A stretch of DNA of 64,000 nt, from the NCBI GenBank assembly GCA_037917675.1, contig JAVCBW010000049.1:1-64000 (forward strand). Direction: 5' to 3'. The stretch is from Thermoproteota archaeon (GTDB lineage: Archaea; Korarchaeota; Korarchaeia; B14-G2). The position numbers and the translations under genes are program-made. This document shows positions 1 through 64,000 of this stretch, one piece after another; the first letter of the stretch is position 1; every line of letters begins with the position of its first letter. A model generated the notes under the pieces. The model ran no database searches. It saw only the letters and a list, made by a program, of their open reading frames with translations, and was not told the DNA's origin.

Positions 1-709
<709 letters not shown>

Positions 710-762
710 TAAGGAGGCAACCTCTAAAGGCTGCCTAGGTCCACTCATGTTAGTTTAATGAC

Positions 763-788
763 ACCCCCAACCCAGCTGGGTTGGGGGT
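763..788. repeat. Perfect 26-nt palindrome/hairpin in the 16S-23S spacer
   Basis: ACCCCCAACCCAG-CTGGGTTGGGGGT is self-complementary; the spacer has no tRNA. Confidence 0.85.
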
Positions 789-818
789 TGAGCGCGAGCA
801 CATCTGTCATGTGCAGTG

Positions 819-851
819 AGCGCTGCATACCCCCGCTTAAAGCTGGGCCTC
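819..851 (+). other. 5' arm of the 23S pre-rRNA processing stem with BHB motif (pairs with 3894-3926)
   Basis: AGCGCTGCATACCCC-CGCT-TAA-AGCTGGGCCTC pairs with GAGGCTCAGCT-AGCG-ATA-GGGGTATGCAGCGCT: 4-bp helix flanked by two 3-nt bulges. Confidence 0.9.
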
Positions 852-852
852 G

Positions 853-3893
<3,041 letters not shown>

Positions 3894-3926
3894 GAGGCTC
3901 AGCTAGCGATAGGGGTATGCAGCGCT

Positions 3927-4208
3927 GGGGAGTGGGTGGGGGGCAGCCCTCATGGGCTAGGAAACTCCGCCCACTGTGGGGGGTGCGCTGGCACAAGCCA
4001 GGGAGGCGAGAGCCTCCGGCTCCGCACAGAAACGATACAGCCCTCCCTGAATGTCGATGATGCACACTGAGTATAGGGAGATGACTGGTGGAACGTAGCG
4101 GAGCCCGCATGGTGCAAGCCAGTATCCCACAATGAACCCCCACTGAGTGGGAGGCTCGGTGCTTAGCCACATGCCCCAGAACAGAAGGCGGGTTACGGCC
4201 CACTCCCC
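3927..4208 (+). ncRNA. rnpB: RNase P RNA
   Basis: P1 pairing GGGGAGTGGGT/GCCCACTCCCC; CR-I AGGAAACTCCGCC and CR-V ACAGAAGGCGGGTTA (P4 complement); ACAGAAA, GGTGCAAG and GCTTAG motifs; K-turn-like CTGA/GATGA elements. Confidence 0.92.
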
Positions 4209-4333
4209 TAACCTTAAGAGTCAACAACTACTTGACTTATAGCTGAAGTACTATCCTCTGTGCATTATAGGAGAGGAGAAAGACACCTCGTAAAACTTAA
4301 TTATTCCTTAACTGTGTGGTTGCTGGTGTTCTG

Positions 4334-4555
4334 ATGAATGTGATCTTGCTTCTTAAGGTGAGAGCTGGTAGGGAAGAAGTGTTGTCTGAAATCAGGAGGC
4401 TTCCTAGGGTTATTGAATGCAACATGGTATTTGGGATATATGATGCGATAGTAGTTCTTGAGGGAGAAGAAAGGGAGATAAGAGAGACTATAGATAGCAT
4501 AAGGGATCTTCAAGGAGTTAGGATAAGAGAAGAGCTCAGAGAAAGGCCTCTTTAG
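4334..4555 (+). CDS. Stand-alone Lrp/AsnC ligand-binding (RAM) domain protein
   Basis: MNVILLLKVRAGREEVLSEIRRLPRVIECNMVFGIYDAIVVLE fits the RAM-domain pattern (VxGxYDxI); ATG at 4334. Confidence 0.8.
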   Translation: MNVILLLKVRAGREEVLSEIRRLPRVIECNMVFGIYDAIVVLEGEEREIRETIDSIRDLQGVRIREELRERPL

Positions 4556-4588
4556 CATTCTACGTAGCTGAGATATAACCATTTCATA

Positions 4589-4602
4589 GGAAAATTTATA
4601 TA
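4589..4602 (+). promoter_or_regulatory. BRE/TATA promoter of tRNA-iMet and C/D sRNA
   Basis: GGAAAA-TTTATATA about 26 nt upstream of the tRNA 5' end. Confidence 0.7.
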
Positions 4603-4627
4603 CTCATCAGAGCCGGACTAGTATGGT

Positions 4628-4760
4628 AGCGGGGTGGGGTAGCCTGGTAACCCGCAGGGCTCATAAGCTCCTGGGAAACCCTGAGATCGGTGGCCAATGG
4701 CTGAAGGTTCAAATCACTGAGGCTATCAGCCTCAGTGTGAGAGTCCACCCCCCGCTACCA
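4628..4760 (+). tRNA. Initiator tRNA-Met(CAU) with three introns: 4666-4677 (37/38), 4693-4706 (52/53), 4714-4743 (59/60)
   Basis: Removing 12+14+30 nt gives AGCGGGGTGGGGTAGCCTGGTAACCCGCAGGGCTCATAACCCTGAGATCGGTGGTTCAAATCCACCCCCCGCTACCA (A1:U72, GGG/CCC anticodon stem); each intron has a 4-bp BHB central helix. Confidence 0.93.
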
Positions 4761-4812
4761 CAATGATGACTCCGAGCCTTCTGAGCTGTGATGAAGATCT
4801 TGAGTACTGAGT
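4761..4812 (+). ncRNA. C/D-box 2'-O-methylation guide sRNA
   Basis: Box C ATGATGA (4763-4769), 11-nt guide, D' CTGA (4781-4784), C' GTGATGA (4788-4794), 12-nt guide, D CTGA (4807-4810): canonical archaeal spacing. Confidence 0.9.
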
Positions 4813-5149
4813 GGGAGGTATGAAGAAGCTGTCAAAGGAATTGCAGGAAGCTATACGAGAGCTCTTCTCCAGCGGGAGTGGAGAAAAACTCAAAAAGACG
4901 ATTAAGAAGCTTAAGGATGAGGGAATGCTAGATAAAGATCTTGATGTAGCCCTATATGCCCTCCTTAGAGAAGATAATATGGTAATCTTAAGGCAGCGCC
5001 TGAAGTCTGATGCTGAAAGATATATTGAAGCCTTAAATGAGGTTCTAGAAATAGCTTCACGGACAGGAGTTATGCAGAACGATGTTAGAGAGCTGGCAAC
5101 TTGGAGGGAAATTCTTTCTATAGCTAGGAGCTGCGGAGCTTCAGCCTGA
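4811..5149 (+). CDS. Hypothetical helical protein
   Basis: 112-aa ORF with host-like codon use; GGAGGT SD before ATG at 4820 suggests the true start; no family recognised. Confidence 0.65.
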   Translation: MGGMKKLSKELQEAIRELFSSGSGEKLKKTIKKLKDEGMLDKDLDVALYALLREDNMVILRQRLKSDAERYIEALNEVLEIASRTGVMQNDVRELATWREILSIARSCGASA

Positions 5150-6212
5150 ATTTAAGCCCAACTTTCTCCACAATCCCTAGTGATGTCATCTCTTCTAGAA
5201 GCTCATAAGCCTCGTTTGGAAGGAGATCGAGAGCTCTGCTTGCCTGAATATATGTGAATACACCAGAACCAAACTTCTCTTCAAGCTTCCTGAAGTATTC
5301 TTCATAGGGGGAGCCGTAGGTCATGTTCTTTTCGAAGCCGAGTTTACTCATCACATAGCTAGCATCTATTACAGCCTGAGAGTCATCACATATGTATAGT
5401 GTGAGAAGCTTATGCAATATCCTCAAGAGATACCTTGGGTTCCCTTCAGATTCCTTATAAGCGATTCTGAGTGCCTCCGATGTAAAGGGGAAGAGAGGCT
5501 CACCTGCAGGTTTGATCCGATATGCAGTCATCCTCTTAGAGACGAACTCTAGAGCTTCTCTGAAGGCGAGGGGCCTTAGCCTCACTATGTGAGATATTTT
5601 CGCATAGAATTGTGGAGATAGCGTTCTTATGTGCTCATCAGTCCCCGGTGCACCAGCTAGCAGAAGAGTGATCTTGCAGTTCTCAAGGAGCTCATGAAGC
5701 GAGTATAGGAAGGCAGAAGCCTCCTCCTTGACATGCATTATTGGCTTCTCTATTTCATCTATCTCTATGAGACATGGTGATAGCTTGGTAGCCAGAGCTT
5801 TAATAGAGGCTAGCAGATTTTCTGCAGTGAAAGAAGTCTCTTTAAACATCATGACCCTGACCAGTATTCTCCTCTGTAGAGCTCCGCTTAGTGCAGACTT
5901 TAACTTTAGCAGGTTTCTCCATGCTTCTTGAGAATCAGCTTTCATATAAACTGCGACATAGCCTGCCTCTGAGGCAATTTGCTTCAGCAGAAGAAGCCTT
6001 TCTGTTTTCCCGTATCCAAATGGTGCAGTAAGCAGGATTGCAGAGGGCATTTCCTCTCTCAGGCTCTTAGTGACGAGATCAGCCAGCGTATAGTCCTCCT
6101 GAGACCATATATGGAGATCTCTCACAGAAGCGCCTAAAGCCTCACTTGATAGCTTAGAAAAAGGGTTACAGGCTAAGTTTGCTTTGATATAGTGCTGCAG
6201 GCCACTTATCAT
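5124..6212 (-). CDS. ExeA/GspA-like AAA+ ATPase with C-terminal winged helix
   Basis: N-terminal NPF, Walker A APFGYGKT, Walker B LIEIDE, LRPL...FTSEALRIAYKESEGNPR sensor region; C-terminal wHTH. Confidence 0.75.
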   Translation of the reverse strand: MISGLQHYIKANLACNPFSKLSSEALGASVRDLHIWSQEDYTLADLVTKSLREEMPSAILLTAPFGYGKTERLLLLKQIASEAGYVAVYMKADSQEAWRNLLKLKSALSGALQRRILVRVMMFKETSFTAENLLASIKALATKLSPCLIEIDEIEKPIMHVKEEASAFLYSLHELLENCKITLLLAGAPGTDEHIRTLSPQFYAKISHIVRLRPLAFREALEFVSKRMTAYRIKPAGEPLFPFTSEALRIAYKESEGNPRYLLRILHKLLTLYICDDSQAVIDASYVMSKLGFEKNMTYGSPYEEYFRKLEEKFGSGVFTYIQASRALDLLPNEAYELLEEMTSLGIVEKVGLKFRLKLRSS

Positions 6213-6293
6213 GTGAGGTCACTCAGGCTCAGTGATGGCAAGCTTAAATACTATTCCAGCAGGACATGCTATCAAAGCAGAGGAGGCTTATAA

Positions 6294-7259
6294 ATGCTAG
6301 CAGGCATGAGAAGTCTAAGAATTAGGTGGATGCTCCTATTCATGTTAGCATGTCTGCTACCCGTCACTTCAGTCTATTGCCAGCAGAATGAGCGTGGGGA
6401 ATATGATTACATGGCTAATCAAGTGATTTATATCAGTAACTTTACGCATATACTAGTCAGCTATAACCTCTACTATACGGGGATAGCTGCCGAGATAACA
6501 GCTGCAAGGATTAAGCAGACACCTAACTTCAATAGAGAGCTATCTGATGTTGTTAGGAAGAGATATGAGGGGGGGCTTACCATCGGAGTAAGCGGGGAAA
6601 AGGTAAGCACGACAGCAATTGTGGTAGACGATGTCCAAGTTGAAGTTTATACCGGAGAGAGAACCCTTAGAATCAAGATTAGGATATTGCTTAGAACGGG
6701 GATATCTGAGAGTGAAGAAGCCAAAGTTAAGTCGATAGTCTTATATATGGAGGAAAAAGCGATAGGACTCTTCGTAAACCCGAGTTTGATCTTCACTTCA
6801 CTCGTCAATAGGACGCTAGTCGTCGATAAGAGTATGTGGGCTGAATTCGGGGCAGTACATCCAATGCTCATGTATGAAACTGGTAGGTATAGAGCCTATA
6901 TGTGGTTATACATGACTACAGCAGATATAGCATATCACCTTAATGAGATTCTAGTGATTAGAAATCCAGAGAAGTACAATAAGATTGCTGAAGAGTTTAG
7001 CCTAGCTCTCGATGAGGCCAAAAGACTTTTTTCACAGCTTTCGGCAGATGAGGCTAGCAAGCTAAGAGAAGATGTATGGGAAATAGAGGACAGGTATATG
7101 TATAGCTTCTCAAGCTTACCCAAGTACGTAAGTGAGTTGAGAAAGGGGTTAGCGCGAGAGAAGAGGACAGCATATGGGAAGTATATGCTGGCTTTAGTAG
7201 ACGCTGTCCTCGCAACAGTAGCAGGGTACCAGTTTATCAAGCTCAAAAGAAAAGAGTAA
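6294..7259 (+). CDS. Exported membrane-anchored hypothetical protein
   Basis: N-terminal signal-peptide-like segment and C-terminal hydrophobic helix followed by KLKRKE. Confidence 0.75.
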   Translation: MLAGMRSLRIRWMLLFMLACLLPVTSVYCQQNERGEYDYMANQVIYISNFTHILVSYNLYYTGIAAEITAARIKQTPNFNRELSDVVRKRYEGGLTIGVSGEKVSTTAIVVDDVQVEVYTGERTLRIKIRILLRTGISESEEAKVKSIVLYMEEKAIGLFVNPSLIFTSLVNRTLVVDKSMWAEFGAVHPMLMYETGRYRAYMWLYMTTADIAYHLNEILVIRNPEKYNKIAEEFSLALDEAKRLFSQLSADEASKLREDVWEIEDRYMYSFSSLPKYVSELRKGLAREKRTAYGKYMLALVDAVLATVAGYQFIKLKRKE

Positions 7260-7309
7260 TACTTTAGTAAACCCCAAAACTTATAGCACCATAGTTTAAT
7301 GGCTTCCTG

Positions 7310-7585
7310 ATGAAAGTAGAGGAAGTATTCTCCTCTAGAGGAAGAGTTCTAGTCCTCAAGTATATATGTGAATATGAGGGGGTTCACATATCGGAGCTAT
7401 CGAGAAGAACAGGCCTAAGCTTCGCTACGGTCAGAAGACACCTCGAGGAGCTACGAGACAAAGGGATCTTAGAGGAAATCCAGGTTGGGAGATCTAGATT
7501 CTTCAGACTACGCAGAAGCCCTGCAGCTGAGAGGATAAGGAGATTCATGTTAAGCTTCGAGGACCTTAGATTCACAGAGAGATAG
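7310..7585 (+). CDS. ArsR-type winged-helix transcription regulator
   Basis: FSSRGRVLVL...HISELSRRTGLSFATVRRHLEELRDKGIL wHTH. Confidence 0.85.
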   Translation: MKVEEVFSSRGRVLVLKYICEYEGVHISELSRRTGLSFATVRRHLEELRDKGILEEIQVGRSRFFRLRRSPAAERIRRFMLSFEDLRFTER

Positions 7586-7592
7586 AAACCTG

Positions 7593-8552
7593 CTATGTAG
7601 AGCATAGTGAGGACACTAGATAGGCAAGCTGAATGTCATCAGATGCCCCTTCACTTATCCTGAAGTCAACATCAGCTATCGTTTCTATTATCTTAAGCTT
7701 CTTCTCTGGAGGTATGGTGGAGTTAGCTATTATCTCACGATACATCTGCTTTAGTAGGTCTGTTGAAGATAAGCCTACCTCATAGAGAAGGTATTCGATA
7801 GCTTCTATCCCCTTCTTAAGATCCCTCTCCCTAAGCACAAGTTCTATAATCTCCTTTACTTTAGATGGGCTGACATAGCCGGCTAGATGGTGCACATCTT
7901 CTACCGATGGAGTAGCTGTAGTAGATAGGAGTGCCTGAAGAAGGTTGATAGCTCTACGTAAGTCCCCTTCAGATATCTGAGCTATCTCCTCCAACACATC
8001 TCTGCTCACATCGAAGCCTTCTTGCTTACTTATGTAGGCAAGCCTTCCTACCATATCATCTATGGACATCCTAGTGAACCTGAAAATAGCACACCTGGAC
8101 TGTATAGGTGGTATTATCTTAGACAGGTAGTTACATGCAAGTATAAAGCGACATGTGGATGAGTACAGCTCCATCATGCGTCTGAGAGCCTGCTGCGCGT
8201 CAGCAGTAAGGTTGTCACTCTCATCGAGGTGTATTATCTTGAAGCTGGCTCCGCTTACAGATGCTGTTCTAGCGAAGTTCTTTACCCTAGTCCTTATGGT
8301 GTCTATCCCCCGCTCATCTGATGCATTTAGCTCAAGGTAGTTCTCGGCAGCATGCTCCTCTCCGAACAGCTCGTTAGCTAGACATAGAGCTACAGTAGTC
8401 TTCCCAGTACCAGGAGGACCTGCGAACAGTAGATGAGGAATAGTACCTCTCGATACAAAGCCCTTAAGAGCAGCTATTACTTCTCTCTGACCACAGACCT
8501 CGTCTAGCCTCCTAGGCCTATACTTCTCCACCCATAGCTCCAGCTCTACCAT
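7593..8552 (-). CDS. rfcS: Replication factor C small subunit
   Basis: WVEKYRP, GPPGTGKT, LELNASDERG, IQSRC motifs; no intein. Confidence 0.97.
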   Translation of the reverse strand: MVELELWVEKYRPRRLDEVCGQREVIAALKGFVSRGTIPHLLFAGPPGTGKTTVALCLANELFGEEHAAENYLELNASDERGIDTIRTRVKNFARTASVSGASFKIIHLDESDNLTADAQQALRRMMELYSSTCRFILACNYLSKIIPPIQSRCAIFRFTRMSIDDMVGRLAYISKQEGFDVSRDVLEEIAQISEGDLRRAINLLQALLSTTATPSVEDVHHLAGYVSPSKVKEIIELVLRERDLKKGIEAIEYLLYEVGLSSTDLLKQMYREIIANSTIPPEKKLKIIETIADVDFRISEGASDDIQLAYLVSSLCST

Positions 8553-8629
8553 AGTCTGACCCCAGCTAGAAAGATTTATTACAACTTTAAGAGTAGTTCC
8601 TTATTTAGTTAACCCAAGGGATGGAGGAA

Positions 8630-8860
8630 ATGCTGTTTCCAATACGATGCTTCACATGCGGCAAGCTTATAGGAGACAAGTATGAGGAGTATGTTAAGCT
8701 GATAGCTGAGGGATATACGCCTAAGGAGGCTTTGGATGAGCTTGGAATAAGAAGATACTGTTGTAGAAGGCACTTCCTCACAGACGTCGAGATAGCGAGA
8801 GAGATGACAGTATACTCTCTCGGTAGGAGGGGAGAGCATGAGCGAACAGGAGAGGATTAG
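8630..8860 (+). CDS. rpoN: RNA polymerase subunit Rpo10 (N)
   Basis: MLFPIRCFTCGK...RYCCRR. Confidence 0.97.
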   Translation: MLFPIRCFTCGKLIGDKYEEYVKLIAEGYTPKEALDELGIRRYCCRRHFLTDVEIAREMTVYSLGRRGEHERTGED

Positions 8861-9464
8861 AGAGCTCCTAGTCTCTCAGGAGCTATACTTGAGCGCAGGA
8901 GTTCATGTAGGCACATCGATAAAGTACAAGGACATGATGAAATTTGTTTACAAGGTAAAGGACAACGGGCTGGCAATCCTAGATCTCAATAAGATAGATG
9001 AGAGGATTAGGGTTCTCAGTAGAGCACTAGCAAGATATAATCCCGACGAGGTGCTAGCTGTAACAGGAAGGATATACGCTTTTAGGCCTGTGAAAAAGTT
9101 CGGAGAAGTTACTGGGATAAGGACCATGATTGGAAGAATACTGCCAGGAACTCTGACAAACCCGAATTCACCATCATATTGCGAGCCTGAAGTGGTTTTT
9201 CTATCAGACCCCAGAGTTGATAGGCAGATTCACGAGGAAGCTGTCAAAATGGGAATCCCTGTCTTTGCTCTCTGTGATACAGATACGTCGATAGCTTACA
9301 TAGACCTTGTCGTCCCATGTAACAATAAGGGGAGAAAATCTCTTGCACTGATCTACTGGATAATAGCTAGACAGATGCTTAGAGAAAGAGAGGAAATAGG
9401 GCCAGAAGAGGACATAGGGTATAAGTGGGAGGACTTCATGACACAAATAGTTGGTGTAGAGTGA
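8838..9464 (+). CDS. rps2: 30S ribosomal protein S2
   Basis: AGVHVGT, PGTLTNP, DLVVPCNNKG. Confidence 0.97.
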   Translation: MSEQERIRELLVSQELYLSAGVHVGTSIKYKDMMKFVYKVKDNGLAILDLNKIDERIRVLSRALARYNPDEVLAVTGRIYAFRPVKKFGEVTGIRTMIGRILPGTLTNPNSPSYCEPEVVFLSDPRVDRQIHEEAVKMGIPVFALCDTDTSIAYIDLVVPCNNKGRKSLALIYWIIARQMLREREEIGPEEDIGYKWEDFMTQIVGVE

Positions 9465-10312
9465 TGATAAGACAGCCTGTAGTTGCAGGAATTTTCTATC
9501 CTGGAAGCAAGGAGGCTCTCAGGCTGGCTATAGAAAAGTGCTTCAAGGGGAGCAGAGGACCAGGACACGTGCCTGAGGTAAGGGTAGAAAAGCCAACTAC
9601 GGTGATCAGCCTAATAGCTCCTCATGCTGGCTTGCAGTACAGTGGGGAGATAGCAGCACACAGCTATGCGGTCTTGGCTGAAGATGGAACCCCAGATACG
9701 GTAGTATTGATTGGGCCAAACCACACTGGAATCGGAGCAAGAATCTCAGTTTCACCACACACAGCATGGAGAACACCATTAGGCGATGTTGAGGTGGATA
9801 AAGAGCTGGCAGAGAGCATAGCAAGTGAATCAGCATATGCTGAGCTAGATGAGCTAGCACATGAAAGAGAGCACTCTATAGAGGTTCAACTCCCATTTCT
9901 ACAGTACCTATTTGACAAGCAGCTGAAAATAGTTGCTATAACGATGTTAGACCAGTCTCTCACAGCAGCTAGAGACCTAGCTCAAGCCTTAGATAATGTC
10001 ATGACCCCAGGAGAGCATGTTCTCATAGCCACCTCCGATCTATCGCATTATGAACCACATGATATAGCTGTTAAGAAGGACTCTGAGGTCATAGAGAGCA
10101 TATTAAGGCTATCAGCAAAGGACATAGTAGATGCCGCACGTGAGAGGGGGTATACAGTATGTGGATATGGAGCCATAGCGACAGCGGCGCTTTATAGCAG
10201 CAGAAGAGGAGTAGAGAGAGGTGAGCTACTGAGGTATTCTACAAGCGGAGAGGTCACAGGAGAATTCCATGCTGTAGTAGGATATGCAGCAATAGTCTAT
10301 AGAAGAGGATGA
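9464..10312 (+). CDS. MEMO1 family protein (AmmeMemoRadiSam protein B)
   Basis: RQPVVAGIFYP, PHAG, GPNH, EHSIEVQLPFLQ, SDLSHY, CG, VVGY. Confidence 0.95.
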   Translation: MIRQPVVAGIFYPGSKEALRLAIEKCFKGSRGPGHVPEVRVEKPTTVISLIAPHAGLQYSGEIAAHSYAVLAEDGTPDTVVLIGPNHTGIGARISVSPHTAWRTPLGDVEVDKELAESIASESAYAELDELAHEREHSIEVQLPFLQYLFDKQLKIVAITMLDQSLTAARDLAQALDNVMTPGEHVLIATSDLSHYEPHDIAVKKDSEVIESILRLSAKDIVDAARERGYTVCGYGAIATAALYSSRRGVERGELLRYSTSGEVTGEFHAVVGYAAIVYRRG

Positions 10313-10378
10313 AGGCGTCTAGAAACACTGCTAACCTTTAAAAGCAGTAGGAGGAATGTGCTATGGGACGGTGAGAAG

Positions 10379-10756
10379 ATGAGCAAGCCCTCATATGCGC
10401 GATTTGATGTCCCACAAGAGCTAGCTGAGAAGCTGTATGAGATAGTGGAGCTTAGCAGAACCACTGGTGGAAAAATAAGGAAAGGTGTAAATGAAGTTAC
10501 AAAGGCTGTTGAGAGGGGAGAGGCAAAACTTGTCGTGATAGCACTTGATGTTGACCCAGAGGAAATAGTCGCCCATCTTCCACTGCTATGTGAAGAAAGG
10601 AAGATACCATATGCATATGTGCCAGAGAAAAAGAGGCTAGGACAGGCTGCTGGGATAGAAGTTGCAGCTTCATCAGCATGTGTATGTGATCCAGGTAATG
10701 CAGGAGAGCTTCTAAATGCTATAGTAGAGAAGATAAAGGAGATAAAAGGAGAGTAG
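10379..10756 (+). CDS. rpl7ae: 50S ribosomal protein L7Ae
   Basis: [38 protein letters not shown]. Confidence 0.97.
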
Positions 10757-10769
10757 TTGGGGCATAAAA

Positions 10770-10979
10770 ATGTCACAGGAAGACGCCTGGCCTGCTGAGG
10801 TAATAGAAATCCTAGGGAGAACAGGAGTAGCAGGAGAAGTCACTCAGGTAAGAGTAAAAGTACTCGATGGGCCAGATAAGGGCAGAGTACTCATAAGAAA
10901 CGTCATGGGGCCTGTCAAGGTAAGCGACATCCTGATGTTAAGAGACACTGAGATAGAAGCAAGGAAGATAGGTAAGTAG
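10770..10979 (+). CDS. rps28e: 30S ribosomal protein S28e
   Basis: [21 protein letters not shown]...RNVMGPV. Confidence 0.97.
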
Positions 10980-10995
10980 TAGGACGTGGTGGGCA

Positions 10996-11184
10996 ATGTA
11001 CAGTAGGAGAGTAAAGTGTGCATTTTGCGGAGAACAAGCGAAGCCAGGGTATGGAGTCTACTATGTTAGAAACGATGGAGTAGTCTTATACTTCTGTTCT
11101 AGAAAGTGTAGGATAAGCTTCCTACACCATGGGAGAAACCCAAAAAAGACGGCGTGGGTTGTCAAGAAGAAGGCCTCAGTTTAA
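10996..11184 (+). CDS. rpl24e: 50S ribosomal protein L24e
   Basis: CAFCG...PGYG...FCSRKC. Confidence 0.95.
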
Positions 11185-11226
11185 AAGTAAGCTATAGTCT
11201 ACCTCACAAGATATAGCTTAATCCTG

Positions 11227-13032
11227 GTGGATGCATTGAGCGGCAAAGGAAGACTTAGACAGGCAATAGTAGCTGTCCTCGGCCACGTGGATTCAGGAAA
11301 AACCACACTACTAGACTACATAAGAAGGACACGTGTAGCTGCTAGAGAAGTCGGCTCTATAACGCAGCATGTTGGATGCTCTGAAGTCCCTATAGATGCC
11401 ATAGAGAGGGTTGCAGGTATTCTACTCGACAGGTTTAAGCTAAGAGGAAAGCTTAAGCTCAGAGGGCTTCTATTTATAGATCTACCAGGCCATGAAGCCT
11501 TCACAAACCTTAGGAGAAGAGGAGGAAGCTTAGCTGATATAGCGATCCTTGTAATAGACATAATACAAGGGATCCAACCTCAGACGATAGAGTCGATAAA
11601 CATACTAAAAGCTAGAAAGACACCATTTGTGATAGCACTTAACAAGATAGACAAGATCCCTGGATGGAAGAGCATTAAGGGAGCAAACTTCCTTGACACC
11701 TATGAGAGGCAGTCGAGTACAGCTAGACAGTACATGGATCAGAGGGTATATAGGATAGTTGGTGAGCTATCTAGCTATGGGATAAATGCGGATAGATATG
11801 ATCTCATAACAGACTTTTCTGAGCAAACACCAATAGTCCCTACGAGCGCGGTTACTGGAGAAGGAGTAGCAGATCTACTAGTTGTTCTACTAGGGCTTTC
11901 ACAGAGGTTTCTGGTAGACAGGCTTACTTTAAGAAGTGAAGAGGGTATAGGAACCATACTTGAAGTCAGAGAGGAGAGGGGAGCAGGAACTGTCATAAAT
12001 GTTCTACTATATGATGGGTTCATCCAGAAGGGGGACTACCTAGTAGTTGGAGGCAAAGAAGGAGCATTCATTACTAAAGTCAAAAACATACTGATGCCTA
12101 GACCACTAGATGAGATAAGAGATCCAAGATATAGGTTTAGGAGTGTAGCGAAAGCTGTAGCAGCCAGTGGCGTGAAGATAATAGCAGCAGACTTAGATAA
12201 GGCATTAGCTGGAGCTCCAGTGTATGCGGTTAGAACAGAGGAGAGGGCACATGAAGTCCTAGAGATTGTAGAGAAAGAAGTTAAGTCCATAGTGATATCA
12301 ACTGATAAGATAGGAGTCATAGTGAAGGCAGACACGCTGGGGACACTAGAAGCTCTCGTTGAGCAGCTGAGAAAGATGAACATACCTATTAGAAAAGCAG
12401 ACATAGGTCCTGTCTCAATGGGAGATGTAACTGAAGCAAGAGCTGTCAAAGAGACAGAGGAAGTATATTCATGTATAATATGCTTTAATGTCGAGACGCT
12501 CCTAGGAGTAGAGGAAGCAGCAGTAGCATATGGGATAACAATACTGAAAGACAGAGTCATATATCAGCTGCTTGAGAAGGTCGAAAAATACCTAAAAGAA
12601 GCAAAAGAGAGCAAGCTAAGGAAGATAACTCGGGAAATACCACTTCCAGCGAAGATAATGGTACTGCCGAAATACGTGTTTCGGAGAAGCAGGCCTGCGA
12701 TAGTGGGAGTAGAGGTGCTGGAAGGCAGACTCATTCCAGGAACGCCTCTAATCCATCCATCAGGTAGAGAAGTTGGAAGGATACAGCAGATTCAATATGA
12801 GGGGAAGCCGATACCAGAAGCAAGAAAGGGGAATAGAGTTGCAGTATCTATAACTGGAGCAACAGTCGGAAGAAACCTTCGAGAAGGAGACATCTTATAC
12901 TCTAATATAAGCTTTGAAAGCATACAGATTCTCAAGAGCAAGCTAAGAGACTATCTAAGCGAAGACGAATTAAAGTTGCTAGACGAGATACAGGCTATGA
13001 AGATTAAGCTCATCACAAGAGGTGAGTTGTAA
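11227..13032 (+). CDS. infB: Translation initiation factor aIF5B (IF-2)
   Basis: VLGHVDSGKTT, ITQHVG, DLPGHEAF, NKID, KADTLGTLEAL. Confidence 0.97.
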   Translation: MDALSGKGRLRQAIVAVLGHVDSGKTTLLDYIRRTRVAAREVGSITQHVGCSEVPIDAIERVAGILLDRFKLRGKLKLRGLLFIDLPGHEAFTNLRRRGGSLADIAILVIDIIQGIQPQTIESINILKARKTPFVIALNKIDKIPGWKSIKGANFLDTYERQSSTARQYMDQRVYRIVGELSSYGINADRYDLITDFSEQTPIVPTSAVTGEGVADLLVVLLGLSQRFLVDRLTLRSEEGIGTILEVREERGAGTVINVLLYDGFIQKGDYLVVGGKEGAFITKVKNILMPRPLDEIRDPRYRFRSVAKAVAASGVKIIAADLDKALAGAPVYAVRTEERAHEVLEIVEKEVKSIVISTDKIGVIVKADTLGTLEALVEQLRKMNIPIRKADIGPVSMGDVTEARAVKETEEVYSCIICFNVETLLGVEEAAVAYGITILKDRVIYQLLEKVEKYLKEAKESKLRKITREIPLPAKIMVLPKYVFRRSRPAIVGVEVLEGRLIPGTPLIHPSGREVGRIQQIQYEGKPIPEARKGNRVAVSITGATVGRNLREGDILYSNISFESIQILKSKLRDYLSEDELKLLDEIQAMKIKLITRGEL

Positions 13033-13454
13033 TGGGGAAGATGGTGTTGGATATATCAGACCCCAGAACTGGAAAAGCATATCATCTAGAGCTAGATGAA
13101 GGGGACCCTAGAAGGAACGCCTTGCTGAGGCTGAGAATAGGTGATAAAGTAGCAGGAGAAGCTCTTGGTATGAGAGGATATGTTCTCGAGATAACAGGAG
13201 GATCAGATTCAGCAGGATTCCCAATGAGGCCTGATATACCTGGACCCGGGAGAAAGAGAATCCTAACAAGCAGGGGGCCAGGGTATAGACCTAGGAAGAA
13301 GGGAGAGAGAAGAAGAGTCATGGTTAGAGGAAACGAGATATCTGAAGATACAGCGCAAGTCAACTTGAAGATCATAGAGCATGGAGAGGAACCTCTTGAA
13401 GACCTCATGAAGAAGCTAAGGGGAGGTGAGGAAGATATCGGTGAGGAAGCTTAA
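13032..13454 (+). CDS. rps6e: 30S ribosomal protein S6e
   Basis: ISDPRTG...ITGGSDSAGFPMR...GERRRVMVRG. Confidence 0.96.
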   Translation: MGKMVLDISDPRTGKAYHLELDEGDPRRNALLRLRIGDKVAGEALGMRGYVLEITGGSDSAGFPMRPDIPGPGRKRILTSRGPGYRPRKKGERRRVMVRGNEISEDTAQVNLKIIEHGEEPLEDLMKKLRGGEEDIGEEA

Positions 13455-14661
13455 GCAGCCTATAATGAACGTAGGGACAGCAGGGCATGTCGACCATGGA
13501 AAGTCGACTCTCACACAGGCAATCACAGGAATATGGCCTGAGAGGCATAGTGAGGAGTTAAGGAAAGGCATAACGATCAGACTAGGATATGCAGATGCTA
13601 CAATAAGAAAGTGCCCAATTTGCCCGCCTCCTCAAGCTTATACTACAAGTAGAAAGTGCCCATACTGTGGAAGTGAAACCGAGGAGAAGAGGAAGATATC
13701 GATAGTAGACTGTCCTGGACATGAGACCCTCATGGCAACCATGCTTGCTGGCGCTACGATAATGGATGCAGCTTTACTCGTGATAGCTGCAAACGAGAAG
13801 TGCCCTCAACCTCAGACCAGAGAGCATCTAGCTGCATTACAGATCATGGGGGTAGACAAGATAATCATAGTTCAGAATAAGATAGAGCTCGTAGATGATG
13901 AGAGAGCTCTAGAGAACTTTCATGAGATAAGAGAGTTTGTTAAAGGTACCATTGCGGAGAAGGCCCCAATAATTCCGATGTCTGCCTTACATAGGGGTAA
14001 CCTAGACATCTTACTGATGATGCTCGTCGAAGACATACCAGAGATCCATAGGGACACAAAGGCTACCCCCAGAATGTATGTAGCAAGGTCATTTGATGTA
14101 AACAAGCCAGGAACAACAGTTGACAAACTGGTAGGAGGGGTAATAGGAGGAACCATAATACAAGGAAAGTTTTCTGTTGGAGATGAGATAGAGTGTAGAC
14201 CAGGTGTTAGGAGAGGAGAAAAGTATGTGCCATTGAGAACTAGAATAGTAAGCTTAAGGTGTGGAAACGAAGAACTAGACGAAGCAGTTGCGGGAGGACT
14301 TGTCGCAGTTGGAACTGAGCTGGATCCAGCATTGACCAAGTCAGATGCCCTGATGGGAAATGTTGTAGGGCCACCAGGGACTCTGCCAGGCGTGCTAAAT
14401 GAGCTTACAATAGAGACTCACTTAATGAGTAAGGTAGTTGGTCTCCCAAACGAGATTACCGTCGAGAAACCTAAGCTAGGAGAGATGTGGGCTTTGAATA
14501 TTGGAACTGCGATGACAGTTGGTAAGATAGTGAGGATAAAGGGAAGCGAGATTCAGCTCAAGCTTCTCCTTCCAGTTTGCGCGGAGGAGGGGCAGAGAGT
14601 AGCAATTTCACGAAAGATAGCTGGAAAGTGGAGGCTAATAGGATATGGGATAGTATCCTGA
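13426..14661 (+). CDS. eif2g: Translation initiation factor aIF2 gamma
   Basis: GHVDHGKST, GITIRLGYA, zinc knuckle, DCPGHE, QPQTREH, RSFDVNKPG, WRLIGYG; start may be GTG 13441. Confidence 0.97.
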   Translation: MRKISVRKLKQPIMNVGTAGHVDHGKSTLTQAITGIWPERHSEELRKGITIRLGYADATIRKCPICPPPQAYTTSRKCPYCGSETEEKRKISIVDCPGHETLMATMLAGATIMDAALLVIAANEKCPQPQTREHLAALQIMGVDKIIIVQNKIELVDDERALENFHEIREFVKGTIAEKAPIIPMSALHRGNLDILLMMLVEDIPEIHRDTKATPRMYVARSFDVNKPGTTVDKLVGGVIGGTIIQGKFSVGDEIECRPGVRRGEKYVPLRTRIVSLRCGNEELDEAVAGGLVAVGTELDPALTKSDALMGNVVGPPGTLPGVLNELTIETHLMSKVVGLPNEITVEKPKLGEMWALNIGTAMTVGKIVRIKGSEIQLKLLLPVCAEEGQRVAISRKIAGKWRLIGYGIVS

Positions 14662-14663
14662 GA

Positions 14664-14751
14664 TGGTGCGGCCGCCGGGATTCGAACCCGGGTCACCGGC
14701 TTTCCTCCCTCATGGAGGGCCGGTATCCTATCCAGGCTAGACTACGGCCGC
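14664..14751 (-). tRNA. tRNA-Gly(UCC) with 11-nt 37/38 intron; C at position 33
   Basis: Reverse complement GCGGCCGTAGTCTAGCCTGGATAGGATACCGGC-CCTCCA[TGAGGGAGGAA]A-GCCGGTGACCCGGGTTCGAATCCCGGCGGCCGCACCA; central helix CCTC/GAGG. Confidence 0.85.
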
Positions 14752-14757
14752 ATTGAG

Positions 14758-14855
14758 TGCGGGGGGTGGGATTTGAACCCACGAACCCCTAAGGGACAGG
14801 GTGTCTTACACACATCCTAAGCCCTGCGCCGTTGGCCAGGCTTGGCGACCCCCGC
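14758..14855 (-). tRNA. tRNA-Leu(UAG) with 13-nt 37/38 intron
   Basis: GCGGGGGTCGCCAAGCCTGG...CAGGG-CTTAGG[ATGTGTGTAAGAC]A-CCCTG, long variable arm; central helix CTTA/TAAG; CCA not encoded. Confidence 0.92.
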
Positions 14856-14919
14856 GCCTGGGATAGGTTAGAGCAGCTAATTAATAAGAATTTATGTACC
14901 TCAAGAAGCTTATTAGCAT

Positions 14920-15870
14920 GTGGAGAGTAGGGAAATGGAGAGAGAAGTGAAGGCTACGAGATACCTGAGAGAAGCTATAAGAGAGTACTGGGGAGATAAC
15001 CAGGAGGTTGAGAGAAAGCTCGTAGCCATTGGGATACGCTCCTCTGACGACCTAGTCTATGCGGATATAGATGAGATATCAAAGCGGACTGGGATAAGAG
15101 CTGAGGAGTTAGCTGAGTTTAGAGCCAGATACACTCCAGCTTTTCTATCAGAGGCGAGAGTGGAGCTAGGAAGAGTCAGAAGAATGTATGAGGAGCAAAT
15201 CAAGTGGCTTAAGAGGAGAATTGGAGCCATAGAAGAGAGAAAACTCCCTCTACCCGTTCAAAAAAGGCTTAGAGCCGCAAGAGATGCAACAAAGGAGCTA
15301 CTAGCTGCAGCCTCAAGAATATCTCCACTCACATTTAGTGAAAGACAGAATAGAGGTGAAAAAGGGATTATAGAAGAGCTGGGAGGAGTATGTGATCTCA
15401 TAATGACATTAGTAAGTAGGCTTGGTGACCTAAGCCTAAGCCTAAGAAAGCTGAAGTTCTGTGAAAAAGAGGCGAGTGCTCTAGGCAGTGAGGCAGATAG
15501 GCTTAGTGAGCTAGAGAGATCGCTGGAAGAGGAGCTTAAGAGAAGTATTGACCTGAGCAGTATAAGGGCTATAGTCTCAGCATTATCATCGATCACGCAA
15601 ACGGTTCTCAGCATAATAGAGACCATAGAAGAGAAGTCTAGAAAAGTGATGGCTGGCAGGCTAGATGAAACAAAGAAGCTTAAGGAGAGGCTCGAGAAAG
15701 CCCTTGAAGAAAAGAACAAGATAAGGTTAGAGCTAGATAAGAGGAACATAGAGATATTGAGGCTGAGGAAGCTTATCGAGATGCTTAAAGAGGACATAAA
15801 GCATGTTAAAGCTGAGAATATGAAGCTAAAAAAGATTGTTAGAGACGTACTGGGTGACGTACTAGATTAA
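14920..15870 (+). CDS. Hypothetical protein: N-terminal RadA/NusA-like HhH domain plus long coiled coil
   Basis: KLVAIGIRSSDDLVYADIDEISKRTGI resembles the RadA N-terminal HhH; heptad-rich C-terminal half. Confidence 0.7.
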   Translation: MESREMEREVKATRYLREAIREYWGDNQEVERKLVAIGIRSSDDLVYADIDEISKRTGIRAEELAEFRARYTPAFLSEARVELGRVRRMYEEQIKWLKRRIGAIEERKLPLPVQKRLRAARDATKELLAAASRISPLTFSERQNRGEKGIIEELGGVCDLIMTLVSRLGDLSLSLRKLKFCEKEASALGSEADRLSELERSLEEELKRSIDLSSIRAIVSALSSITQTVLSIIETIEEKSRKVMAGRLDETKKLKERLEKALEEKNKIRLELDKRNIEILRLRKLIEMLKEDIKHVKAENMKLKKIVRDVLGDVLD

Positions 15871-16130
15871 TCATGCACCTTCTCTAACTCACCAAGGCAC
15901 TCCCATATCTTAATTCTAGTAGTTGAGGGCATGTTCATATCCATGCTTATTTCATCAAGCATATGCGCAGCTATACCTGCCTTGACTCCATCTGACTTGT
16001 CTGTTGAGAGAAGCACCTGGATAACATCAGAAACGGTCTTTCTGATGTTGCGAGGGACGCTTGTATCTTTAACTATGGACTGTAGTATACCAATAACCTT
16101 CTCTATACGCTCCTTGTTAGAAGCACTCAT
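15867..16130 (-). CDS. UPF0147 family protein
   Basis: DTSVPRNIRK...LDEISMDMNMPSTTRIKIW. Confidence 0.92.
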   Translation of the reverse strand: MSASNKERIEKVIGILQSIVKDTSVPRNIRKTVSDVIQVLLSTDKSDGVKAGIAAHMLDEISMDMNMPSTTRIKIWECLGELEKVHD

Positions 16131-16212
16131 AAGAATGTCACCTAGATAACAAGGGATAGCGGGTTAAATACATTTATATTCTGAGTATGATACAAGCTGG
16201 TTTGATTAGGAG

Positions 16213-16581
16213 ATGGCTAAGAAAAATGTAGAAAAGGTACTGGCAGAAGTTCTCAAAGCTGGAGGAGATATACTAGCAGAGGTATGTCCAGACTGCAAGG
16301 TACCTTTAGTAAGGGTTAGGGGAGAAGTATACTGCCCCAGCTGCAGCAGGAGAGTGCTGCTTGTTAAAACAGACTATGAGGGAATAATGCAAAAGAGGAG
16401 GCTTATATTGGAGGACTTAGAAGACGTGCTGCTTGTTCAACTCGACAAGGCTGCAAGATCCCTCAGAGAATCTCTAGATGAAGATCAGCTAAGGAATGTG
16501 ATCTATATACTTGACGCTCTCAAGAGAGCTGAAGATATAAAGAGAGCCATTGCAAGTGGATTAGAGGAGGAAGAAAGGTAG
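16213..16581 (+). CDS. UPF0148 / autoantigen p27-like zinc-ribbon protein
   Basis: LKAGGDILAEVCPDCKVPL...GEVYCPSC; usual neighbour of UPF0147. Confidence 0.85.
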   Translation: MAKKNVEKVLAEVLKAGGDILAEVCPDCKVPLVRVRGEVYCPSCSRRVLLVKTDYEGIMQKRRLILEDLEDVLLVQLDKAARSLRESLDEDQLRNVIYILDALKRAEDIKRAIASGLEEEER

Positions 16582-16585
16582 TAAC

Positions 16586-17071
16586 ATGCCGTTTTTCAAT
16601 CCATTGCTAGATGACAGGGAGTTCAGTAGAATGTATGTGAAGTATGAAGGCTGTATCGAAGACATTATCAAAGTGTTCGTAGAGCTTTCTAAGAGGAGAG
16701 AAGAACTCCTACTTAGGAAGAAGAATTCTGTCATTATAGCGACAAGGTCTTTCTCATGTAAGATATACTTTAATGGGAAGCTTGTTAAGCTCAACGATAG
16801 AGTCATTAAAGCTGTTAAGAGAGAGGCAGAAGGGAAAAGGCCCTACAAGCTTCCAGTAGATCTAGTTATCGAAGTAAGATACGAGGCGAGAAGTAAGTGG
16901 AGGAAGCTGAGGAGGAACGTAGTAGCAGTCAGAGTAAAAAAGACCAGAAAGGGAGCCTATCTGATGTATGCTGCAGAGAGAGCGAGCTTAATAGATCCTA
17001 GGCTCATAATTAGGGAGGTAGCTAGCATGCTGAGGACACGTGTTACAGAAAGTCTATCAGCAACATCATAG
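16586..17071 (+). CDS. Hypothetical basic protein
   Basis: 161-aa ORF tightly packed in an operon; no family recognised. Confidence 0.65.
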   Translation: MPFFNPLLDDREFSRMYVKYEGCIEDIIKVFVELSKRREELLLRKKNSVIIATRSFSCKIYFNGKLVKLNDRVIKAVKREAEGKRPYKLPVDLVIEVRYEARSKWRKLRRNVVAVRVKKTRKGAYLMYAAERASLIDPRLIIREVASMLRTRVTESLSATS

Positions 17072-17092
17072 GGGGGTTAGAGGGAGATAAAG

Positions 17093-17434
17093 TTGGAGAC
17101 CTGTGAGGTAGTTGAGTTAAAGTTCCCAGGAGAGCTTATGGGTAAGGAGGTTATAGATAGTAACGCCCGGAGGATAGGAGTTGTTAAGAGAATACTGCTT
17201 GTAATGCCTCAGATGACTGTAAGAATGATCGTACAGGGGAAGGGAGATCAAGAGCTACCTATATCATCAGAGGATATAGCCAAAGTCAGCGGGTTGATCC
17301 AGCTTAACAAAAGCTATGAAAAGCTAGAGGAGATAGACGTTGGAGAGGTCTCTAAGCTGAGAGTGAAGATATTTAGAGAAATACAGGAAAAGCTGAAGAA
17401 GCTCTATGGGAGATCTGGGTTCATGGGTCAATAA
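17093..17434 (+). CDS. PRC-barrel domain protein (CdpB-like)
   Basis: ELMGKEVIDSNARRIGVVKRI...PISSEDIAKVSGLIQL PRC-barrel pattern. Confidence 0.8.
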   Translation: METCEVVELKFPGELMGKEVIDSNARRIGVVKRILLVMPQMTVRMIVQGKGDQELPISSEDIAKVSGLIQLNKSYEKLEEIDVGEVSKLRVKIFREIQEKLKKLYGRSGFMGQ

Positions 17435-18696
17435 GAAACCGTTAGAGAGTAGTCTACGTCCCCTAATACGCGTATTGCAGCCTTTCTAACTCGCTCTCTA
17501 TCTTCTTCAAAACTATAGACTCTAATTATATTCATAAACCTCTTCATGAAGTCGATTAGCTCAGATATGCTTGAGCTTTCAACCTTAATTACCTCACCAC
17601 AAACCCTACGGTGTATAGGTATTCTCATGTCCTCTGAAGGAGGCCCCCAGTGGTAGGGTACAGTTGGTAGGGTTGGTGTGTCTATGATTATCCTCTCCAT
17701 GGGAACCCCGGATTCAGCTGAAAGCTCTTCCCTCAGCTTATTTCTCACAGCTTCACTCCTAAATAAGGCTACTACATGACGATCTCTTAGGAACATAGTC
17801 CTCTCATATGCCGCCTTGAGAAGCTTCCTGGCTTCCAATCTCTCCACGATGCTTCCTGCCCTCGGGTGCTTCTTTAGAAGAACCCACGTCGTATAGTCAT
17901 CTAGCGAGCAGTAGAAGCTTGGATCCAGCAACTGTCCCCGGGAAATCTCGTCTTCTATCTGCTCTAGAGCCATATTTATCATCAACTGGACTGCTCGTGA
18001 CGTCTTGTGGAAGTATATCGTTCGAAAGGCTTCCATTCTCCCTATCAGCAAAGCCTCTAGTGCTGGGAGAGCTTTTTCATCCAGTGAAAGTACATCATCC
18101 ACTACATCTATGTTATAGATTATCCTATAGATGTCTATGTTTCCATATCCAGCTCCTGTATGGAGGGAATCTCTAACTACAAAATCTAGCTTGTCCACGT
18201 CTATGGCACTTCGGATTATCTGATTCATAAACTGAGGCTTATGTGAAACACCTATACATAGGCTGGAGATCTCGCTTCTAGAGAAACCATAGTCTTCTAA
18301 GATGTCTCCTATTTCCGTTTTCTCCACTAAAAGCTTGGACATATCCTCATGATTGAGCCCTGTCTTCCTCTCGAGAAAGGGTTCAAATGAGTGGGAAAAT
18401 GGCCCATGGCCGACATCATGAAGGAGAGCAGCAATCCTTATAGCCTGCATATCCTCTTCGGACATGTACTTGCTGAGCCTTTCTCCCGCTATTCCAGCCA
18501 GGTGCAGAACACCAAGAGAATGCTCGAATCTGGTGTGTGTAGCTCCAGGGTAAACGTAATTTGAGCCAGCTAACTGCTGTATTCGTCTGAGCCTTTGAAA
18601 GACCTTAGTGTCAGCCAGCTTCACCTCAGCCTCTGTCAGCGAGACATAGCCATGGACTGGGTCCTTAATCAGCTTCACAGGCTCCTTTAGAGGCAT
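17428..18696 (-). CDS. HD-domain phosphohydrolase (SAMHD1/dNTPase-like)
   Basis: IKDPVHG, FQRLRRIQQL, HTRFEHSLG, LLHDVGHGPFSH, DVDKLDF..RD. Confidence 0.93.
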   Translation of the reverse strand: MPLKEPVKLIKDPVHGYVSLTEAEVKLADTKVFQRLRRIQQLAGSNYVYPGATHTRFEHSLGVLHLAGIAGERLSKYMSEEDMQAIRIAALLHDVGHGPFSHSFEPFLERKTGLNHEDMSKLLVEKTEIGDILEDYGFSRSEISSLCIGVSHKPQFMNQIIRSAIDVDKLDFVVRDSLHTGAGYGNIDIYRIIYNIDVVDDVLSLDEKALPALEALLIGRMEAFRTIYFHKTSRAVQLMINMALEQIEDEISRGQLLDPSFYCSLDDYTTWVLLKKHPRAGSIVERLEARKLLKAAYERTMFLRDRHVVALFRSEAVRNKLREELSAESGVPMERIIIDTPTLPTVPYHWGPPSEDMRIPIHRRVCGEVIKVESSSISELIDFMKRFMNIIRVYSFEEDRERVRKAAIRVLGDVDYSLTVSY

Positions 18697-18705
18697 ACTA
18701 CCCCC

Positions 18706-19107
18706 TCATCTAAATAGTGTTATCTGAGACATGTTTATCTCAACAAGCTTAGATCTGTCAATGTCCTTAAATAGCCTCAGAGGAATCTGATCTACTAGAG
18801 GTATCCCAGCTAGAGCACAGCCTGCAGCTGTGATGCTTCCAGCTTGAGCAACTATCATCCCCTTGGGAGCTAACCCCCTCTTATAGAGCCTATATATGAC
18901 GTATGCTCCAACTGTACTTCCTGATTCAGCTGTGAACACTAGTATGTGATCTGATACACGCTTCCCTGCTCTAGGACCTTTCAGCAGAATTCCCGTCACA
19001 GGATCTATGTCTCCAAGAAACGATATGGGAGTATAGAGAACCAGAGGGGGGGCCTTGGCTCTCCCGGGTACTATGCACCTGCCATTAACAGTCATGTACT
19101 TGTACAA
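18706..19107 (-). CDS. Aconitase X swivel subunit (DUF126) / phosphomevalonate dehydratase small subunit
   Basis: PISFLGDIDPVTG, GSTVGAYVIY, GIPLVD. Confidence 0.9.
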   Translation of the reverse strand: MYKYMTVNGRCIVPGRAKAPPLVLYTPISFLGDIDPVTGILLKGPRAGKRVSDHILVFTAESGSTVGAYVIYRLYKRGLAPKGMIVAQAGSITAAGCALAGIPLVDQIPLRLFKDIDRSKLVEINMSQITLFR

Positions 19108-19115
19108 GACACCAC

Positions 19116-20296
19116 CTATGATGTAAAACTATCGATTATTTCCTTTAAGCTGAGCAAGACTACATGCTTTCTTGCTAGAGTTGGGAGATAGTGTGCTGCT
19201 TTAGCTGAGTTTGTCGCTATAGATTTAAAGGGAAGCCTCTCAGTAGGTGCGACAACAGGACACACGCCACTAAAGATCTCAGCTCCAGCCTTCTCAAGTA
19301 GCTGAGCAATCCCTAACTTTTCTGCATAGACAAGGGCTTTAGGTGATGTGAAAAGCCATAGCCTCTTCCCCCTTGAGACCCTTCTCCCTTTGAGCATACA
19401 TGCTAGCTGCTTGAGCTCTGGAAGAGTTAGGTGAGGGCATCCTATAGCTGCTATCTCAGCTTCAGCAGCAGAGGAGAGGCTTACCATGACCTCCTGCAGT
19501 GACTCTCTGGTGACAACCAGCTTATGCGTGGAAACGCCTTTCTGAGTTATCATGGAGACCCTCCCTGATGCTGCTGCAGCAGAAACTATTAGTTTCAGAA
19601 TGCTCCATGGAAGCCTATCTATTCCTTCAAGCTTAGCTACCTGTATGCTTTGGGATCCTATCAGGTAGCCTAAAGCTGAGTACTCTAGATCGCTCCTAGG
19701 CCTATACTGCAGCACTACCTCGACCTCTGGTTTTCTGTTCTCATCGAGATGTAACCCATATTCTGGTGTTTTCCCTATGATCGCAGCTGCAATAGAAGTT
19801 ATGCCGCTTTCTCTATTGGTATACATCCCTAGGAAACTATTCGCAAAGCATACAGCAGAAGACTCACCCCATGCAACATGTGCTCCAGCTCTAGTCAGAG
19901 AAACAGTGTATGGAGTACACGTAAGCGTTAGAGTAGCGCCCATCTTCTGTAGAGAATTTAGAATCTCAGTTTGAGCAGCTCTGAAGCTATGGGAGTCACC
20001 TAGAACACCTGGTCTCCTTACATCCACAGCAGCAGGATTCACTGTCGTAGGCACTTTGACCTTAGCTCCACTGTCAGCTAGATCTTTGAGGAGCTCTCTG
20101 CCAGCATCACCTATGTTCTTGTATGAAATTGTGGCGCCTACACCCTGGTGTAGGCGTTTCCACTCACATGAGCAGACTCTATTGGAATTAGGCGAGATGC
20201 ACCTAGCGCCTCACCAACAGAGAGAAGTACTCTCATACAGCGGGCTACAGCTCCTCTTGAGCTCAGAATCTCCTCTTCTTCTCTTGTAAGCTGCAA
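19116..20296 (-). CDS. Aconitase X catalytic subunit (DUF521) / phosphomevalonate dehydratase large subunit; two exons (20296-20158, 20128-19116), 383 aa after splicing
   Basis: Exon 1 (TTG start after GGTG SD) MQLTREEEEIL...GEALGASRLIPIESAHVSG; exon 2 ISYKNIGDAG...PTTVNP, TCTPY, WGESSAV, TNRE, GCPH, CPVVAP, TNSAKAAHY. The ORF track finds only the portion from 20054. Confidence 0.9.
20129..20157 (-). other. 29-nt BHB-type intron in mRNA
   Basis: Sense strand GTGG-AA|A-CGCCTACACC-AG-GGTGTAGGCG-CCAC-AA|T: central helix GTGG/CCAC, two 3-nt bulges, perfect 10-bp hairpin; contains an in-frame TAG and shifts the frame. Confidence 0.85.
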
Positions 20297-20305
20297 ATAT
20301 AGCAC

Positions 20306-20737
20306 CTATAGCTGTTCTTCAACGAGCCTCCTATACTCCTGAGAGGAGAGAAGGTTATTCTTCTCTGCTTCTAGGTTATCTGGAGATATTACTATCAGCC
20401 ATCCCCTCCCATATGGGTCTTGAGATATTAGATCGTAGTTCTCACCTCTACCACTTTGAACCTCATGGTTCACTTCTATGATTGTCCCAGTGAATGGCGC
20501 ATATATGTCGAAAGCCCCCTTATACGACTCAACAACGCCGAATGGCTGTCCTTGCTTGGTTTTCTCGCCTTCGTCTGGAAGTATCACCCGAGTTATCTCC
20601 TCAAGCTCTCGGATAGCATATGAAGTTAACCCTACGCGGACTAGATTCTCCTCTATCCTAGCCCACTCATGGGTTCTCGTATACAGGAGATCTCTAGGAA
20701 AATGCAGTTCTCTCCGTGTAGCCAACTTAACACCCAA
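20306..20737 (-). CDS. gcvH: Glycine cleavage system H protein
   Basis: YTRTHEW, VGLTSYA, lipoyl motif VESYK, DPYGRGWL. Confidence 0.9.
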   Translation of the reverse strand: MGVKLATRRELHFPRDLLYTRTHEWARIEENLVRVGLTSYAIRELEEITRVILPDEGEKTKQGQPFGVVESYKGAFDIYAPFTGTIIEVNHEVQSGRGENYDLISQDPYGRGWLIVISPDNLEAEKNNLLSSQEYRRLVEEQL

Positions 20738-20766
20738 GTAGCCTTAGGTAGCATACTGAAAAGCTT

Positions 20767-21726
20767 TTAGATATCCTCTATTCCAGCTTCAGTTATCCTG
20801 AAGGGAGCTTCTCTCTCAGGTAAGATCGGTGAATCCACTACCCTGGCAATTCTCATGTTTTCAGGAGCCTTACGAATATAAACTCGCGTCTTGGGGAGGT
20901 GAGCTAGCGTGTGGCCTCCAGCAGCATTCTCGCGTCTCTCTGATCTTATTGGAGACAAAACGTGGTTAGTTATAAGTACAGCTAAGTTAAACTCTTCAGC
21001 AATACGTGTAAGTGTAGCTAGCTCCTCTCTCACAGCCTGCTGCCTTGCAGGAAGCATATATAGCTCTGGGTACTCTGATCTATAGTGGTGGAGAAGCGAG
21101 TCCACAACAATAAGTTTTATGCTAGATAAGTCTACTATCCTATCTATTGACGATATGACAGCATGCTGGTGGCTAGCAGATATGGCTCTAACCACTTTTA
21201 TAGCTGAAAGAGTCTGGCTTGGATCCATTCCACGCATCTCAGCCATTTCAGCTACTCTACGTGATGAAAAAGCTCCTTCTGTATCTATGTACAGGGCGCC
21301 AGACGATAACCCTCCTTGAGCTCTAGGAAGCTGGACATTGATACATAGCTGCATGGCCAGCTGCGTTTTCCCAGCGCCATATGGGCCAAATACCTCTGTA
21401 ACGCTGTTTGTCTCTATTCCTCCACCTAAGATTTCATCCAACATGCTTGATCCGGTGGTTATATACGCTATAGTTTCTCTCATGCGAAGAGAAACCTGGT
21501 AGGCTGACTCAGCTCTTATCTCTATTAGCCGCCCTGCCTCCTCTATCAGTCTCCTCACTATCCTCCGAGACAGCCCTGTTTTCTCCCTTATCTCCTCAGA
21601 GGGAGTGAGAAGCAGGTCTTCTACCGTGGATACTCCCATCTTAGCTAGCTTATCATAAACCTCACTCTTCATTCCAAGCTTTGCTATGAGCTTAATCAGG
21701 GGAGTCTTACTCAACAAAATCACCAT
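20767..21726 (-). CDS. RadA-family recombinase (divergent, possibly a paralog)
   Basis: HhH N-domain, ITTGS..LDEILGGGIET, GPYGAGKTQ, YIDTEG, LIVVDS, GGHTLAH. Confidence 0.88.
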   Translation of the reverse strand: MVILLSKTPLIKLIAKLGMKSEVYDKLAKMGVSTVEDLLLTPSEEIREKTGLSRRIVRRLIEEAGRLIEIRAESAYQVSLRMRETIAYITTGSSMLDEILGGGIETNSVTEVFGPYGAGKTQLAMQLCINVQLPRAQGGLSSGALYIDTEGAFSSRRVAEMAEMRGMDPSQTLSAIKVVRAISASHQHAVISSIDRIVDLSSIKLIVVDSLLHHYRSEYPELYMLPARQQAVREELATLTRIAEEFNLAVLITNHVLSPIRSERRENAAGGHTLAHLPKTRVYIRKAPENMRIARVVDSPILPEREAPFRITEAGIEDI

Positions 21727-22214
21727 GGATGGGGCTTAAGCCCTAGTAGGTAAGCTATGGTATTAGTAAGTATATGTAGTATTGGGGTTATCAGGATGGC
21801 TATCAGAATCTCAGCTATGCTAACTGATAGTGTGATGTAGGCTATAATAGCAGATGGAAGTATGAAATCCAGCTGATCTATTAAGAGAGGCGCTTTTTCA
21901 CCTGGAGGAATGCCCATTCTCCTCTTAGCAAACGAGCCAAGCAGATCTCCTAGGGATGCTACTATACCAACTAGCAGGCCATACCTGGGGGCACCTATCG
22001 CTAGGCCTGTTAGCCAGCCAGCAACCCATGCTGAGATAAGTCCTCTTATTGTTTTATGTGAGCCAAATATTGGGCGTCCATCAAACCATCGCTTTCCAAG
22101 GTCTATAGGTCTCCCGCCACCAAATATTACAGGAGCCATATTGCTGATATAAGCTGGTGAAAAGACCCATAGTGTCCTTGCCAACATGGTAAGCAGCATA
22201 TCACCAGCTGTCAT
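21720..22214 (-). CDS. carS: CDP-archaeol synthase
   Basis: PAYISNMAPV, PIDLG...DGRPIFGSHKTIRG, GDLLGSFAKRR, DQLDF. Confidence 0.93.
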   Translation of the reverse strand: MTAGDMLLTMLARTLWVFSPAYISNMAPVIFGGGRPIDLGKRWFDGRPIFGSHKTIRGLISAWVAGWLTGLAIGAPRYGLLVGIVASLGDLLGSFAKRRMGIPPGEKAPLLIDQLDFILPSAIIAYITLSVSIAEILIAILITPILHILTNTIAYLLGLKPHPW

Positions 22215-22218
22215 TATG

Positions 22219-22773
22219 CTAGGTCGGTGGCTTAATAACTTTCACTACACCATTTGAAGAAGCCTCTAGTATAGAGTCAGCCCAGTATGGGATGATTTCC
22301 CCGCCTATCGGCTTTAGAGCACCGCTCTCAATGCGAGCAGACTCTACTTCAATAAGTGATATCGTACCCCGCTTATGAGCTGAAATCCACAGAGAAGCAC
22401 ATGCAGCACTGAGAAACCTAAGTGGAAGTAAGCGATCGCTCTCCTCTGTCACTAGCTGGTGATAGACTCTTGAGATACCGCTGCATGCTAAGAGATCTCC
22501 TGAGCAGAGAAGACGAGAAGACAAGTATATGGCTGCTATAGCTTCAACATATGCTTTGGGTCTAATTATCACCAGCTTACGTAAAAGATACTCTTCTCCC
22601 CGGAACACGGAGGAGACCATCCTTCTGTCTAGGGAAAAGCCCACGTCTATGATGTGGGCTCTCCTACCAGCAGCAAGAACCTCCTTTGCGACACTAAGGA
22701 GAAGCTGCATCCTATAGTAGAGCTTACCAAGCACACAAATCAGAAGACCAGGTCTTATGGTGTTGTGGAGCAT
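22219..22773 (-). CDS. Degenerate RecA/RadB-like protein
   Basis: AHIIDVGFSLDRR and KPIGGEIIPYWADSIL resemble RadB/Rad51-paralog motifs; Walker A/B not recognisable. Confidence 0.55.
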   Translation of the reverse strand: MLHNTIRPGLLICVLGKLYYRMQLLLSVAKEVLAAGRRAHIIDVGFSLDRRMVSSVFRGEEYLLRKLVIIRPKAYVEAIAAIYLSSRLLCSGDLLACSGISRVYHQLVTEESDRLLPLRFLSAACASLWISAHKRGTISLIEVESARIESGALKPIGGEIIPYWADSILEASSNGVVKVIKPPT

Positions 22774-22815
22774 ACTACAAATATTAGTAGCTCAGGTAGT
22801 TAAAGAGGATAGACT

Positions 22816-23931
22816 ATGAAACACACTATAGGGCTCATAGTTAATCCAATAGCTGGTGTAGGGGGGGCAGCAGGCTTCAAAGGTTCAGATGATCCTGAGC
22901 TTGTAGAAAGAGCATTTAGGATGGGATATAGGCCTATTTCGCCAAGTAGAGCATTAAGTTTCCTTGAGTACATTAGGGGGGAGGGAATCATGGTGCTCAC
23001 ATATGGAGGAGTGATGGGAGAGGAGTACTGTCAGATAGCTAGAGTAGAGCATGAGGCCGTAGGATATCCGGCAGGCAAAAAGACTACAGCAGAGGACACT
23101 GTTAAAGCTGCAAGAGAGCTCTCCATGAGGAGGGTAAAAGTTCTTGTCTTCGTTGGAGGAGACGGTACAGCAAGGGACGTGCTAGTTGGAATAGGAGATA
23201 ATAGCACTACACCTGTGGTTGGGGTTCCAGCTGGGGTAAAGGTCTTTTCCGAGGTGTTTGCACTCTCAGCAGAGGCAGCAGCTAAGCTTGTAATAGAATA
23301 CTTGTTAGGAGAAGCTAGAGTAGAAAAGAGAGCAGTTATAGACATCGATGAAGAAGCCTATAGGAAGGGGAGCATGGTAGCTAGGAGGATTGGAGAGCTT
23401 TATACCATAGTTAGTGAGGAGTATGTGCAAAGTGGGAAAATTACTACCCAGGTAGGTGAGATACGTGAGATAGCAAAGGGTATAGCAGACACCATCTCTG
23501 CTGAGCTTAATGGAGCTCTCTGTATATTTGGGCCAGGGCTTACTGTGAAAGAGGTGGCAAAAGCTCTTGGAATAGATAAGAGTACGACTTCACTGATAGC
23601 ATCAGCTGGCAGAAGAGTCATCCTGGTGGATCCAGATGCGAGAAGCCTAGAGAAGCTCGTCCGAAAGTGGGATAAGGTAAGAATTGTGATCTCACCAGTT
23701 GGGGGGACAGGTTTCCTTCTTGGGAGAGGAAACCAGCAGATAACACTCGACATATTGAGGAAAGCTGGAAAGAAGGGGATGCTGGTAGTTGCAACACCAT
23801 CTAAGATAGCCTTCACTAGGCAGCTTCTCGTAGACGCCAGCCTGAGAGAAGTTAGACAGTATCTTGGAGATTACATCAAGATTGTAACCGGATACAGAGA
23901 GTATGCTGTGAAGAAAGTTAAGTTTCTATGA
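22816..23931 (+). CDS. ATP-NAD kinase family protein
   Basis: IGLIVNPIAGVGG, VGGDGTARD, GVPAGVK, GFLLGRGNQQI. Confidence 0.9.
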   Translation: MKHTIGLIVNPIAGVGGAAGFKGSDDPELVERAFRMGYRPISPSRALSFLEYIRGEGIMVLTYGGVMGEEYCQIARVEHEAVGYPAGKKTTAEDTVKAARELSMRRVKVLVFVGGDGTARDVLVGIGDNSTTPVVGVPAGVKVFSEVFALSAEAAAKLVIEYLLGEARVEKRAVIDIDEEAYRKGSMVARRIGELYTIVSEEYVQSGKITTQVGEIREIAKGIADTISAELNGALCIFGPGLTVKEVAKALGIDKSTTSLIASAGRRVILVDPDARSLEKLVRKWDKVRIVISPVGGTGFLLGRGNQQITLDILRKAGKKGMLVVATPSKIAFTRQLLVDASLREVRQYLGDYIKIVTGYREYAVKKVKFL

Positions 23932-23976
23932 CCAGAGATGATAAGTTTAAAAGCAGCAGAAGGTAAGAGGTACTAG

Positions 23977-24110
23977 GGGCCCGTAGCTCAGTCTGGATGG
24001 AGCGCCGCCCAAGTGGGTGCATGCCTTATAAGGGGCTCCCCGATACACTAGTGTAGGCATCGGGGGGCTGAGAGAGCCGGAGGTCGGGGGTTCAAGTCCC
24101 CCCGGGCCCA
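23977..24110 (+). tRNA. tRNA-Ile(UAU) with two introns: 24008-24022 (29/30) and 24031-24074 (37/38)
   Basis: Spliced GGGCCCGTAGCTCAGTCTGGATGGAGCG-CCGGC-CT-TAT-AA-GCCGG-AGGTCGGGGGTTCAAGTCCCCCCGGGCCCA; central helices GCGC/GTGC and CTTA/TGAG; TTTAAAA box upstream. Confidence 0.88.
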
Positions 24111-24191
24111 TTAAGGTTGATTTCTACAATTTCAATGTTTTCAAGCGATAAGGCATATTACTCCTAGGGGTTTAAGTATAGCAGACCTGTC

Positions 24192-25238
24192 TTGAAAGTA
24201 TGGATAGAGCTAGCAAATGCACCACATTGCCTCTTCTTCTACCCAGTGAAGAGGAAGTTGATGAGGTTAGGCTGTGAGATTGTTGTAACATACAGGCTTT
24301 ATGGATATACTTCAACGCTCGTTAAGAAACTGTACTCAGATGTTGATTGCTGGCGTATAGGCAAGCATGAAAGGACTCTTAGAGGTAAGCTGGTCAGTCA
24401 TGCCAAGAGGATGAGAGAGCTCAGCAGGCTGATGGCAAGAGTCAAGCCTGATGTACTCCTCACTAAGGCCTCACCTGACGCCGTCAGGGTTGCTTTTGGC
24501 CTTGGAATACCATCCATTGTCGTCTATGACAATGATAAAAACGCCCATCAGTGTAAGCTAACATTTCCATTAGCTGATAGAGTAATACTACCAGAGTGCT
24601 TTCCTAGAGAGAAAGCTATAGAGTATGGAGCTCGAGAAGAGAATATCCAAACTATAAAGGGTGTACTCGAGGTGAGCCATCTCAGCGTAGAATTCAGAAA
24701 CAGGCTACCTCTGAGAGTAGAGGAGATGCTTAGGAATAGAGGGCGAGTGATAGTCATGAGGGACTCTCCGACAACATCCTCTTACTGTAGTGTTAGCATA
24801 GGTAGGATGCTATGTGAATCAGCTGAAATAATCTCGAGAAGAGGAGGGAAAGCTGTCTTCATAATGTTTCCAAGGGAGGAAACTAGGCTGATTAAAGCAA
24901 ATGGGAACATAGTAGTACCCAAGGGAGCCATAAACACTATTCAGCTGTTTAGGAGAGCAGATCTCATGATAGGAGGAGGGGGGTCGATGACAAGAGAAGC
25001 TGCACTTGTTGGAACACCTACAATCAGCTGCTATCCCATGGAACAAGTGGCGCCTACTAGAGAGCTTGTTAATAGGGGATTAATAGAGGAATGTAAAGTT
25101 GATGCTAGAGAGATAGCTGATGTCGGACTCGAGATAATGGATAGAAAAGCCGAGTGTATCGCCAAAGCTAGAAAGTATCTTGAGGGATGCGAAGACCCCT
25201 CAGAGGTCGTGGTGAGAGAAGCATTCAGGCTTTTATAG
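24192..25238 (+). CDS. DUF354 family GT-B glycosyltransferase-like protein
   Basis: MKVWIELANAPHCLFF, AFGLGIPSIVVYDN, GGGGSMTREAALVGTPTIS. Confidence 0.88.
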   Translation: MKVWIELANAPHCLFFYPVKRKLMRLGCEIVVTYRLYGYTSTLVKKLYSDVDCWRIGKHERTLRGKLVSHAKRMRELSRLMARVKPDVLLTKASPDAVRVAFGLGIPSIVVYDNDKNAHQCKLTFPLADRVILPECFPREKAIEYGAREENIQTIKGVLEVSHLSVEFRNRLPLRVEEMLRNRGRVIVMRDSPTTSSYCSVSIGRMLCESAEIISRRGGKAVFIMFPREETRLIKANGNIVVPKGAINTIQLFRRADLMIGGGGSMTREAALVGTPTISCYPMEQVAPTRELVNRGLIEECKVDAREIADVGLEIMDRKAECIAKARKYLEGCEDPSEVVVREAFRLL

Positions 25239-25447
25239 GCTCCACTGAAGTACACTCTCTCAGAGAGGAGATACCAGAAGTATAGCATTGCCAGGAGAAC
25301 TAGTGCTGAGATCGCAACCTTCAAGATCCCTACAACATATGCTATAGATGGCTTCGCTGCCTTCAATGGCACTATAAAGAACCTTATGGCCAGCAAAGCA
25401 GCTATTATAAGCCACCACCCGTAGATTGTGAGGAGCAGAACTTTCAT
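25031..25447 (-). CDS. Small two-helix membrane protein; 3' end overlaps the DUF354 gene
   Basis: Two hydrophobic helices in the first 65 aa, directly after the GPT gene; tail runs about 200 nt antisense into the DUF354 gene. Confidence 0.5.
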   Translation of the reverse strand: MKVLLLTIYGWWLIIAALLAIRFFIVPLKAAKPSIAYVVGILKVAISALVLLAMLYFWYLLSERVYFSGAYKSLNASLTTTSEGSSHPSRYFLALAIHSAFLSIISSPTSAISLASTLHSSINPLLTSSLVGATCSMG

Positions 25448-25469
25448 GAAATCTGAGTCAACTAAGCCA

Positions 25470-26465
25470 CTATGCACTAAATACCACCTCAGTTAACACA
25501 GAGAGGGCTGTAGAGAACATTGAGAGAAGAAGGATCTGTTTAATGAGAAGCTTCTCATCTTTTGGCTTGGCTGATGTAAGCAGCCCAACTAAAGTGATTG
25601 GTGCTCTGGGGCTCTTGTTAGCATATATAATCCCATTTTCAACGTGCACAGGCTTAGTCTCCAATTTCGTCTTCTCAAGAAGCCCTCTAACGCTAGCAAG
25701 ATACGAGAAGCTGTTGAGCACATAGGGAAGCATAGCTATGATTAAGTAGAACTCTAAGCCAGATAGTATGGCTATCCCTGCTACTACAGAACCTATCATG
25801 TGCGACCCACAGTTTCCTGCGAAGTACCTTGCAGGAAACCTATTGTAATACATGTATACCAGCAGGGTAGCAAGCATAGGGACAGACAACAAGATAGGCC
25901 TCAGATTCATCTTCAGATAGCCGAGAATAACTCCACCTAGAAGCATGGTAGTACAGGTAGACGGCAGTACGCCATTCATGACATCGATCATGTTAGCTGA
26001 GTTTGCTACAATGCTTATGTAGACAGGAACCATCATGAAGTAAAAGATGGTTAGACGTGTCAAGCCTACAATTGGAATCCTTGGATATGGGTTTAGCTCA
26101 GCTGCAAAGAGGCCAGCAGACGGTATGGTGAATAGCAATCCCTTCATCAAACCACTCATATCAGCTATATCATCAACCATACCTAGAGTGAAGCTGAGGA
26201 CTGCGACAAGCAGTATAGCTAAATAAAATCTTGACATGCATGGAACAGCTACACCAGCAGCCATATAGCATGCAACAAGCGTGAAAAATAATGGCATACC
26301 ACCTAGCTCGATAGCAACATGCCTCCAACTCTTGTGGACATCTACTCCAGTAAGACCAGCCTCCCTAAACCTAGGCTCCAAATGGTTAAATGCCATAAAG
26401 CCTAGCAGAGAGGCAGCTAGCTGCGACAGCAGTAGAGCATAGATGCCCATGGTCCCTATAGGCAT
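25470..26465 (-). CDS. MraY/GPT family polyprenyl-phosphate GlcNAc-1-P transferase (AglH-like)
   Basis: DVHK, ELGG, GMVDD, NSANMIDVMNG, NRFPARYFAGNCG, TLVGL. Confidence 0.88.
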   Translation of the reverse strand: MPIGTMGIYALLLSQLAASLLGFMAFNHLEPRFREAGLTGVDVHKSWRHVAIELGGMPLFFTLVACYMAAGVAVPCMSRFYLAILLVAVLSFTLGMVDDIADMSGLMKGLLFTIPSAGLFAAELNPYPRIPIVGLTRLTIFYFMMVPVYISIVANSANMIDVMNGVLPSTCTTMLLGGVILGYLKMNLRPILLSVPMLATLLVYMYYNRFPARYFAGNCGSHMIGSVVAGIAILSGLEFYLIIAMLPYVLNSFSYLASVRGLLEKTKLETKPVHVENGIIYANKSPRAPITLVGLLTSAKPKDEKLLIKQILLLSMFSTALSVLTEVVFSA

Positions 26466-26509
26466 ATGGCTACTAGGCTATAAGTTTAACAAGACCAGCA
26501 GATCAGCTG

Positions 26510-27448
26510 ATGCTGCTGATAGGAATGCTTGTAGCTATAGTCTCGATGCTTGCCTCAAGCAGCCTCCTGCGGGGAGTACTTAGGCTACACATAGGAGAAA
26601 GATATCTAGCAAGAGATCTACACAAAAGGGAAGACAGATACGCATTTAGACTTGGAGGAATATCGATACTCGGAGGCTTCTACATAGGGTGTGTGGTAGC
26701 CTTAAAATGCTTTGATGCAACAGTACCTCTTGGAGTTGCTGTATCCACTATGCTCTTTGCTCTGATAGGTTTAATTGACGACCTCATAGGTCTCACACCT
26801 GTTGAAAAAGTGGTTTATGCAGCTATAGCGTCAGCACCAGCTGCATCAGCTCCAAGCTCTGTGATTAGCTGCACCTTCATCTTAGGGGGGTCTATAGTCA
26901 TGGCAACAGCCTTCTGCATTCTTCTCGGAAGCTTTACAGCAAACGCAGTCAACACACTAGCAGGATACAATGGACTTGAGGGGGGAGTCACGTCTATCAT
27001 GACAGGAGCTATAATCGCATATGTCTACATAAAGTATGGAGGGGTTGAATCAATTCCACTACTCTCAGCACTGCTTGGATCCATAATGGGATTTCTAGCC
27101 TATAACAGGTATCCAGCTAGAGCTTTTCCAGGGAACATAGGGACATTCTTCATGGGAGGTTCACTTGCAGCTCTCAGCATGTACTCTGGTGCACATCTCA
27201 TGCTGCTGCTGCTCTTAGCGCCTCATCTGGTGGATTTCATGCTAAAGCTTAGCCAGGGGTTCACTTGTAGGGAGAAGACTCACGCAAGAGTCAGGGAGAA
27301 TGGTGTTATAGAGCCTCCACCATATAGGTCTTTGATAGCATCGATCCTGAGCATAGCAAAGCTAACAGAAAAGCAGCTTGTCCTGCTGCTCATGCTAATC
27401 GAAATAATTGTTGCAGCAGCTGGCATCTCAGCGCTACTATTGCTCTAA
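26510..27448 (+). CDS. MraY/GPT family polyprenyl-phosphate GlcNAc-1-P transferase, second paralog
   Basis: DLHK, LGG, GLIDD, NAVNTLAGYNGLE, NRYPARAFPGNIG, TEKQLV. Confidence 0.9.
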   Translation: MLLIGMLVAIVSMLASSSLLRGVLRLHIGERYLARDLHKREDRYAFRLGGISILGGFYIGCVVALKCFDATVPLGVAVSTMLFALIGLIDDLIGLTPVEKVVYAAIASAPAASAPSSVISCTFILGGSIVMATAFCILLGSFTANAVNTLAGYNGLEGGVTSIMTGAIIAYVYIKYGGVESIPLLSALLGSIMGFLAYNRYPARAFPGNIGTFFMGGSLAALSMYSGAHLMLLLLLAPHLVDFMLKLSQGFTCREKTHARVRENGVIEPPPYRSLIASILSIAKLTEKQLVLLLMLIEIIVAAAGISALLLL

Positions 27449-27485
27449 CGACATCTTTATATCCTGGATGCACTGACTAAGTAGA

Positions 27486-27571
27486 AGCCCCGTGGTGTAG
27501 CTGGCCAAGCATGGAGCCTTGAATGCCGGACTTTGGATCCGGAGACGCCGGTTCGAATCCGGCCGGGGCTA
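27486..27571 (+). tRNA. tRNA-Gln(UUG) with 12-nt intron 27512-27523 at about 24/25
   Basis: AGCCCCGTGGTGTAGCTGGCCAAGCA[TGGAGCCTTGAA]TG-CCGGA-CTTTGGA-TCCGG...CGGGGCTA; central helix CAAG/CTTG. Confidence 0.9.
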
Positions 27572-29110
27572 CCTGCCTCCTTTAGACTTCAGGTACATCC
27601 TCCAGGAGAGCACAGGGCGCCTAGCTGCCTGAGCTTCATTCACTCTCCTAACAGATGTGTTGTGTGGCGCTGTTAAGACGGATTCAGGTGAAGTATAGCA
27701 TTCGTCTACTATACTCCTCACGATCTCATAGAAAAGGTCTAAATCCTGCTTTGTCGCAGATTCTGTAGGCTCCACCATCATAGCTTCACGGACTATCAGA
27801 GGAAAGTATATGGTTGGAGGGTGTACACCGAAGTCTAGCATTCTCTTAGCAATGTGAGCTACTCTTACTCCAGTCTCCCTCCTGACTTTCCTCAGACTCA
27901 CTGTGAACTCATGTGCCCTTGGCTTCTCAGAGCCAAAGGGAACGTCGATGCTGACTATAGACTTGAGCTTCTTGAGCAGATAATTTGAGTTAAGTACAGC
28001 TACCCCAGAGACCTCTCTTAACCCTTCTAGTCCAAGCATCTTAATGTATACAAGAGCCTTAAGAAGAACTGGAAAGTTACCAAGATATGGGTGCACTCTC
28101 CCAATAGATTTTGGGCCACGGTCTCTAAGCCTGTAGATTCCGCCCTCATACACCACGTCCGGAGAGGGAAGATATTCAGCTAACTCTTCGACAGCTCCAA
28201 CAGGGCCTGCTCCAGGGCCTCCACCTCCATGTGGCGTCGAGAAAGTCTTGTGTAAATTGAGGTGCGCTATATCGATGCCTAGGTCAGATAGCTTAACTCT
28301 CCCAACTAAGGCGTTTAGGTTTGCACCATCATAGTACACTAGGCCTCCAGCATCATGTATTATCTCACATATTTCCTTGACTCTATGCTCAAAGATCCCT
28401 AGAGTGTTAGGGACAGTAAGCATGATTCCAGCTGTCTTATCTGAGACTGTAGCCTTAAGTGCCTCAATATCTACTGTACCATCGTCTCCACTAGGTATGT
28501 TGACGACCTTAAACCCACACATGGATGCGCTAGCAGGGTTAGTCCCGTGCGCTGAGTCAGGAACCAGCATCTCATCCTTCTCTCTACCATGTAGCTTGTG
28601 ATACTTCCATATCATCTTGCAGCCTGTGTACTCACCGCTGGCGCCAGCAAAGGGCTGAAGTGTGAAGTCATATAGCCCAGTTATGGCACACAGTAGCTTC
28701 TTAAGCTCATACATGACCTTTAGGCAGCCCTGGATCCAACTCTCTGGAGCATGTGGAGATGCCATCTGAGCCTGTTCAAAGCTAGCTATACGCTCACAGA
28801 TCTTTGGATTATACTTCATTGTACACGATCCAAGCCAATATGGGCCGCTATCAACACCATAGTTCATTTGAGTAAGTCTAATGTAGTGCCGGACAACCTC
28901 GACCTCACTTACCTCTGGCAAGGCTAGGTCTCTCCTAAGGACAGTTGGTGGCAGTATCCTACTGGGGTCACCGACTCTCAGCCTGACCTTCTCCTCAACC
29001 TGAGGAAAGCTGAAGCCAACTTTGCCCTCTTGAGAGAGCTCAAATATTATAGGTTCAAGGATGCGCTCGCTAGCCTTCCACTTAGCTTGGATGCATGGCT
29101 GAGGATTCAT
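27569..29110 (-). CDS. gcvPB: Glycine dehydrogenase subunit 2
   Basis: LGSCTMKYNP, SAHGTNPASA, DGANLNA, NLHKTFSTPHGGGGPG, EPTES. Confidence 0.96.
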   Translation of the reverse strand: MNPQPCIQAKWKASERILEPIIFELSQEGKVGFSFPQVEEKVRLRVGDPSRILPPTVLRRDLALPEVSEVEVVRHYIRLTQMNYGVDSGPYWLGSCTMKYNPKICERIASFEQAQMASPHAPESWIQGCLKVMYELKKLLCAITGLYDFTLQPFAGASGEYTGCKMIWKYHKLHGREKDEMLVPDSAHGTNPASASMCGFKVVNIPSGDDGTVDIEALKATVSDKTAGIMLTVPNTLGIFEHRVKEICEIIHDAGGLVYYDGANLNALVGRVKLSDLGIDIAHLNLHKTFSTPHGGGGPGAGPVGAVEELAEYLPSPDVVYEGGIYRLRDRGPKSIGRVHPYLGNFPVLLKALVYIKMLGLEGLREVSGVAVLNSNYLLKKLKSIVSIDVPFGSEKPRAHEFTVSLRKVRRETGVRVAHIAKRMLDFGVHPPTIYFPLIVREAMMVEPTESATKQDLDLFYEIVRSIVDECYTSPESVLTAPHNTSVRRVNEAQAARRPVLSWRMYLKSKGGR

Positions 29111-30456
29111 GCCAGGTCACCTAAGGCAGCAACAAGATGTTCTATGTTAGAGGCTGTATGGAACTCGTTTACGCCAACTAGAAGCGAGTTGGGGACATAT
29201 TTGAATAACCTGCCGAACAAGAACCCCTTAGCAGCCAGCTTATCCCGAATTTCATCAGCAGGAATCTTAGAGGACCTCACTACAAAGTCTCTGAAGAATG
29301 GCGCTGAAATTGCTGGAGCACTAATCCATGGTATCTCTCCTAGGAGAGATGCCAGGTAAGCTGCATATGAGATAAGCCTCTCAGCAAGAGCTCTCAAGCC
29401 AGACTTGCCTAGTAGTGCTAGATAGATAGCTGCCCTCATCGCATTGAGTGCAGAGTTCGTGCATATGTTAGAGGTTGCTTTCTCCCGCCTTATATGCTGC
29501 TCTCTGGTCTGTAGTGTAAGGACATAGGATCTAGTTCCATCTACGTCTGTAGTCATGCCGACAAGCCTGCCAGGCATTTGCCATAGCAGCTTATCATCAA
29601 GCTTACATGCTAAGATACCTGCTAGAGAGCCGCCTAAAGCAGGATAGTTGCCAAGAGGCTGTGCTTCGCCAGTTACTATGTCAGCATTATACTCAGAAGG
29701 AGGCTTTAACAGAGCTAATGACACAATATCTACTCCAACTACAACTAAAGCTCCTTTCCTATGAGCTACATCAGCTAGCATCTCTGGCTCAGAGTAGATG
29801 CATCCTGTAAATGCAGGGTTCTCAAAGAACAAAGCTGCAGTATCCTCTGATATGGACTGCTCAAGCTTCTCACGAGAGACAGTCCATGTATCTAAGTCAC
29901 ATGAAACCTCTTTGAGGACAATTCCAGCTGGCTCTAGGTAAGTTTCCACAACAGCCTTAAGTTCCTCTGAAATTGGAGAGATAGCTACAACCTCCTTTCT
30001 CCGAGTCACTCTCGCAGCCATCAAGAAAGCCTCTGCAGTAGCTGTCGTGTAGTCATACATGGATGCATTAGCTATATCCATTCCGGTGAGCTCACAGATA
30101 AGAGATTGGTACTCAAATAGTATCTGTAGAGCACCCTGAGAAATCTCAGGCTGATACTGAGTGTATGAAGTATAGAGCTCTTGTCTGGAAACTAGCTCGT
30201 CTACTGCAGCAGGGACATAGCAGAGCCGAGGGATCCCACCTATGAAATATCTTCGTGGATCTACATGCCGGTTAGATGCTAGCACTTCTCTTAGCTCAAG
30301 CAAAACCTCCATCTCACTTAAGCCAGTAGGCATCTTGACCTCGGAGGAAAAGCCGACCGCAGACCTAAACAGGTCATCTAAGCTGCTGAACCCCAGCTCA
30401 CGCAACATTTCAAGCCTAATCTTCTCAGAGCTGTTGGGGATCCACTGGTGAGGCAT
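29107..30456 (-). CDS. gcvPA: Glycine dehydrogenase subunit 1
   Basis: YTSYTQYQPEISQG, NASMYD, MPGRLVG, LQTREQHIRREKATSNICTN. Confidence 0.96.
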   Translation of the reverse strand: MPHQWIPNSSEKIRLEMLRELGFSSLDDLFRSAVGFSSEVKMPTGLSEMEVLLELREVLASNRHVDPRRYFIGGIPRLCYVPAAVDELVSRQELYTSYTQYQPEISQGALQILFEYQSLICELTGMDIANASMYDYTTATAEAFLMAARVTRRKEVVAISPISEELKAVVETYLEPAGIVLKEVSCDLDTWTVSREKLEQSISEDTAALFFENPAFTGCIYSEPEMLADVAHRKGALVVVGVDIVSLALLKPPSEYNADIVTGEAQPLGNYPALGGSLAGILACKLDDKLLWQMPGRLVGMTTDVDGTRSYVLTLQTREQHIRREKATSNICTNSALNAMRAAIYLALLGKSGLRALAERLISYAAYLASLLGEIPWISAPAISAPFFRDFVVRSSKIPADEIRDKLAAKGFLFGRLFKYVPNSLLVGVNEFHTASNIEHLVAALGDLA

Positions 30457-30483
30457 CAGCTCACCTCCAGAGTGAAGAGGAGG

Positions 30484-31767
30484 CTACTTAAGTCTTAACA
30501 CACTCCCCTTGAGGTAAGTTGGAGTACACTCATTCACTCTTATCTCGCACCATCTCCCTAGGACAGAGGAGGAGGCTTTTATGACAACAGGTTTATATGA
30601 CCGAGTTCTAGCTATGAAGCCTCCTCGCGGTCCCCTCTCAACCACAAGACCTTCAACAACCTCACCAACATACTGAGTATTTTGCTCCATGGCAACCTTC
30701 CTGAAGACAGAAAGAAGACGCTTCACTCTTCTCTTGACAATGTGAGGATCTAGTTGCCTTAGAGTAGATGCAGGGGTCAGTGGACGATGCCCATATCTCG
30801 AGATGTTGAGGACATCAGGCTTAGCCTCCTCTATCACAGCCAATGTGTCATTAAAGTCGCTTTCTGACTCGGTTGGATAGCCTACTATGATATCTGTCGC
30901 TATGGTGCAGTGTAGCCTCTCACGAAAAAGCTTAGCCAGCTGCAGGAAGTCAGCTACTGAGTAAGTGCGGTTCATGTCAGCAAGCACCTTATCTGAGCCA
31001 GACTGTAGAGGAAGATGTATGAACCTGTACACTTTATCCTCTAGGAAGCTTTCAGTAAGCTTATCTAGTATTAGAGTGGCAGAAGAGGGGTTCATCATAC
31101 CAACTCTAATCATGAAATCCCCTGGTATGCTAGCAACACTCTTAATCAAGTCTGGTAGCTGGTATTGCTTATAGATGTATGATGCTGTATCTTGGGAAGT
31201 AAGCCAAACCTCTTTAACGCCGTCAGCTACACCTCTATGGACTTGCTCTACAATAGATGGAAGTGGTCTAGATAGCAGAGCTCCCCTAGCAAACCTCACA
31301 CAACAGAAGGAGCATGCAAACTTGCAGCCAGTAGATATGGCAACGATCTCAACAAGAGGATTTACTCTAAAAGATTTATGAGCATAGATGGGAGAAAACT
31401 CTCTTATTACAGATAAGCCCCCCTTTACTGCGAGCTCACATGCATAAGGGAATCTTCCAATGGAGTGAGGAGTTATGATGGAGCAGCTTGTGCCCCTAAC
31501 AGCCCTCATAACCAGTTCAGGTGAGATAAGATATATGCAACCAGAGACTACGATAGGCTTCCCAATATTAGCTAATGTTTTTATCCTGCTAATCATCCTA
31601 GCTTCAGTCGGTGTCTTCACAGCACATGTATGAACAACAAGTACATCAGCTTCATATGGGCTATCTACTATCTCAATTCTCTTGAACCACTCTTTAGCTA
31701 GAGACAGCATCAGCTCTAGATCCGATTTGTTGGCTGGACAACCATAATATTCTATGTACATCCTCAA
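30484..31767 (-). CDS. mtaB: tRNA t6A37 methylthiotransferase (MtaB/CDKAL1-type radical SAM)
   Basis: YGCPAN, TCAVK, GCKFACSFC, IRVGMMNP, HLPLQSGS, DIIVGYPTE, C-terminal TRAM domain. Confidence 0.9.
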   Translation of the reverse strand: MRMYIEYYGCPANKSDLELMLSLAKEWFKRIEIVDSPYEADVLVVHTCAVKTPTEARMISRIKTLANIGKPIVVSGCIYLISPELVMRAVRGTSCSIITPHSIGRFPYACELAVKGGLSVIREFSPIYAHKSFRVNPLVEIVAISTGCKFACSFCCVRFARGALLSRPLPSIVEQVHRGVADGVKEVWLTSQDTASYIYKQYQLPDLIKSVASIPGDFMIRVGMMNPSSATLILDKLTESFLEDKVYRFIHLPLQSGSDKVLADMNRTYSVADFLQLAKLFRERLHCTIATDIIVGYPTESESDFNDTLAVIEEAKPDVLNISRYGHRPLTPASTLRQLDPHIVKRRVKRLLSVFRKVAMEQNTQYVGEVVEGLVVERGPRGGFIARTRSYKPVVIKASSSVLGRWCEIRVNECTPTYLKGSVLRLK

Positions 31768-31778
31768 TATGCTTCACC

Positions 31779-31836
31779 AGATAGGTCTACATCTGATATA
31801 TCATCCTGCTAACCTACACCACTAGATAGGTCTACA
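31779..31836. repeat. 13-bp direct repeat AGATAGGTCTACA (31779-31791, 31824-31836) in the divergent mtaB-ftsZ intergenic region
   Basis: Two exact copies 45 bp apart. Confidence 0.6.
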
Positions 31837-32115
31837 CTATGATCAAATTTGAACCTTAATCTGAGATGAGTAATTACACATGACGGAAAAAGTGGAGAAG
31901 AAGGCTCGTAGACATAGTTTTGTACCGCATAATATTGATATTATATCATTAGGAGGGCATAATGAATGTGATAGTAGATGGTAGGGTGCATAGCTGTGAG
32001 TAACTTTTAGAAATATTAATCAGTAATCTGATATAGTTGAGGGTATAAATTAAAGGTTTAGATGAAAAATGGAAAGAAGGAAGGTTTAAAGTAGGATAAT
32101 GTTGGATCCTCAAGA

Positions 32116-33318
32116 ATGGTGCATGAGATGATTGGAGTTAAGCTTGATTCACTAGACATGTTAGACATACCCCAGAACATAAGGTACCTGTATGCTGTCA
32201 CAAGGAAGCTTCTGCAGAGAGGAGAGGAGGAAGGAAGGATAATAGCGCTGCCAGAACACACTCTGAAAACGAGGCATATAGTTAAAGTGATTGGGATAGG
32301 AGGAGGGGGCTGCAATACTGTAACCAGGCTAGTTAGTCTGGGTGTTAATAACGCTGAGCTAATAGCCTTGAACACGGATATAGCTCACATGAAGAGGGTA
32401 ACAGCCCATAAAAAGGTTTTGATAGGTCAAGATCTCACCAAGGGGAGAGGATGTGGCGGAAACCCAGAATGTGGCTTTAGGAGCGCTGAGGAAAGTGCAG
32501 CTGAGATAGAGGAGGTCATAGGTGAAGCTGAAGTGGTTTTTGTTGCATTAGCGCTTGGAGGAGGAACTGGAACTGGAGCTGCGCCAGTAGTATGTAAGAT
32601 AGCTGAGGAAAAAGGTGCTCTCGTATTCGTGGTAGCTACACTTCCATCTCCAAAACATGAGAGGGTTAGGTATGATAAGAGCCTTCAGTGGATTCCCAAG
32701 ATAAGGGAGCATGCTCACACAGTAGCCTTAGTATCTAACTCTCAGATATTCGAGTTATTTAAGCAGCTCCCGATAAATGAGGCCCTTAAGCTAGCTGACA
32801 CTGGGCTTGCCTTAATGGTCAGGGGGCTAACTGACATAATTAATGAGGAAAGACCTGGAATAATAAATATAGATCTAGCAGATCTCAGAGCTATAGCAAC
32901 AAAGGACATGGACTCTGTGATACTGATTGGATATGGAGAAGGAGATAGTAGGGTAGAAGAAGCACTCTATACAGCACTAAACTTTCCACTGTTCCCCGAG
33001 ATAGACTTGACAACCGCCAGAGCAGCTATAGTATACATAAGAGGGCCAGAAGACCTACTTGCTAGCGAGGTCAACCATATCCTAGAGACTTTCCGGGAGA
33101 AAATACCTGATGACGCTGAAGTCATTTGGGGCTATGAGACAGATGCCACAATGGAGGGAGTTGAACTGATCTTGGTAGTCTCTGGGGTAGCGAACATAGA
33201 AGCTCCTTCAATTATCCCAGCAGTCCAGTGGCAGCCTCCTAAGGCTCTTAATAGACGCCGTATGGGAGAGAGAAAGAGAATACTTGAGGGAGTACTCGAC
33301 GAGCGTGACTGGATATAG
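32116..33318 (+). CDS. ftsZ: Cell division protein FtsZ (start uncertain)
   Basis: KVIGIGGGGCN, ALNTD, GCGGNP, LGGGTGTGAAPV, T7 loop INIDLAD. Confidence 0.93.
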   Translation: MVHEMIGVKLDSLDMLDIPQNIRYLYAVTRKLLQRGEEEGRIIALPEHTLKTRHIVKVIGIGGGGCNTVTRLVSLGVNNAELIALNTDIAHMKRVTAHKKVLIGQDLTKGRGCGGNPECGFRSAEESAAEIEEVIGEAEVVFVALALGGGTGTGAAPVVCKIAEEKGALVFVVATLPSPKHERVRYDKSLQWIPKIREHAHTVALVSNSQIFELFKQLPINEALKLADTGLALMVRGLTDIINEERPGIINIDLADLRAIATKDMDSVILIGYGEGDSRVEEALYTALNFPLFPEIDLTTARAAIVYIRGPEDLLASEVNHILETFREKIPDDAEVIWGYETDATMEGVELILVVSGVANIEAPSIIPAVQWQPPKALNRRRMGERKRILEGVLDERDWI

Positions 33319-33364
33319 GGGCTACTTATAAACTTCATCCACCCCATTATTTCTGTGGTTTTAG

Positions 33365-34000
33365 ATGGGAGAAGCTTATACTCCAGTATCCATAGCCCAG
33401 CTGATCTCGGAAGTCAACAGAGATAGAGGAAGTAAGGCTCTACTTTGTAGAATAGCTGGAGTTGTGACAAGCATAGAGGACAAAGATGGAGCTGTTGAGT
33501 TCATCCTGGACGATGGAAGCGGATATAGACTGCCCGTGGTGGCTAGGAAAAGTAGCATACCCCACCCAGAGGTAGAAAAGGGCTGTTTCATAGAGGTCTT
33601 TGGGAAAGCCTGGTATAGGAGAGGAGAGCCTGTGGTATTCAGTGAGCTTGTAGTAAAGATAGATGTCATGAGATTCCTGCTCAGGAAGCTTGAATCCATC
33701 AGAAGGTGGGGAGCTAGCTCGAAAGCTAAGATAGAAGAGGTCAGGGAGCCTCTTAAGGAAGGTGGGGGGGTATCCGCTAAAGCTGAACCTGCTGCAGAGC
33801 GGAATGTAGCGTCTCTGATCATCCAAGCTATTGGAGATGGTGAGCACACACTGGAGGAGATCGAAGGAAAGTTAAAAAAGTACGGTGTTAAGAGAGAAGA
33901 TATAGTCAAGGCCATAATACAGCTTGAGGAGGAAGGCTTAATTTACGCCGTAAGAAGAGGCATGGGCCCTCAGAGATATAAGGTATTAAGAAGGGGGTAG
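33365..34000 (+). CDS. RPA32-like single-stranded DNA-binding protein (OB fold plus winged helix)
   Basis: RIAGVV...FILDDGSG...FIEVFGK OB fold; C-terminal AIIQLEEEGLIY wHTH. Confidence 0.8.
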   Translation: MGEAYTPVSIAQLISEVNRDRGSKALLCRIAGVVTSIEDKDGAVEFILDDGSGYRLPVVARKSSIPHPEVEKGCFIEVFGKAWYRRGEPVVFSELVVKIDVMRFLLRKLESIRRWGASSKAKIEEVREPLKEGGGVSAKAEPAAERNVASLIIQAIGDGEHTLEEIEGKLKKYGVKREDIVKAIIQLEEEGLIYAVRRGMGPQRYKVLRRG

Positions 34001-34001
34001 G

Positions 34002-34421
34002 TTGTCTACAACTGAGGAAGAATACCTAGCTATGCTGAAGAGAGTCAGAGAAAAGCTACCTAAGGTTCTCGAGTCATCAGAGAGGTTTGTTATACCAGAG
34101 CCTGAGATAGCCCATGAAGGAGGATACACGCATATCCTGAACTTTAAGGAGATAGTTGACTCCATAGATAGAGACCCAGATCACATAATCCTCTTCCTGT
34201 CACACGAGCTTGGAGTCCCCATAGTTAAGGCTACTAGGAGGCTCATTTTACAGGCTAGAGTGAAGAGGAGGCTCGTCGAAGACAAGATCCAGAAGTACAT
34301 CAAGAACTATGTTATATGCCCTGAGTGCGGTAAGCCTGATACAAAGCTAATAAAGCAAAAAAGGTATGTTTACCTGAAGTGTGAGGTTTGTGGAGCTGAA
34401 ACACCTGTCAGAAAGGTGTAG
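34002..34421 (+). CDS. eif2b: Translation initiation factor aIF2 beta
   Basis: ERFVIP, ILNFKEI..IDRDP, YVICPECGKPDT, CEVCGA. Confidence 0.96.
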   Translation: MSTTEEEYLAMLKRVREKLPKVLESSERFVIPEPEIAHEGGYTHILNFKEIVDSIDRDPDHIILFLSHELGVPIVKATRRLILQARVKRRLVEDKIQKYIKNYVICPECGKPDTKLIKQKRYVYLKCEVCGAETPVRKV

Positions 34422-34424
34422 AGG

Positions 34425-34772
34425 GTGGTACCCACCATAGACAGCAAGGGGAAAAAAGAGGAAGCTGAAACTGCTACTGATAAAGAGATGGAGGAAGTGC
34501 TCCCAAGCCCAGGGGAATGTGTAGGAGTCGTGTTAGAGCCACTTGGAGCAGGCAGGATGAAAGTGCAGTGTGCTGATGGAGTTATCAGAGTATGTAGGAT
34601 AAGAGGAAAGCTCAGAGGCAAGAGAAGCTGGCTTAAGCCAGGAGACGTAGTTCTGGTTTCAGTATGGGAGTTTCAGCCGAGGAAGGGAGACATAGTCCTG
34701 AAATATGATCCAAAGCAGATTAGATGGCTGATAAAACACGGATACATAGATGAAACCTGGATAGTAGAGTAG
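34425..34772 (+). CDS. eif1a: Translation initiation factor aIF1A
   Basis: LGAGRMKVQCADGVIRVCRIRGK...GDVVLV..WEFQ..KGDI. Confidence 0.96.
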   Translation: MVPTIDSKGKKEEAETATDKEMEEVLPSPGECVGVVLEPLGAGRMKVQCADGVIRVCRIRGKLRGKRSWLKPGDVVLVSVWEFQPRKGDIVLKYDPKQIRWLIKHGYIDETWIVE

Positions 34773-34789
34773 TAACAGAGGGGATCAAG

Positions 34790-35524
34790 ATATCTAGAGA
34801 AGCAGTAGCCAGAAAGATCTTTGAGGAGGGGAGAGTATATCAGGCAGTACTGGATGGAAGAACAATAAGAAACCTGATAGCACTTGCTAATAGAGGAGTA
34901 ATAAAGAAGATTGGGTGGATAATATCAGCAGGGAAAGAAGCTCACATATTTTCTGGGGAGGGAAAAGAAGGAGAGATAGCAATAAAGATACATAGAGTAC
35001 AGACGATGAGATTCCTTAAGCATAGAGCATATATAGTGGGAGACTACAGGTTTGATACAGCACCACTGTCAGGAAGAAGAATGTACACTGTCTGGGCTAG
35101 AAAAGAGTATAGAAACCTACTTAAGGCGCATAGAGTAGGAGTTAGAGCTCCTAAGCCAGTAGCGATAAAGGAGAACATTGTAGTCATGGAGTTTGTAGGT
35201 GAAAGAGGCCTTCCAGCACCGCTCCTGAAGGATGCAGGCATAAAAAATCCAAGGGAAACGCTATCTAGCATACTTAGAGACGTGGAAGTACTCTACAGGA
35301 GGGGCAGGCTTGTACATAGCGACCTAAGCGAATACAATGTGATGTACTGGAGAGACAGACACTACATCATAGACTGGTCTCATGCAGTCACAATAGACCA
35401 TCCTAGAGCAATAGAGTACCTCTGCCATGACATAGAGACAGTGATATCCTTCTTTAAGAGAGAACATGGAGTTGATGCTCCAGACACAAGAAAGGTTGTC
35501 AGAAAGATCATCAGAGGTGGATGA
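34790..35524 (+). CDS. rio1: RIO1 kinase; conserved N-terminus lies upstream of the first ATG (35006), probable non-canonical start
   Basis: Frame open from 34754 encoding VLDGRT..NL..L, ISAGKEAHIF, AIKIH; then KEYRNL, LVHSDLSEYN, IIDWSHAV. Confidence 0.85.
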   Translation: MSREAVARKIFEEGRVYQAVLDGRTIRNLIALANRGVIKKIGWIISAGKEAHIFSGEGKEGEIAIKIHRVQTMRFLKHRAYIVGDYRFDTAPLSGRRMYTVWARKEYRNLLKAHRVGVRAPKPVAIKENIVVMEFVGERGLPAPLLKDAGIKNPRETLSSILRDVEVLYRRGRLVHSDLSEYNVMYWRDRHYIIDWSHAVTIDHPRAIEYLCHDIETVISFFKREHGVDAPDTRKVVRKIIRGG

Positions 35525-36093
35525 CATTGGTAGAAGAGGAAGTAAGGATACCAGTTGACCGCATTGGAGCTCTAGTAGGAGCTTCAGGGTGGGCTAAGAG
35601 GCTGATAGAGAAGGCTCTCGATGTTAAGCTGAAGATAGATAGCAATACAGGTGATGTTAAGATAGCCTGTGAAGATGAAAGTTCTGCTGCAGTCTCGCTA
35701 TGGAGAGCCAAGAGAGTTATAGAAGCCATAGGGGTGGGGTTTAACCCAAAAAAAGCCCTTCTCTTGGCGGGAGAAGACTATATGATGAGCATAATCAACT
35801 TAAGCGAGCATGCTTCAACTAAAAGCTCCTTAACAAGAATAAAGGGGAGGATCATAGGCAGAAAAGGCAGGGCACGAGAGAACATAGAGAAGTATACGGG
35901 CACATATATATCAGTCTACAGAGACAAGATAGCAATAATAGGAAGAGACGAGGACATCAAGTTAGCGGAGAAAGCCATAAAAATGCTGATAGAGGGAGCA
36001 GAACACTCGACAGTCTATAGGATGCTAGAAAGAGAGAACTGGAGAAGAAAGCGCGATGAACTCCTCAGAAAAGGTGGAATACCTCTCTGGTAG
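35521..36093 (+). CDS. KH-domain ribosome biogenesis protein (Dim2/Pno1)
   Basis: IPVDRIGALVG, AIGVGF, RIKGRIIGRKG, GAEHSTVY. Confidence 0.93.
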   Translation: MTLVEEEVRIPVDRIGALVGASGWAKRLIEKALDVKLKIDSNTGDVKIACEDESSAAVSLWRAKRVIEAIGVGFNPKKALLLAGEDYMMSIINLSEHASTKSSLTRIKGRIIGRKGRARENIEKYTGTYISVYRDKIAIIGRDEDIKLAEKAIKMLIEGAEHSTVYRMLERENWRRKRDELLRKGGIPLW

Positions 36094-36101
36094 GTGACAA
36101 A

Positions 36102-37658
36102 GTGCCCAAAAGAGAAGAGTATGTTGAAATAAGCCCATCAGACTTCTTTTACAGAAACAAGGATATAGCAGGTTTTGACAACCCTGTGAGAGCAACCTAT
36201 ATGATAGTACGAGAACTCGTTGAAAATGCTCTAGACGCATGCGACAGAGCAGGAAAAGCAGGCAACATATATGTAGCATTCAGAGAGAAAGAAAACGGTG
36301 TCCTCCAAGTTAAAGTACTAGATGACGGCATAGGAGTCCCAGAGGAAGAGATACCAAATGCCTTTGGGAAAGTACTTTACAGCTCAAAGTACGTTCTAAG
36401 GCAGAGCAGAGGAACATTTGGGCTCGGAGGAACCATGGCCCTGCTCTATGGGCAGATAACAACACATGAACCATTTGAAGTATGCTCCTCAGTAGGAGAC
36501 GGATACGCTGCCAGATACAGGCTGAGAATAGATATCCAGAATAACAAGCCAATAGTAGAAAGAAAGCAGAAGATAAAAGTTCCATCAGGAACCACATTCA
36601 CCCTAGTAAAGCTCACATTCGAGGGGAACTATGAGAGAGCTAAGGGGAAAATCCTAGAATACCTGAAGCAGACGGCAATAATAACCCCCTACATCAATAT
36701 AATGTTCAGAGACCCAAAGGGAACGATATACATCTTCCCGAGAGCTACAACCAGGCTTCCAGAGGAGCCTAGAGAAAGCAAGTACCATCCATATGGCGTC
36801 GACGTTGAACTCCTAAAGAGGCTGATAAACGAGACAAAAGCTAGGAGCTTGATATCCTTCCTCTCAAAAAGCTTCCAGAGCATGGGAAGACAGACAGCAA
36901 TTAAGATCTTGAGAAAAGCGAGGCTAGACGCAGAGAAGAAGCCGAGAGAGCTGACAAACAGAGAGATCGTCAGACTGGTTAGAGCATTGAGAAGCTATGA
37001 TAAATTTAGGGCACCAGATGCATCATGCTTGTCTCCAGTAGGAGAGGAGATTCTAGAGAAGGGTATAGTAAAGGAACTACAACCAGAGTTCGTTAAGGTA
37101 GTGCAGAGACCCCCATCAGCCTACGAGGGGCATCCGTTCATCGTTGAAGTTGGAATAGCATATGGAGGTGAAGTTCCAGCTACAGGAGATATCATACTCT
37201 ATAGGTTCGCAAATAGAATCCCACTTTTATATGATGCAGCAAGCGATGTAGCATATAAAGTCATCAGAAGAATAGACTGGAGCACATATCACGTGGATCC
37301 AGCTAAAAACCCAGTAGCAGTCTTTGTCCACATATGCTCCACCAAAATCCCATTCAAGACCGTAGGCAAGGAGTTCATAGCAGACAAGCCAGAGATAGCA
37401 AGAGAGATAGAGCTCGGAATAAGAGAGTGCGCGAGAGCATTGAGAAGCTACATACTGAAGAAGATTGCTAAGAAGAGAATGGAAGAGCGATATAAGGTGA
37501 TGAGAAGGTACTATGAGATAATCTCTGAGTCCCTCTCTGAGATCTTGGGGCGTAAAGTAGATCCAGCTCCAGTCTTGAAGATGATAGTTAAGCAAGCTAG
37601 TAAAGAGGGTGATGAAAATGGAGAAGCTGACAATAGAGAAAATCTACAGGATAGCTGA
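36102..37658 (+). CDS. top6B: DNA topoisomerase VI subunit B
   Basis: ISPSDFF, RELVENALDA, DDGIG, QSRGTFGLG, RFANRIPL, STKIPF. Confidence 0.97.
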   Translation: MPKREEYVEISPSDFFYRNKDIAGFDNPVRATYMIVRELVENALDACDRAGKAGNIYVAFREKENGVLQVKVLDDGIGVPEEEIPNAFGKVLYSSKYVLRQSRGTFGLGGTMALLYGQITTHEPFEVCSSVGDGYAARYRLRIDIQNNKPIVERKQKIKVPSGTTFTLVKLTFEGNYERAKGKILEYLKQTAIITPYINIMFRDPKGTIYIFPRATTRLPEEPRESKYHPYGVDVELLKRLINETKARSLISFLSKSFQSMGRQTAIKILRKARLDAEKKPRELTNREIVRLVRALRSYDKFRAPDASCLSPVGEEILEKGIVKELQPEFVKVVQRPPSAYEGHPFIVEVGIAYGGEVPATGDIILYRFANRIPLLYDAASDVAYKVIRRIDWSTYHVDPAKNPVAVFVHICSTKIPFKTVGKEFIADKPEIAREIELGIRECARALRSYILKKIAKKRMEERYKVMRRYYEIISESLSEILGRKVDPAPVLKMIVKQASKEGDENGEADNRENLQDS

Positions 37659-38727
37659 GAAGATAGGTGAGATGATAGAGAGAGGAAAGCCTCCCCTAAT
37701 AAAGTACCCTCCTGCATCCACAAGCAACATCGAGTTCAGCGAGCATGAAGGCTACAAGTTCACACCAAGACAGTGGTCTAAGATACTTGGAAGCCATATC
37801 AAAAGCGTAAGGACACTTGCAGGAGTAGTGTTCGCACTAGAAAGGTGCCTAGACCATATGAGAAGCGGGCTTACAATGACAAAAAGAGACTTCTACTATC
37901 TCCATAAGGTCGAGAAGTTCAGAGGAACCCTCTTCCCATCAGACCAAAGAGAAACAGACTCCAGAATAGTCCTACTAGAGCTCATAACAGGGCTCTCCAG
38001 AGAAATGCTGTCAATAACATCAGATCCAAGAGGAGAAGTCTATGGCGATATAACACTAGTTGACAAAAGCGGAAACACCATAAAACTCAATAAAGTAGGT
38101 GAGATGGGCTATGCCATACCACCAAACCCAGAGCACATAAAGTTCAAGGAGATAAACGTCAAAGCACTGCTAGCAGTAGAGAAAGTAGGGCCAGCAAAGA
38201 ACATGATAGAGCTAGGGATCCCAGATGAATATAACATAGCAGTAGCAATGCTACATGGGCAACCTTCAAGAAGCATGAGAAGATTCCTGAGAATGCTCAG
38301 CGACAAAGGCATCCCCATAGCAGTCCTAGTAGACCTATCACCATGGAGCATCAGAATAGCATCCACAGTCATATACAATAGCATCCACTCAGCCCACATA
38401 CCAGGGCTAGCAACCCCAACAGCTAAGTTCATAGGAATACATTCATCAGACGTCGAAGAAGGAGGATTCTTCGAAAAAGTAAGTAGAGTAGCCCTAGAGC
38501 CACTCACAGAAGAAGACCTAAAGTGCGCAAAAGACAACCTCTCAATACCAAGCCTAATGGGTGAAACATGGGTAAGAGAAAACAAATGGTTCCTAGAGAA
38601 GAAGAAGAAAGCAGAACTCGAAATCTTCAAAGCAATGATAAGAAAATCCACAGAACTAAAAGACCTATACATCAGATACCTCAACATGAAACTCGAAGAA
38701 CATTTAAATCTAAGCTTGAAAGAGTAA
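37609..38727 (+). CDS. top6A: DNA topoisomerase VI subunit A
   Basis: TKRDFYY catalytic Tyr, VEK, GQPSRSMR, KKAELE; follows top6B; toprim motif reads DLSPW. Confidence 0.9.
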   Translation: MMKMEKLTIEKIYRIAEKIGEMIERGKPPLIKYPPASTSNIEFSEHEGYKFTPRQWSKILGSHIKSVRTLAGVVFALERCLDHMRSGLTMTKRDFYYLHKVEKFRGTLFPSDQRETDSRIVLLELITGLSREMLSITSDPRGEVYGDITLVDKSGNTIKLNKVGEMGYAIPPNPEHIKFKEINVKALLAVEKVGPAKNMIELGIPDEYNIAVAMLHGQPSRSMRRFLRMLSDKGIPIAVLVDLSPWSIRIASTVIYNSIHSAHIPGLATPTAKFIGIHSSDVEEGGFFEKVSRVALEPLTEEDLKCAKDNLSIPSLMGETWVRENKWFLEKKKKAELEIFKAMIRKSTELKDLYIRYLNMKLEEHLNLSLKE

Positions 38728-38735
38728 GCATAGGT

Positions 38736-38813
38736 GCTCCGGTAGTGTAGCCAGGCCAAGCACGGCGGCCTTTCGAGCCGCTAACGCGGGTTCAAATCCC
38801 GCCCGGAGCACCA
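38736..38813 (+). tRNA. tRNA-Glu(UUC), no intron
   Basis: GCTCCGG...GCGGC-CTTTCGA-GCCGC...CCGGAGCACCA. Confidence 0.96.
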
Positions 38814-38992
38814 TCCTCACATTTAATAATAACACCAGCCGTATAGCATACTGCGTGGCAAGAACCTATACGGTAAGGTTACCTAAGCCAGCAACAATAT
38901 AACCCATAGCCACTGCATAAACAATCTTTAAGGCCTCTGATTAAAGACATAAAAAGGAGAAAGAGAAACCTTAGACTTCTTTGAATTTAATT

Positions 38993-39433
38993 TTACTTTA
39001 AAATTTTGCGAAACTGAAAAGCTGCACATTCATATCCCATTTTACGCCAAAACCTATGTGCTTCTTTTCTATATAAATCCGAATATAGCTCTATAGCTTT
39101 ACATCCCATTTCTTTTGCGATATTCTCAATATAACCCACTAATCTACCCCCAATCCCCTTTCTTCGGAATTTTTTAGTAACTATGAGATCTTCAATTATC
39201 ACAGTAAGCCCTTGATGGAACAACGTATAGCGGAATGTTAAGTCTAGAAAAGCTACTACCTGCCCATTCAACTCAACCAAAAATGTTTTTGCATTAGGAG
39301 ATTTAATGAGCTTTATCAGAACACTTCTTATATCAGATTCTTTCAAAGATTTATCTGGCCAAAGTTCAGCAAGCAAAAGCAATATGTCATCGACATCATC
39401 TATTTCAGCTTCCCTAATGAGCAATAGCCTCAC
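38993..39433 (-). CDS. GNAT family acetyltransferase in an AT-rich patch
   Basis: IEDLIVTKKFRRKGIG, EAHRFWRKMGY. Confidence 0.9.
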   Translation of the reverse strand: MRLLLIREAEIDDVDDILLLLAELWPDKSLKESDIRSVLIKLIKSPNAKTFLVELNGQVVAFLDLTFRYTLFHQGLTVIIEDLIVTKKFRRKGIGGRLVGYIENIAKEMGCKAIELYSDLYRKEAHRFWRKMGYECAAFQFRKILK

Positions 39434-39496
39434 TAAGCATACCTTAAAATACCAGAAAATTTAAGGTATATTCAAACCCATCTAGAATACCCAGAT

Positions 39497-39584
39497 GCGG
39501 GGGTCGCCAAGCCTGGCCAACGGCGGCAGGTTCAGGACCTGCTCCCTTAGGGGTTCGTGGGTTCAAATCCCACCCCCCGCACCA
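39497..39584 (+). tRNA. tRNA-Leu(CAG), no intron
   Basis: GCGGGGG...GCAGG-TTCAGGA-CCTGC, long variable arm, CCCCCGCACCA. Confidence 0.96.
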
Positions 39585-39814
39585 TATCCAGAGCCTAAAA
39601 TAAGCAGTTTCTGAGCTCTTTTGGCAGGGAATTGCTGATCTTTTTGCTCAATTTTGCATAGCTAACCTATTTCACTCTGGGGTTTGAACCCTCGAACTTA
39701 TATAAGGGGGATTGCACTCCTCTCCAAGGGAAGAGGAGGAGTAACTAGGAACTTAAGGAAATATTATCTTTACATGCTTAAGCAGAGGATGAGGATTCTG
39801 TTGTATTTCAAGGA

Positions 39815-40577
39815 ATGAAGTTTGTTAAGTTTAAGGAGAAAAAAGAAGAGAAAAAGCCTAGCAAAGCCAAGATAATCCTTGAGCTTTTGAGGAAGAATAA
39901 GGATAAGGCATTCTTCTCTAAGGAGATAGCTGAAGCTCTGAAAGATAAGGGGATTAAACCACCAGATGTGATGTCTAACGTTAGGAGGTTTGAGAGGAAA
40001 GGCTTGGTTTATGTTCGTGGCTATAGAGCAAGCTATGGAGAAACTCCTTTTAAAGAAGGTTACCTCGTAACTTGGATAGATCCTTCAAAACCAAGAGAGA
40101 AAGCAATTGGGAGGCTGTTCAAAGAACTGAGAGAGCATTAGCTGAAAAATCATCTTCAAACCCAATAATGCAGAGAATTCATGCAATAAGGGATCTAGTT
40201 TTAGAGACAACGAAGCTTAACGATTTGGTTAGCTTCGATTTCATTTTAAGCAAGCTTGGATGCTCAAAGTATGAGGCTGAAACAGCTTTAGAGAGAGCAA
40301 AGCAGCTTATCCAGAGATTAGAGAGGTTAAGCTATTTAGAAGATTTAGGTACTTCTATCATTCTTCCATGAGTGAGGATGATCTAAAGAAAGCAATTTCC
40401 AGGAAGGAGAATTACATTCGCTTAGTTAAAGGAAGGGGTAATAGAGTGGGTTCCCTCAATTATTCTAAAGAGGAAGATGCTAAGCCATATTGCAAAGTAG
40501 CCAAGCGACGCTTCATCAACCTTGAAAGAGGATTGTTCCTTGCAAAGCCAGCAAAGGAATTTGAGGTATTATGTTGA
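39815..40577 (+). pseudogene. Frameshifted, truncated winged-helix protein gene
   Basis: Three consecutive ORF fragments join after two apparent single-base deletions (near 40109 and 40308); N-terminal wHTH FSKEIAEAL...VRRFERKGLV. Confidence 0.7.
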
Positions 40578-41588
40578 CATTAAGCTGTATAGGGCTTTAG
40601 ATAGGTCATGTATGCTTGTTACCTCTTGGTATGCTCCGTTGCCTGCTTTTGCTAGCTCTAGTGACACCCTAGCTCCCCAGTCTGTTTTTTGGGACTTTGT
40701 CTTAATGTGTAGGAGGTGTAGGGGCGTTAGACGAGGCGCTACCTTTCTTGGGTCGCCGCCCACGTTATATTGGCCGTCTGTCAGTAGGAGTGTCAGGCGA
40801 TCAGGGGACTGTGCTTTCCTGAGCTCTACTTCAGCAGCTTCTAGAGCCCCTCTTATGTTGGTATAGCCTCCTGGTGAGAGATCTAGTATTGCTTCAACTA
40901 CCTGGTTTGGATGAGCTGGCTCACCCATCTTCTTTACTATATAGGGTTTTGTGCTGAAGGCTATGAGCGCGTAGTCTCTGGAGGCTATGCTACAAGCAAG
41001 TACTGCTGTGGCTATAGATGCGAGTACTATCTTTTTTCCGAACATCGAGCCGCTGATGTCTAGGACAGCTACTATAGGCCTGGACTTAAGGAGACGTATG
41101 ATACCGATGTAAGACTCGTATCTAGCAGCTTCAAGAGGGTTCTCTAGGATTCTCTCTATTGATTGCTCTAGGTCGAAGTCTATGCATGTCTCGGTATACG
41201 GTACCCTTTGGAATCTTCCTCCTGATGACGCCTCTCTGCCAAGTGCTAGTCCTACTCTGATCAGCCTCCTGGATACTAGAGTCCTAAACGCTGCCTTTAG
41301 GTCCTCTGATAGATAATGCCTGAGCCTTCGGTATATGAATACCAGTTGATCGAAACTAGATGACTGTGTTAGAGACAGGATCCTACTTGGGGATCTAGCT
41401 AAAGCATACACGACGGCATAGGGGGAGATCTTTATGAGCTCCTCTACAAGCGTTAGTGAGCTGTTTGCTAGAGCCTCCTCAGCTAGCTCTGTGAGCTCAT
41501 CTATGTTTAGCTGGCTGATGGTCTTTCGAGTTGACGAGGCTGCAGGTAGAATGCTACGCTTTAGCTCAGCCTCAAGCTTTCTGCTCAT
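40569..41588 (-). CDS. VWA domain protein (CoxE-like)
   Basis: MIDAS DISGSM, GYTNI, LLTDG, DLEQSIE; ATGA overlap with the MoxR stop. Confidence 0.88.
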   Translation of the reverse strand: MSRKLEAELKRSILPAASSTRKTISQLNIDELTELAEEALANSSLTLVEELIKISPYAVVYALARSPSRILSLTQSSSFDQLVFIYRRLRHYLSEDLKAAFRTLVSRRLIRVGLALGREASSGGRFQRVPYTETCIDFDLEQSIERILENPLEAARYESYIGIIRLLKSRPIVAVLDISGSMFGKKIVLASIATAVLACSIASRDYALIAFSTKPYIVKKMGEPAHPNQVVEAILDLSPGGYTNIRGALEAAEVELRKAQSPDRLTLLLTDGQYNVGGDPRKVAPRLTPLHLLHIKTKSQKTDWGARVSLELAKAGNGAYQEVTSIHDLSKALYSLMST

Positions 41589-42484
41589 CGAGCGGGGCTG
41601 TCTGCTCCCGCTCTCAGCCGAGTAAAATTTCCTAGAACGGCTTCGACTGCTCTTCTTATCAGTGTAGGTACGTCGACAGATGGATCTACATCCATTCTCG
41701 TAGGAATACACATCTCAGCAGCTTCAATCCATGCCTCTCTAGTAGGTTTTCCGCCTGAGTTCAAACTACTCACAAGGGCAGCTAGATCTATTGAAGCCCT
41801 TATTGATGGCCCTCTTCTCACGATGGGGTTTTCTCTAAGAGCTCGCACTATCCTGACAGATGTTAAAGCTACTTCCTCAGAGCTCACATGGCTCTTGAGC
41901 TTTACTATCTCACATTCCTCTTCTTCCGGGGGGTAGTCGAGCTTCACAAGCACGAATCTGTCCTTTACTGCTTCGGAAAGCTTGCTTACACCAACATGCT
42001 CCTCAGTGTTCTGAGTAGCTATCACTCTGAACTCAGGGCGAGCCTTGACCTCACCTAAATTGGGTATATGTACTATTCCCTCATCTAGTGCTGGAAGCAG
42101 GACGTTCTGAGCTGACTCAGGCAGCCTGTTGAGCTCATTGATTAAGAGAACAGCTCCATGTAGCATAGCTCTCACTAAGGGGCCCTCAATAAACGCCTCT
42201 CTGCAATACCCCTTCTTCATAACAATAGGAGGATCCCAGTGGCCGACTAGCTTTGACTCATAGTAGCGCTCGTCACCATCAACACGAATGACCTCGCGAC
42301 CAAGCCACCTTGCCATTGCTACAGCGACTGTGGTCTTCCCAACACCAACAGGGCCCTCAAGCAAGACATGGCGACCAGACATCAGAGCTACTAGAGCCCT
42401 TTGGAGCTCCCTAGCCCTCCCAACGACCCCAAGTTTACTCTGGATCTCTAAAACAGCCCTAGACACATCCATGGAAGCAGGCAC
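41585..42484 (-). CDS. MoxR-family AAA+ ATPase
   Basis: HVLLEGPVGVGKT, LINELNR, IATQN, DRF, DYP, SIRA. Confidence 0.92.
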   Translation of the reverse strand: MPASMDVSRAVLEIQSKLGVVGRARELQRALVALMSGRHVLLEGPVGVGKTTVAVAMARWLGREVIRVDGDERYYESKLVGHWDPPIVMKKGYCREAFIEGPLVRAMLHGAVLLINELNRLPESAQNVLLPALDEGIVHIPNLGEVKARPEFRVIATQNTEEHVGVSKLSEAVKDRFVLVKLDYPPEEEECEIVKLKSHVSSEEVALTSVRIVRALRENPIVRRGPSIRASIDLAALVSSLNSGGKPTREAWIEAAEMCIPTRMDVDPSVDVPTLIRRAVEAVLGNFTRLRAGADSPAR

Positions 42485-42766
42485 CAGTAAGCTATCTCAG
42501 AACATGTATTTAAGGCTCGCCTTTCCAGAAGAAAGAAGATATGCATGCGTCATACCACAGATAGCCAAGGAAGAATAAGGCAGAGATGCAGACAGCAACT
42601 GAAATCGCAATAGAGACATAACAGAACATTAACGAGGGGATAATCCCTATAGCCTACCTCAACCATCACAAAAGAGGCGCTTCCATCCTAACATAAGATT
42701 TCAGCCAGCAGCCAAGCTGCAGAGACAAAGGATAAATAGTGGAAAATGTCTGGTGACAAGAGAGGT

Positions 42767-42876
42767 GCCGGGGTGGCCGAGTTGGCCTAAGGCGGCGGAT
42801 AAAAAGCTGAAACTCGAGATCAAGCGTGAAATCCGCTTCCCTCGCGGGAGCGTGGGTTCAAATCCCACCCCCGGCG
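42767..42876 (+). tRNA. tRNA-Ser(CGA) with two introns: 42799-42811 (30/31) and 42819-42830 (37/38)
   Basis: Spliced anticodon arm GCGGA-CTCGAGA-TCCGC, long variable arm, G73; central helices CGGC/GCTG and CTCG/CGTG (one mismatch). Confidence 0.85.
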
Positions 42877-43187
42877 TCCAAGATTCGATTTCTACACCTT
42901 CCATTTCTCGAATAAATGAAAGAATAACTAAAATCTACCAAAAAGCGATATATTTCAATCAGCTAATTGAAATATATAGAGTCACTCATTTGCGAGCTAC
43001 TAGATGTCCTAAATATTGCTAGAAAACTTTTCAAGCGTGTATCTTTGATATCTAGCTCTATGCCTACCAGATCGCTGGAAATGGAAACTACTGGATTACA
43101 GAGGCCGTTAAGTTAACTTAAATAGGTCAGACATCTCTGACTAAATTCAGAGCAAAGCTCTGAGGGTAGTATGCTCCTGGTGGTAGC

Positions 43188-44531
43188 TTGAAATTTGGAA
43201 CCTCTGGCATAAGGGGAGCTTATGGAGAGGCAATGTCACTTGAGTCTGCAGTGGCGCTCGGGAGAGCACTTGGACACTTTGCTGGTAGGGGAGCTGCTGC
43301 TGTGTCTAGGGATAATAGGCCTGTTAGTAGGCCGATATACTATGCTCTGATAGCAGGAATCATGGAGAGCGGAGTTGATGTAGTCTGCTTAGGTGAAACA
43401 AGCTACCCGGTTACAGCTTGGGCTACAAGATCGCTGGGATGTAGTATAGGAGCTATAGTCACAGGTTCACATAACCCAGTATGGCACACAGGAGTTAAGT
43501 GCTTTGATAGAGATGGAGCTCAGTTCACTAGACCCCAGGAAAGAGATGTTGAGAGGCTTGTGATGAAGAGGAAGCTTCCAGTAGCCAGCAAGGTAGGTAA
43601 GCTTGGAGGAGCTGATTATGCTAGCCAAAGCTACATAGAGGAACTTACTTCCCATATAGAGTGTGAGCTTGAAGTTAAGGTCGCAGTTGACTCTGGGTCA
43701 GGTGTGAGTGGAGAGGTGACATGCAGAACACTGAAGCTGCTAGATGCTAGAGTACTGTCATTGAACTGTGACCCCGAGATATCAAGGCCTTGGAGAGAAC
43801 CTGAGCCCACAGAGGAAAACCTCGAGACACTTGGGGCAGCAGTGAGGGCGGCAGGATGTCTAGCTGGATTCGGCCACGATACTGATGGAGACAGGCTGGC
43901 TGTGGTAGATGATAGAGGAGAGTTTGTCCCACATGATAGAGTTACAGCGCTCATAGCAGACATACTACTCAGAGATAAAAGAGGGCTTGTAGTACTCTCA
44001 GTGGATACAGGGACAGCAGTATATGAGATAGCAGAGAAGCATGGGTGTAAGGTGCTCACAGTGCCTCTAGGGAGGATCCATGAACCAGTGAAGGAAGGTA
44101 AGAATGTCGTGCTGGCATCAGAGCCTTGGAAGATAATTGACCCAAAGTGGGGTCCCTGGCCAGATGGCACATACGCAGCAGCTCTCATAGCTGCAGAGCT
44201 CTCTCGCAGTAGAGAGAAGCTGAGCACTCTAGTAAGTAGGCTGCCAAGCTACCATATGGTGAGGCTGAGCATAAGGGTTCCCATGGGGTTACTTGACACA
44301 GTCTACACAGAGGCTTCACAACAGCTCCTCAGAGACCTCAAGCCAGCTGACATACTGGAGATAGATGGCGTGAAAATATACACTAAATACGGGTGGATCC
44401 TAATTAGGAGAAGTGGTACTGAAAGCAAGATAAGAGTATACACGGAGTCAAAGAGCAGGAAGAAGGCACATCAGCTGGCAGATGAGGGGAGGAAAGCTGT
44501 AGAGAGAGCGCTCAAAAAATATGGAAGGTAA
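43188..44531 (+). CDS. Phosphohexomutase (PMM/PGM/GlmM family)
   Basis: FGTSGIRG, TGSHNP, DTDGDR, RRSGTESKIRVY. Confidence 0.93.
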   Translation: MKFGTSGIRGAYGEAMSLESAVALGRALGHFAGRGAAAVSRDNRPVSRPIYYALIAGIMESGVDVVCLGETSYPVTAWATRSLGCSIGAIVTGSHNPVWHTGVKCFDRDGAQFTRPQERDVERLVMKRKLPVASKVGKLGGADYASQSYIEELTSHIECELEVKVAVDSGSGVSGEVTCRTLKLLDARVLSLNCDPEISRPWREPEPTEENLETLGAAVRAAGCLAGFGHDTDGDRLAVVDDRGEFVPHDRVTALIADILLRDKRGLVVLSVDTGTAVYEIAEKHGCKVLTVPLGRIHEPVKEGKNVVLASEPWKIIDPKWGPWPDGTYAAALIAAELSRSREKLSTLVSRLPSYHMVRLSIRVPMGLLDTVYTEASQQLLRDLKPADILEIDGVKIYTKYGWILIRRSGTESKIRVYTESKSRKKAHQLADEGRKAVERALKKYGR

Positions 44532-45999
44532 TAGCATGAGTACAGCTGAGTATGCATACACTGTTTACAAGCAGATGAACCTAACCCTGACCCCGAAGGC
44601 CTTAGCTAAGCTCCTAGACTACAGCAGCGATGTGATAGAGAGCACGGCAAAAGTCATCTATAGCAAAACAGGTGGAAAACCAAAGATAGTTACTCCAGAA
44701 GACGTGGAGGAGGCTCTGAAGATAGCACTATCAAGGGAGATATATAGGATACCTGTAGCCAGAGGAGTGGAAAGCAGAATAGAGGTGGTGACAGATAGAG
44801 TAGAGAGAAGGATAGTACATGGGACAGAAGACTTCCTGAACTACATGAGAACCAGGTTCATAAAGCTGAGGGCAATGCTGGCAGATGTAATGGGATCAGA
44901 GACCCTGAGCATGGCTGAGATAGCTGAAAAAGAGAGTGGAGACGTAGCTGGGATAGCTATGATAGCAGGTAGAAGACTCTCATCTCACATGATGCTCCTG
45001 ACTTTAGAGGACACGACAGGAACAGTAACAGCAGTCATAGACATCAGAAGGATCCCTAAGGCAAGAGAACTAGTGTCAGACATGGTAATAGGGTTCAAGG
45101 GAAGCGTTCTCAAAAAGGGTTTCATAGCAGTGAATAACATGACATATCCTGGAGAAGCCATCTACAACAGAGCAAAACGCTCAGAAGAAGAGGTGTCAGC
45201 CATCCTACTAGGGGACTTCCACATTGGAAGCAGCTACTTCCATATGGAGGGCTACAGGAAGCTCATAGAGTGGCTTAAAGGAAGGTCGTATAAGCCAGAA
45301 GAGAAGAAGCTCTCTGAGACAGTAAAGTACATGGTGATAGCAGGAGATCTTGTGGATGGTGTAGGGGTCTACCCAGGACAGGAGAGTGAAACTGAGATAC
45401 CAGATGTTTACAGGCAGTATGAGGCTGCAGCTGAGCTCCTGAAGGAGATCCCAGACTACATAGACATAGTTTATTCACCTGGCAACCACGAGCCGATGCT
45501 AGATGTGGAGCCGCAGCCTCCAGTGAAAAGTGAGTTCGCAAAGCCTCTGTTGGAAGAGCTCGATGTCAAGCTAGTACCGAACCCAGCATATGTCAAGCTA
45601 AGTGGAGTGCTCTTCCTAATATACCATGGAAGAAGCCTCAATGGATGGATATCAAGCCTGTTTGGAGCAGGAAAGTACACAGCAGGAGACATCATGAGAG
45701 CGATGAGAGCAATGCTCTTAGCAAGACATCTGGCGCCAATATATGGCTCAGCTCCAATAGCTCCACAAGACAGAGATACACATGTGATGGAGCTCATTCC
45801 AGACGTGCTACAGTGTGGGCATATACACATTGCGGCAGCGACAAGCTATCAGGAGAGAGTACTAGCATGCACAGGAGGATTCCAGAAGAAAACCCCTTAT
45901 ATGGAGTCTCTAGGGATACACCCCACTCCAGGACTCATCCCAATAGTCCAACTAAACACCCTGAAGTTCAAGTTAGTCGACATCAACTCAGCTCTATGA
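44521..45999 (+). CDS. polB: DNA polymerase D small subunit DP1
   Basis: LEDTTG OB fold, DFHIGS, AGDLVDGVGVYPGQ, PGNHE, YHGRS, RHLAPIYG, GHIH. Confidence 0.95.
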   Translation: MEGNSMSTAEYAYTVYKQMNLTLTPKALAKLLDYSSDVIESTAKVIYSKTGGKPKIVTPEDVEEALKIALSREIYRIPVARGVESRIEVVTDRVERRIVHGTEDFLNYMRTRFIKLRAMLADVMGSETLSMAEIAEKESGDVAGIAMIAGRRLSSHMMLLTLEDTTGTVTAVIDIRRIPKARELVSDMVIGFKGSVLKKGFIAVNNMTYPGEAIYNRAKRSEEEVSAILLGDFHIGSSYFHMEGYRKLIEWLKGRSYKPEEKKLSETVKYMVIAGDLVDGVGVYPGQESETEIPDVYRQYEAAAELLKEIPDYIDIVYSPGNHEPMLDVEPQPPVKSEFAKPLLEELDVKLVPNPAYVKLSGVLFLIYHGRSLNGWISSLFGAGKYTAGDIMRAMRAMLLARHLAPIYGSAPIAPQDRDTHVMELIPDVLQCGHIHIAAATSYQERVLACTGGFQKKTPYMESLGIHPTPGLIPIVQLNTLKFKLVDINSAL

Positions 46000-47190
46000 G
46001 AGCACTAAGTCCCCGTTCTGAAGGATCTTAAGCACCTCATCTGGAGGAGGAGACATCTCAAGCACAGCAAAAGCGCTGCCACCACCCTCTAAGTGCACTA
46101 AGTCTATCTCAAGCAGCCCCAGTGAAGCAAAGTACTTGAGAACCCTTCTGATAGATCTCATGGACAGTGGATCCAGCTTGTTCTTCTCACAAATCCTCTT
46201 GTATATCTCATAGATCAAGCCAGTGTGAGCTGGCCTCCCATGGCGATCCCTATACTTAAATGCTATAGCAACTGAAGCAAGTACAGCCTTCCTCTGGATA
46301 GGGAGAGCTGAGATAAGATCGAAATACTCGTCTCTCTCAAACTGGTCACGAGCACGCTTCACATGCTCCAACTTCACCACCTCAGACTTAGACTGCTCAG
46401 CATACTCACCAGCAACACGAAGAAGCTGAATAGCCTTCCTAGCGTCACCACTCTCCTGGGCAACAAAGGCAGCAAGATAGGGTACAACCTCAGTATCCAC
46501 AGCGCCAGGCTGGAAACCAAGCTCAACCCTCTGATAAAGGATTTCACGAAGCTCAGAAGCACGATAGGGAGCAAACCTCACAGTAATAGGGTTCAGCGCA
46601 CTTGTGATCTTAGGGTCAAGCTTCTCCATGAATGTAAGCGAATTAGACACACAAACCAACGTGACAGAAGCAAGCCCATTTAAATCACCATTCACACGAA
46701 CAAGAGAGTAGAGTAGGTCATCACCAGATCTCATGATGAGGTTGTCAAGCTCATCCAAAACAATGACCTGGATGCACCTATGCTCAGAAAGCAGAGAAAT
46801 ATACGTTTCATAGAGCTCATCAAAGGGGAGGCCAACAGACGGGATGGTAGGGTCAAACGACTTACAAAGCCTACTCATGACACGATAGCCAGTCCTAACC
46901 CACCCACAGTTCACATAGTCAACGCGAACCGGTGCATCAGCTGCTCTAGCAGCAGCCTCAAGCCTCCCCATAACAAGCTTTATACAAGCAGTCTTCCCGG
47001 TTCCAGGAGGCCCATACAAGAACAAGTCTACAGGAGGTTCACCATAGAGAGCTTCACTGAGATTCTCCTCAATCTTCTCCACATGAACACGCCTAGCAGG
47101 GAGATCCTCAGGTATGAAGTCATCTGAGAAAACCCTTCTGTCTCGAAATATCCTTGACTCCCGCTCTGCCACTGCCCTCTGAAACAACAC
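45994..47190 (-). CDS. cdc6: Orc1/Cdc6 replication initiator
   Basis: YGPPGTGKT, YVNC, VLDELD, FAPY, GDARKAI, C-terminal wHTH. Confidence 0.95.
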   Translation of the reverse strand: MLFQRAVAERESRIFRDRRVFSDDFIPEDLPARRVHVEKIEENLSEALYGEPPVDLFLYGPPGTGKTACIKLVMGRLEAAARAADAPVRVDYVNCGWVRTGYRVMSRLCKSFDPTIPSVGLPFDELYETYISLLSEHRCIQVIVLDELDNLIMRSGDDLLYSLVRVNGDLNGLASVTLVCVSNSLTFMEKLDPKITSALNPITVRFAPYRASELREILYQRVELGFQPGAVDTEVVPYLAAFVAQESGDARKAIQLLRVAGEYAEQSKSEVVKLEHVKRARDQFERDEYFDLISALPIQRKAVLASVAIAFKYRDRHGRPAHTGLIYEIYKRICEKNKLDPLSMRSIRRVLKYFASLGLLEIDLVHLEGGGSAFAVLEMSPPPDEVLKILQNGDLVLS

Positions 47191-47481
47191 ACTCCCCCGC
47201 TGGCATATACACCATCTCTGTCGTGCTTGAATAACATTACCATATTAAAGCAGATTTTAAGTGTGGAAAAGCATGCCACACATAGCATATTAACCAAGAA
47301 GGCAGCTTACATCAAATGTGGCGGAAAAAAGGAAGAGACAACATGTACGATAAGGCCAGCATCAGCTGCAAGAAAAGCTACAGAGCCTCATAAAGAAGAA
47401 TATCCAGCTACATACCAAGCTACTAGGCCACAAATTACAAAAGAATCCAAGAAAGGAGAAGCATACTAACCATACATAAAG

Positions 47482-48207
47482 CTACCTACGACATCTCATG
47501 GAAACAAGCTTTAGCACACATCCAAGCTCACGTCTTCCTCCACCCTCCATCACTACATGCAAAGCCTTGACTGGATCCGTCACTATAGCACCAGCAAGCT
47601 CATCTGCGCCATACTCAAAGAGAACATCTACGAGCGGAGTAGTAGGTCCTACAACCATGGTATAACCACAGCTAGCCTTCAGAACCCTCTCTAAGCTCTT
47701 ATTGACAAAAGCGCTCCCGGAAACTATCGCTAGATCACAAGAAGACAGGACTTCCTCATATGCGTCATCAGGCAGAGCCCCTGGCATAGGTCTCTTCTCT
47801 AGCACTATAGGAGACTCAAAATACTTCAGTAGAGGCCTAAAATAGCCTACAAAGACAACTCTCCTATATCTCTTCGAAAGCTCAGAGATCCTCTTAACAA
47901 CATCAAGCTCCTCATACTCAGAGGGTACTGTAACAGCATTAATGGCAGCAGTACCAATAGAAGCTTCAGAGAGATTCCACGACTTAGCTAAGTCAATGAG
48001 CTCAAAAGCAGATCTCCTCCACAAGCTTCCACAGAACTTTGGAACACTATGCCACTCTCTAAAAACATATGCAACACCAGCTCTCCCACCATCCAAGACA
48101 ACACAAGCGTACTTGACACCTAAAGCAACACTAAGGATGTTAGAGTTACTAAAGTTGCCCTTGACCCAGGAGATTACATCGTCAACTAAAGGCAAAGTAG
48201 CCCCCAT
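47482..48207 (-). CDS. DUF4213/DUF364 family protein
   Basis: EASIGTAAINA, VGYFRP, SGSAFVNKS, VGPTTP. Confidence 0.88.
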   Translation of the reverse strand: MGATLPLVDDVISWVKGNFSNSNILSVALGVKYACVVLDGGRAGVAYVFREWHSVPKFCGSLWRRSAFELIDLAKSWNLSEASIGTAAINAVTVPSEYEELDVVKRISELSKRYRRVVFVGYFRPLLKYFESPIVLEKRPMPGALPDDAYEEVLSSCDLAIVSGSAFVNKSLERVLKASCGYTMVVGPTTPLVDVLFEYGADELAGAIVTDPVKALHVVMEGGGRRELGCVLKLVSMRCRR

Positions 48208-48920
48208 CAGACATCAGAAAAATTAAAACTACCTAGAATCACATCAACCACATCACATAGTGTATCTACAACAGGAACCTCATGTGGATATGGTTCACTC
48301 CAAGCATGCCTAAGAGGCCCCCTAAACCTCACCAAAATAGCTCTAACCCCGCGAGCAATAGCCTCAGAAACTCTTCTAGGCTTATCATCCACAAAGTAAG
48401 GGACAACATCATGTGACGCAGCTATTTCAACAACCTTGTCGATGGGAGTGCCAGAAAAATCCTCACCAGAAACATAAACTCCGCTAACAACAGGAAGAAG
48501 ACCGCTAGCCTCAATCCTCCTCTTCTTGACCCCGGGGATCAAATCTGAACCGCACACAATGTAAACTTTAAACCCAGCTTCCTTCAGCTTAAACAGCACA
48601 TCAAAGGCACAATCTACAACAGTGGAAAAATGCATCCTCCACTCAAACCACATCAAATGCAACTTACTGAACTCATCAATAGATAGGTCAATGCCCCATC
48701 TATCAGAAAAATACTGTTTCCACCACACTTCTCTATTGTAATCTTCCTCAACCTCCTTCAAATCCTCAATCTCCATAAGCTCGGTGACAGCCTCATCTAA
48801 GTGATTAGGAGAAAGCCCAACAGCTTGACAAAGCATCCTATACACTTCAGGAAGACAGGAATAGCTGTCAACAAGCGTACCATCAAAATCAAAACAGGCA
48901 ACACCAGACAAATAGGACAC
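48207..48920 (-). CDS. HAD-superfamily hydrolase
   Basis: FDFDGTLVDS motif I, FVDD motif IV; GTG start inferred. Confidence 0.88.
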   Translation of the reverse strand: MSYLSGVACFDFDGTLVDSYSCLPEVYRMLCQAVGLSPNHLDEAVTELMEIEDLKEVEEDYNREVWWKQYFSDRWGIDLSIDEFSKLHLMWFEWRMHFSTVVDCAFDVLFKLKEAGFKVYIVCGSDLIPGVKKRRIEASGLLPVVSGVYVSGEDFSGTPIDKVVEIAASHDVVPYFVDDKPRRVSEAIARGVRAILVRFRGPLRHAWSEPYPHEVPVVDTLCDVVDVILGSFNFSDV

Positions 48921-48960
48921 CAAGCAGCAACCGGTAAATTCATTTAAAAGATGAGATATA

Positions 48961-48986
48961 TTCATATAACATGTAAGTTATATGAA
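48961..48986. promoter_or_regulatory. Perfect inverted repeat, putative operator upstream of the HAD gene
   Basis: TTCATATAAC-N6-GTTATATGAA. Confidence 0.5.
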
Positions 48987-49044
48987 CAGCTAGATTCAAT
49001 TGGCAGGATCCGAGTAGGTTCCTTAATAATGTAAGGCATATATT

Positions 49045-49619
49045 TGAAAAGAAGACCCCACCCCCATATGTCCTTCAAAATAGACACACAGCATACTAGA
49101 CACGACAGGAATGACCATGTAAGTTACATAGCTCTTACTATGAATGGTAAAAGAAAGACAAAAGCCTTGATATTCTATGATAGAGCATGAAAATAGCAGA
49201 GCAGACCATGGATAGATGGCGGGTAGCAGCTGTATGGTATAGTGTCTTAAGGATCTAGTCTATTAGAGTAAGTTCTAGAGTATAGCAGCGATGTGATAGA
49301 GACCACAGCGAATAGAGGTTATAACAGAAGATGGTGGAGGATAGAGGATAAGATGATGAGATTAAATCTCATGAAATAAGATGATAGAGGATAGTAAAAT
49401 AACAGAGAATAGGGTTGTTTTAGCGAATTTAAGGGGTGAGAAAACATAGGGCTGAAATCCCTGTTATCATTGCCTCATAAGGACCTATTTAATGAGGGGT
49501 GTGCTAATTCGATGAGAGGCTTATATCTCCAAAAATTCCATTTATGAGTAAGAAGCTAGCTATATGAATGCCTTCATTGTGTCTGCTTGGTGGACTGATG
49601 GGGGGTGGGGGCTTTTTCA
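49045..49619. other. Non-coding region bounded by G-string inverted repeats; candidate replication origin
   Basis: Left end reverse complement GGACATATGGGGGTGGGGTCTTCTTTTCA versus right end GGACTGATGGGGGGTGGGGGCTTTTTCA; AT-rich interior; visible strand-skew flip; 1.9 kb from cdc6. Confidence 0.45.
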
Positions 49620-49633
49620 CATGAGGCTTTCTT

Positions 49634-50476
49634 TTAAAAATCAACTATAGTTGCTAGATAGCATATTGACTCTCTTACCCAGTCAGGTCTGAAGTTTTCT
49701 ATTGTTAAGTACCCTTTGTATCCTGTTCTCTTTAGTTCTTCTAGGGCTTCTCTCCAATTGATGGATCCTCTATTGAGTGGCCAATGGCAGTCTATCTTCT
49801 TGTCATTGTTGTGTGCATGTACTGCTATTGCTATGGATGCTAGCTTCTGTATGGCTTTCTTGGTTTTTACTCCTACGAGGGCATAGTGTCCTAAGTCTAT
49901 TACTGCTGACGCTGATGTTACTGTTGTAATGATGGACATGTGCTCTTCTGGTGTTGATATCAGAGGTCTTCTCATATGAGGGAATTCTTCTGGAAACCAG
50001 TATCCCTTGTACTCTCTTTTTACTAGGTTCTCTAATCCTGCTACCACATTCATGTCTGATGCTTTCTCTGATAGTTTTTTCAGTAGATTTACAGTTTTTT
50101 CCTTAGTCTTCTCCTCTGCTATCCACTGGTATACTGTTATGGTTCCAGGGTGGATTACTATGTAGTCTGCTTCAAGTCTGTATGCTATCTCGATTGCTTT
50201 CTCTACGCTTTTTTCTGCTGCTTTCCTCTCTGATGGAACTGGGCTTGCTATGTTTAGTTCTATGAATGGGGCGTGTACCCCTGCTATTCTAAGTGTAGCT
50301 TCTTGAATCATGTCTCTTAGCTTTCTCCATCCCAGCTTCTCTGCTGCCATAAGGGATAGGTAGCTGTTGAACTGTAGCTCTACTCTTGTAGCTCCGGCTT
50401 CTCTGAGGGCTTTCATTCCTTCTACCCAGGATTTAGGCTTTAATAGTCCTAGGTCGAGGGTTACTGCGACTTTCAT
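49634..50476 (-). CDS. Sugar phosphate isomerase/epimerase (AP endonuclease 2 TIM barrel)
   Basis: VHAPF..LNIAS, VIHPG, LENL, DLGH, HAHNN, HWPL..G, TIE. Confidence 0.88.
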   Translation of the reverse strand: MKVAVTLDLGLLKPKSWVEGMKALREAGATRVELQFNSYLSLMAAEKLGWRKLRDMIQEATLRIAGVHAPFIELNIASPVPSERKAAEKSVEKAIEIAYRLEADYIVIHPGTITVYQWIAEEKTKEKTVNLLKKLSEKASDMNVVAGLENLVKREYKGYWFPEEFPHMRRPLISTPEEHMSIITTVTSASAVIDLGHYALVGVKTKKAIQKLASIAIAVHAHNNDKKIDCHWPLNRGSINWREALEELKRTGYKGYLTIENFRPDWVRESICYLATIVDF

Positions 50477-51255
50477 GGTATGACCTCTTCCTCACCTGCT
50501 TCTGCTGTCCATATTTTCACCTCTAGATCAGGGTGTTTTGATGCTATTGCTCTAGCTAGCTTAAGGAGTCTTTCTCTTGTTGGCGGCTGTACTTCCCTTA
50601 GCTTGGGATCTAGTGTCACTGTGTTTCTGAACTGGTTTAGCCTTATTCTCTTTATTTCTCCCAGGGACTCTGCTATAGCTATGATGTACTCAGGCTTGTC
50701 ATTTAATCCTGGTACTATTGTGGTTCTTGCCTCTGTTTTGCTGCTGTAACTTTGTAGCGTTTCCAGTGTTTTAAAGAGCTTTTCAGCTATTTCCTCACCT
50801 TTATCCAGTAATCCGACCGTCCTGCCGAGGATCCTTGGTATCGTCGGTGGCGCCTTTACATCTACTGCTATGAAATCTAGCTTGTCAGCTAGCTTGCTTA
50901 TGGCTGATGGTATGGTTCCGTTTGTTGAGATTCCCGCTAGTTTCCCTTCCATGTGAGCGTATTCTATTAGTTGAATTATGGCCTTCCACTGTAGGGTAGG
51001 CTCTCCACCTGAGAAGTGCACTGCATCTGCTAAAGTGAATGCCTCCTTTAGCCTCTTCTTTACTTCGCTTAAAGTGACTTCTACTCCGCCATTGATCGGG
51101 ATTCCATCTGGGTTCTGGCAGTATGGGCATCTGAGGTTGCAGCCTTGAAAGAAGACTACGCAGCTCACTTTGCTAGGGTAGTCTACTGTGGAGATGTCTA
51201 CAAACCCTTGTAGCTTGACTTTTTCCAAGATATACCCCCTTTTCCCCCATCTCAC
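50473..51255 (-). CDS. nrdG: Anaerobic ribonucleotide reductase activating enzyme (radical SAM)
   Basis: STVDYP, GCNLRCPYCQN, SGGEPTLQ, TNG, DVKAP, RTTIVP; adjacent to nrdD. Confidence 0.9.
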   Translation of the reverse strand: MRWGKRGYILEKVKLQGFVDISTVDYPSKVSCVVFFQGCNLRCPYCQNPDGIPINGGVEVTLSEVKKRLKEAFTLADAVHFSGGEPTLQWKAIIQLIEYAHMEGKLAGISTNGTIPSAISKLADKLDFIAVDVKAPPTIPRILGRTVGLLDKGEEIAEKLFKTLETLQSYSSKTEARTTIVPGLNDKPEYIIAIAESLGEIKRIRLNQFRNTVTLDPKLREVQPPTRERLLKLARAIASKHPDLEVKIWTAEAGEEEVIP

Positions 51256-51536
51256 TTCTGTCTTTAAGCTCTCCTGACATATCCAGCTTATGAAGCTGGC
51301 TGGTTCCCCTTGTATGCTTTCTTATAAGTCCTCTCTACTCCATCTACAGCTGCTGATGTGCTCTATCTAAGCTTTCTGGCTTTTTATATCATCGTTTTCC
51401 TCCATTATATCGTCTTTAATGAACATGTCTTCCTGCATGTTTTTGTGCTTCTGTGGTGCTGTGTCCAGTTGTCTATCTCTTTGTTTCCCTGCCTCTCTTC
51501 TAGAAAACTATTTATTCTCATGCTCTTAGGTCTTCT

Positions 51537-51797
51537 ATGCCTAAAATAGAAGTTGTGAAGTCTCCTGGCTGCTCTAGGTGCGAGATCTTGATTAAGGCTC
51601 TTGAGAAGCTTGGAGTAGAGTATAGGGTTCTCGACTTGTCATCTGTTGAGGATCAGACTGAGCTTGTGATGAGAGATATCTATGTGGTCTCAACGCCTGT
51701 ACTCATAGTTGATGGCGAGGTCTTCACTTCAGATAGGCTTTTCTCCTCTGGAGACGTGCTTAATGTCGAGTTCCTTAGGAGGCTTGTTACTAGATGA
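51537..51797 (+). CDS. Glutaredoxin/thioredoxin-like (NrdH-like) protein
   Basis: PGCSRC, STPVLIVDG; directly upstream of nrdD. Confidence 0.85.
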   Translation: MPKIEVVKSPGCSRCEILIKALEKLGVEYRVLDLSSVEDQTELVMRDIYVVSTPVLIVDGEVFTSDRLFSSGDVLNVEFLRRLVTR

Positions 51798-51903
51798 TCT
51801 AGAGGAGGGGGGTCTCCACACTGTCCACCAAAGCTTTATTTTTGCTGCCTGAGTCAGAATAGGGGGCTGCTTTGGCTTCTGGGGTGGTGCAGCCTTTACT
51901 CTC

Positions 51904-54204
51904 ATGTGGTGTGCTGGTGGTAGTTTGAGGAGAGTTAAGAGAGCTAGAGGGAGGCTTAAGGCTGAGATCAGTCCTCTTACGAGATGGCTTAGCGAAGCTA
52001 GAAAGGCTGATGAACGTGGTATGCCTCTTGTGAGGACTACTGATAATCAGCTTGTCCCATTTGATAGGAAGTATATTGTGAGGTCTCTTATGAGGGAATC
52101 TCAGCTTGCTGAGGAGTATTTTGGTGTACCTGCTATCAAGGCATATGAGGCTGAGGAGATTGCTGCTGAGGCTGAGGCTAGGATAAGGCGGATGGATCCT
52201 CCTTTTGTGAGCGGTGCTGTTATAAGGGAGATTGTGAACAATATTCTCTTGGAGAGGGCTGCGAAGAACCCTAAGTTCTATTTGTACAGGAACCTGTATG
52301 CTAGGGTTGGGCTCCCTGTATATGATGCTCATGAGATAGTCTTCTGGAGGGGCTTTGAGGCCAGGGAGAACTCGAATCTAGAGAGGAACCGTGAAACAGC
52401 GCATAAGAAGATGTCTGATAAAACATATAAGGAGCTAGCTCTCTATCTCATGCCTCCTGAGCTTGCTGACGGCCATATTTCAGGTGATTATCACATCCAT
52501 GACCTAGAGTACTTTGTTGACTCGCCATTCTGCCAGAACTGGGATCTCAGGATATTCCTGTATACTGGGCTTGTCGTTGATGGCTCAGGGCACTTCACGA
52601 GTGTAGCTGGCCCAGCTAGACACCCTGAGGTGGCTATACTGCACTCAGCTAAGGTGCTAGAGGCTGCTCAAGTAAACTTCTCAGGTGGTCAGGGCTTTAT
52701 GTACTGGAACATGTTTCTCGCCCCTTATCTTGAGGGGCTGAGCTACAAGGCGGTTAAGCAGCTGGCTCAGATGTTCATCTACGAGATAACTCAGATGTAT
52801 GTTGCCAGAGGAGGGCAGCCTGTCTTCTCTAACATACAGCTTGTGCCCGGTGTCCCTGAGATATGGAGGGATGTTCCAGCTGTCAAGGCTGGTAAGAAGC
52901 TAAGTGACACCTATGGTGACTTCGAGGATGAGACTAGAGCTCTGTTCCATGCTATTACTGAGGTGGCTTTAGAAGGAGACTACATGGGTAAGCCCTTCAA
53001 CTTTCCGAAGAGAGAGTATCACTTTAGTCCTGATCTTATTGGAGGCGACTATGAGGAAGAGTGGCTGCTTGTCCACAGGGAGATAGCTAAGTTCGGTGGA
53101 AGCTACATAGATAACATGGTACCTCCCTACAGGATGTATGGGCATGGGGTTTCATGCTACCAGTGCTGTGCCTACACTTTTACATCTGGTCCTGAGTCAG
53201 ATCCGAAGTTCTATGAGAAGCTCTATCTCGAGAGAGGAGAGCACTTTAGTCTAGGGGGGAAGCAAGTTGTGACCATCAACCTACCTAGGATAGCTTATCG
53301 AGCTAATGGCAATGACTCTCTGATACCTGACCTGCTTAGAGAAGTCGTCTCTAAGATAGTGAAGGTGTTTGAAATCAAGGAGAGATGGCTCAGAAAGCAG
53401 ATTGAGAACTATGGGATACCCTTCGCCCAGTATAGGCCTAGAGACCCTGTTACAGGCGAGAAGCTTCCTCCTCTAGTCGACATGGCCTCGCTTGTCTATA
53501 CAGTAGGTGTGCTTGGTGGTAATGAGATGGCTCAGTATCACACTGGATATCAGCTTCATGAGAGCAAGGAGGCTGTACGCTTCCTAGTGAAGACCATCCT
53601 GCAGCTTAGGGAAGTTGTGAGGGAGTTCCGGGAGGAGACAGGTCTCCCTCTGGTTCTCGCTAGGACTCCAGCTGAGTCTGCTGCTCAGAGGCTTGCTATA
53701 GCTGATTTAGTGAGCAAGGAGTTCAGGGATAAAGCTAGGTCTGTAGTTAAAGGTGATGTTGAGGCTGCTGTAGCCTCTATAGCTGCTGGCGAACGCCGCA
53801 ACCTTCCCGTGTACTACTCGAATGGCACACATGCATATGTCGGCGCTAGGATTCCATTGGCTAAGAAGATAGAAATTGAGCAGAAGTTCTTTCCGATACT
53901 TGGTGAGGGTGGGAACATGTTTCATGTCTGGCTTGGAGAAGCTTACCCGGATCCGGAGGCTCTCTGGGAGCTTACAAAGAAGATAGCTTTAGGCTCCCAG
54001 ATAGGTTACTTCGCCTACACTAAGGACTTCACTATATGCAAGAGTTGCCATCGTGTATCTCCTCTTCTGAACAGCTCCTGTCCACACTGTGGGAGCAAAG
54101 CTGTAACTTATTGGAGTAGGATAACAGGATACTATAGTAATGTAGAGGGCTGGAATTCAGGTAAGCTCAGAGAGCTGAGAGATAGATATAGGATAACTCT
54201 ATAG
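51904..54204 (+). CDS. nrdD: Class III anaerobic ribonucleoside-triphosphate reductase (start uncertain, possibly 52021)
   Basis: ATP cone, HIHDLEY, SGGQG, YQCCAY, TPAES, YYSNG, CxxC/CPxCG zinc site, glycyl radical SRITGY. Confidence 0.95.
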   Translation: MWCAGGSLRRVKRARGRLKAEISPLTRWLSEARKADERGMPLVRTTDNQLVPFDRKYIVRSLMRESQLAEEYFGVPAIKAYEAEEIAAEAEARIRRMDPPFVSGAVIREIVNNILLERAAKNPKFYLYRNLYARVGLPVYDAHEIVFWRGFEARENSNLERNRETAHKKMSDKTYKELALYLMPPELADGHISGDYHIHDLEYFVDSPFCQNWDLRIFLYTGLVVDGSGHFTSVAGPARHPEVAILHSAKVLEAAQVNFSGGQGFMYWNMFLAPYLEGLSYKAVKQLAQMFIYEITQMYVARGGQPVFSNIQLVPGVPEIWRDVPAVKAGKKLSDTYGDFEDETRALFHAITEVALEGDYMGKPFNFPKREYHFSPDLIGGDYEEEWLLVHREIAKFGGSYIDNMVPPYRMYGHGVSCYQCCAYTFTSGPESDPKFYEKLYLERGEHFSLGGKQVVTINLPRIAYRANGNDSLIPDLLREVVSKIVKVFEIKERWLRKQIENYGIPFAQYRPRDPVTGEKLPPLVDMASLVYTVGVLGGNEMAQYHTGYQLHESKEAVRFLVKTILQLREVVREFREETGLPLVLARTPAESAAQRLAIADLVSKEFRDKARSVVKGDVEAAVASIAAGERRNLPVYYSNGTHAYVGARIPLAKKIEIEQKFFPILGEGGNMFHVWLGEAYPDPEALWELTKKIALGSQIGYFAYTKDFTICKSCHRVSPLLNSSCPHCGSKAVTYWSRITGYYSNVEGWNSGKLRELRDRYRITL

Positions 54205-54205
54205 G

Positions 54206-54751
54206 TTATGGCGCTGGTAGTATGAGCTCCCCCTCTCCTCTAATAGCCTTATACCTTCCTTTAAGATAATATAGTCCGGTGACTGCTGCTAGGAGGGCGT
54301 CTAAGTCATCTTTGCTGGGCTTAAACCCCCTTGGAGCTTCTACCTTAGCTATGCCAACTATATGCCTCCATGCCTCTTCTATTTCTCCTGGAATCTTTAG
54401 GATCCTCCTGCTAGATGTCGGGTGAACCTCTATAACCTTGACACCTATCTTTTCTAATCTAGTTCTTAGCCTTACTCCTCTTTCTGTGAGCTTTCTCATT
54501 CCACCTAGTAGTGGTGGGAGGAGTCTTATGCCCTCCTTAGCTGCCCTCCTCTCTAACTCTCTTAGGTAACCTGTCTGTGGCCTGGTCAGTGGAGCATCTA
54601 TGGCGACCACATCTGGTTTTTCTCTCGAGATGGCCTCTATAATCTCTTGGTCTGTTGTAGCTCTATATACCTTAACGCTCCTATCTGATAGTATTGCTAT
54701 AGATGTAGCTCTCCACTCTGATCCCGTGAGATCTACTCCTGCTGCTTTCAA
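54206..54751 (-). CDS. DUF429 family RNase H-like nuclease
   Basis: GVDL, VAIDAPL, IEVHP, DDLDA. Confidence 0.85.
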   Translation of the reverse strand: MKAAGVDLTGSEWRATSIAILSDRSVKVYRATTDQEIIEAISREKPDVVAIDAPLTRPQTGYLRELERRAAKEGIRLLPPLLGGMRKLTERGVRLRTRLEKIGVKVIEVHPTSSRRILKIPGEIEEAWRHIVGIAKVEAPRGFKPSKDDLDALLAAVTGLYYLKGRYKAIRGEGELILPAP

Positions 54752-55341
54752 GCTCTCTCCTTAACAGGGATCACACCATACTTCTTTATAGTTTTGATGA
54801 TGTCCTCTCTTGTTATAGCTCCTACCGCGGCTCCTTTCTTGGATACTATCACAACGTCGTTTTCTATAAGAAGCCTCGCTATTCCTATGATTGGCTCATT
54901 CTCGTCTACCTGCACAACTTCCTCTATTGCGTCTACTGCTGGTATTGATGTCAATGGGGTCCCTGGGTTTTCTACTGCAGCTTTTATCAGAGATCTATAT
55001 GTTATGCATTTCCCACCTAGAGTTACCCTACTGCCTCTTAGGAGCAGCTCACATACTTTGTATAGGCTGTCTGATGGATTTACTTCAGTTAGCTCCTTCA
55101 TGATATCTGCTGCTTTCACCTCAATAGTCTTAAGTTTGCTAGCTAGCACCCTAGATATCTCATGCAATAGGCTTGGTGATGGTGTTGTTTTCCCTCTTTC
55201 TATCTTGCTTATGAGGCTTTGTGAGACATTAACCTCCATGGCAAGCTCTCTCTGTGTTACTCCTGCTCTCTTTCTGAGCACTTTCAGAGATCTCGGACTT
55301 CTCAGTATTGCTGCTGATATCTTCTCCTCTAATGTGCCCAA
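54748..55341 (-). CDS. XRE-type HTH plus CBS domain regulator
   Basis: RKRAGVTQRELA..VSQSLISKIERG; AADIM, GAITREDI. Confidence 0.88.
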   Translation of the reverse strand: MGTLEEKISAAILRSPRSLKVLRKRAGVTQRELAMEVNVSQSLISKIERGKTTPSPSLLHEISRVLASKLKTIEVKAADIMKELTEVNPSDSLYKVCELLLRGSRVTLGGKCITYRSLIKAAVENPGTPLTSIPAVDAIEEVVQVDENEPIIGIARLLIENDVVIVSKKGAAVGAITREDIIKTIKKYGVIPVKERA

Positions 55342-55603
55342 AGGGGCTCCCCGTAGTTTGCCTTACTGCTGTATATGTCTTTAAAACTATTATGCTCCAC
55401 TTGATGATCGAGTCTAAGATAGCTCTTGCTTTTGTCAGGCTGCTAGTCTCTACAGCAATTATGATTTCTCTCTGTGAGTCTAGCATCTTTACCTCAGCTC
55501 TTCGGATCCCTATCCTATCTATCTCAGGCTTGAGTGCTGCCCTTAACACTTCAACTTCATATCTTGTTCCCTCAATCCTTATTTCAGCTCTGAGCTTCAC
55601 CAA
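55229..55603 (-). CDS. pcc1: KEOPS complex subunit Pcc1
   Basis: AALKPE, ARAILDSIIKW; conserved position after Brix; tail overlaps the next gene. Confidence 0.75.
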   Translation of the reverse strand: MVKLRAEIRIEGTRYEVEVLRAALKPEIDRIGIRRAEVKMLDSQREIIIAVETSSLTKARAILDSIIKWSIIVLKTYTAVRQTTGSPFGHIRGEDISSNTEKSEISESAQKESRSNTERACHGG

Positions 55604-56165
55604 ATGTCAAGATCCCCCTGATCGTGAATCTTGGTCCAGTTTCTTCCCAGGTCTCACCATCATAGAATGTGAATTTCCAGCCTTGGCTCCACGATGTCAG
55701 TGTGAGAACAGAGTACTCTTCATATCCTCTTGGCTTCTCATCTATTTCCATGTGCTCTATTTCCACGTGTTCCCCAAGGCAGAATGCAAGTTTTTCACAT
55801 AGCTTTATGCTCTCGTCATTTATGCTATCTGGGGCTGCTAATATCAGTCCTCTCTTACTTGTTTTCCTTCTGTTTTCCACTCCTATTTCTCTGGATAAAG
55901 CTACTCCTTTCAGTATGAACGCTGTCCTTATGTGTTCACATAGCCTTGGTCCTACTTGAATGAATCTCATTACTCCAGGATTTCCCTTCCACCTTTCTAC
56001 TATGAGTACTCTAGGCAGCCCTCTCGCTGCAGCTTCGATGCAGAGGTCCTCTGTCGAAGCTTTACCTCTATTTCTCTTCACTGAATTTGGTATAGACTTA
56101 GCTAGATCCTTTATGAAGCTTCTTATCCTCTGTGTTGGCCTTCTTGATGTTGTTATCAGTATCAT
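55584..56165 (-). CDS. Brix-domain (Imp4-like) ribosome biogenesis protein
   Basis: ITTSRRPTQRIRSF, NRGK, RWKGNPG, GPRF. Confidence 0.92.
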   Translation of the reverse strand: MILITTSRRPTQRIRSFIKDLAKSIPNSVKRNRGKASTEDLCIEAAARGLPRVLIVERWKGNPGVMRFIQVGPRLCEHIRTAFILKGVALSREIGVENRRKTSKRGLILAAPDSINDESIKLCEKLAFCLGEHVEIEHMEIDEKPRGYEEYSVLTLTSWSQGWKFTFYDGETWEETGPRFTIRGILTFGEAQS

Positions 56166-56401
56166 CTTGTGCTAGATGGTAGCACTCTTCTCTCAGATCC
56201 CATCTCTGTCCTAGGTACCCATGCTCCTCCAGTAAACGTCGCTCCACATTTCTTGCACCTCCAGATGCCTGCCATCACCTGCCTTACTCTCCTCATCTTA
56301 CACCTTGGGCACTCGTATGTTGACTTAGCTTTCCTAACAATCTCATTGTATCTGTTTCTGACTGTTCTACCATATCTAGGTACCTTGAGTATTTTAGGCA
56401 T
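56162..56401 (-). CDS. rpl37ae: 50S ribosomal protein L37Ae
   Basis: RYG, CPRC, GIWRCKKCG..FTGGAW. Confidence 0.95.
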   Translation of the reverse strand: MPKILKVPRYGRTVRNRYNEIVRKAKSTYECPRCKMRRVRQVMAGIWRCKKCGATFTGGAWVPRTEMGSERRVLPSSTR

Positions 56402-57248
56402 TTGCTTCAGCCTCTTTTACTGCAGTCTTGACTTTCTCTATGAGCTCTTTACTTTTAATTGTTGCTATATCTATTGCTAGCTCTAGCTCTGCTGGCGTGA
56501 AGCTTCCTCCAAGCATCTGGATGCCACACACTCTGTTATGGTCGTCTACTGCTATTGTTATCCTAGAGTCAGCTACCTCTTCCTCTGTCAAGTTTGGATC
56601 CACTATGAGTGTGTCGCCTATCTTAGCTACTGTCACGCTGACGGGTATAGCCTTTATTGGCAGGGGCTTAAGGTTCTCTAAGTCAGCCTCAAGCTTTCCT
56701 TCTTCTGTGAGCTTGACTTCTGGCACTAGTGTCGTCATCAGTGCTGTTATTCCAGCTAGAGCTGATGCATCCTGAAGGTTTCCATCGTGATCTAGTATGT
56801 GTACGTCTAGGAAGATCAAGTATACCTTGTTTTTGCTCGGATCGCTGGGATGCGGTATCACAAGCTGCTTCAGGTCTACTGCTTCAGCGCTCCTTATACC
56901 TCTATCTACTACCCTAGCGAGCTCTATAGCATTTTCATCTGGTGGCCCTGGCTCGAAGGTAGGTGATGCAAGTGGGAGAGGCTCTTCATGTGTTATTAAG
57001 ACACCTGTGTCAGGTGAGTCTGGGTAAGGGTCTCCTACATCGACTTTCACTCCTGCTAGCACCTGCGTTTTCCCCAGCTTAACCCAAGCTTCCCCCTCTC
57101 CCTTTGTAAAACCTCCTCTTGCCTTGATCTCTATTCTTCTATAGTCTAGTGGGTGCCTTCCATCCTCTCTTATCTTGTCTTCTTTGATGATTGTTCTTAT
57201 GTACTCTCTCTTGAGGAGTGATATGACACGCTTATGTGCTGGCCTCAC
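56394..57248 (-). CDS. rrp42: Exosome subunit Rrp42
   Basis: REDGR, FEPGPPDENAIELARVVDRGIR, DHDGNL. Confidence 0.96.
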   Translation of the reverse strand: MRPAHKRVISLLKREYIRTIIKEDKIREDGRHPLDYRRIEIKARGGFTKGEGEAWVKLGKTQVLAGVKVDVGDPYPDSPDTGVLITHEEPLPLASPTFEPGPPDENAIELARVVDRGIRSAEAVDLKQLVIPHPSDPSKNKVYLIFLDVHILDHDGNLQDASALAGITALMTTLVPEVKLTEEGKLEADLENLKPLPIKAIPVSVTVAKIGDTLIVDPNLTEEEVADSRITIAVDDHNRVCGIQMLGGSFTPAELELAIDIATIKSKELIEKVKTAVKEAEANA

Positions 57249-57993
57249 CCGTAATCTCCCTCACAATCTTCAGGTACTTCTCTCTTATAGCCTGCTTCTG
57301 CAGTTCATGGATCTTTCTGCAGGCTTCCATGGCCATTCCTACTGCTTGCTTGAGCTGCTGTGGTGTTAGCGTTCCATCCATCTGGAGGAGCGTTATCTCA
57401 TTGTAGTCTACTAGCATAGAAAGTGCTAGGTCAGCGTCTCCCCACTGGTCTTCTTCGTGGCCTACATCCAGGACTAGAAAGTCTCCTATTCTACCAACTG
57501 TGCATGCTGAGACAAGCCCCCTCATCGGGATTCCAGCATCCGCTAGGGCTACAGAGGCTGCTGTTGTCCCTGCTACTCTTGTTCCAGCATCTGATCTGAG
57601 TACTTCGACAAAAACATCTATTGTTGTCCCAGGAAACTCATGCAGGAACAGACTTGGCTCCAGAGCTTCCCTGATGACCTTTGAGAGCTCTATGCTTCTC
57701 CTATCTGGACCGGGCTTCTTTCTTGTTTGTGTCGAGAACGGGGCCATGTTATATCTGCACCTGAGTACAGCTCTATCTGGTTGGGCTAGATGCTTTGGAT
57801 GTAGCTCTCTAGGCCCATAGACCGCTGCTAGAATCCTATTTCCTCCCCACTCAATGTAAGCAGATCCGTCAGCATTTTCAAGTATTCCTACCTCTATACT
57901 TATCGGCCTCATTTCATTTGGCTTTCTTCCATCTATCCTCGTGCCATCTTCGCTGATAAGCCTTTCAGGCGGCTTTTCTATAAATATAGACAA
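57232..57993 (-). CDS. rrp41: Exosome subunit Rrp41
   Basis: RIDGR, NADGSA, VYGPRE, YNMAPFS, DAGTR, LLQMDG. Confidence 0.96.
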   Translation of the reverse strand: MSIFIEKPPERLISEDGTRIDGRKPNEMRPISIEVGILENADGSAYIEWGGNRILAAVYGPRELHPKHLAQPDRAVLRCRYNMAPFSTQTRKKPGPDRRSIELSKVIREALEPSLFLHEFPGTTIDVFVEVLRSDAGTRVAGTTAASVALADAGIPMRGLVSACTVGRIGDFLVLDVGHEEDQWGDADLALSMLVDYNEITLLQMDGTLTPQQLKQAVGMAMEACRKIHELQKQAIREKYLKIVREITGEAST

Positions 57994-57994
57994 G

Positions 57995-58690
57995 CTAGCT
58001 CCCCTCTTTCACCTTAGCTAGCTCTTCTTCCAACATAGCTTTAACTCTGTCGCTAAGCCCTGAGACATGGGATTCAAGCTCTATCTTTCTTATCGCCTTA
58101 GCCAGGATTGCCAGGATCCTAGGGTTCTTGCAGGATACCCATACTAGCCCATTTCTCCCTACTCTTATGTCACAACCTGTCAGCTCTTTTAGCATCTTTA
58201 TCATAGATCCCTTTTTCCCTATTATTCTAGGAACCTTGCTTGGCTCTACCTCAAGTATCATGCCCCTCCTTAGCGGTCCTAGCCCTGCCCCCTCTATGCT
58301 CAGGAGCGGGTTAGCGCCTCTATCAAATCTTGTGATCTTGGCCATTATTGTCTCACCTATCCTCAGCTCTCTCCTCTCAGGTCTATCTGTCTGGATTTTC
58401 TTAAGTAAGACACCATTGTATGGCGCTTTAATTTCCACCAAGTACATGTTTACTCCCTCATCTATGACCTTTCCTATTACTTCATCTCCAACTGATGGCA
58501 TGTAGCTTCCTTCAAGTGGTATCACTCCTATTCTATCTCCTTTGACGTCTAGTAGCCCTACTTTGCTTGCTTTAACCACATCTTTTTCTCTGAAGACTCC
58601 TGTACTCAGCTTATAGTCCCCTATAGCTAAGACCTCTCCTGGTACTACTATGCTTCTGTTTTCAAAGAGTATTTTCCTGTTATCTGGCAT
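57995..58690 (-). CDS. rrp4: Exosome RNA-binding subunit Rrp4
   Basis: VVPGE, YMPSVGD, KVPRIIGKKGSM, GRNG. Confidence 0.95.
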   Translation of the reverse strand: MPDNRKILFENRSIVVPGEVLAIGDYKLSTGVFREKDVVKASKVGLLDVKGDRIGVIPLEGSYMPSVGDEVIGKVIDEGVNMYLVEIKAPYNGVLLKKIQTDRPERRELRIGETIMAKITRFDRGANPLLSIEGAGLGPLRRGMILEVEPSKVPRIIGKKGSMIKMLKELTGCDIRVGRNGLVWVSCKNPRILAILAKAIRKIELESHVSGLSDRVKAMLEEELAKVKEGS

Positions 58691-59357
58691 AGATTATCTC
58701 ACCATTCATCTTGCCTGCTATCTCTATAACCTTAGTTGAGAGCCCTGATGGCACTTCTATCTCTAGCTGCAGGCTCCCATCTTCTAGCCATTCTTCAAAC
58801 CTTATATCTCCATATCTGCCTAGGATCCCTCTGGCTTTTGCTGCTGTTGAAGGAGGAAACTTTGTTTTTATGAGTGTCCTCCCGATTTTCAGTGGTATCA
58901 CTTGGGATAGTGCTGGAAGCATGGCTTTTGCCTGCTCTTCTGCTGGCTTAAATGGGTCTATCTTGACCTTTGCCTGCTCTAGTGCTTTCTCCATTCTTGC
59001 TCTTGGATGTGGCTTGTTTGTTCTGGGGTCTATGCTGTAGGTACATAGGTAGTCTATTATTTGCCTCCTCTTTCTTTCGATGAGTTCTCTCCTATATTCT
59101 GTTGTTATCTGGATCTCTCCTTTCTTGAGTATTGTCTCTGCTATCCTGTATATGTCTTCTGTCCCAAAGGCCTCTTTAAGCTCGCTTTGGGAAGCTTGTA
59201 TGCCCTTTCTAGAGTCCTTGTAAACTACTTCTGCTATCAGAGCTTCCCTTACGTCTACTGGCTTTTTCTCTAGCACTTTATATGCCTCATCTGGCTTCAC
59301 AAGTATCTCGAATCGCTGCTTCCCCTTTTTGATCCTTGCAACTATAGCCTCCGACAC
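58680..59357 (-). CDS. Ribosome maturation factor SBDS/Sdo1
   Basis: RFEILV, AFGTED, GEIQITTEYR, DPRTNKPHP. Confidence 0.95.
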   Translation of the reverse strand: MSEAIVARIKKGKQRFEILVKPDEAYKVLEKKPVDVREALIAEVVYKDSRKGIQASQSELKEAFGTEDIYRIAETILKKGEIQITTEYRRELIERKRRQIIDYLCTYSIDPRTNKPHPRARMEKALEQAKVKIDPFKPAEEQAKAMLPALSQVIPLKIGRTLIKTKFPPSTAAKARGILGRYGDIRFEEWLEDGSLQLEIEVPSGLSTKVIEIAGKMNGEIIYAR

Positions 59358-59367
59358 AGCTAGCCCC

Positions 59368-60087
59368 TCAATATCCTGCTGCCTTGAAGTACTTCTCTAT
59401 CTCCTCTAGTGTCAGTCTAGTGAACTTCCTGTCTTCTATCCTGATTACTGCTATCTCCAGGTCGTCTGGAGGCACTTTCTTCTCAGCAGCCTTCTGCACT
59501 GCCTTTATACCTAGCTTCATCCCATCATCTATTGTCATGTCATCTCTATACTCTTCTTCAAAGACTTGTCTAGCCGTCTGGCTGCCCATACCGACGGCAT
59601 AAGCCTTATATGGTAGGTAAAAACCGCTTAAATGCGTCATCATAAGCCTGGGCTTCGTGTCTACGCCTCCTATTATCATTAAGACTCCAAAGGGCCTGGA
59701 TCCAGCATACTGGGTATGCACCTGCTCGTATTCTGCTATCCTGTTTGCCAGAGCTTCTACTGTTATGGGCTCACCGTACGTTAGCTTGTTTATCTGTGCT
59801 TCTAGCCTCCCTCTTGCTATCAGCACTCTTCCATCGCTTCTTAGACCTGCAAAGACTGCTCCTATGTGCTCATCTATCTTGAATACTTTCTCAGCTTCCT
59901 CCATTAGAGAGGAAGTTATCCCCTTTCTTGCACCTAGTATCACGCCATCTACACATTTTATCCCGAAGCATATGGCTGACTGCTTGGTTGCAGTCAGAGC
60001 GTATTCTACCTGTAGGAGCCTTCCCTCCGGATTAAAGACTGTTATTGCTCTGTCGTATCCTCCTGCCATTGGAAACATATTGCTCAC
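59368..60087 (-). CDS. psmA: Proteasome alpha subunit
   Basis: YDRAITVFNPEGRLLQVEYA, RPFGV. Confidence 0.97.
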   Translation of the reverse strand: MSNMFPMAGGYDRAITVFNPEGRLLQVEYALTATKQSAICFGIKCVDGVILGARKGITSSLMEEAEKVFKIDEHIGAVFAGLRSDGRVLIARGRLEAQINKLTYGEPITVEALANRIAEYEQVHTQYAGSRPFGVLMIIGGVDTKPRLMMTHLSGFYLPYKAYAVGMGSQTARQVFEEEYRDDMTIDDGMKLGIKAVQKAAEKKVPPDDLEIAVIRIEDRKFTRLTLEEIEKYFKAAGY

Positions 60088-60132
60088 CTCTCACCTGCTA
60101 GCTGGAGTAGTGTGTCTTGGCTATTTAAAAGC

Positions 60133-60519
60133 CTACTGAAGCTGCAGTGCCAGCTTAGCTGCTGCCATGGCTGCTGCCTTAAGCTGATTTAGCTCTAGTC
60201 CAAGTGCCCTCAACGTGTTTCCTAGCTTGATTATGTCTAGCTTGCACCTGCCTCCTTTGTACTCTGATATGAGTCCCATAGTGCACAGAGCATAGTCTAG
60301 GCTTCTGTCATCAGCAATCACGACTCCTAGTCCAGTATCCTCCTCGAAGTAGGCTAGCTCAAGTATGCTGCTTGATAACATAGCTATCCCGCCTATCTTA
60401 AGTGCTGTAGTATATAGAAGGCTACTGAGCTCCTTTGCTGTCACTGCCTTCTCTCCAGTATACTTGAAGAGGATATATCTTCTTCTCCACTTAGCTTTGA
60501 TCGGGATTTTGGCTCGCAA
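60133..60519 (-). CDS. rnp2: RNase P protein Pop5/Rpp14
   Basis: RRRYILF...GNTLRAL; conserved position. Confidence 0.8.
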   Translation of the reverse strand: MRAKIPIKAKWRRRYILFKYTGEKAVTAKELSSLLYTTALKIGGIAMLSSSILELAYFEEDTGLGVVIADDRSLDYALCTMGLISEYKGGRCKLDIIKLGNTLRALGLELNQLKAAAMAAAKLALQLQ

Positions 60520-61195
60520 CTCTCATCCCCCTGATCCTGAGGAGCGCTAGCTCCTTTCCCCTCTCAAGCATGATTCTTGGGAAAGTCGTTATCGCGCTGG
60601 CTGCCATAGGGAGGTCTAGCCCGAGCATTACATGGCCTAAAGCCATGATAGTCCTAGGGCTCCTTATATCCCAGCGTGTCTTCGCTTCTATACCTAGGAT
60701 CAGAGGTATTTTCCTAGCCGACGCTATCCTAAGCTCTGTTTTAAGGATCCTTAGCCCAAGCTGAAGCTCTTTGGTTCTTCTATTCCATAGATCTGATGCA
60801 TATGCTATAACCGCGCTTCCTCTCTCCTGCATCTGTCGTGCTGATACATCATCGAAGTAAAGTCTTCTTGGCAATATCCTGAGGGCTATTAGGTCAACAC
60901 CTCTATGGCTTGCTGCGCTTCTACAACTCTGGAGGCTTCTTGGCTCTGCGACCACTATATCTGCATATCTCCTAGCTTCACTTACCTCTATTCTCCAGTC
61001 TCCTATGCAAGTCACATGTAGCCCAAGCTTCACATGCTCGCACTTAGGCAGCTGGCTCTTTAGCTTCATTAGCGATGCTGCAGTTGTAGCCATGACAGCT
61101 ATGGAAGAGTACCCCGCATCTGATGCCTCTTTAATGAGCTCCCTCGCCAAATCAAGGTTGCTATCAGCATAGATCCCTACTAGACCTCCCTTCAT
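60491..61195 (-). CDS. rnp3: RNase P protein Rpp30
   Basis: VDLI, WDIRSPR; conserved position. Confidence 0.8.
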   Translation of the reverse strand: MKGGLVGIYADSNLDLARELIKEASDAGYSSIAVMATTAASLMKLKSQLPKCEHVKLGLHVTCIGDWRIEVSEARRYADIVVAEPRSLQSCRSAASHRGVDLIALRILPRRLYFDDVSARQMQERGSAVIAYASDLWNRRTKELQLGLRILKTELRIASARKIPLILGIEAKTRWDIRSPRTIMALGHVMLGLDLPMAASAITTFPRIMLERGKELALLRIRGMRVASQNPDQS

Positions 61196-61632
61196 CTTGC
61201 TTCATCTCTAGTAGCTTCTCTTGTAATCAAATCGATTACAGCTCTCTTGCTGTAGCTTTCCAGCACCACTTTTATTACATCTCCCCCCTCCTCCAGCTCG
61301 ATTTCACCCTTAAATGCCTTCTGCTTGCTTACCCTAATGTAAAGCGTTCCGCTATCCATGTGTAAGTCTATTCTCTCTAGAAGCCACCTGAGGTCTCTCT
61401 TAGGGATCCTTCTGATTATCTCCTCAGCTATCTCAGTAGCTCTCTTCCTCCCTTTTACTATGATGCTGTACTTCTCTATGCTGTATCCAAATTGCCCTCT
61501 GAGCCTCTCACTTCTTATTTCCACAGCCTCTCTAAGGGCTTTTGGTATCAGAGATAATAGGGCTTTCTTCACTTTGCTAGGGTCTTCCGTCGGATAGCTA
61601 TATGTTTCCACTATGACACGCCTGAATGCCAT
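61192..61632 (-). CDS. DUF54 family RNA-binding protein
   Basis: TEDPSKVKKAL, GQFGYSI, LYIRVSKQKA. Confidence 0.88.
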   Translation of the reverse strand: MAFRRVIVETYSYPTEDPSKVKKALLSLIPKALREAVEIRSERLRGQFGYSIEKYSIIVKGRKRATEIAEEIIRRIPKRDLRWLLERIDLHMDSGTLYIRVSKQKAFKGEIELEEGGDVIKVVLESYSKRAVIDLITREATRDEAR

Positions 61633-61633
61633 G

Positions 61634-62152
61634 CTACCTTAGGCCTCTGCTCTTTTTCCCCGCGCTTGTAAGCCCCCGGAACACTCTTCCTCTGTGTGCT
61701 GGCTCTGCTATCCAGCTGAGCTGAGGATCTGATGCTATTGCAGGATGGTGAGGGTCTACCAGAATTACCTCATAGTACTTGTATTTGCCGTCTTCAGCTA
61801 TGTAATAGGAGTTAAGTACCTCTAGATTAGGATACTTTCTAGCTGCTCTTTCCTCTGCAATCCACCTTATGCTTTTAGCTGGTGTGAGCTTTCTGACACC
61901 CAGTCCAGCTGGCTTTCTTCCAGCTCTAGGCCTGCCCTTTCTCCTTCCTCCTTTCCTTACTCTAACTCTTACAACTATAATCCCCTGCTTAGCCTTGTAT
62001 CCTAGCCTCCTAGCCTTATCTGGTCTAGTGGGGCCTCTTAACCTGACTACTGCAGGCTGCTTTCTCCAGGTTGCTAGCCTCTTTCTCCATAGCTCTATCA
62101 GTGCCGAGTTTTTGAATCTGCTTCTCCATGTGCTCTCTAATGCTGTTGGCAT
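61634..62152 (-). CDS. rpl15e: 50S ribosomal protein L15e
   Basis: [38 protein letters not shown]. Confidence 0.97.
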
Positions 62153-62209
62153 AGCTTTCCCACCGCTAGCTAATAATAGCCTTAACTCCTGCTTTAAAAG
62201 GGTGAGCTT

Positions 62210-63415
62210 TTGCTGATAGGTGTATGTGGGAAGACCAACGTTGGGAAGTCTACTTTCTTCAATGCTGCCTGCATGGCTTCAGCTGAGGTCAGTAACAGGC
62301 CTTTTACTACAATAAAACCGAATGAAGGCGTGGCTTATGTCAGGGTGAAGTGTCACTGTGCTCGCTTAGGTATACGCTGTAACCCACGTTATGGCAGGTG
62401 TATTAGAGGCATACGCTTTGTTCCGGTTAAGCTCCTCGACATAGCTGGCCTGGTTCCAGGGGCTCATAAGGGAAGAGGCCTAGGAAACAAGTTTCTAGAC
62501 GACCTCAGGAGGGCTACTGGCAGCATACTCGTAGTAGATGCCTCTGGCTCTACGAGCCCTGATGGAGAGCCTGCTCAACCTGGATCTTATCCTCCTGAGG
62601 GTGATGTGAGGCTTGTTGAGGAAGAGCTCGTATACTGGATAGCCTCGATAGTAGAGAAGGCTTTATATAAACTGAAGCGTGCTCCTCCGAAGTCAGTAGC
62701 TGAAGCAGCTCAGGTGCTTGCTACACAGCTATCTGGGCTATCAGTTGACAAGGCAAGCATACTTAAGGCTGCAGCTCAAGCTAAACTTGACTTGAAGTCT
62801 ATAGCAGCATGGGACATGGGAGCTCTCCTCGAGTTCTCTCGATCACTGAGAGAGCTCTCTATGCCAATGGTTATCGCAGCCAATAAAGCTGATATCCCCT
62901 CTGCAAGAGAGAACATAGAGCATCTTAGTGCTCTCATGTCTGGGAGGTATGTTGTTATCCCGACGTCAGCTGAGGCTGAGCTTATACTGAAGAAGGCTTC
63001 ATCAGAAGGGCTGATAGAGTACCTGCCTGGAGGCAGCTCATTTAAGATACTAGATCACTCAAAGCTTACTCCCGCCCAGCTGGCTGCACTTAAAGCTGTC
63101 AAGAGAGTGGTCCTCGATGTTTATGGGAGCACAGGAGTACAGCAGGCCTTAGAGGCCCTCATATTCGATGTATTAGGCTATAAACCTGTCTTCCCAGTTG
63201 AAAACGAGAGCAAGCTCTCAGACAGAGAGGGAAGAGTTCTGCCTGATGTTTACCTACTGCCTCGTGATGCTACTCCAGTCGACTTGGCATATGCCATACA
63301 TACTGAGATAGGGAAGTCTTTCAAGCATGCTATCGACGCATTAAGGAGGGTCAGGCTACCGTCAACAGAACCAATTCCATCAGGTGCTGTTGTGAAAATA
63401 GTCGCCAAGTCCTAG
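62210..63415 (+). CDS. ychF: YchF/Obg-family NTPase with TGS domain
   Basis: [45 protein letters not shown]. Confidence 0.93.
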
Positions 63416-64000
63416 CTCATCTAAGCTCTTATGGTACTCCCTTAAAACAAGTTCCTCTGTAACCCCGACGTCTATCAGGCTCCATGGCGTCTCCTCCTCG
63501 ATACAGATCCTCGGCTTGATCTCCTCAATCCTGATTCCCCGTGCTCTTAGGACCCTCCTCCACCCTCCCGTACCTCTACCGACTTCAGCGGCCTTAAGTA
63601 TAATTCTACCTAGTTCTCTTCCTCCTAGCGAGAGCATCGCCTGTATGGTTGCTTCAGAAGGCTTCATGCCTGGACTAGCTCTTACTCCAATTCTCCTCAG
63701 CATGGCAGCCAACTTTTCTGCTCTTATCTTAGCTTCCCTGTAGCCAGCGAACCCCCAGTACTGAGACGGAGTATGAGCCTTCGGGATAAGTGGGTTTATT
63801 GAAGCCTGTATCCTAACATTCAGCTTTCTGATGGATTCAATAAGCTTAGCTGTTTCAGCTAAGTCCTCCTCTCTCTCACCAGGTAGTCCAACTAGCAGGT
63901 ACACTTTTATTTTAGTGAACCCAGTCTCCACAGCTTCCTGGGCTGCTGCCAGCACACTCTCAGAGCTGCCGCCTCTTCCAATAGCAGCTCTGAGCCTGTC
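63380..64000 (-). CDS. Radical SAM protein, C-terminal part (runs off window)
   Basis: KIKVYLLVGLPGE..EDL, NPLIPKAHTP, QAMLSLG, TPW. Confidence 0.8.
   Translation of the reverse strand, partial: DRLRAAIGRGGSSESVLAAAQEAVETGFTKIKVYLLVGLPGEREEDLAETAKLIESIRKLNVRIQASINPLIPKAHTPSQYWGFAGYREAKIRAEKLAAMLRRIGVRASPGMKPSEATIQAMLSLGGRELGRIILKAAEVGRGTGGWRRVLRARGIRIEEIKPRICIEEETPWSLIDVGVTEELVLREYHKSLDELGLGDYFHNST

Follow-up and report, generated by a model that had tools for sequence, protein, structure and literature searches.

Introns bounded by a BHB motif are known from the cbf5 pre-mRNA of Crenarchaeota (Watanabe 2002; Yokobori 2009, PMC2738675). In the excerpted texts of PMC7714728 and PMC10485636, cbf5 stands for more than 20 years as the sole archaeal protein-coding gene with a demonstrated BHB intron inside its open reading frame, until the 5'UTR intron of HVO_1309 in Haloferax volcanii was added in 2020 (Schwarz 2020). 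The excerpted part of the review PMC10485636 also expects that more archaeal mRNA introns are likely still to be found. Here we describe a short insert in the large-subunit gene of acnX, located in a window (the whole stretch of DNA that was analysed) of 64,000 nucleotides. As in crenarchaeal cbf5, a short BHB-bounded insert lies within a protein-coding frame which, unless the insert is removed, it disrupts or closes with a stop. Judged from the sequence, its predicted folds and its homologues, the insert is very probably a BHB intron that is removed by EndA and a ligase. Full-text literature searches, with subscription-only papers and supplementary files outside their scope, returned no report of a BHB intron in acnX or in aEF-2, a second gene of the same genome that we discuss below.

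Structure and position of the insert

The acnX large-subunit gene is encoded on the minus strand and is split by a 29-nt insert at window positions 20129-20157. The features of the locus are as follows.

GTG 20305 or TTG 20296, minus strand: start of exon 1
20158..20305, minus strand: exon 1 of the AcnX large subunit (49 codons and the first base of the junction codon)
20160..20163, minus strand: exonic 5' strand of the central helix, GUGG (same bases in the sister species)
between 20158 and 20157, minus strand: predicted 5' cut
20129..20157, minus strand: putative BHB intron of 29 nt (from sequence and folds)
20157, minus strand: third base of the 5' bulge, in the intron
20156-20148 and 20143-20135, minus strand: hairpin arms in the intron, with the loop at 20147-20144
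20134-20131, minus strand: 3' strand of the central helix, CCAC, in the intron
20130-20129, minus strand: first two bases of the 3' bulge, in the intron
between 20129 and 20128, minus strand: predicted 3' cut
20122..20128, minus strand: third base of the 3' bulge (U20128) and 3'-exon strand of the weak outer helix
19116..20128, minus strand: exon 2 of the AcnX large subunit (last two bases of the junction codon, then 336 codons and the stop)
18706..19107, minus strand: gene of the AcnX small (swivel, DUF126) subunit (PF01989, E 9e-23)

Read on the minus strand, exon 1 ends with ...GCT CAT GTG AGT GGA A (last base 20158), the insert runs from 20157 to 20129, and exon 2 opens with TT TCA TAC AAG (first base 20128). 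A TAG at 20140-20138 closes the exon-1 frame and leaves an ORF of 55 aa (20138..20305); both the sequence and the in-frame stop read as the first-pass annotation had given them. The central helix (GUGG/CCAC) is formed by the pairs G20163-C20131, U20162-A20132, G20161-C20133 and G20160-C20134; it is flanked on opposite strands by the 3-nt bulges AAA (20159-20157) and AAU (20130-20128), again in agreement with the earlier description. The “perfect 10-bp hairpin” of that description is better given as one of 9 bp that closes on a loop of 4 nt, since adding a tenth pair would shrink the loop to 2 nt. Between the exons, the outer helix is weak, as had been noted (2 bp, or 5 bp with a slip): in the strict register of the source genome (hereafter G000) it comprises A20164-U20127 and G20165.U20126, and the minimum-energy fold of the same genome gives it 5 bp and a 3' bulge of 4 nt. 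In the sister species (G001), a synonymous GTG>GTA change turns the second outer pair from G.U into A-U, and the minimum-energy fold does not predict an outer helix. On the basis of these folds the acnX motif would be a relaxed BHB, the strict hBHBh' outer helix being weak. The fold z-scores are -4.44 (G000) and -4.28 (G001), which speaks against a motif that arose by chance.

From this geometry a conventional route of removal can be proposed. In the transcript, the exonic GUGG would pair with the intronic CCAC, leaving two 3-nt bulges and enclosing the 9-bp hairpin. EndA would cleave each bulge behind its second base, and RtcB would join the exons to an ATT (Ile) junction codon within a single frame of 386 aa. 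A circular intron product may likewise be supposed, whereas the suggestion of the first-pass annotation that splicing could regulate isoprenoid supply is speculative.

Reading frame, homologues and selection

Joining 20158 to 20128 yields one uninterrupted frame from GTG 20305 without any further break, in which the junction codon A|TT restores the motif ...AHVSG-I-SYKNIGDAG. The 383-aa protein proposed by the first-pass annotation stands if TTG 20296 is the start; from GTG 20305 the length is 386 aa. The two pieces abut on the Pfam profile PF04412, with exon 1 covering positions 1-52 (E 1.8e-12) and exon 2 positions 50-399 (E 3.3e-99) of 400, which argues that the insert is non-coding. The best PDB match of the protein is 7cnr_A (E 4e-58), on which exon 2 aligns from chain residue 50. 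Three cluster-cysteine motifs are kept and pair with those of 7cnr_A, namely TCTPY, IGCPH and a third cysteine in GVCPVV versus DSCFVV. According to the excerpted text of PMC10040528, the Fe-S cluster of the A. pernix enzyme is held by Cys122, Cys297 and Cys356; going by this description, and not by a residue-by-residue mapping onto A. pernix, the three aligned motifs are probably the ligand sites. The gene of the small subunit, which scores 103 bits against NCBIfam NF003046 DUF126 (under the cut-off of 163), follows directly downstream. Mevalonate kinase and a UbiD-family gene are both present in the genome, and within its 92.7% completeness neither a match to diphosphomevalonate decarboxylase (TIGR01240) nor a second copy of the AcnX large subunit was found. 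These sequence data support an assignment as AcnX type IIb, or putative phosphomevalonate dehydratase (PMDh), large subunit.

The alignment of orthologs, which had been named as a check on the intron, came out in its favour. The insert is absent from all 79 other AcnX loci on genome contigs, each of which reads through the site, most of them with ...G-(V/I)-SYKNIGDAG; in AcnX types that are more distant, the local motif differs. All 78 assessable metagenome loci are insert-free too and show the G-(V/I)-SYKNIGDAG spacing. The same 29-nt insert is found at the identical acnX site in G001, which belongs to the same genus, is the family's only further species in the collection and shares 76% protein identity. 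Twenty-five of the 29 intron bases are identical between the two species; the differences, at intron positions 11, 13, 14 and 29, are confined to the loop and one bulge, and 22 of 22 paired bases are unchanged. The 3' bulge of G001 reads AGU and the rest of its BHB core is as in G000. Fourfold-degenerate sites of acnX are identical at 47.7%. No compensatory (double) change occurs in the acnX intron between its two carriers, and the stem thus appears to be backed by conservation and not by covariation, in a comparison of two sequences only. Within the class, 2 of 40 genomes carry it, both in one genus, and scans of genome and metagenome contigs for further close relatives with the intron gave the contig of G001 alone.

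Both exons evolve under purifying selection. Between G000 and G001 dN/dS is 0.125 for the whole gene (0.18 in exon 1, 0.12 in exon 2) at a dS of 1.29, and it drops to 0.014 for the codons that border the junction (20 to either side). These values bear on the possibility that the gene is inactivated or split, so that the organism makes either no full-length PMDh or a 55-aa peptide plus a truncated protein of 312 aa. Such a reading takes the DNA as it would be annotated, with two ORFs of exactly these lengths, and pathway loss is possible in MAG lineages. The low dN/dS at a high dS speaks against it, as does the conservation of the insert, which lies far above the neutral level. Moreover, the exon-2 frame holds no ATG, GTG or TTG upstream of 20054, so unspliced RNA cannot yield the conserved segment that follows the insert; 25 conserved codons between the insert and 20054 would remain untranslated, yet they are the most strongly constrained. 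There are no more lesions in acnX, the copy is the sole one in the 92.7%-complete genome (an intact second copy had been named as an observation against the intron), and the classical decarboxylase route was not found there. By sequence criteria, neither the relaxed selection nor the accumulating lesions of a pseudogene are seen; one break stands alone. A split or dead gene is therefore a very improbable account: an insert that is kept in a sister species, between two exons under purifying selection, argues against a pseudogene, an assembly error and a repeat alike.

Splicing enzymes, further introns and competing accounts

The genome encodes the two enzymes that an intron of this type would need. 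EndA, encoded on G000:C1 (L034:670-1770), has 367 aa with two PF01974 stretches and PF02778. Similarity to crenarchaeal alpha subunits (3p1z_B, 2zyz_B) is seen in the C-terminal half, and weak similarity to beta subunits (3p1z_A, 3ajv_A) in the N-terminal half, so that the enzyme looks like a single chain resembling a fusion of beta and alpha subunits. RtcB is present with a match of E 7e-173. Introns were predicted by ARAGORN in 19 of the 32 tRNAs found in the genome. Among protein-coding genes, cbf5 carries a canonical 25-nt BHB intron that is widespread in the class. The suggestion that this lineage may hide more of them was correct, since aEF-2 has a 30-nt intron at G000:C53:82637-82666. 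Its 4-bp helix is flanked by 3-nt bulges and joined by a hairpin of 9 bp, and a conserved motif reappears once the cuts are placed canonically. Against 30 nt in G000, the intron measures 31 nt (G001) and 22 nt (G023) in the other two carriers among the 40 genomes of the class; the three come from two families. Compensatory changes affect 2 of its 24 predicted pairs, and in the consensus fold its outer helix gains 10 more pairs beyond the 2 that adjoin the bulge.

High-quality motifs of this kind are rare. We required an all-Watson-Crick central helix, an all-Watson-Crick stem of at least 8 bp and a loop of 3-8 nt, and found nine such motifs on both strands of the 1.78-Mb genome, compared with 2-6 in five dinucleotide-preserving resamples. 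One lies exactly on the acnX frame break and one on the aEF-2 frame break; the remaining seven are antisense to ORFs or intergenic. Broader scans did not discriminate: a loose BHB with frame restoration gave 2,459 “restoring” matches genome-wide, a relaxed motif filtered for the lack of an open unspliced frame gave 27,604 candidates, and a codon-usage score mostly selected abutting neighbour genes. With a tighter BHB definition, 270 frame-restoring matches stood against ~234 expected by chance, which is no enrichment. Discrimination comes only from motif quality together with homology continuity, and not from a general scan statistic. These scans would miss any intron whose interior is long or irregular, or that has a single bulge. 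No second copy of the acnX or aEF-2 intron with up to 6 substitutions was found in the genome, and searching for the cbf5 intron elsewhere in it gave four chance-level matches with 6 substitutions each.

Several other candidate hosts were rejected. At C5:14322 (DEAD helicase), C61:24656 (KaiC-like), C21:89208 (ThyX) and C54:21612 (FTR) the frame reads through intact without splicing. The other candidates, from Pfam-tested sets of 10 and 20, share no common family across the break. They resemble fortuitous joins, located where genes meet or within uncharacterised proteins, although some may yet be introns.

The introns of cbf5, aEF-2 and acnX all fall within about the first 50-70 codons. Their host genes serve rRNA/tRNA pseudouridylation, translation elongation and membrane-lipid precursor supply, respectively. 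In a wider reading, tRNA-type splicing would be routine in this small and uncultured class of Thermoproteota, where at least cbf5, aEF-2 and acnX among the core genes would need EndA and RtcB before translation; the two enzymes would form a common gate that couples translation capacity to membrane synthesis, and introns would still be arising. We regard this full scenario as unlikely.

Translational recoding is a competing account of the acnX insert itself. Here the mRNA would stay unspliced and the ribosome would bypass the insert, in the manner of the T4 gene 60 hop, or shift frame (-1/+2) across it. The insert directly follows a GGA Gly codon and, read in the frame of exon 2, includes the codons GGT and GGC; a stable hairpin comes after the take-off position. 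Yet inspection by eye showed neither a slippery heptamer nor a second GGA to land on, and the first GGA is not directly followed by a stop. Any in-frame landing within the insert, as on the GGC, would bring two or more extra residues into a motif in which comparable homologues all have a single one, and reading through in the exon-1 frame meets the TAG. Recoding also leaves the exact BHB geometry as an unexplained coincidence; the same architecture occurs in cbf5, which is spliced in other archaea according to the excerpted PMC2738675, and in aEF-2, where the insert measures 22, 30 or 31 nt. Altogether, there is little chance that the ribosome, and not a nuclease, deals with the insert.

We give an equally slim chance to the idea that the BHB is cut without productive joining, in which case the mRNA would be destroyed or down-regulated and full-length enzyme would be rare or would stem from an insert-free DNA variant. 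A parallel exists in yeast, where cleavage of mRNAs by the tRNA endonuclease leads to decay (excerpted in PMC10485636), and rare insert-free DNA variants are compatible with contig-level data. Purifying selection across both exons and the junction, however, requires a continuous translated product. RtcB is present, and the exons of archaeal cbf5 are ligated after cutting, as stated in the excerpted part of the same review. No insert-free contig was seen in two DNA runs (which may be the source samples), whose independently assembled contigs cover the site at depths of ~394 and ~259. The last of the alternatives, an assembly or sequencing artefact or a recent mobile palindromic element, can point to a palindromic insert in a MAG of 62 contigs (G001 is likewise metagenome-assembled) and is effectively refuted by the same insert and site in a second species whose synonymous sites differ at ~52%, by the contigs of the two runs, which agree with 0 differences over the site, and by the lack of any other genomic copy with up to 6 substitutions.

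The BHB intron that the first-pass annotation had read into this AcnX/DUF521 gene is supported by the restored frame, the abutting Pfam pieces, the spacing of the homologues, the insert of G001, the selection on the exons, the presence of EndA and RtcB, and the cbf5 precedent. If confirmed, a metabolic gene and an essential translation factor from one genome would join the list of hosts, mRNA introns would have been gained in recent lineages, and the combination of high-quality BHB geometry with homology continuity across the break would serve as a recipe for finding more. Our results also have a practical side. In these MAGs, automatic annotation will present both acnX and aEF-2 as truncated genes or pseudogenes, and metabolic reconstructions would wrongly score the mevalonate pathway as incomplete.

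Comparison with known BHB introns

In crenarchaeal cbf5, as described in the excerpted PMC2738675, the tRNA splicing endonuclease cuts and the exons are then ligated, a course that we infer for acnX. Both introns share a position in the first ~50-70 codons. In contrast to cbf5, an RNA-modification enzyme, the acnX host is a metabolic enzyme, and the acnX intron is limited to one genus and has the weaker outer helix. What acnX shares with HVO_1309, going by the excerpts of PMC7714728 and PMC10485636, is that the archaeal splicing endonuclease acts on an mRNA through a BHB, which for acnX is a prediction. The HVO_1309 intron sits in the 5'UTR and leaves the coding frame uninterrupted, whereas the AcnX protein would need splicing. 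Its host is a euryarchaeon with a homodimeric EndA; the EndA found here looks fused.

Whether their positions are canonical or non-canonical, pre-tRNA introns of archaea have the same succession of 3-nt bulge, 4-bp helix and 3-nt bulge, and the cut positions and enzymes predicted for acnX are theirs. Unlike them, acnX has exons that encode protein, so the exonic strand of the helix is also under codon constraints, and the product would be an mRNA and not a structured RNA. The closest counterpart within the same genome is the aEF-2 intron, which shares with acnX the compact build and the location in the 5' part of the ORF; it differs in its much stronger outer helix, wider distribution, variable length and two compensatory changes.

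The acnX insert and its fold

The 29-nt insert in acnX, the gene of the AcnX/DUF521 large subunit, and its bulge-helix-bulge (BHB) fold are confirmed as an observation. The locus comprises the following features:

Window 20305-19116, minus strand: AcnX (aconitase X, DUF521) large-subunit gene, interrupted by 29 nt
Window 20157-20129, minus strand: the 29-nt insert, read from the sequence
Window 20138..20305, minus strand: unspliced exon-1 ORF of 55 aa, stopping at a TAG within the insert
Window, start GTG 20054, minus strand: next caller-listed ORF in unspliced DNA, 312 aa
Window 18706-19107, minus strand: small swivel subunit (DUF126, PF01989; Pfam), downstream of the large-subunit gene

Pfam places the upstream piece at positions 1-52 of the AcnX profile; the piece downstream, whose translation was taken from 20126, falls at positions 50-399 of 400. 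The insert is therefore no part of the AcnX protein family. A genome search returned the split gene as the sole AcnX locus of the 1.78-Mb, 92.7%-complete genome, and the intact second copy considered in the first-pass annotation was not found there. The end of a glycine-cleavage H-protein gene (window 20306-20737, minus) abuts the acnX start codon, and the cluster is flanked by RadA (20767-21726) and an HD-domain protein (17428-18696).

Folding of the region recovered the BHB described in the first-pass annotation. The 4-bp central helix pairs exon G20163-G20160 with intron C20134-C20131, the 5' bulge is AAA (3 nt, 20159-20157) and the 3' bulge AAU (20130-20128). The exon-exon helix outside the bulges is as weak as had been reported (2 bp, or 5 bp when slipped): in strict register it consists of A-U and G.U, and the minimum-energy fold picks a 5-bp outer helix with a 4-nt 3' bulge. 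The supposedly perfect 10-bp hairpin is effectively a 9-bp inner hairpin, all Watson-Crick, with a 4-nt loop. Compared with shuffled controls, fold stability reaches z = -4.44 (56 nt) in the source genome (G000) and -4.28 in G001, its sister species. High-quality BHB motifs (central helix and stem all Watson-Crick, stem ≥8 bp, loop of 3-8 nt) number nine in the whole genome, both strands, versus two to six in five dinucleotide-preserving resamples. Of these nine, two coincide exactly with frame breaks of conserved genes; the remaining seven, located in intergenic DNA or on the strand opposite a long ORF, correspond in number to the chance level.

Cuts after the second base of each bulge join A20158 to T20128 into an ATT codon and yield one single frame reading ...IESAHVSG-I-SYKNIGDAG... 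The junction proposed earlier for canonical cuts is thus reproduced, and the protein has 386 aa from GTG 20305, the earlier length of 383 aa applying with TTG 20296 as the start. Species-representative genomes yielded 80 AcnX loci; apart from that of G001, all of them (79) lack an insert at the site, and the suggested ortholog alignment accordingly places it in the G000 and G001 loci only. The majority motif is ...G-(V/I)-SYKNIGDAG, with one residue exactly between G and S; distant AcnX types differ locally. Of the metagenome AcnX loci (n=80), 77 pass the motif test and L178 is continuous by eye; set apart were L228, with too little upstream sequence, and L163, which is G001's own contig. The solved DUF521 protein of T. 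kodakarensis, 7cnr_A, is matched by exon 2 from chain residue 50 onwards, and exon 2 keeps the three cysteine motifs of the [4Fe-4S] cluster, which mutagenesis, as presented in PMC10040528, assigns to the cluster of phosphomevalonate dehydratase.

Conservation and rival readings of the break

The AcnX profile matches in 36 of 40 relatives, and the gene is continuous in 35 of these 36. Only G001, of the same genus and, in the collection, the family's one further species, has a split acnX, at the identical profile position. Its insert is likewise 29 nt long with all 22 paired bases identical; differences are confined to positions 11, 13 and 14 (loop) and 29 (second base of the 3' bulge). The two AcnX proteins are 76% identical, and fourfold-degenerate sites are 47.7% identical (dS 1.29). 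If sites are assumed neutral and independent, P is ~9e-8 for 22/22 identical and ~2e-5 for at least 25/29. No compensatory double change occurs between the two intron sequences, so the stem is backed by conservation only. The single exon change in the outer helix, a synonymous GTG>GTA, turns G.U into A-U in the strict register and breaks a G-C in the slipped one, a hint, no more, in favor of the strict register.

Purifying selection acts on both exons, with dN/dS of 0.18 in exon 1, 0.12 in exon 2 and 0.014 within 20 codons of the junction in either direction. These values contradict a pseudogene or a split gene, a reading we regard as very unlikely. Another argument against it comes from the stretch under strongest constraint, the 25 codons that separate the insert from the earliest possible start (GTG 20054): in the unspliced RNA they have no upstream ATG, GTG or TTG in frame. 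Ribosomal bypass of the insert in an unspliced mRNA appears scarcely plausible, given that a matched landing codon is absent and that landing anywhere in the insert would add residues to an invariantly spaced motif. An assembly or sequencing artefact or a mobile palindromic repeat can practically be dismissed, as the insert is common to two species, contigs assembled independently from two DNA runs (possibly the source samples) cover 19800-20500 without differences at depths of ~394 and ~259, and no further copy with up to 6 substitutions exists in the genome; DNA support for the insert, called for in the first-pass annotation, is hence available at contig level. On comparative and structural evidence, the insert is very probably a tRNA-type intron in an mRNA.

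Further probable mRNA introns and the splicing machinery

A scan for compact-hairpin BHBs gave 712 motifs, 21 of them flanked on either side by 40 or more open codons. It recovers cbf5 and acnX and reveals a case in elongation factor 2 (aEF-2), so that the scan for BHBs at frame breaks proposed earlier finds all three genes, and the forecast of further such introns in the lineage is borne out by scan plus homology. The features concerned lie outside the window:

G000:C41:37876-37900 (loci L037, L038), minus strand: cbf5 intron, 25 nt, textbook hBHBh' (profile split and fold)
G000:C53:82637-82666 (loci L042, L161), minus strand: aEF-2 BHB intron, 30 nt, in the GTPase domain
G000:C53:80662-82794 and G000:C57:66018-68033: two EF-2-like genes; also in G001:C14 and in G023:C6 and C14
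G000:C1:137609-138712 (L034:670-1773), plus strand: splicing endonuclease EndA, single chain of 367 aa, two tRNA_int_endo stretches and an N-terminal-type domain

The cbf5 pieces match profile positions 5-70 and 67-321; the BHB has a CCCU/GGGG central helix, a 7-bp stem and an outer helix of at least 4 bp, and the predicted splice product reads ...GTL|DPP... The G001 counterpart measures 22 nt, and its hairpin is remodelled. In a survey of the class (40 genomes), cbf5 proved split or interrupted by internal stops at the identical profile position in f1 (the family of G000 and G001), in f3 and in several genera of f2; BHB mRNA splicing therefore appears old in the class.

In aEF-2, exon 1 matches GTP_EFTU positions 2-32, and exon 2 matches positions 48-188 plus EF-G domains II, III, IV and C (TIGR00490 positions 60-720). 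The unspliced frame stops; canonical cuts UA|A and AG|U would give ...LLLTD-Y-DEEERKRGITI... The G001 intron is 31 nt; the difference is a 1-nt indel in the loop, which in a translated insert would cause a frameshift. That of G023, a species of another family, is 22 nt, with the same central helix and 5' bulge and a different hairpin. In the three-way alignment 2 of 24 predicted pairs show compensatory double changes. Three of the 40 genomes in the class carry this core pattern, and in the other 38 relatives aEF-2 is without a split at this position. Genomes of f1 and f3 have two EF-2-like genes each, both under the TIGR00490 cut-off (~440-620 vs 738 bits), and f2 genomes a single copy of ~880 bits. 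The intron sits in the higher-scoring copy in G000, G001 and G023.

Frame restoration alone has no discriminating power in genome-wide scans, and three mRNA introns are therefore a minimum count, referring to compact hairpins with a strict 4-bp helix and 3-nt bulges. Thirty further candidates were examined by Pfam on both flanks; four promising ones were rejected, their reading frames being intact without splicing. Two candidate stretches, G000:C30:6485-6583 and G000:C33:6415-6513, are identical with equal open-frame lengths, which hints at a duplication or at contig redundancy in the assembly. All three introns are placed early (family-profile positions ~50 in acnX, ~70 in cbf5 and ~59 in aEF-2), so unspliced transcripts would give short peptides only.

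The genome encodes the RNA ligase RtcB (E 7e-173). The C-terminal half of EndA is nearest to crenarchaeal catalytic alpha subunits (3p1z_B, 3ajv_B, 2zyz_B) and the N-terminal half weakly matches structural beta subunits (3p1z_A, 3ajv_A), from which we infer a beta-alpha fusion. Of 32 tRNAs detected genome-wide by ARAGORN, 19 have a predicted intron; some of these introns are implausibly long (for example 1,879 nt on C7) and probably false calls. At window 23977-24110, plus strand, the program calls a tRNA-Pro(CGG) with a 49-nt intron.

Function and known systems

Four lines of evidence assign acnX to AcnX type IIb, a putative phosphomevalonate dehydratase: archaeal-group homology, the arrangement of cysteines, the neighbouring small-subunit gene and the pathway context. 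Mevalonate kinase and a UbiD-family decarboxylase are encoded; the 92.7%-complete genome gave no diphosphomevalonate decarboxylase match. If type IIb assignment and single-copy status both hold, isoprenoid supply would depend on splicing; its regulation by splicing is speculation.

Crenarchaeal EndA is usually encoded by two separate genes, whereas here one chain, an apparent fusion, is found; (alpha-beta)2 and epsilon2 types are described as cutting non-canonical introns (PMC5829648). For mRNAs, Yokobori 2009 (PMC2738675) gives splicing as confirmed for cbf5 only and introns in other protein-coding genes as predicted, with a 2006 book chapter among its sources. Schwarz 2020 (PMC7714728) adds the HVO_1309 5'UTR case and names cbf5 as the sole other mRNA example, and a 2023 review (PMC10485636) counts at least two spliced archaeal genes, with more probably awaiting discovery. 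In Sulfolobus, Danan 2012 (PMC3326292) describes circles in coding genes and no spliced reads for new introns. Full-text literature, covering few subscription journals and no supplementary files, held no report of an acnX or aEF-2 BHB intron, and an earlier mention is possible. The aEF-2 companion and the clustering of three introns within about the first 50-70 codons raise the interest of the acnX intron. BHB splicing of mRNA is already known from cbf5 and HVO_1309; the predicted BHB introns in acnX and aEF-2 would extend it to further genes.
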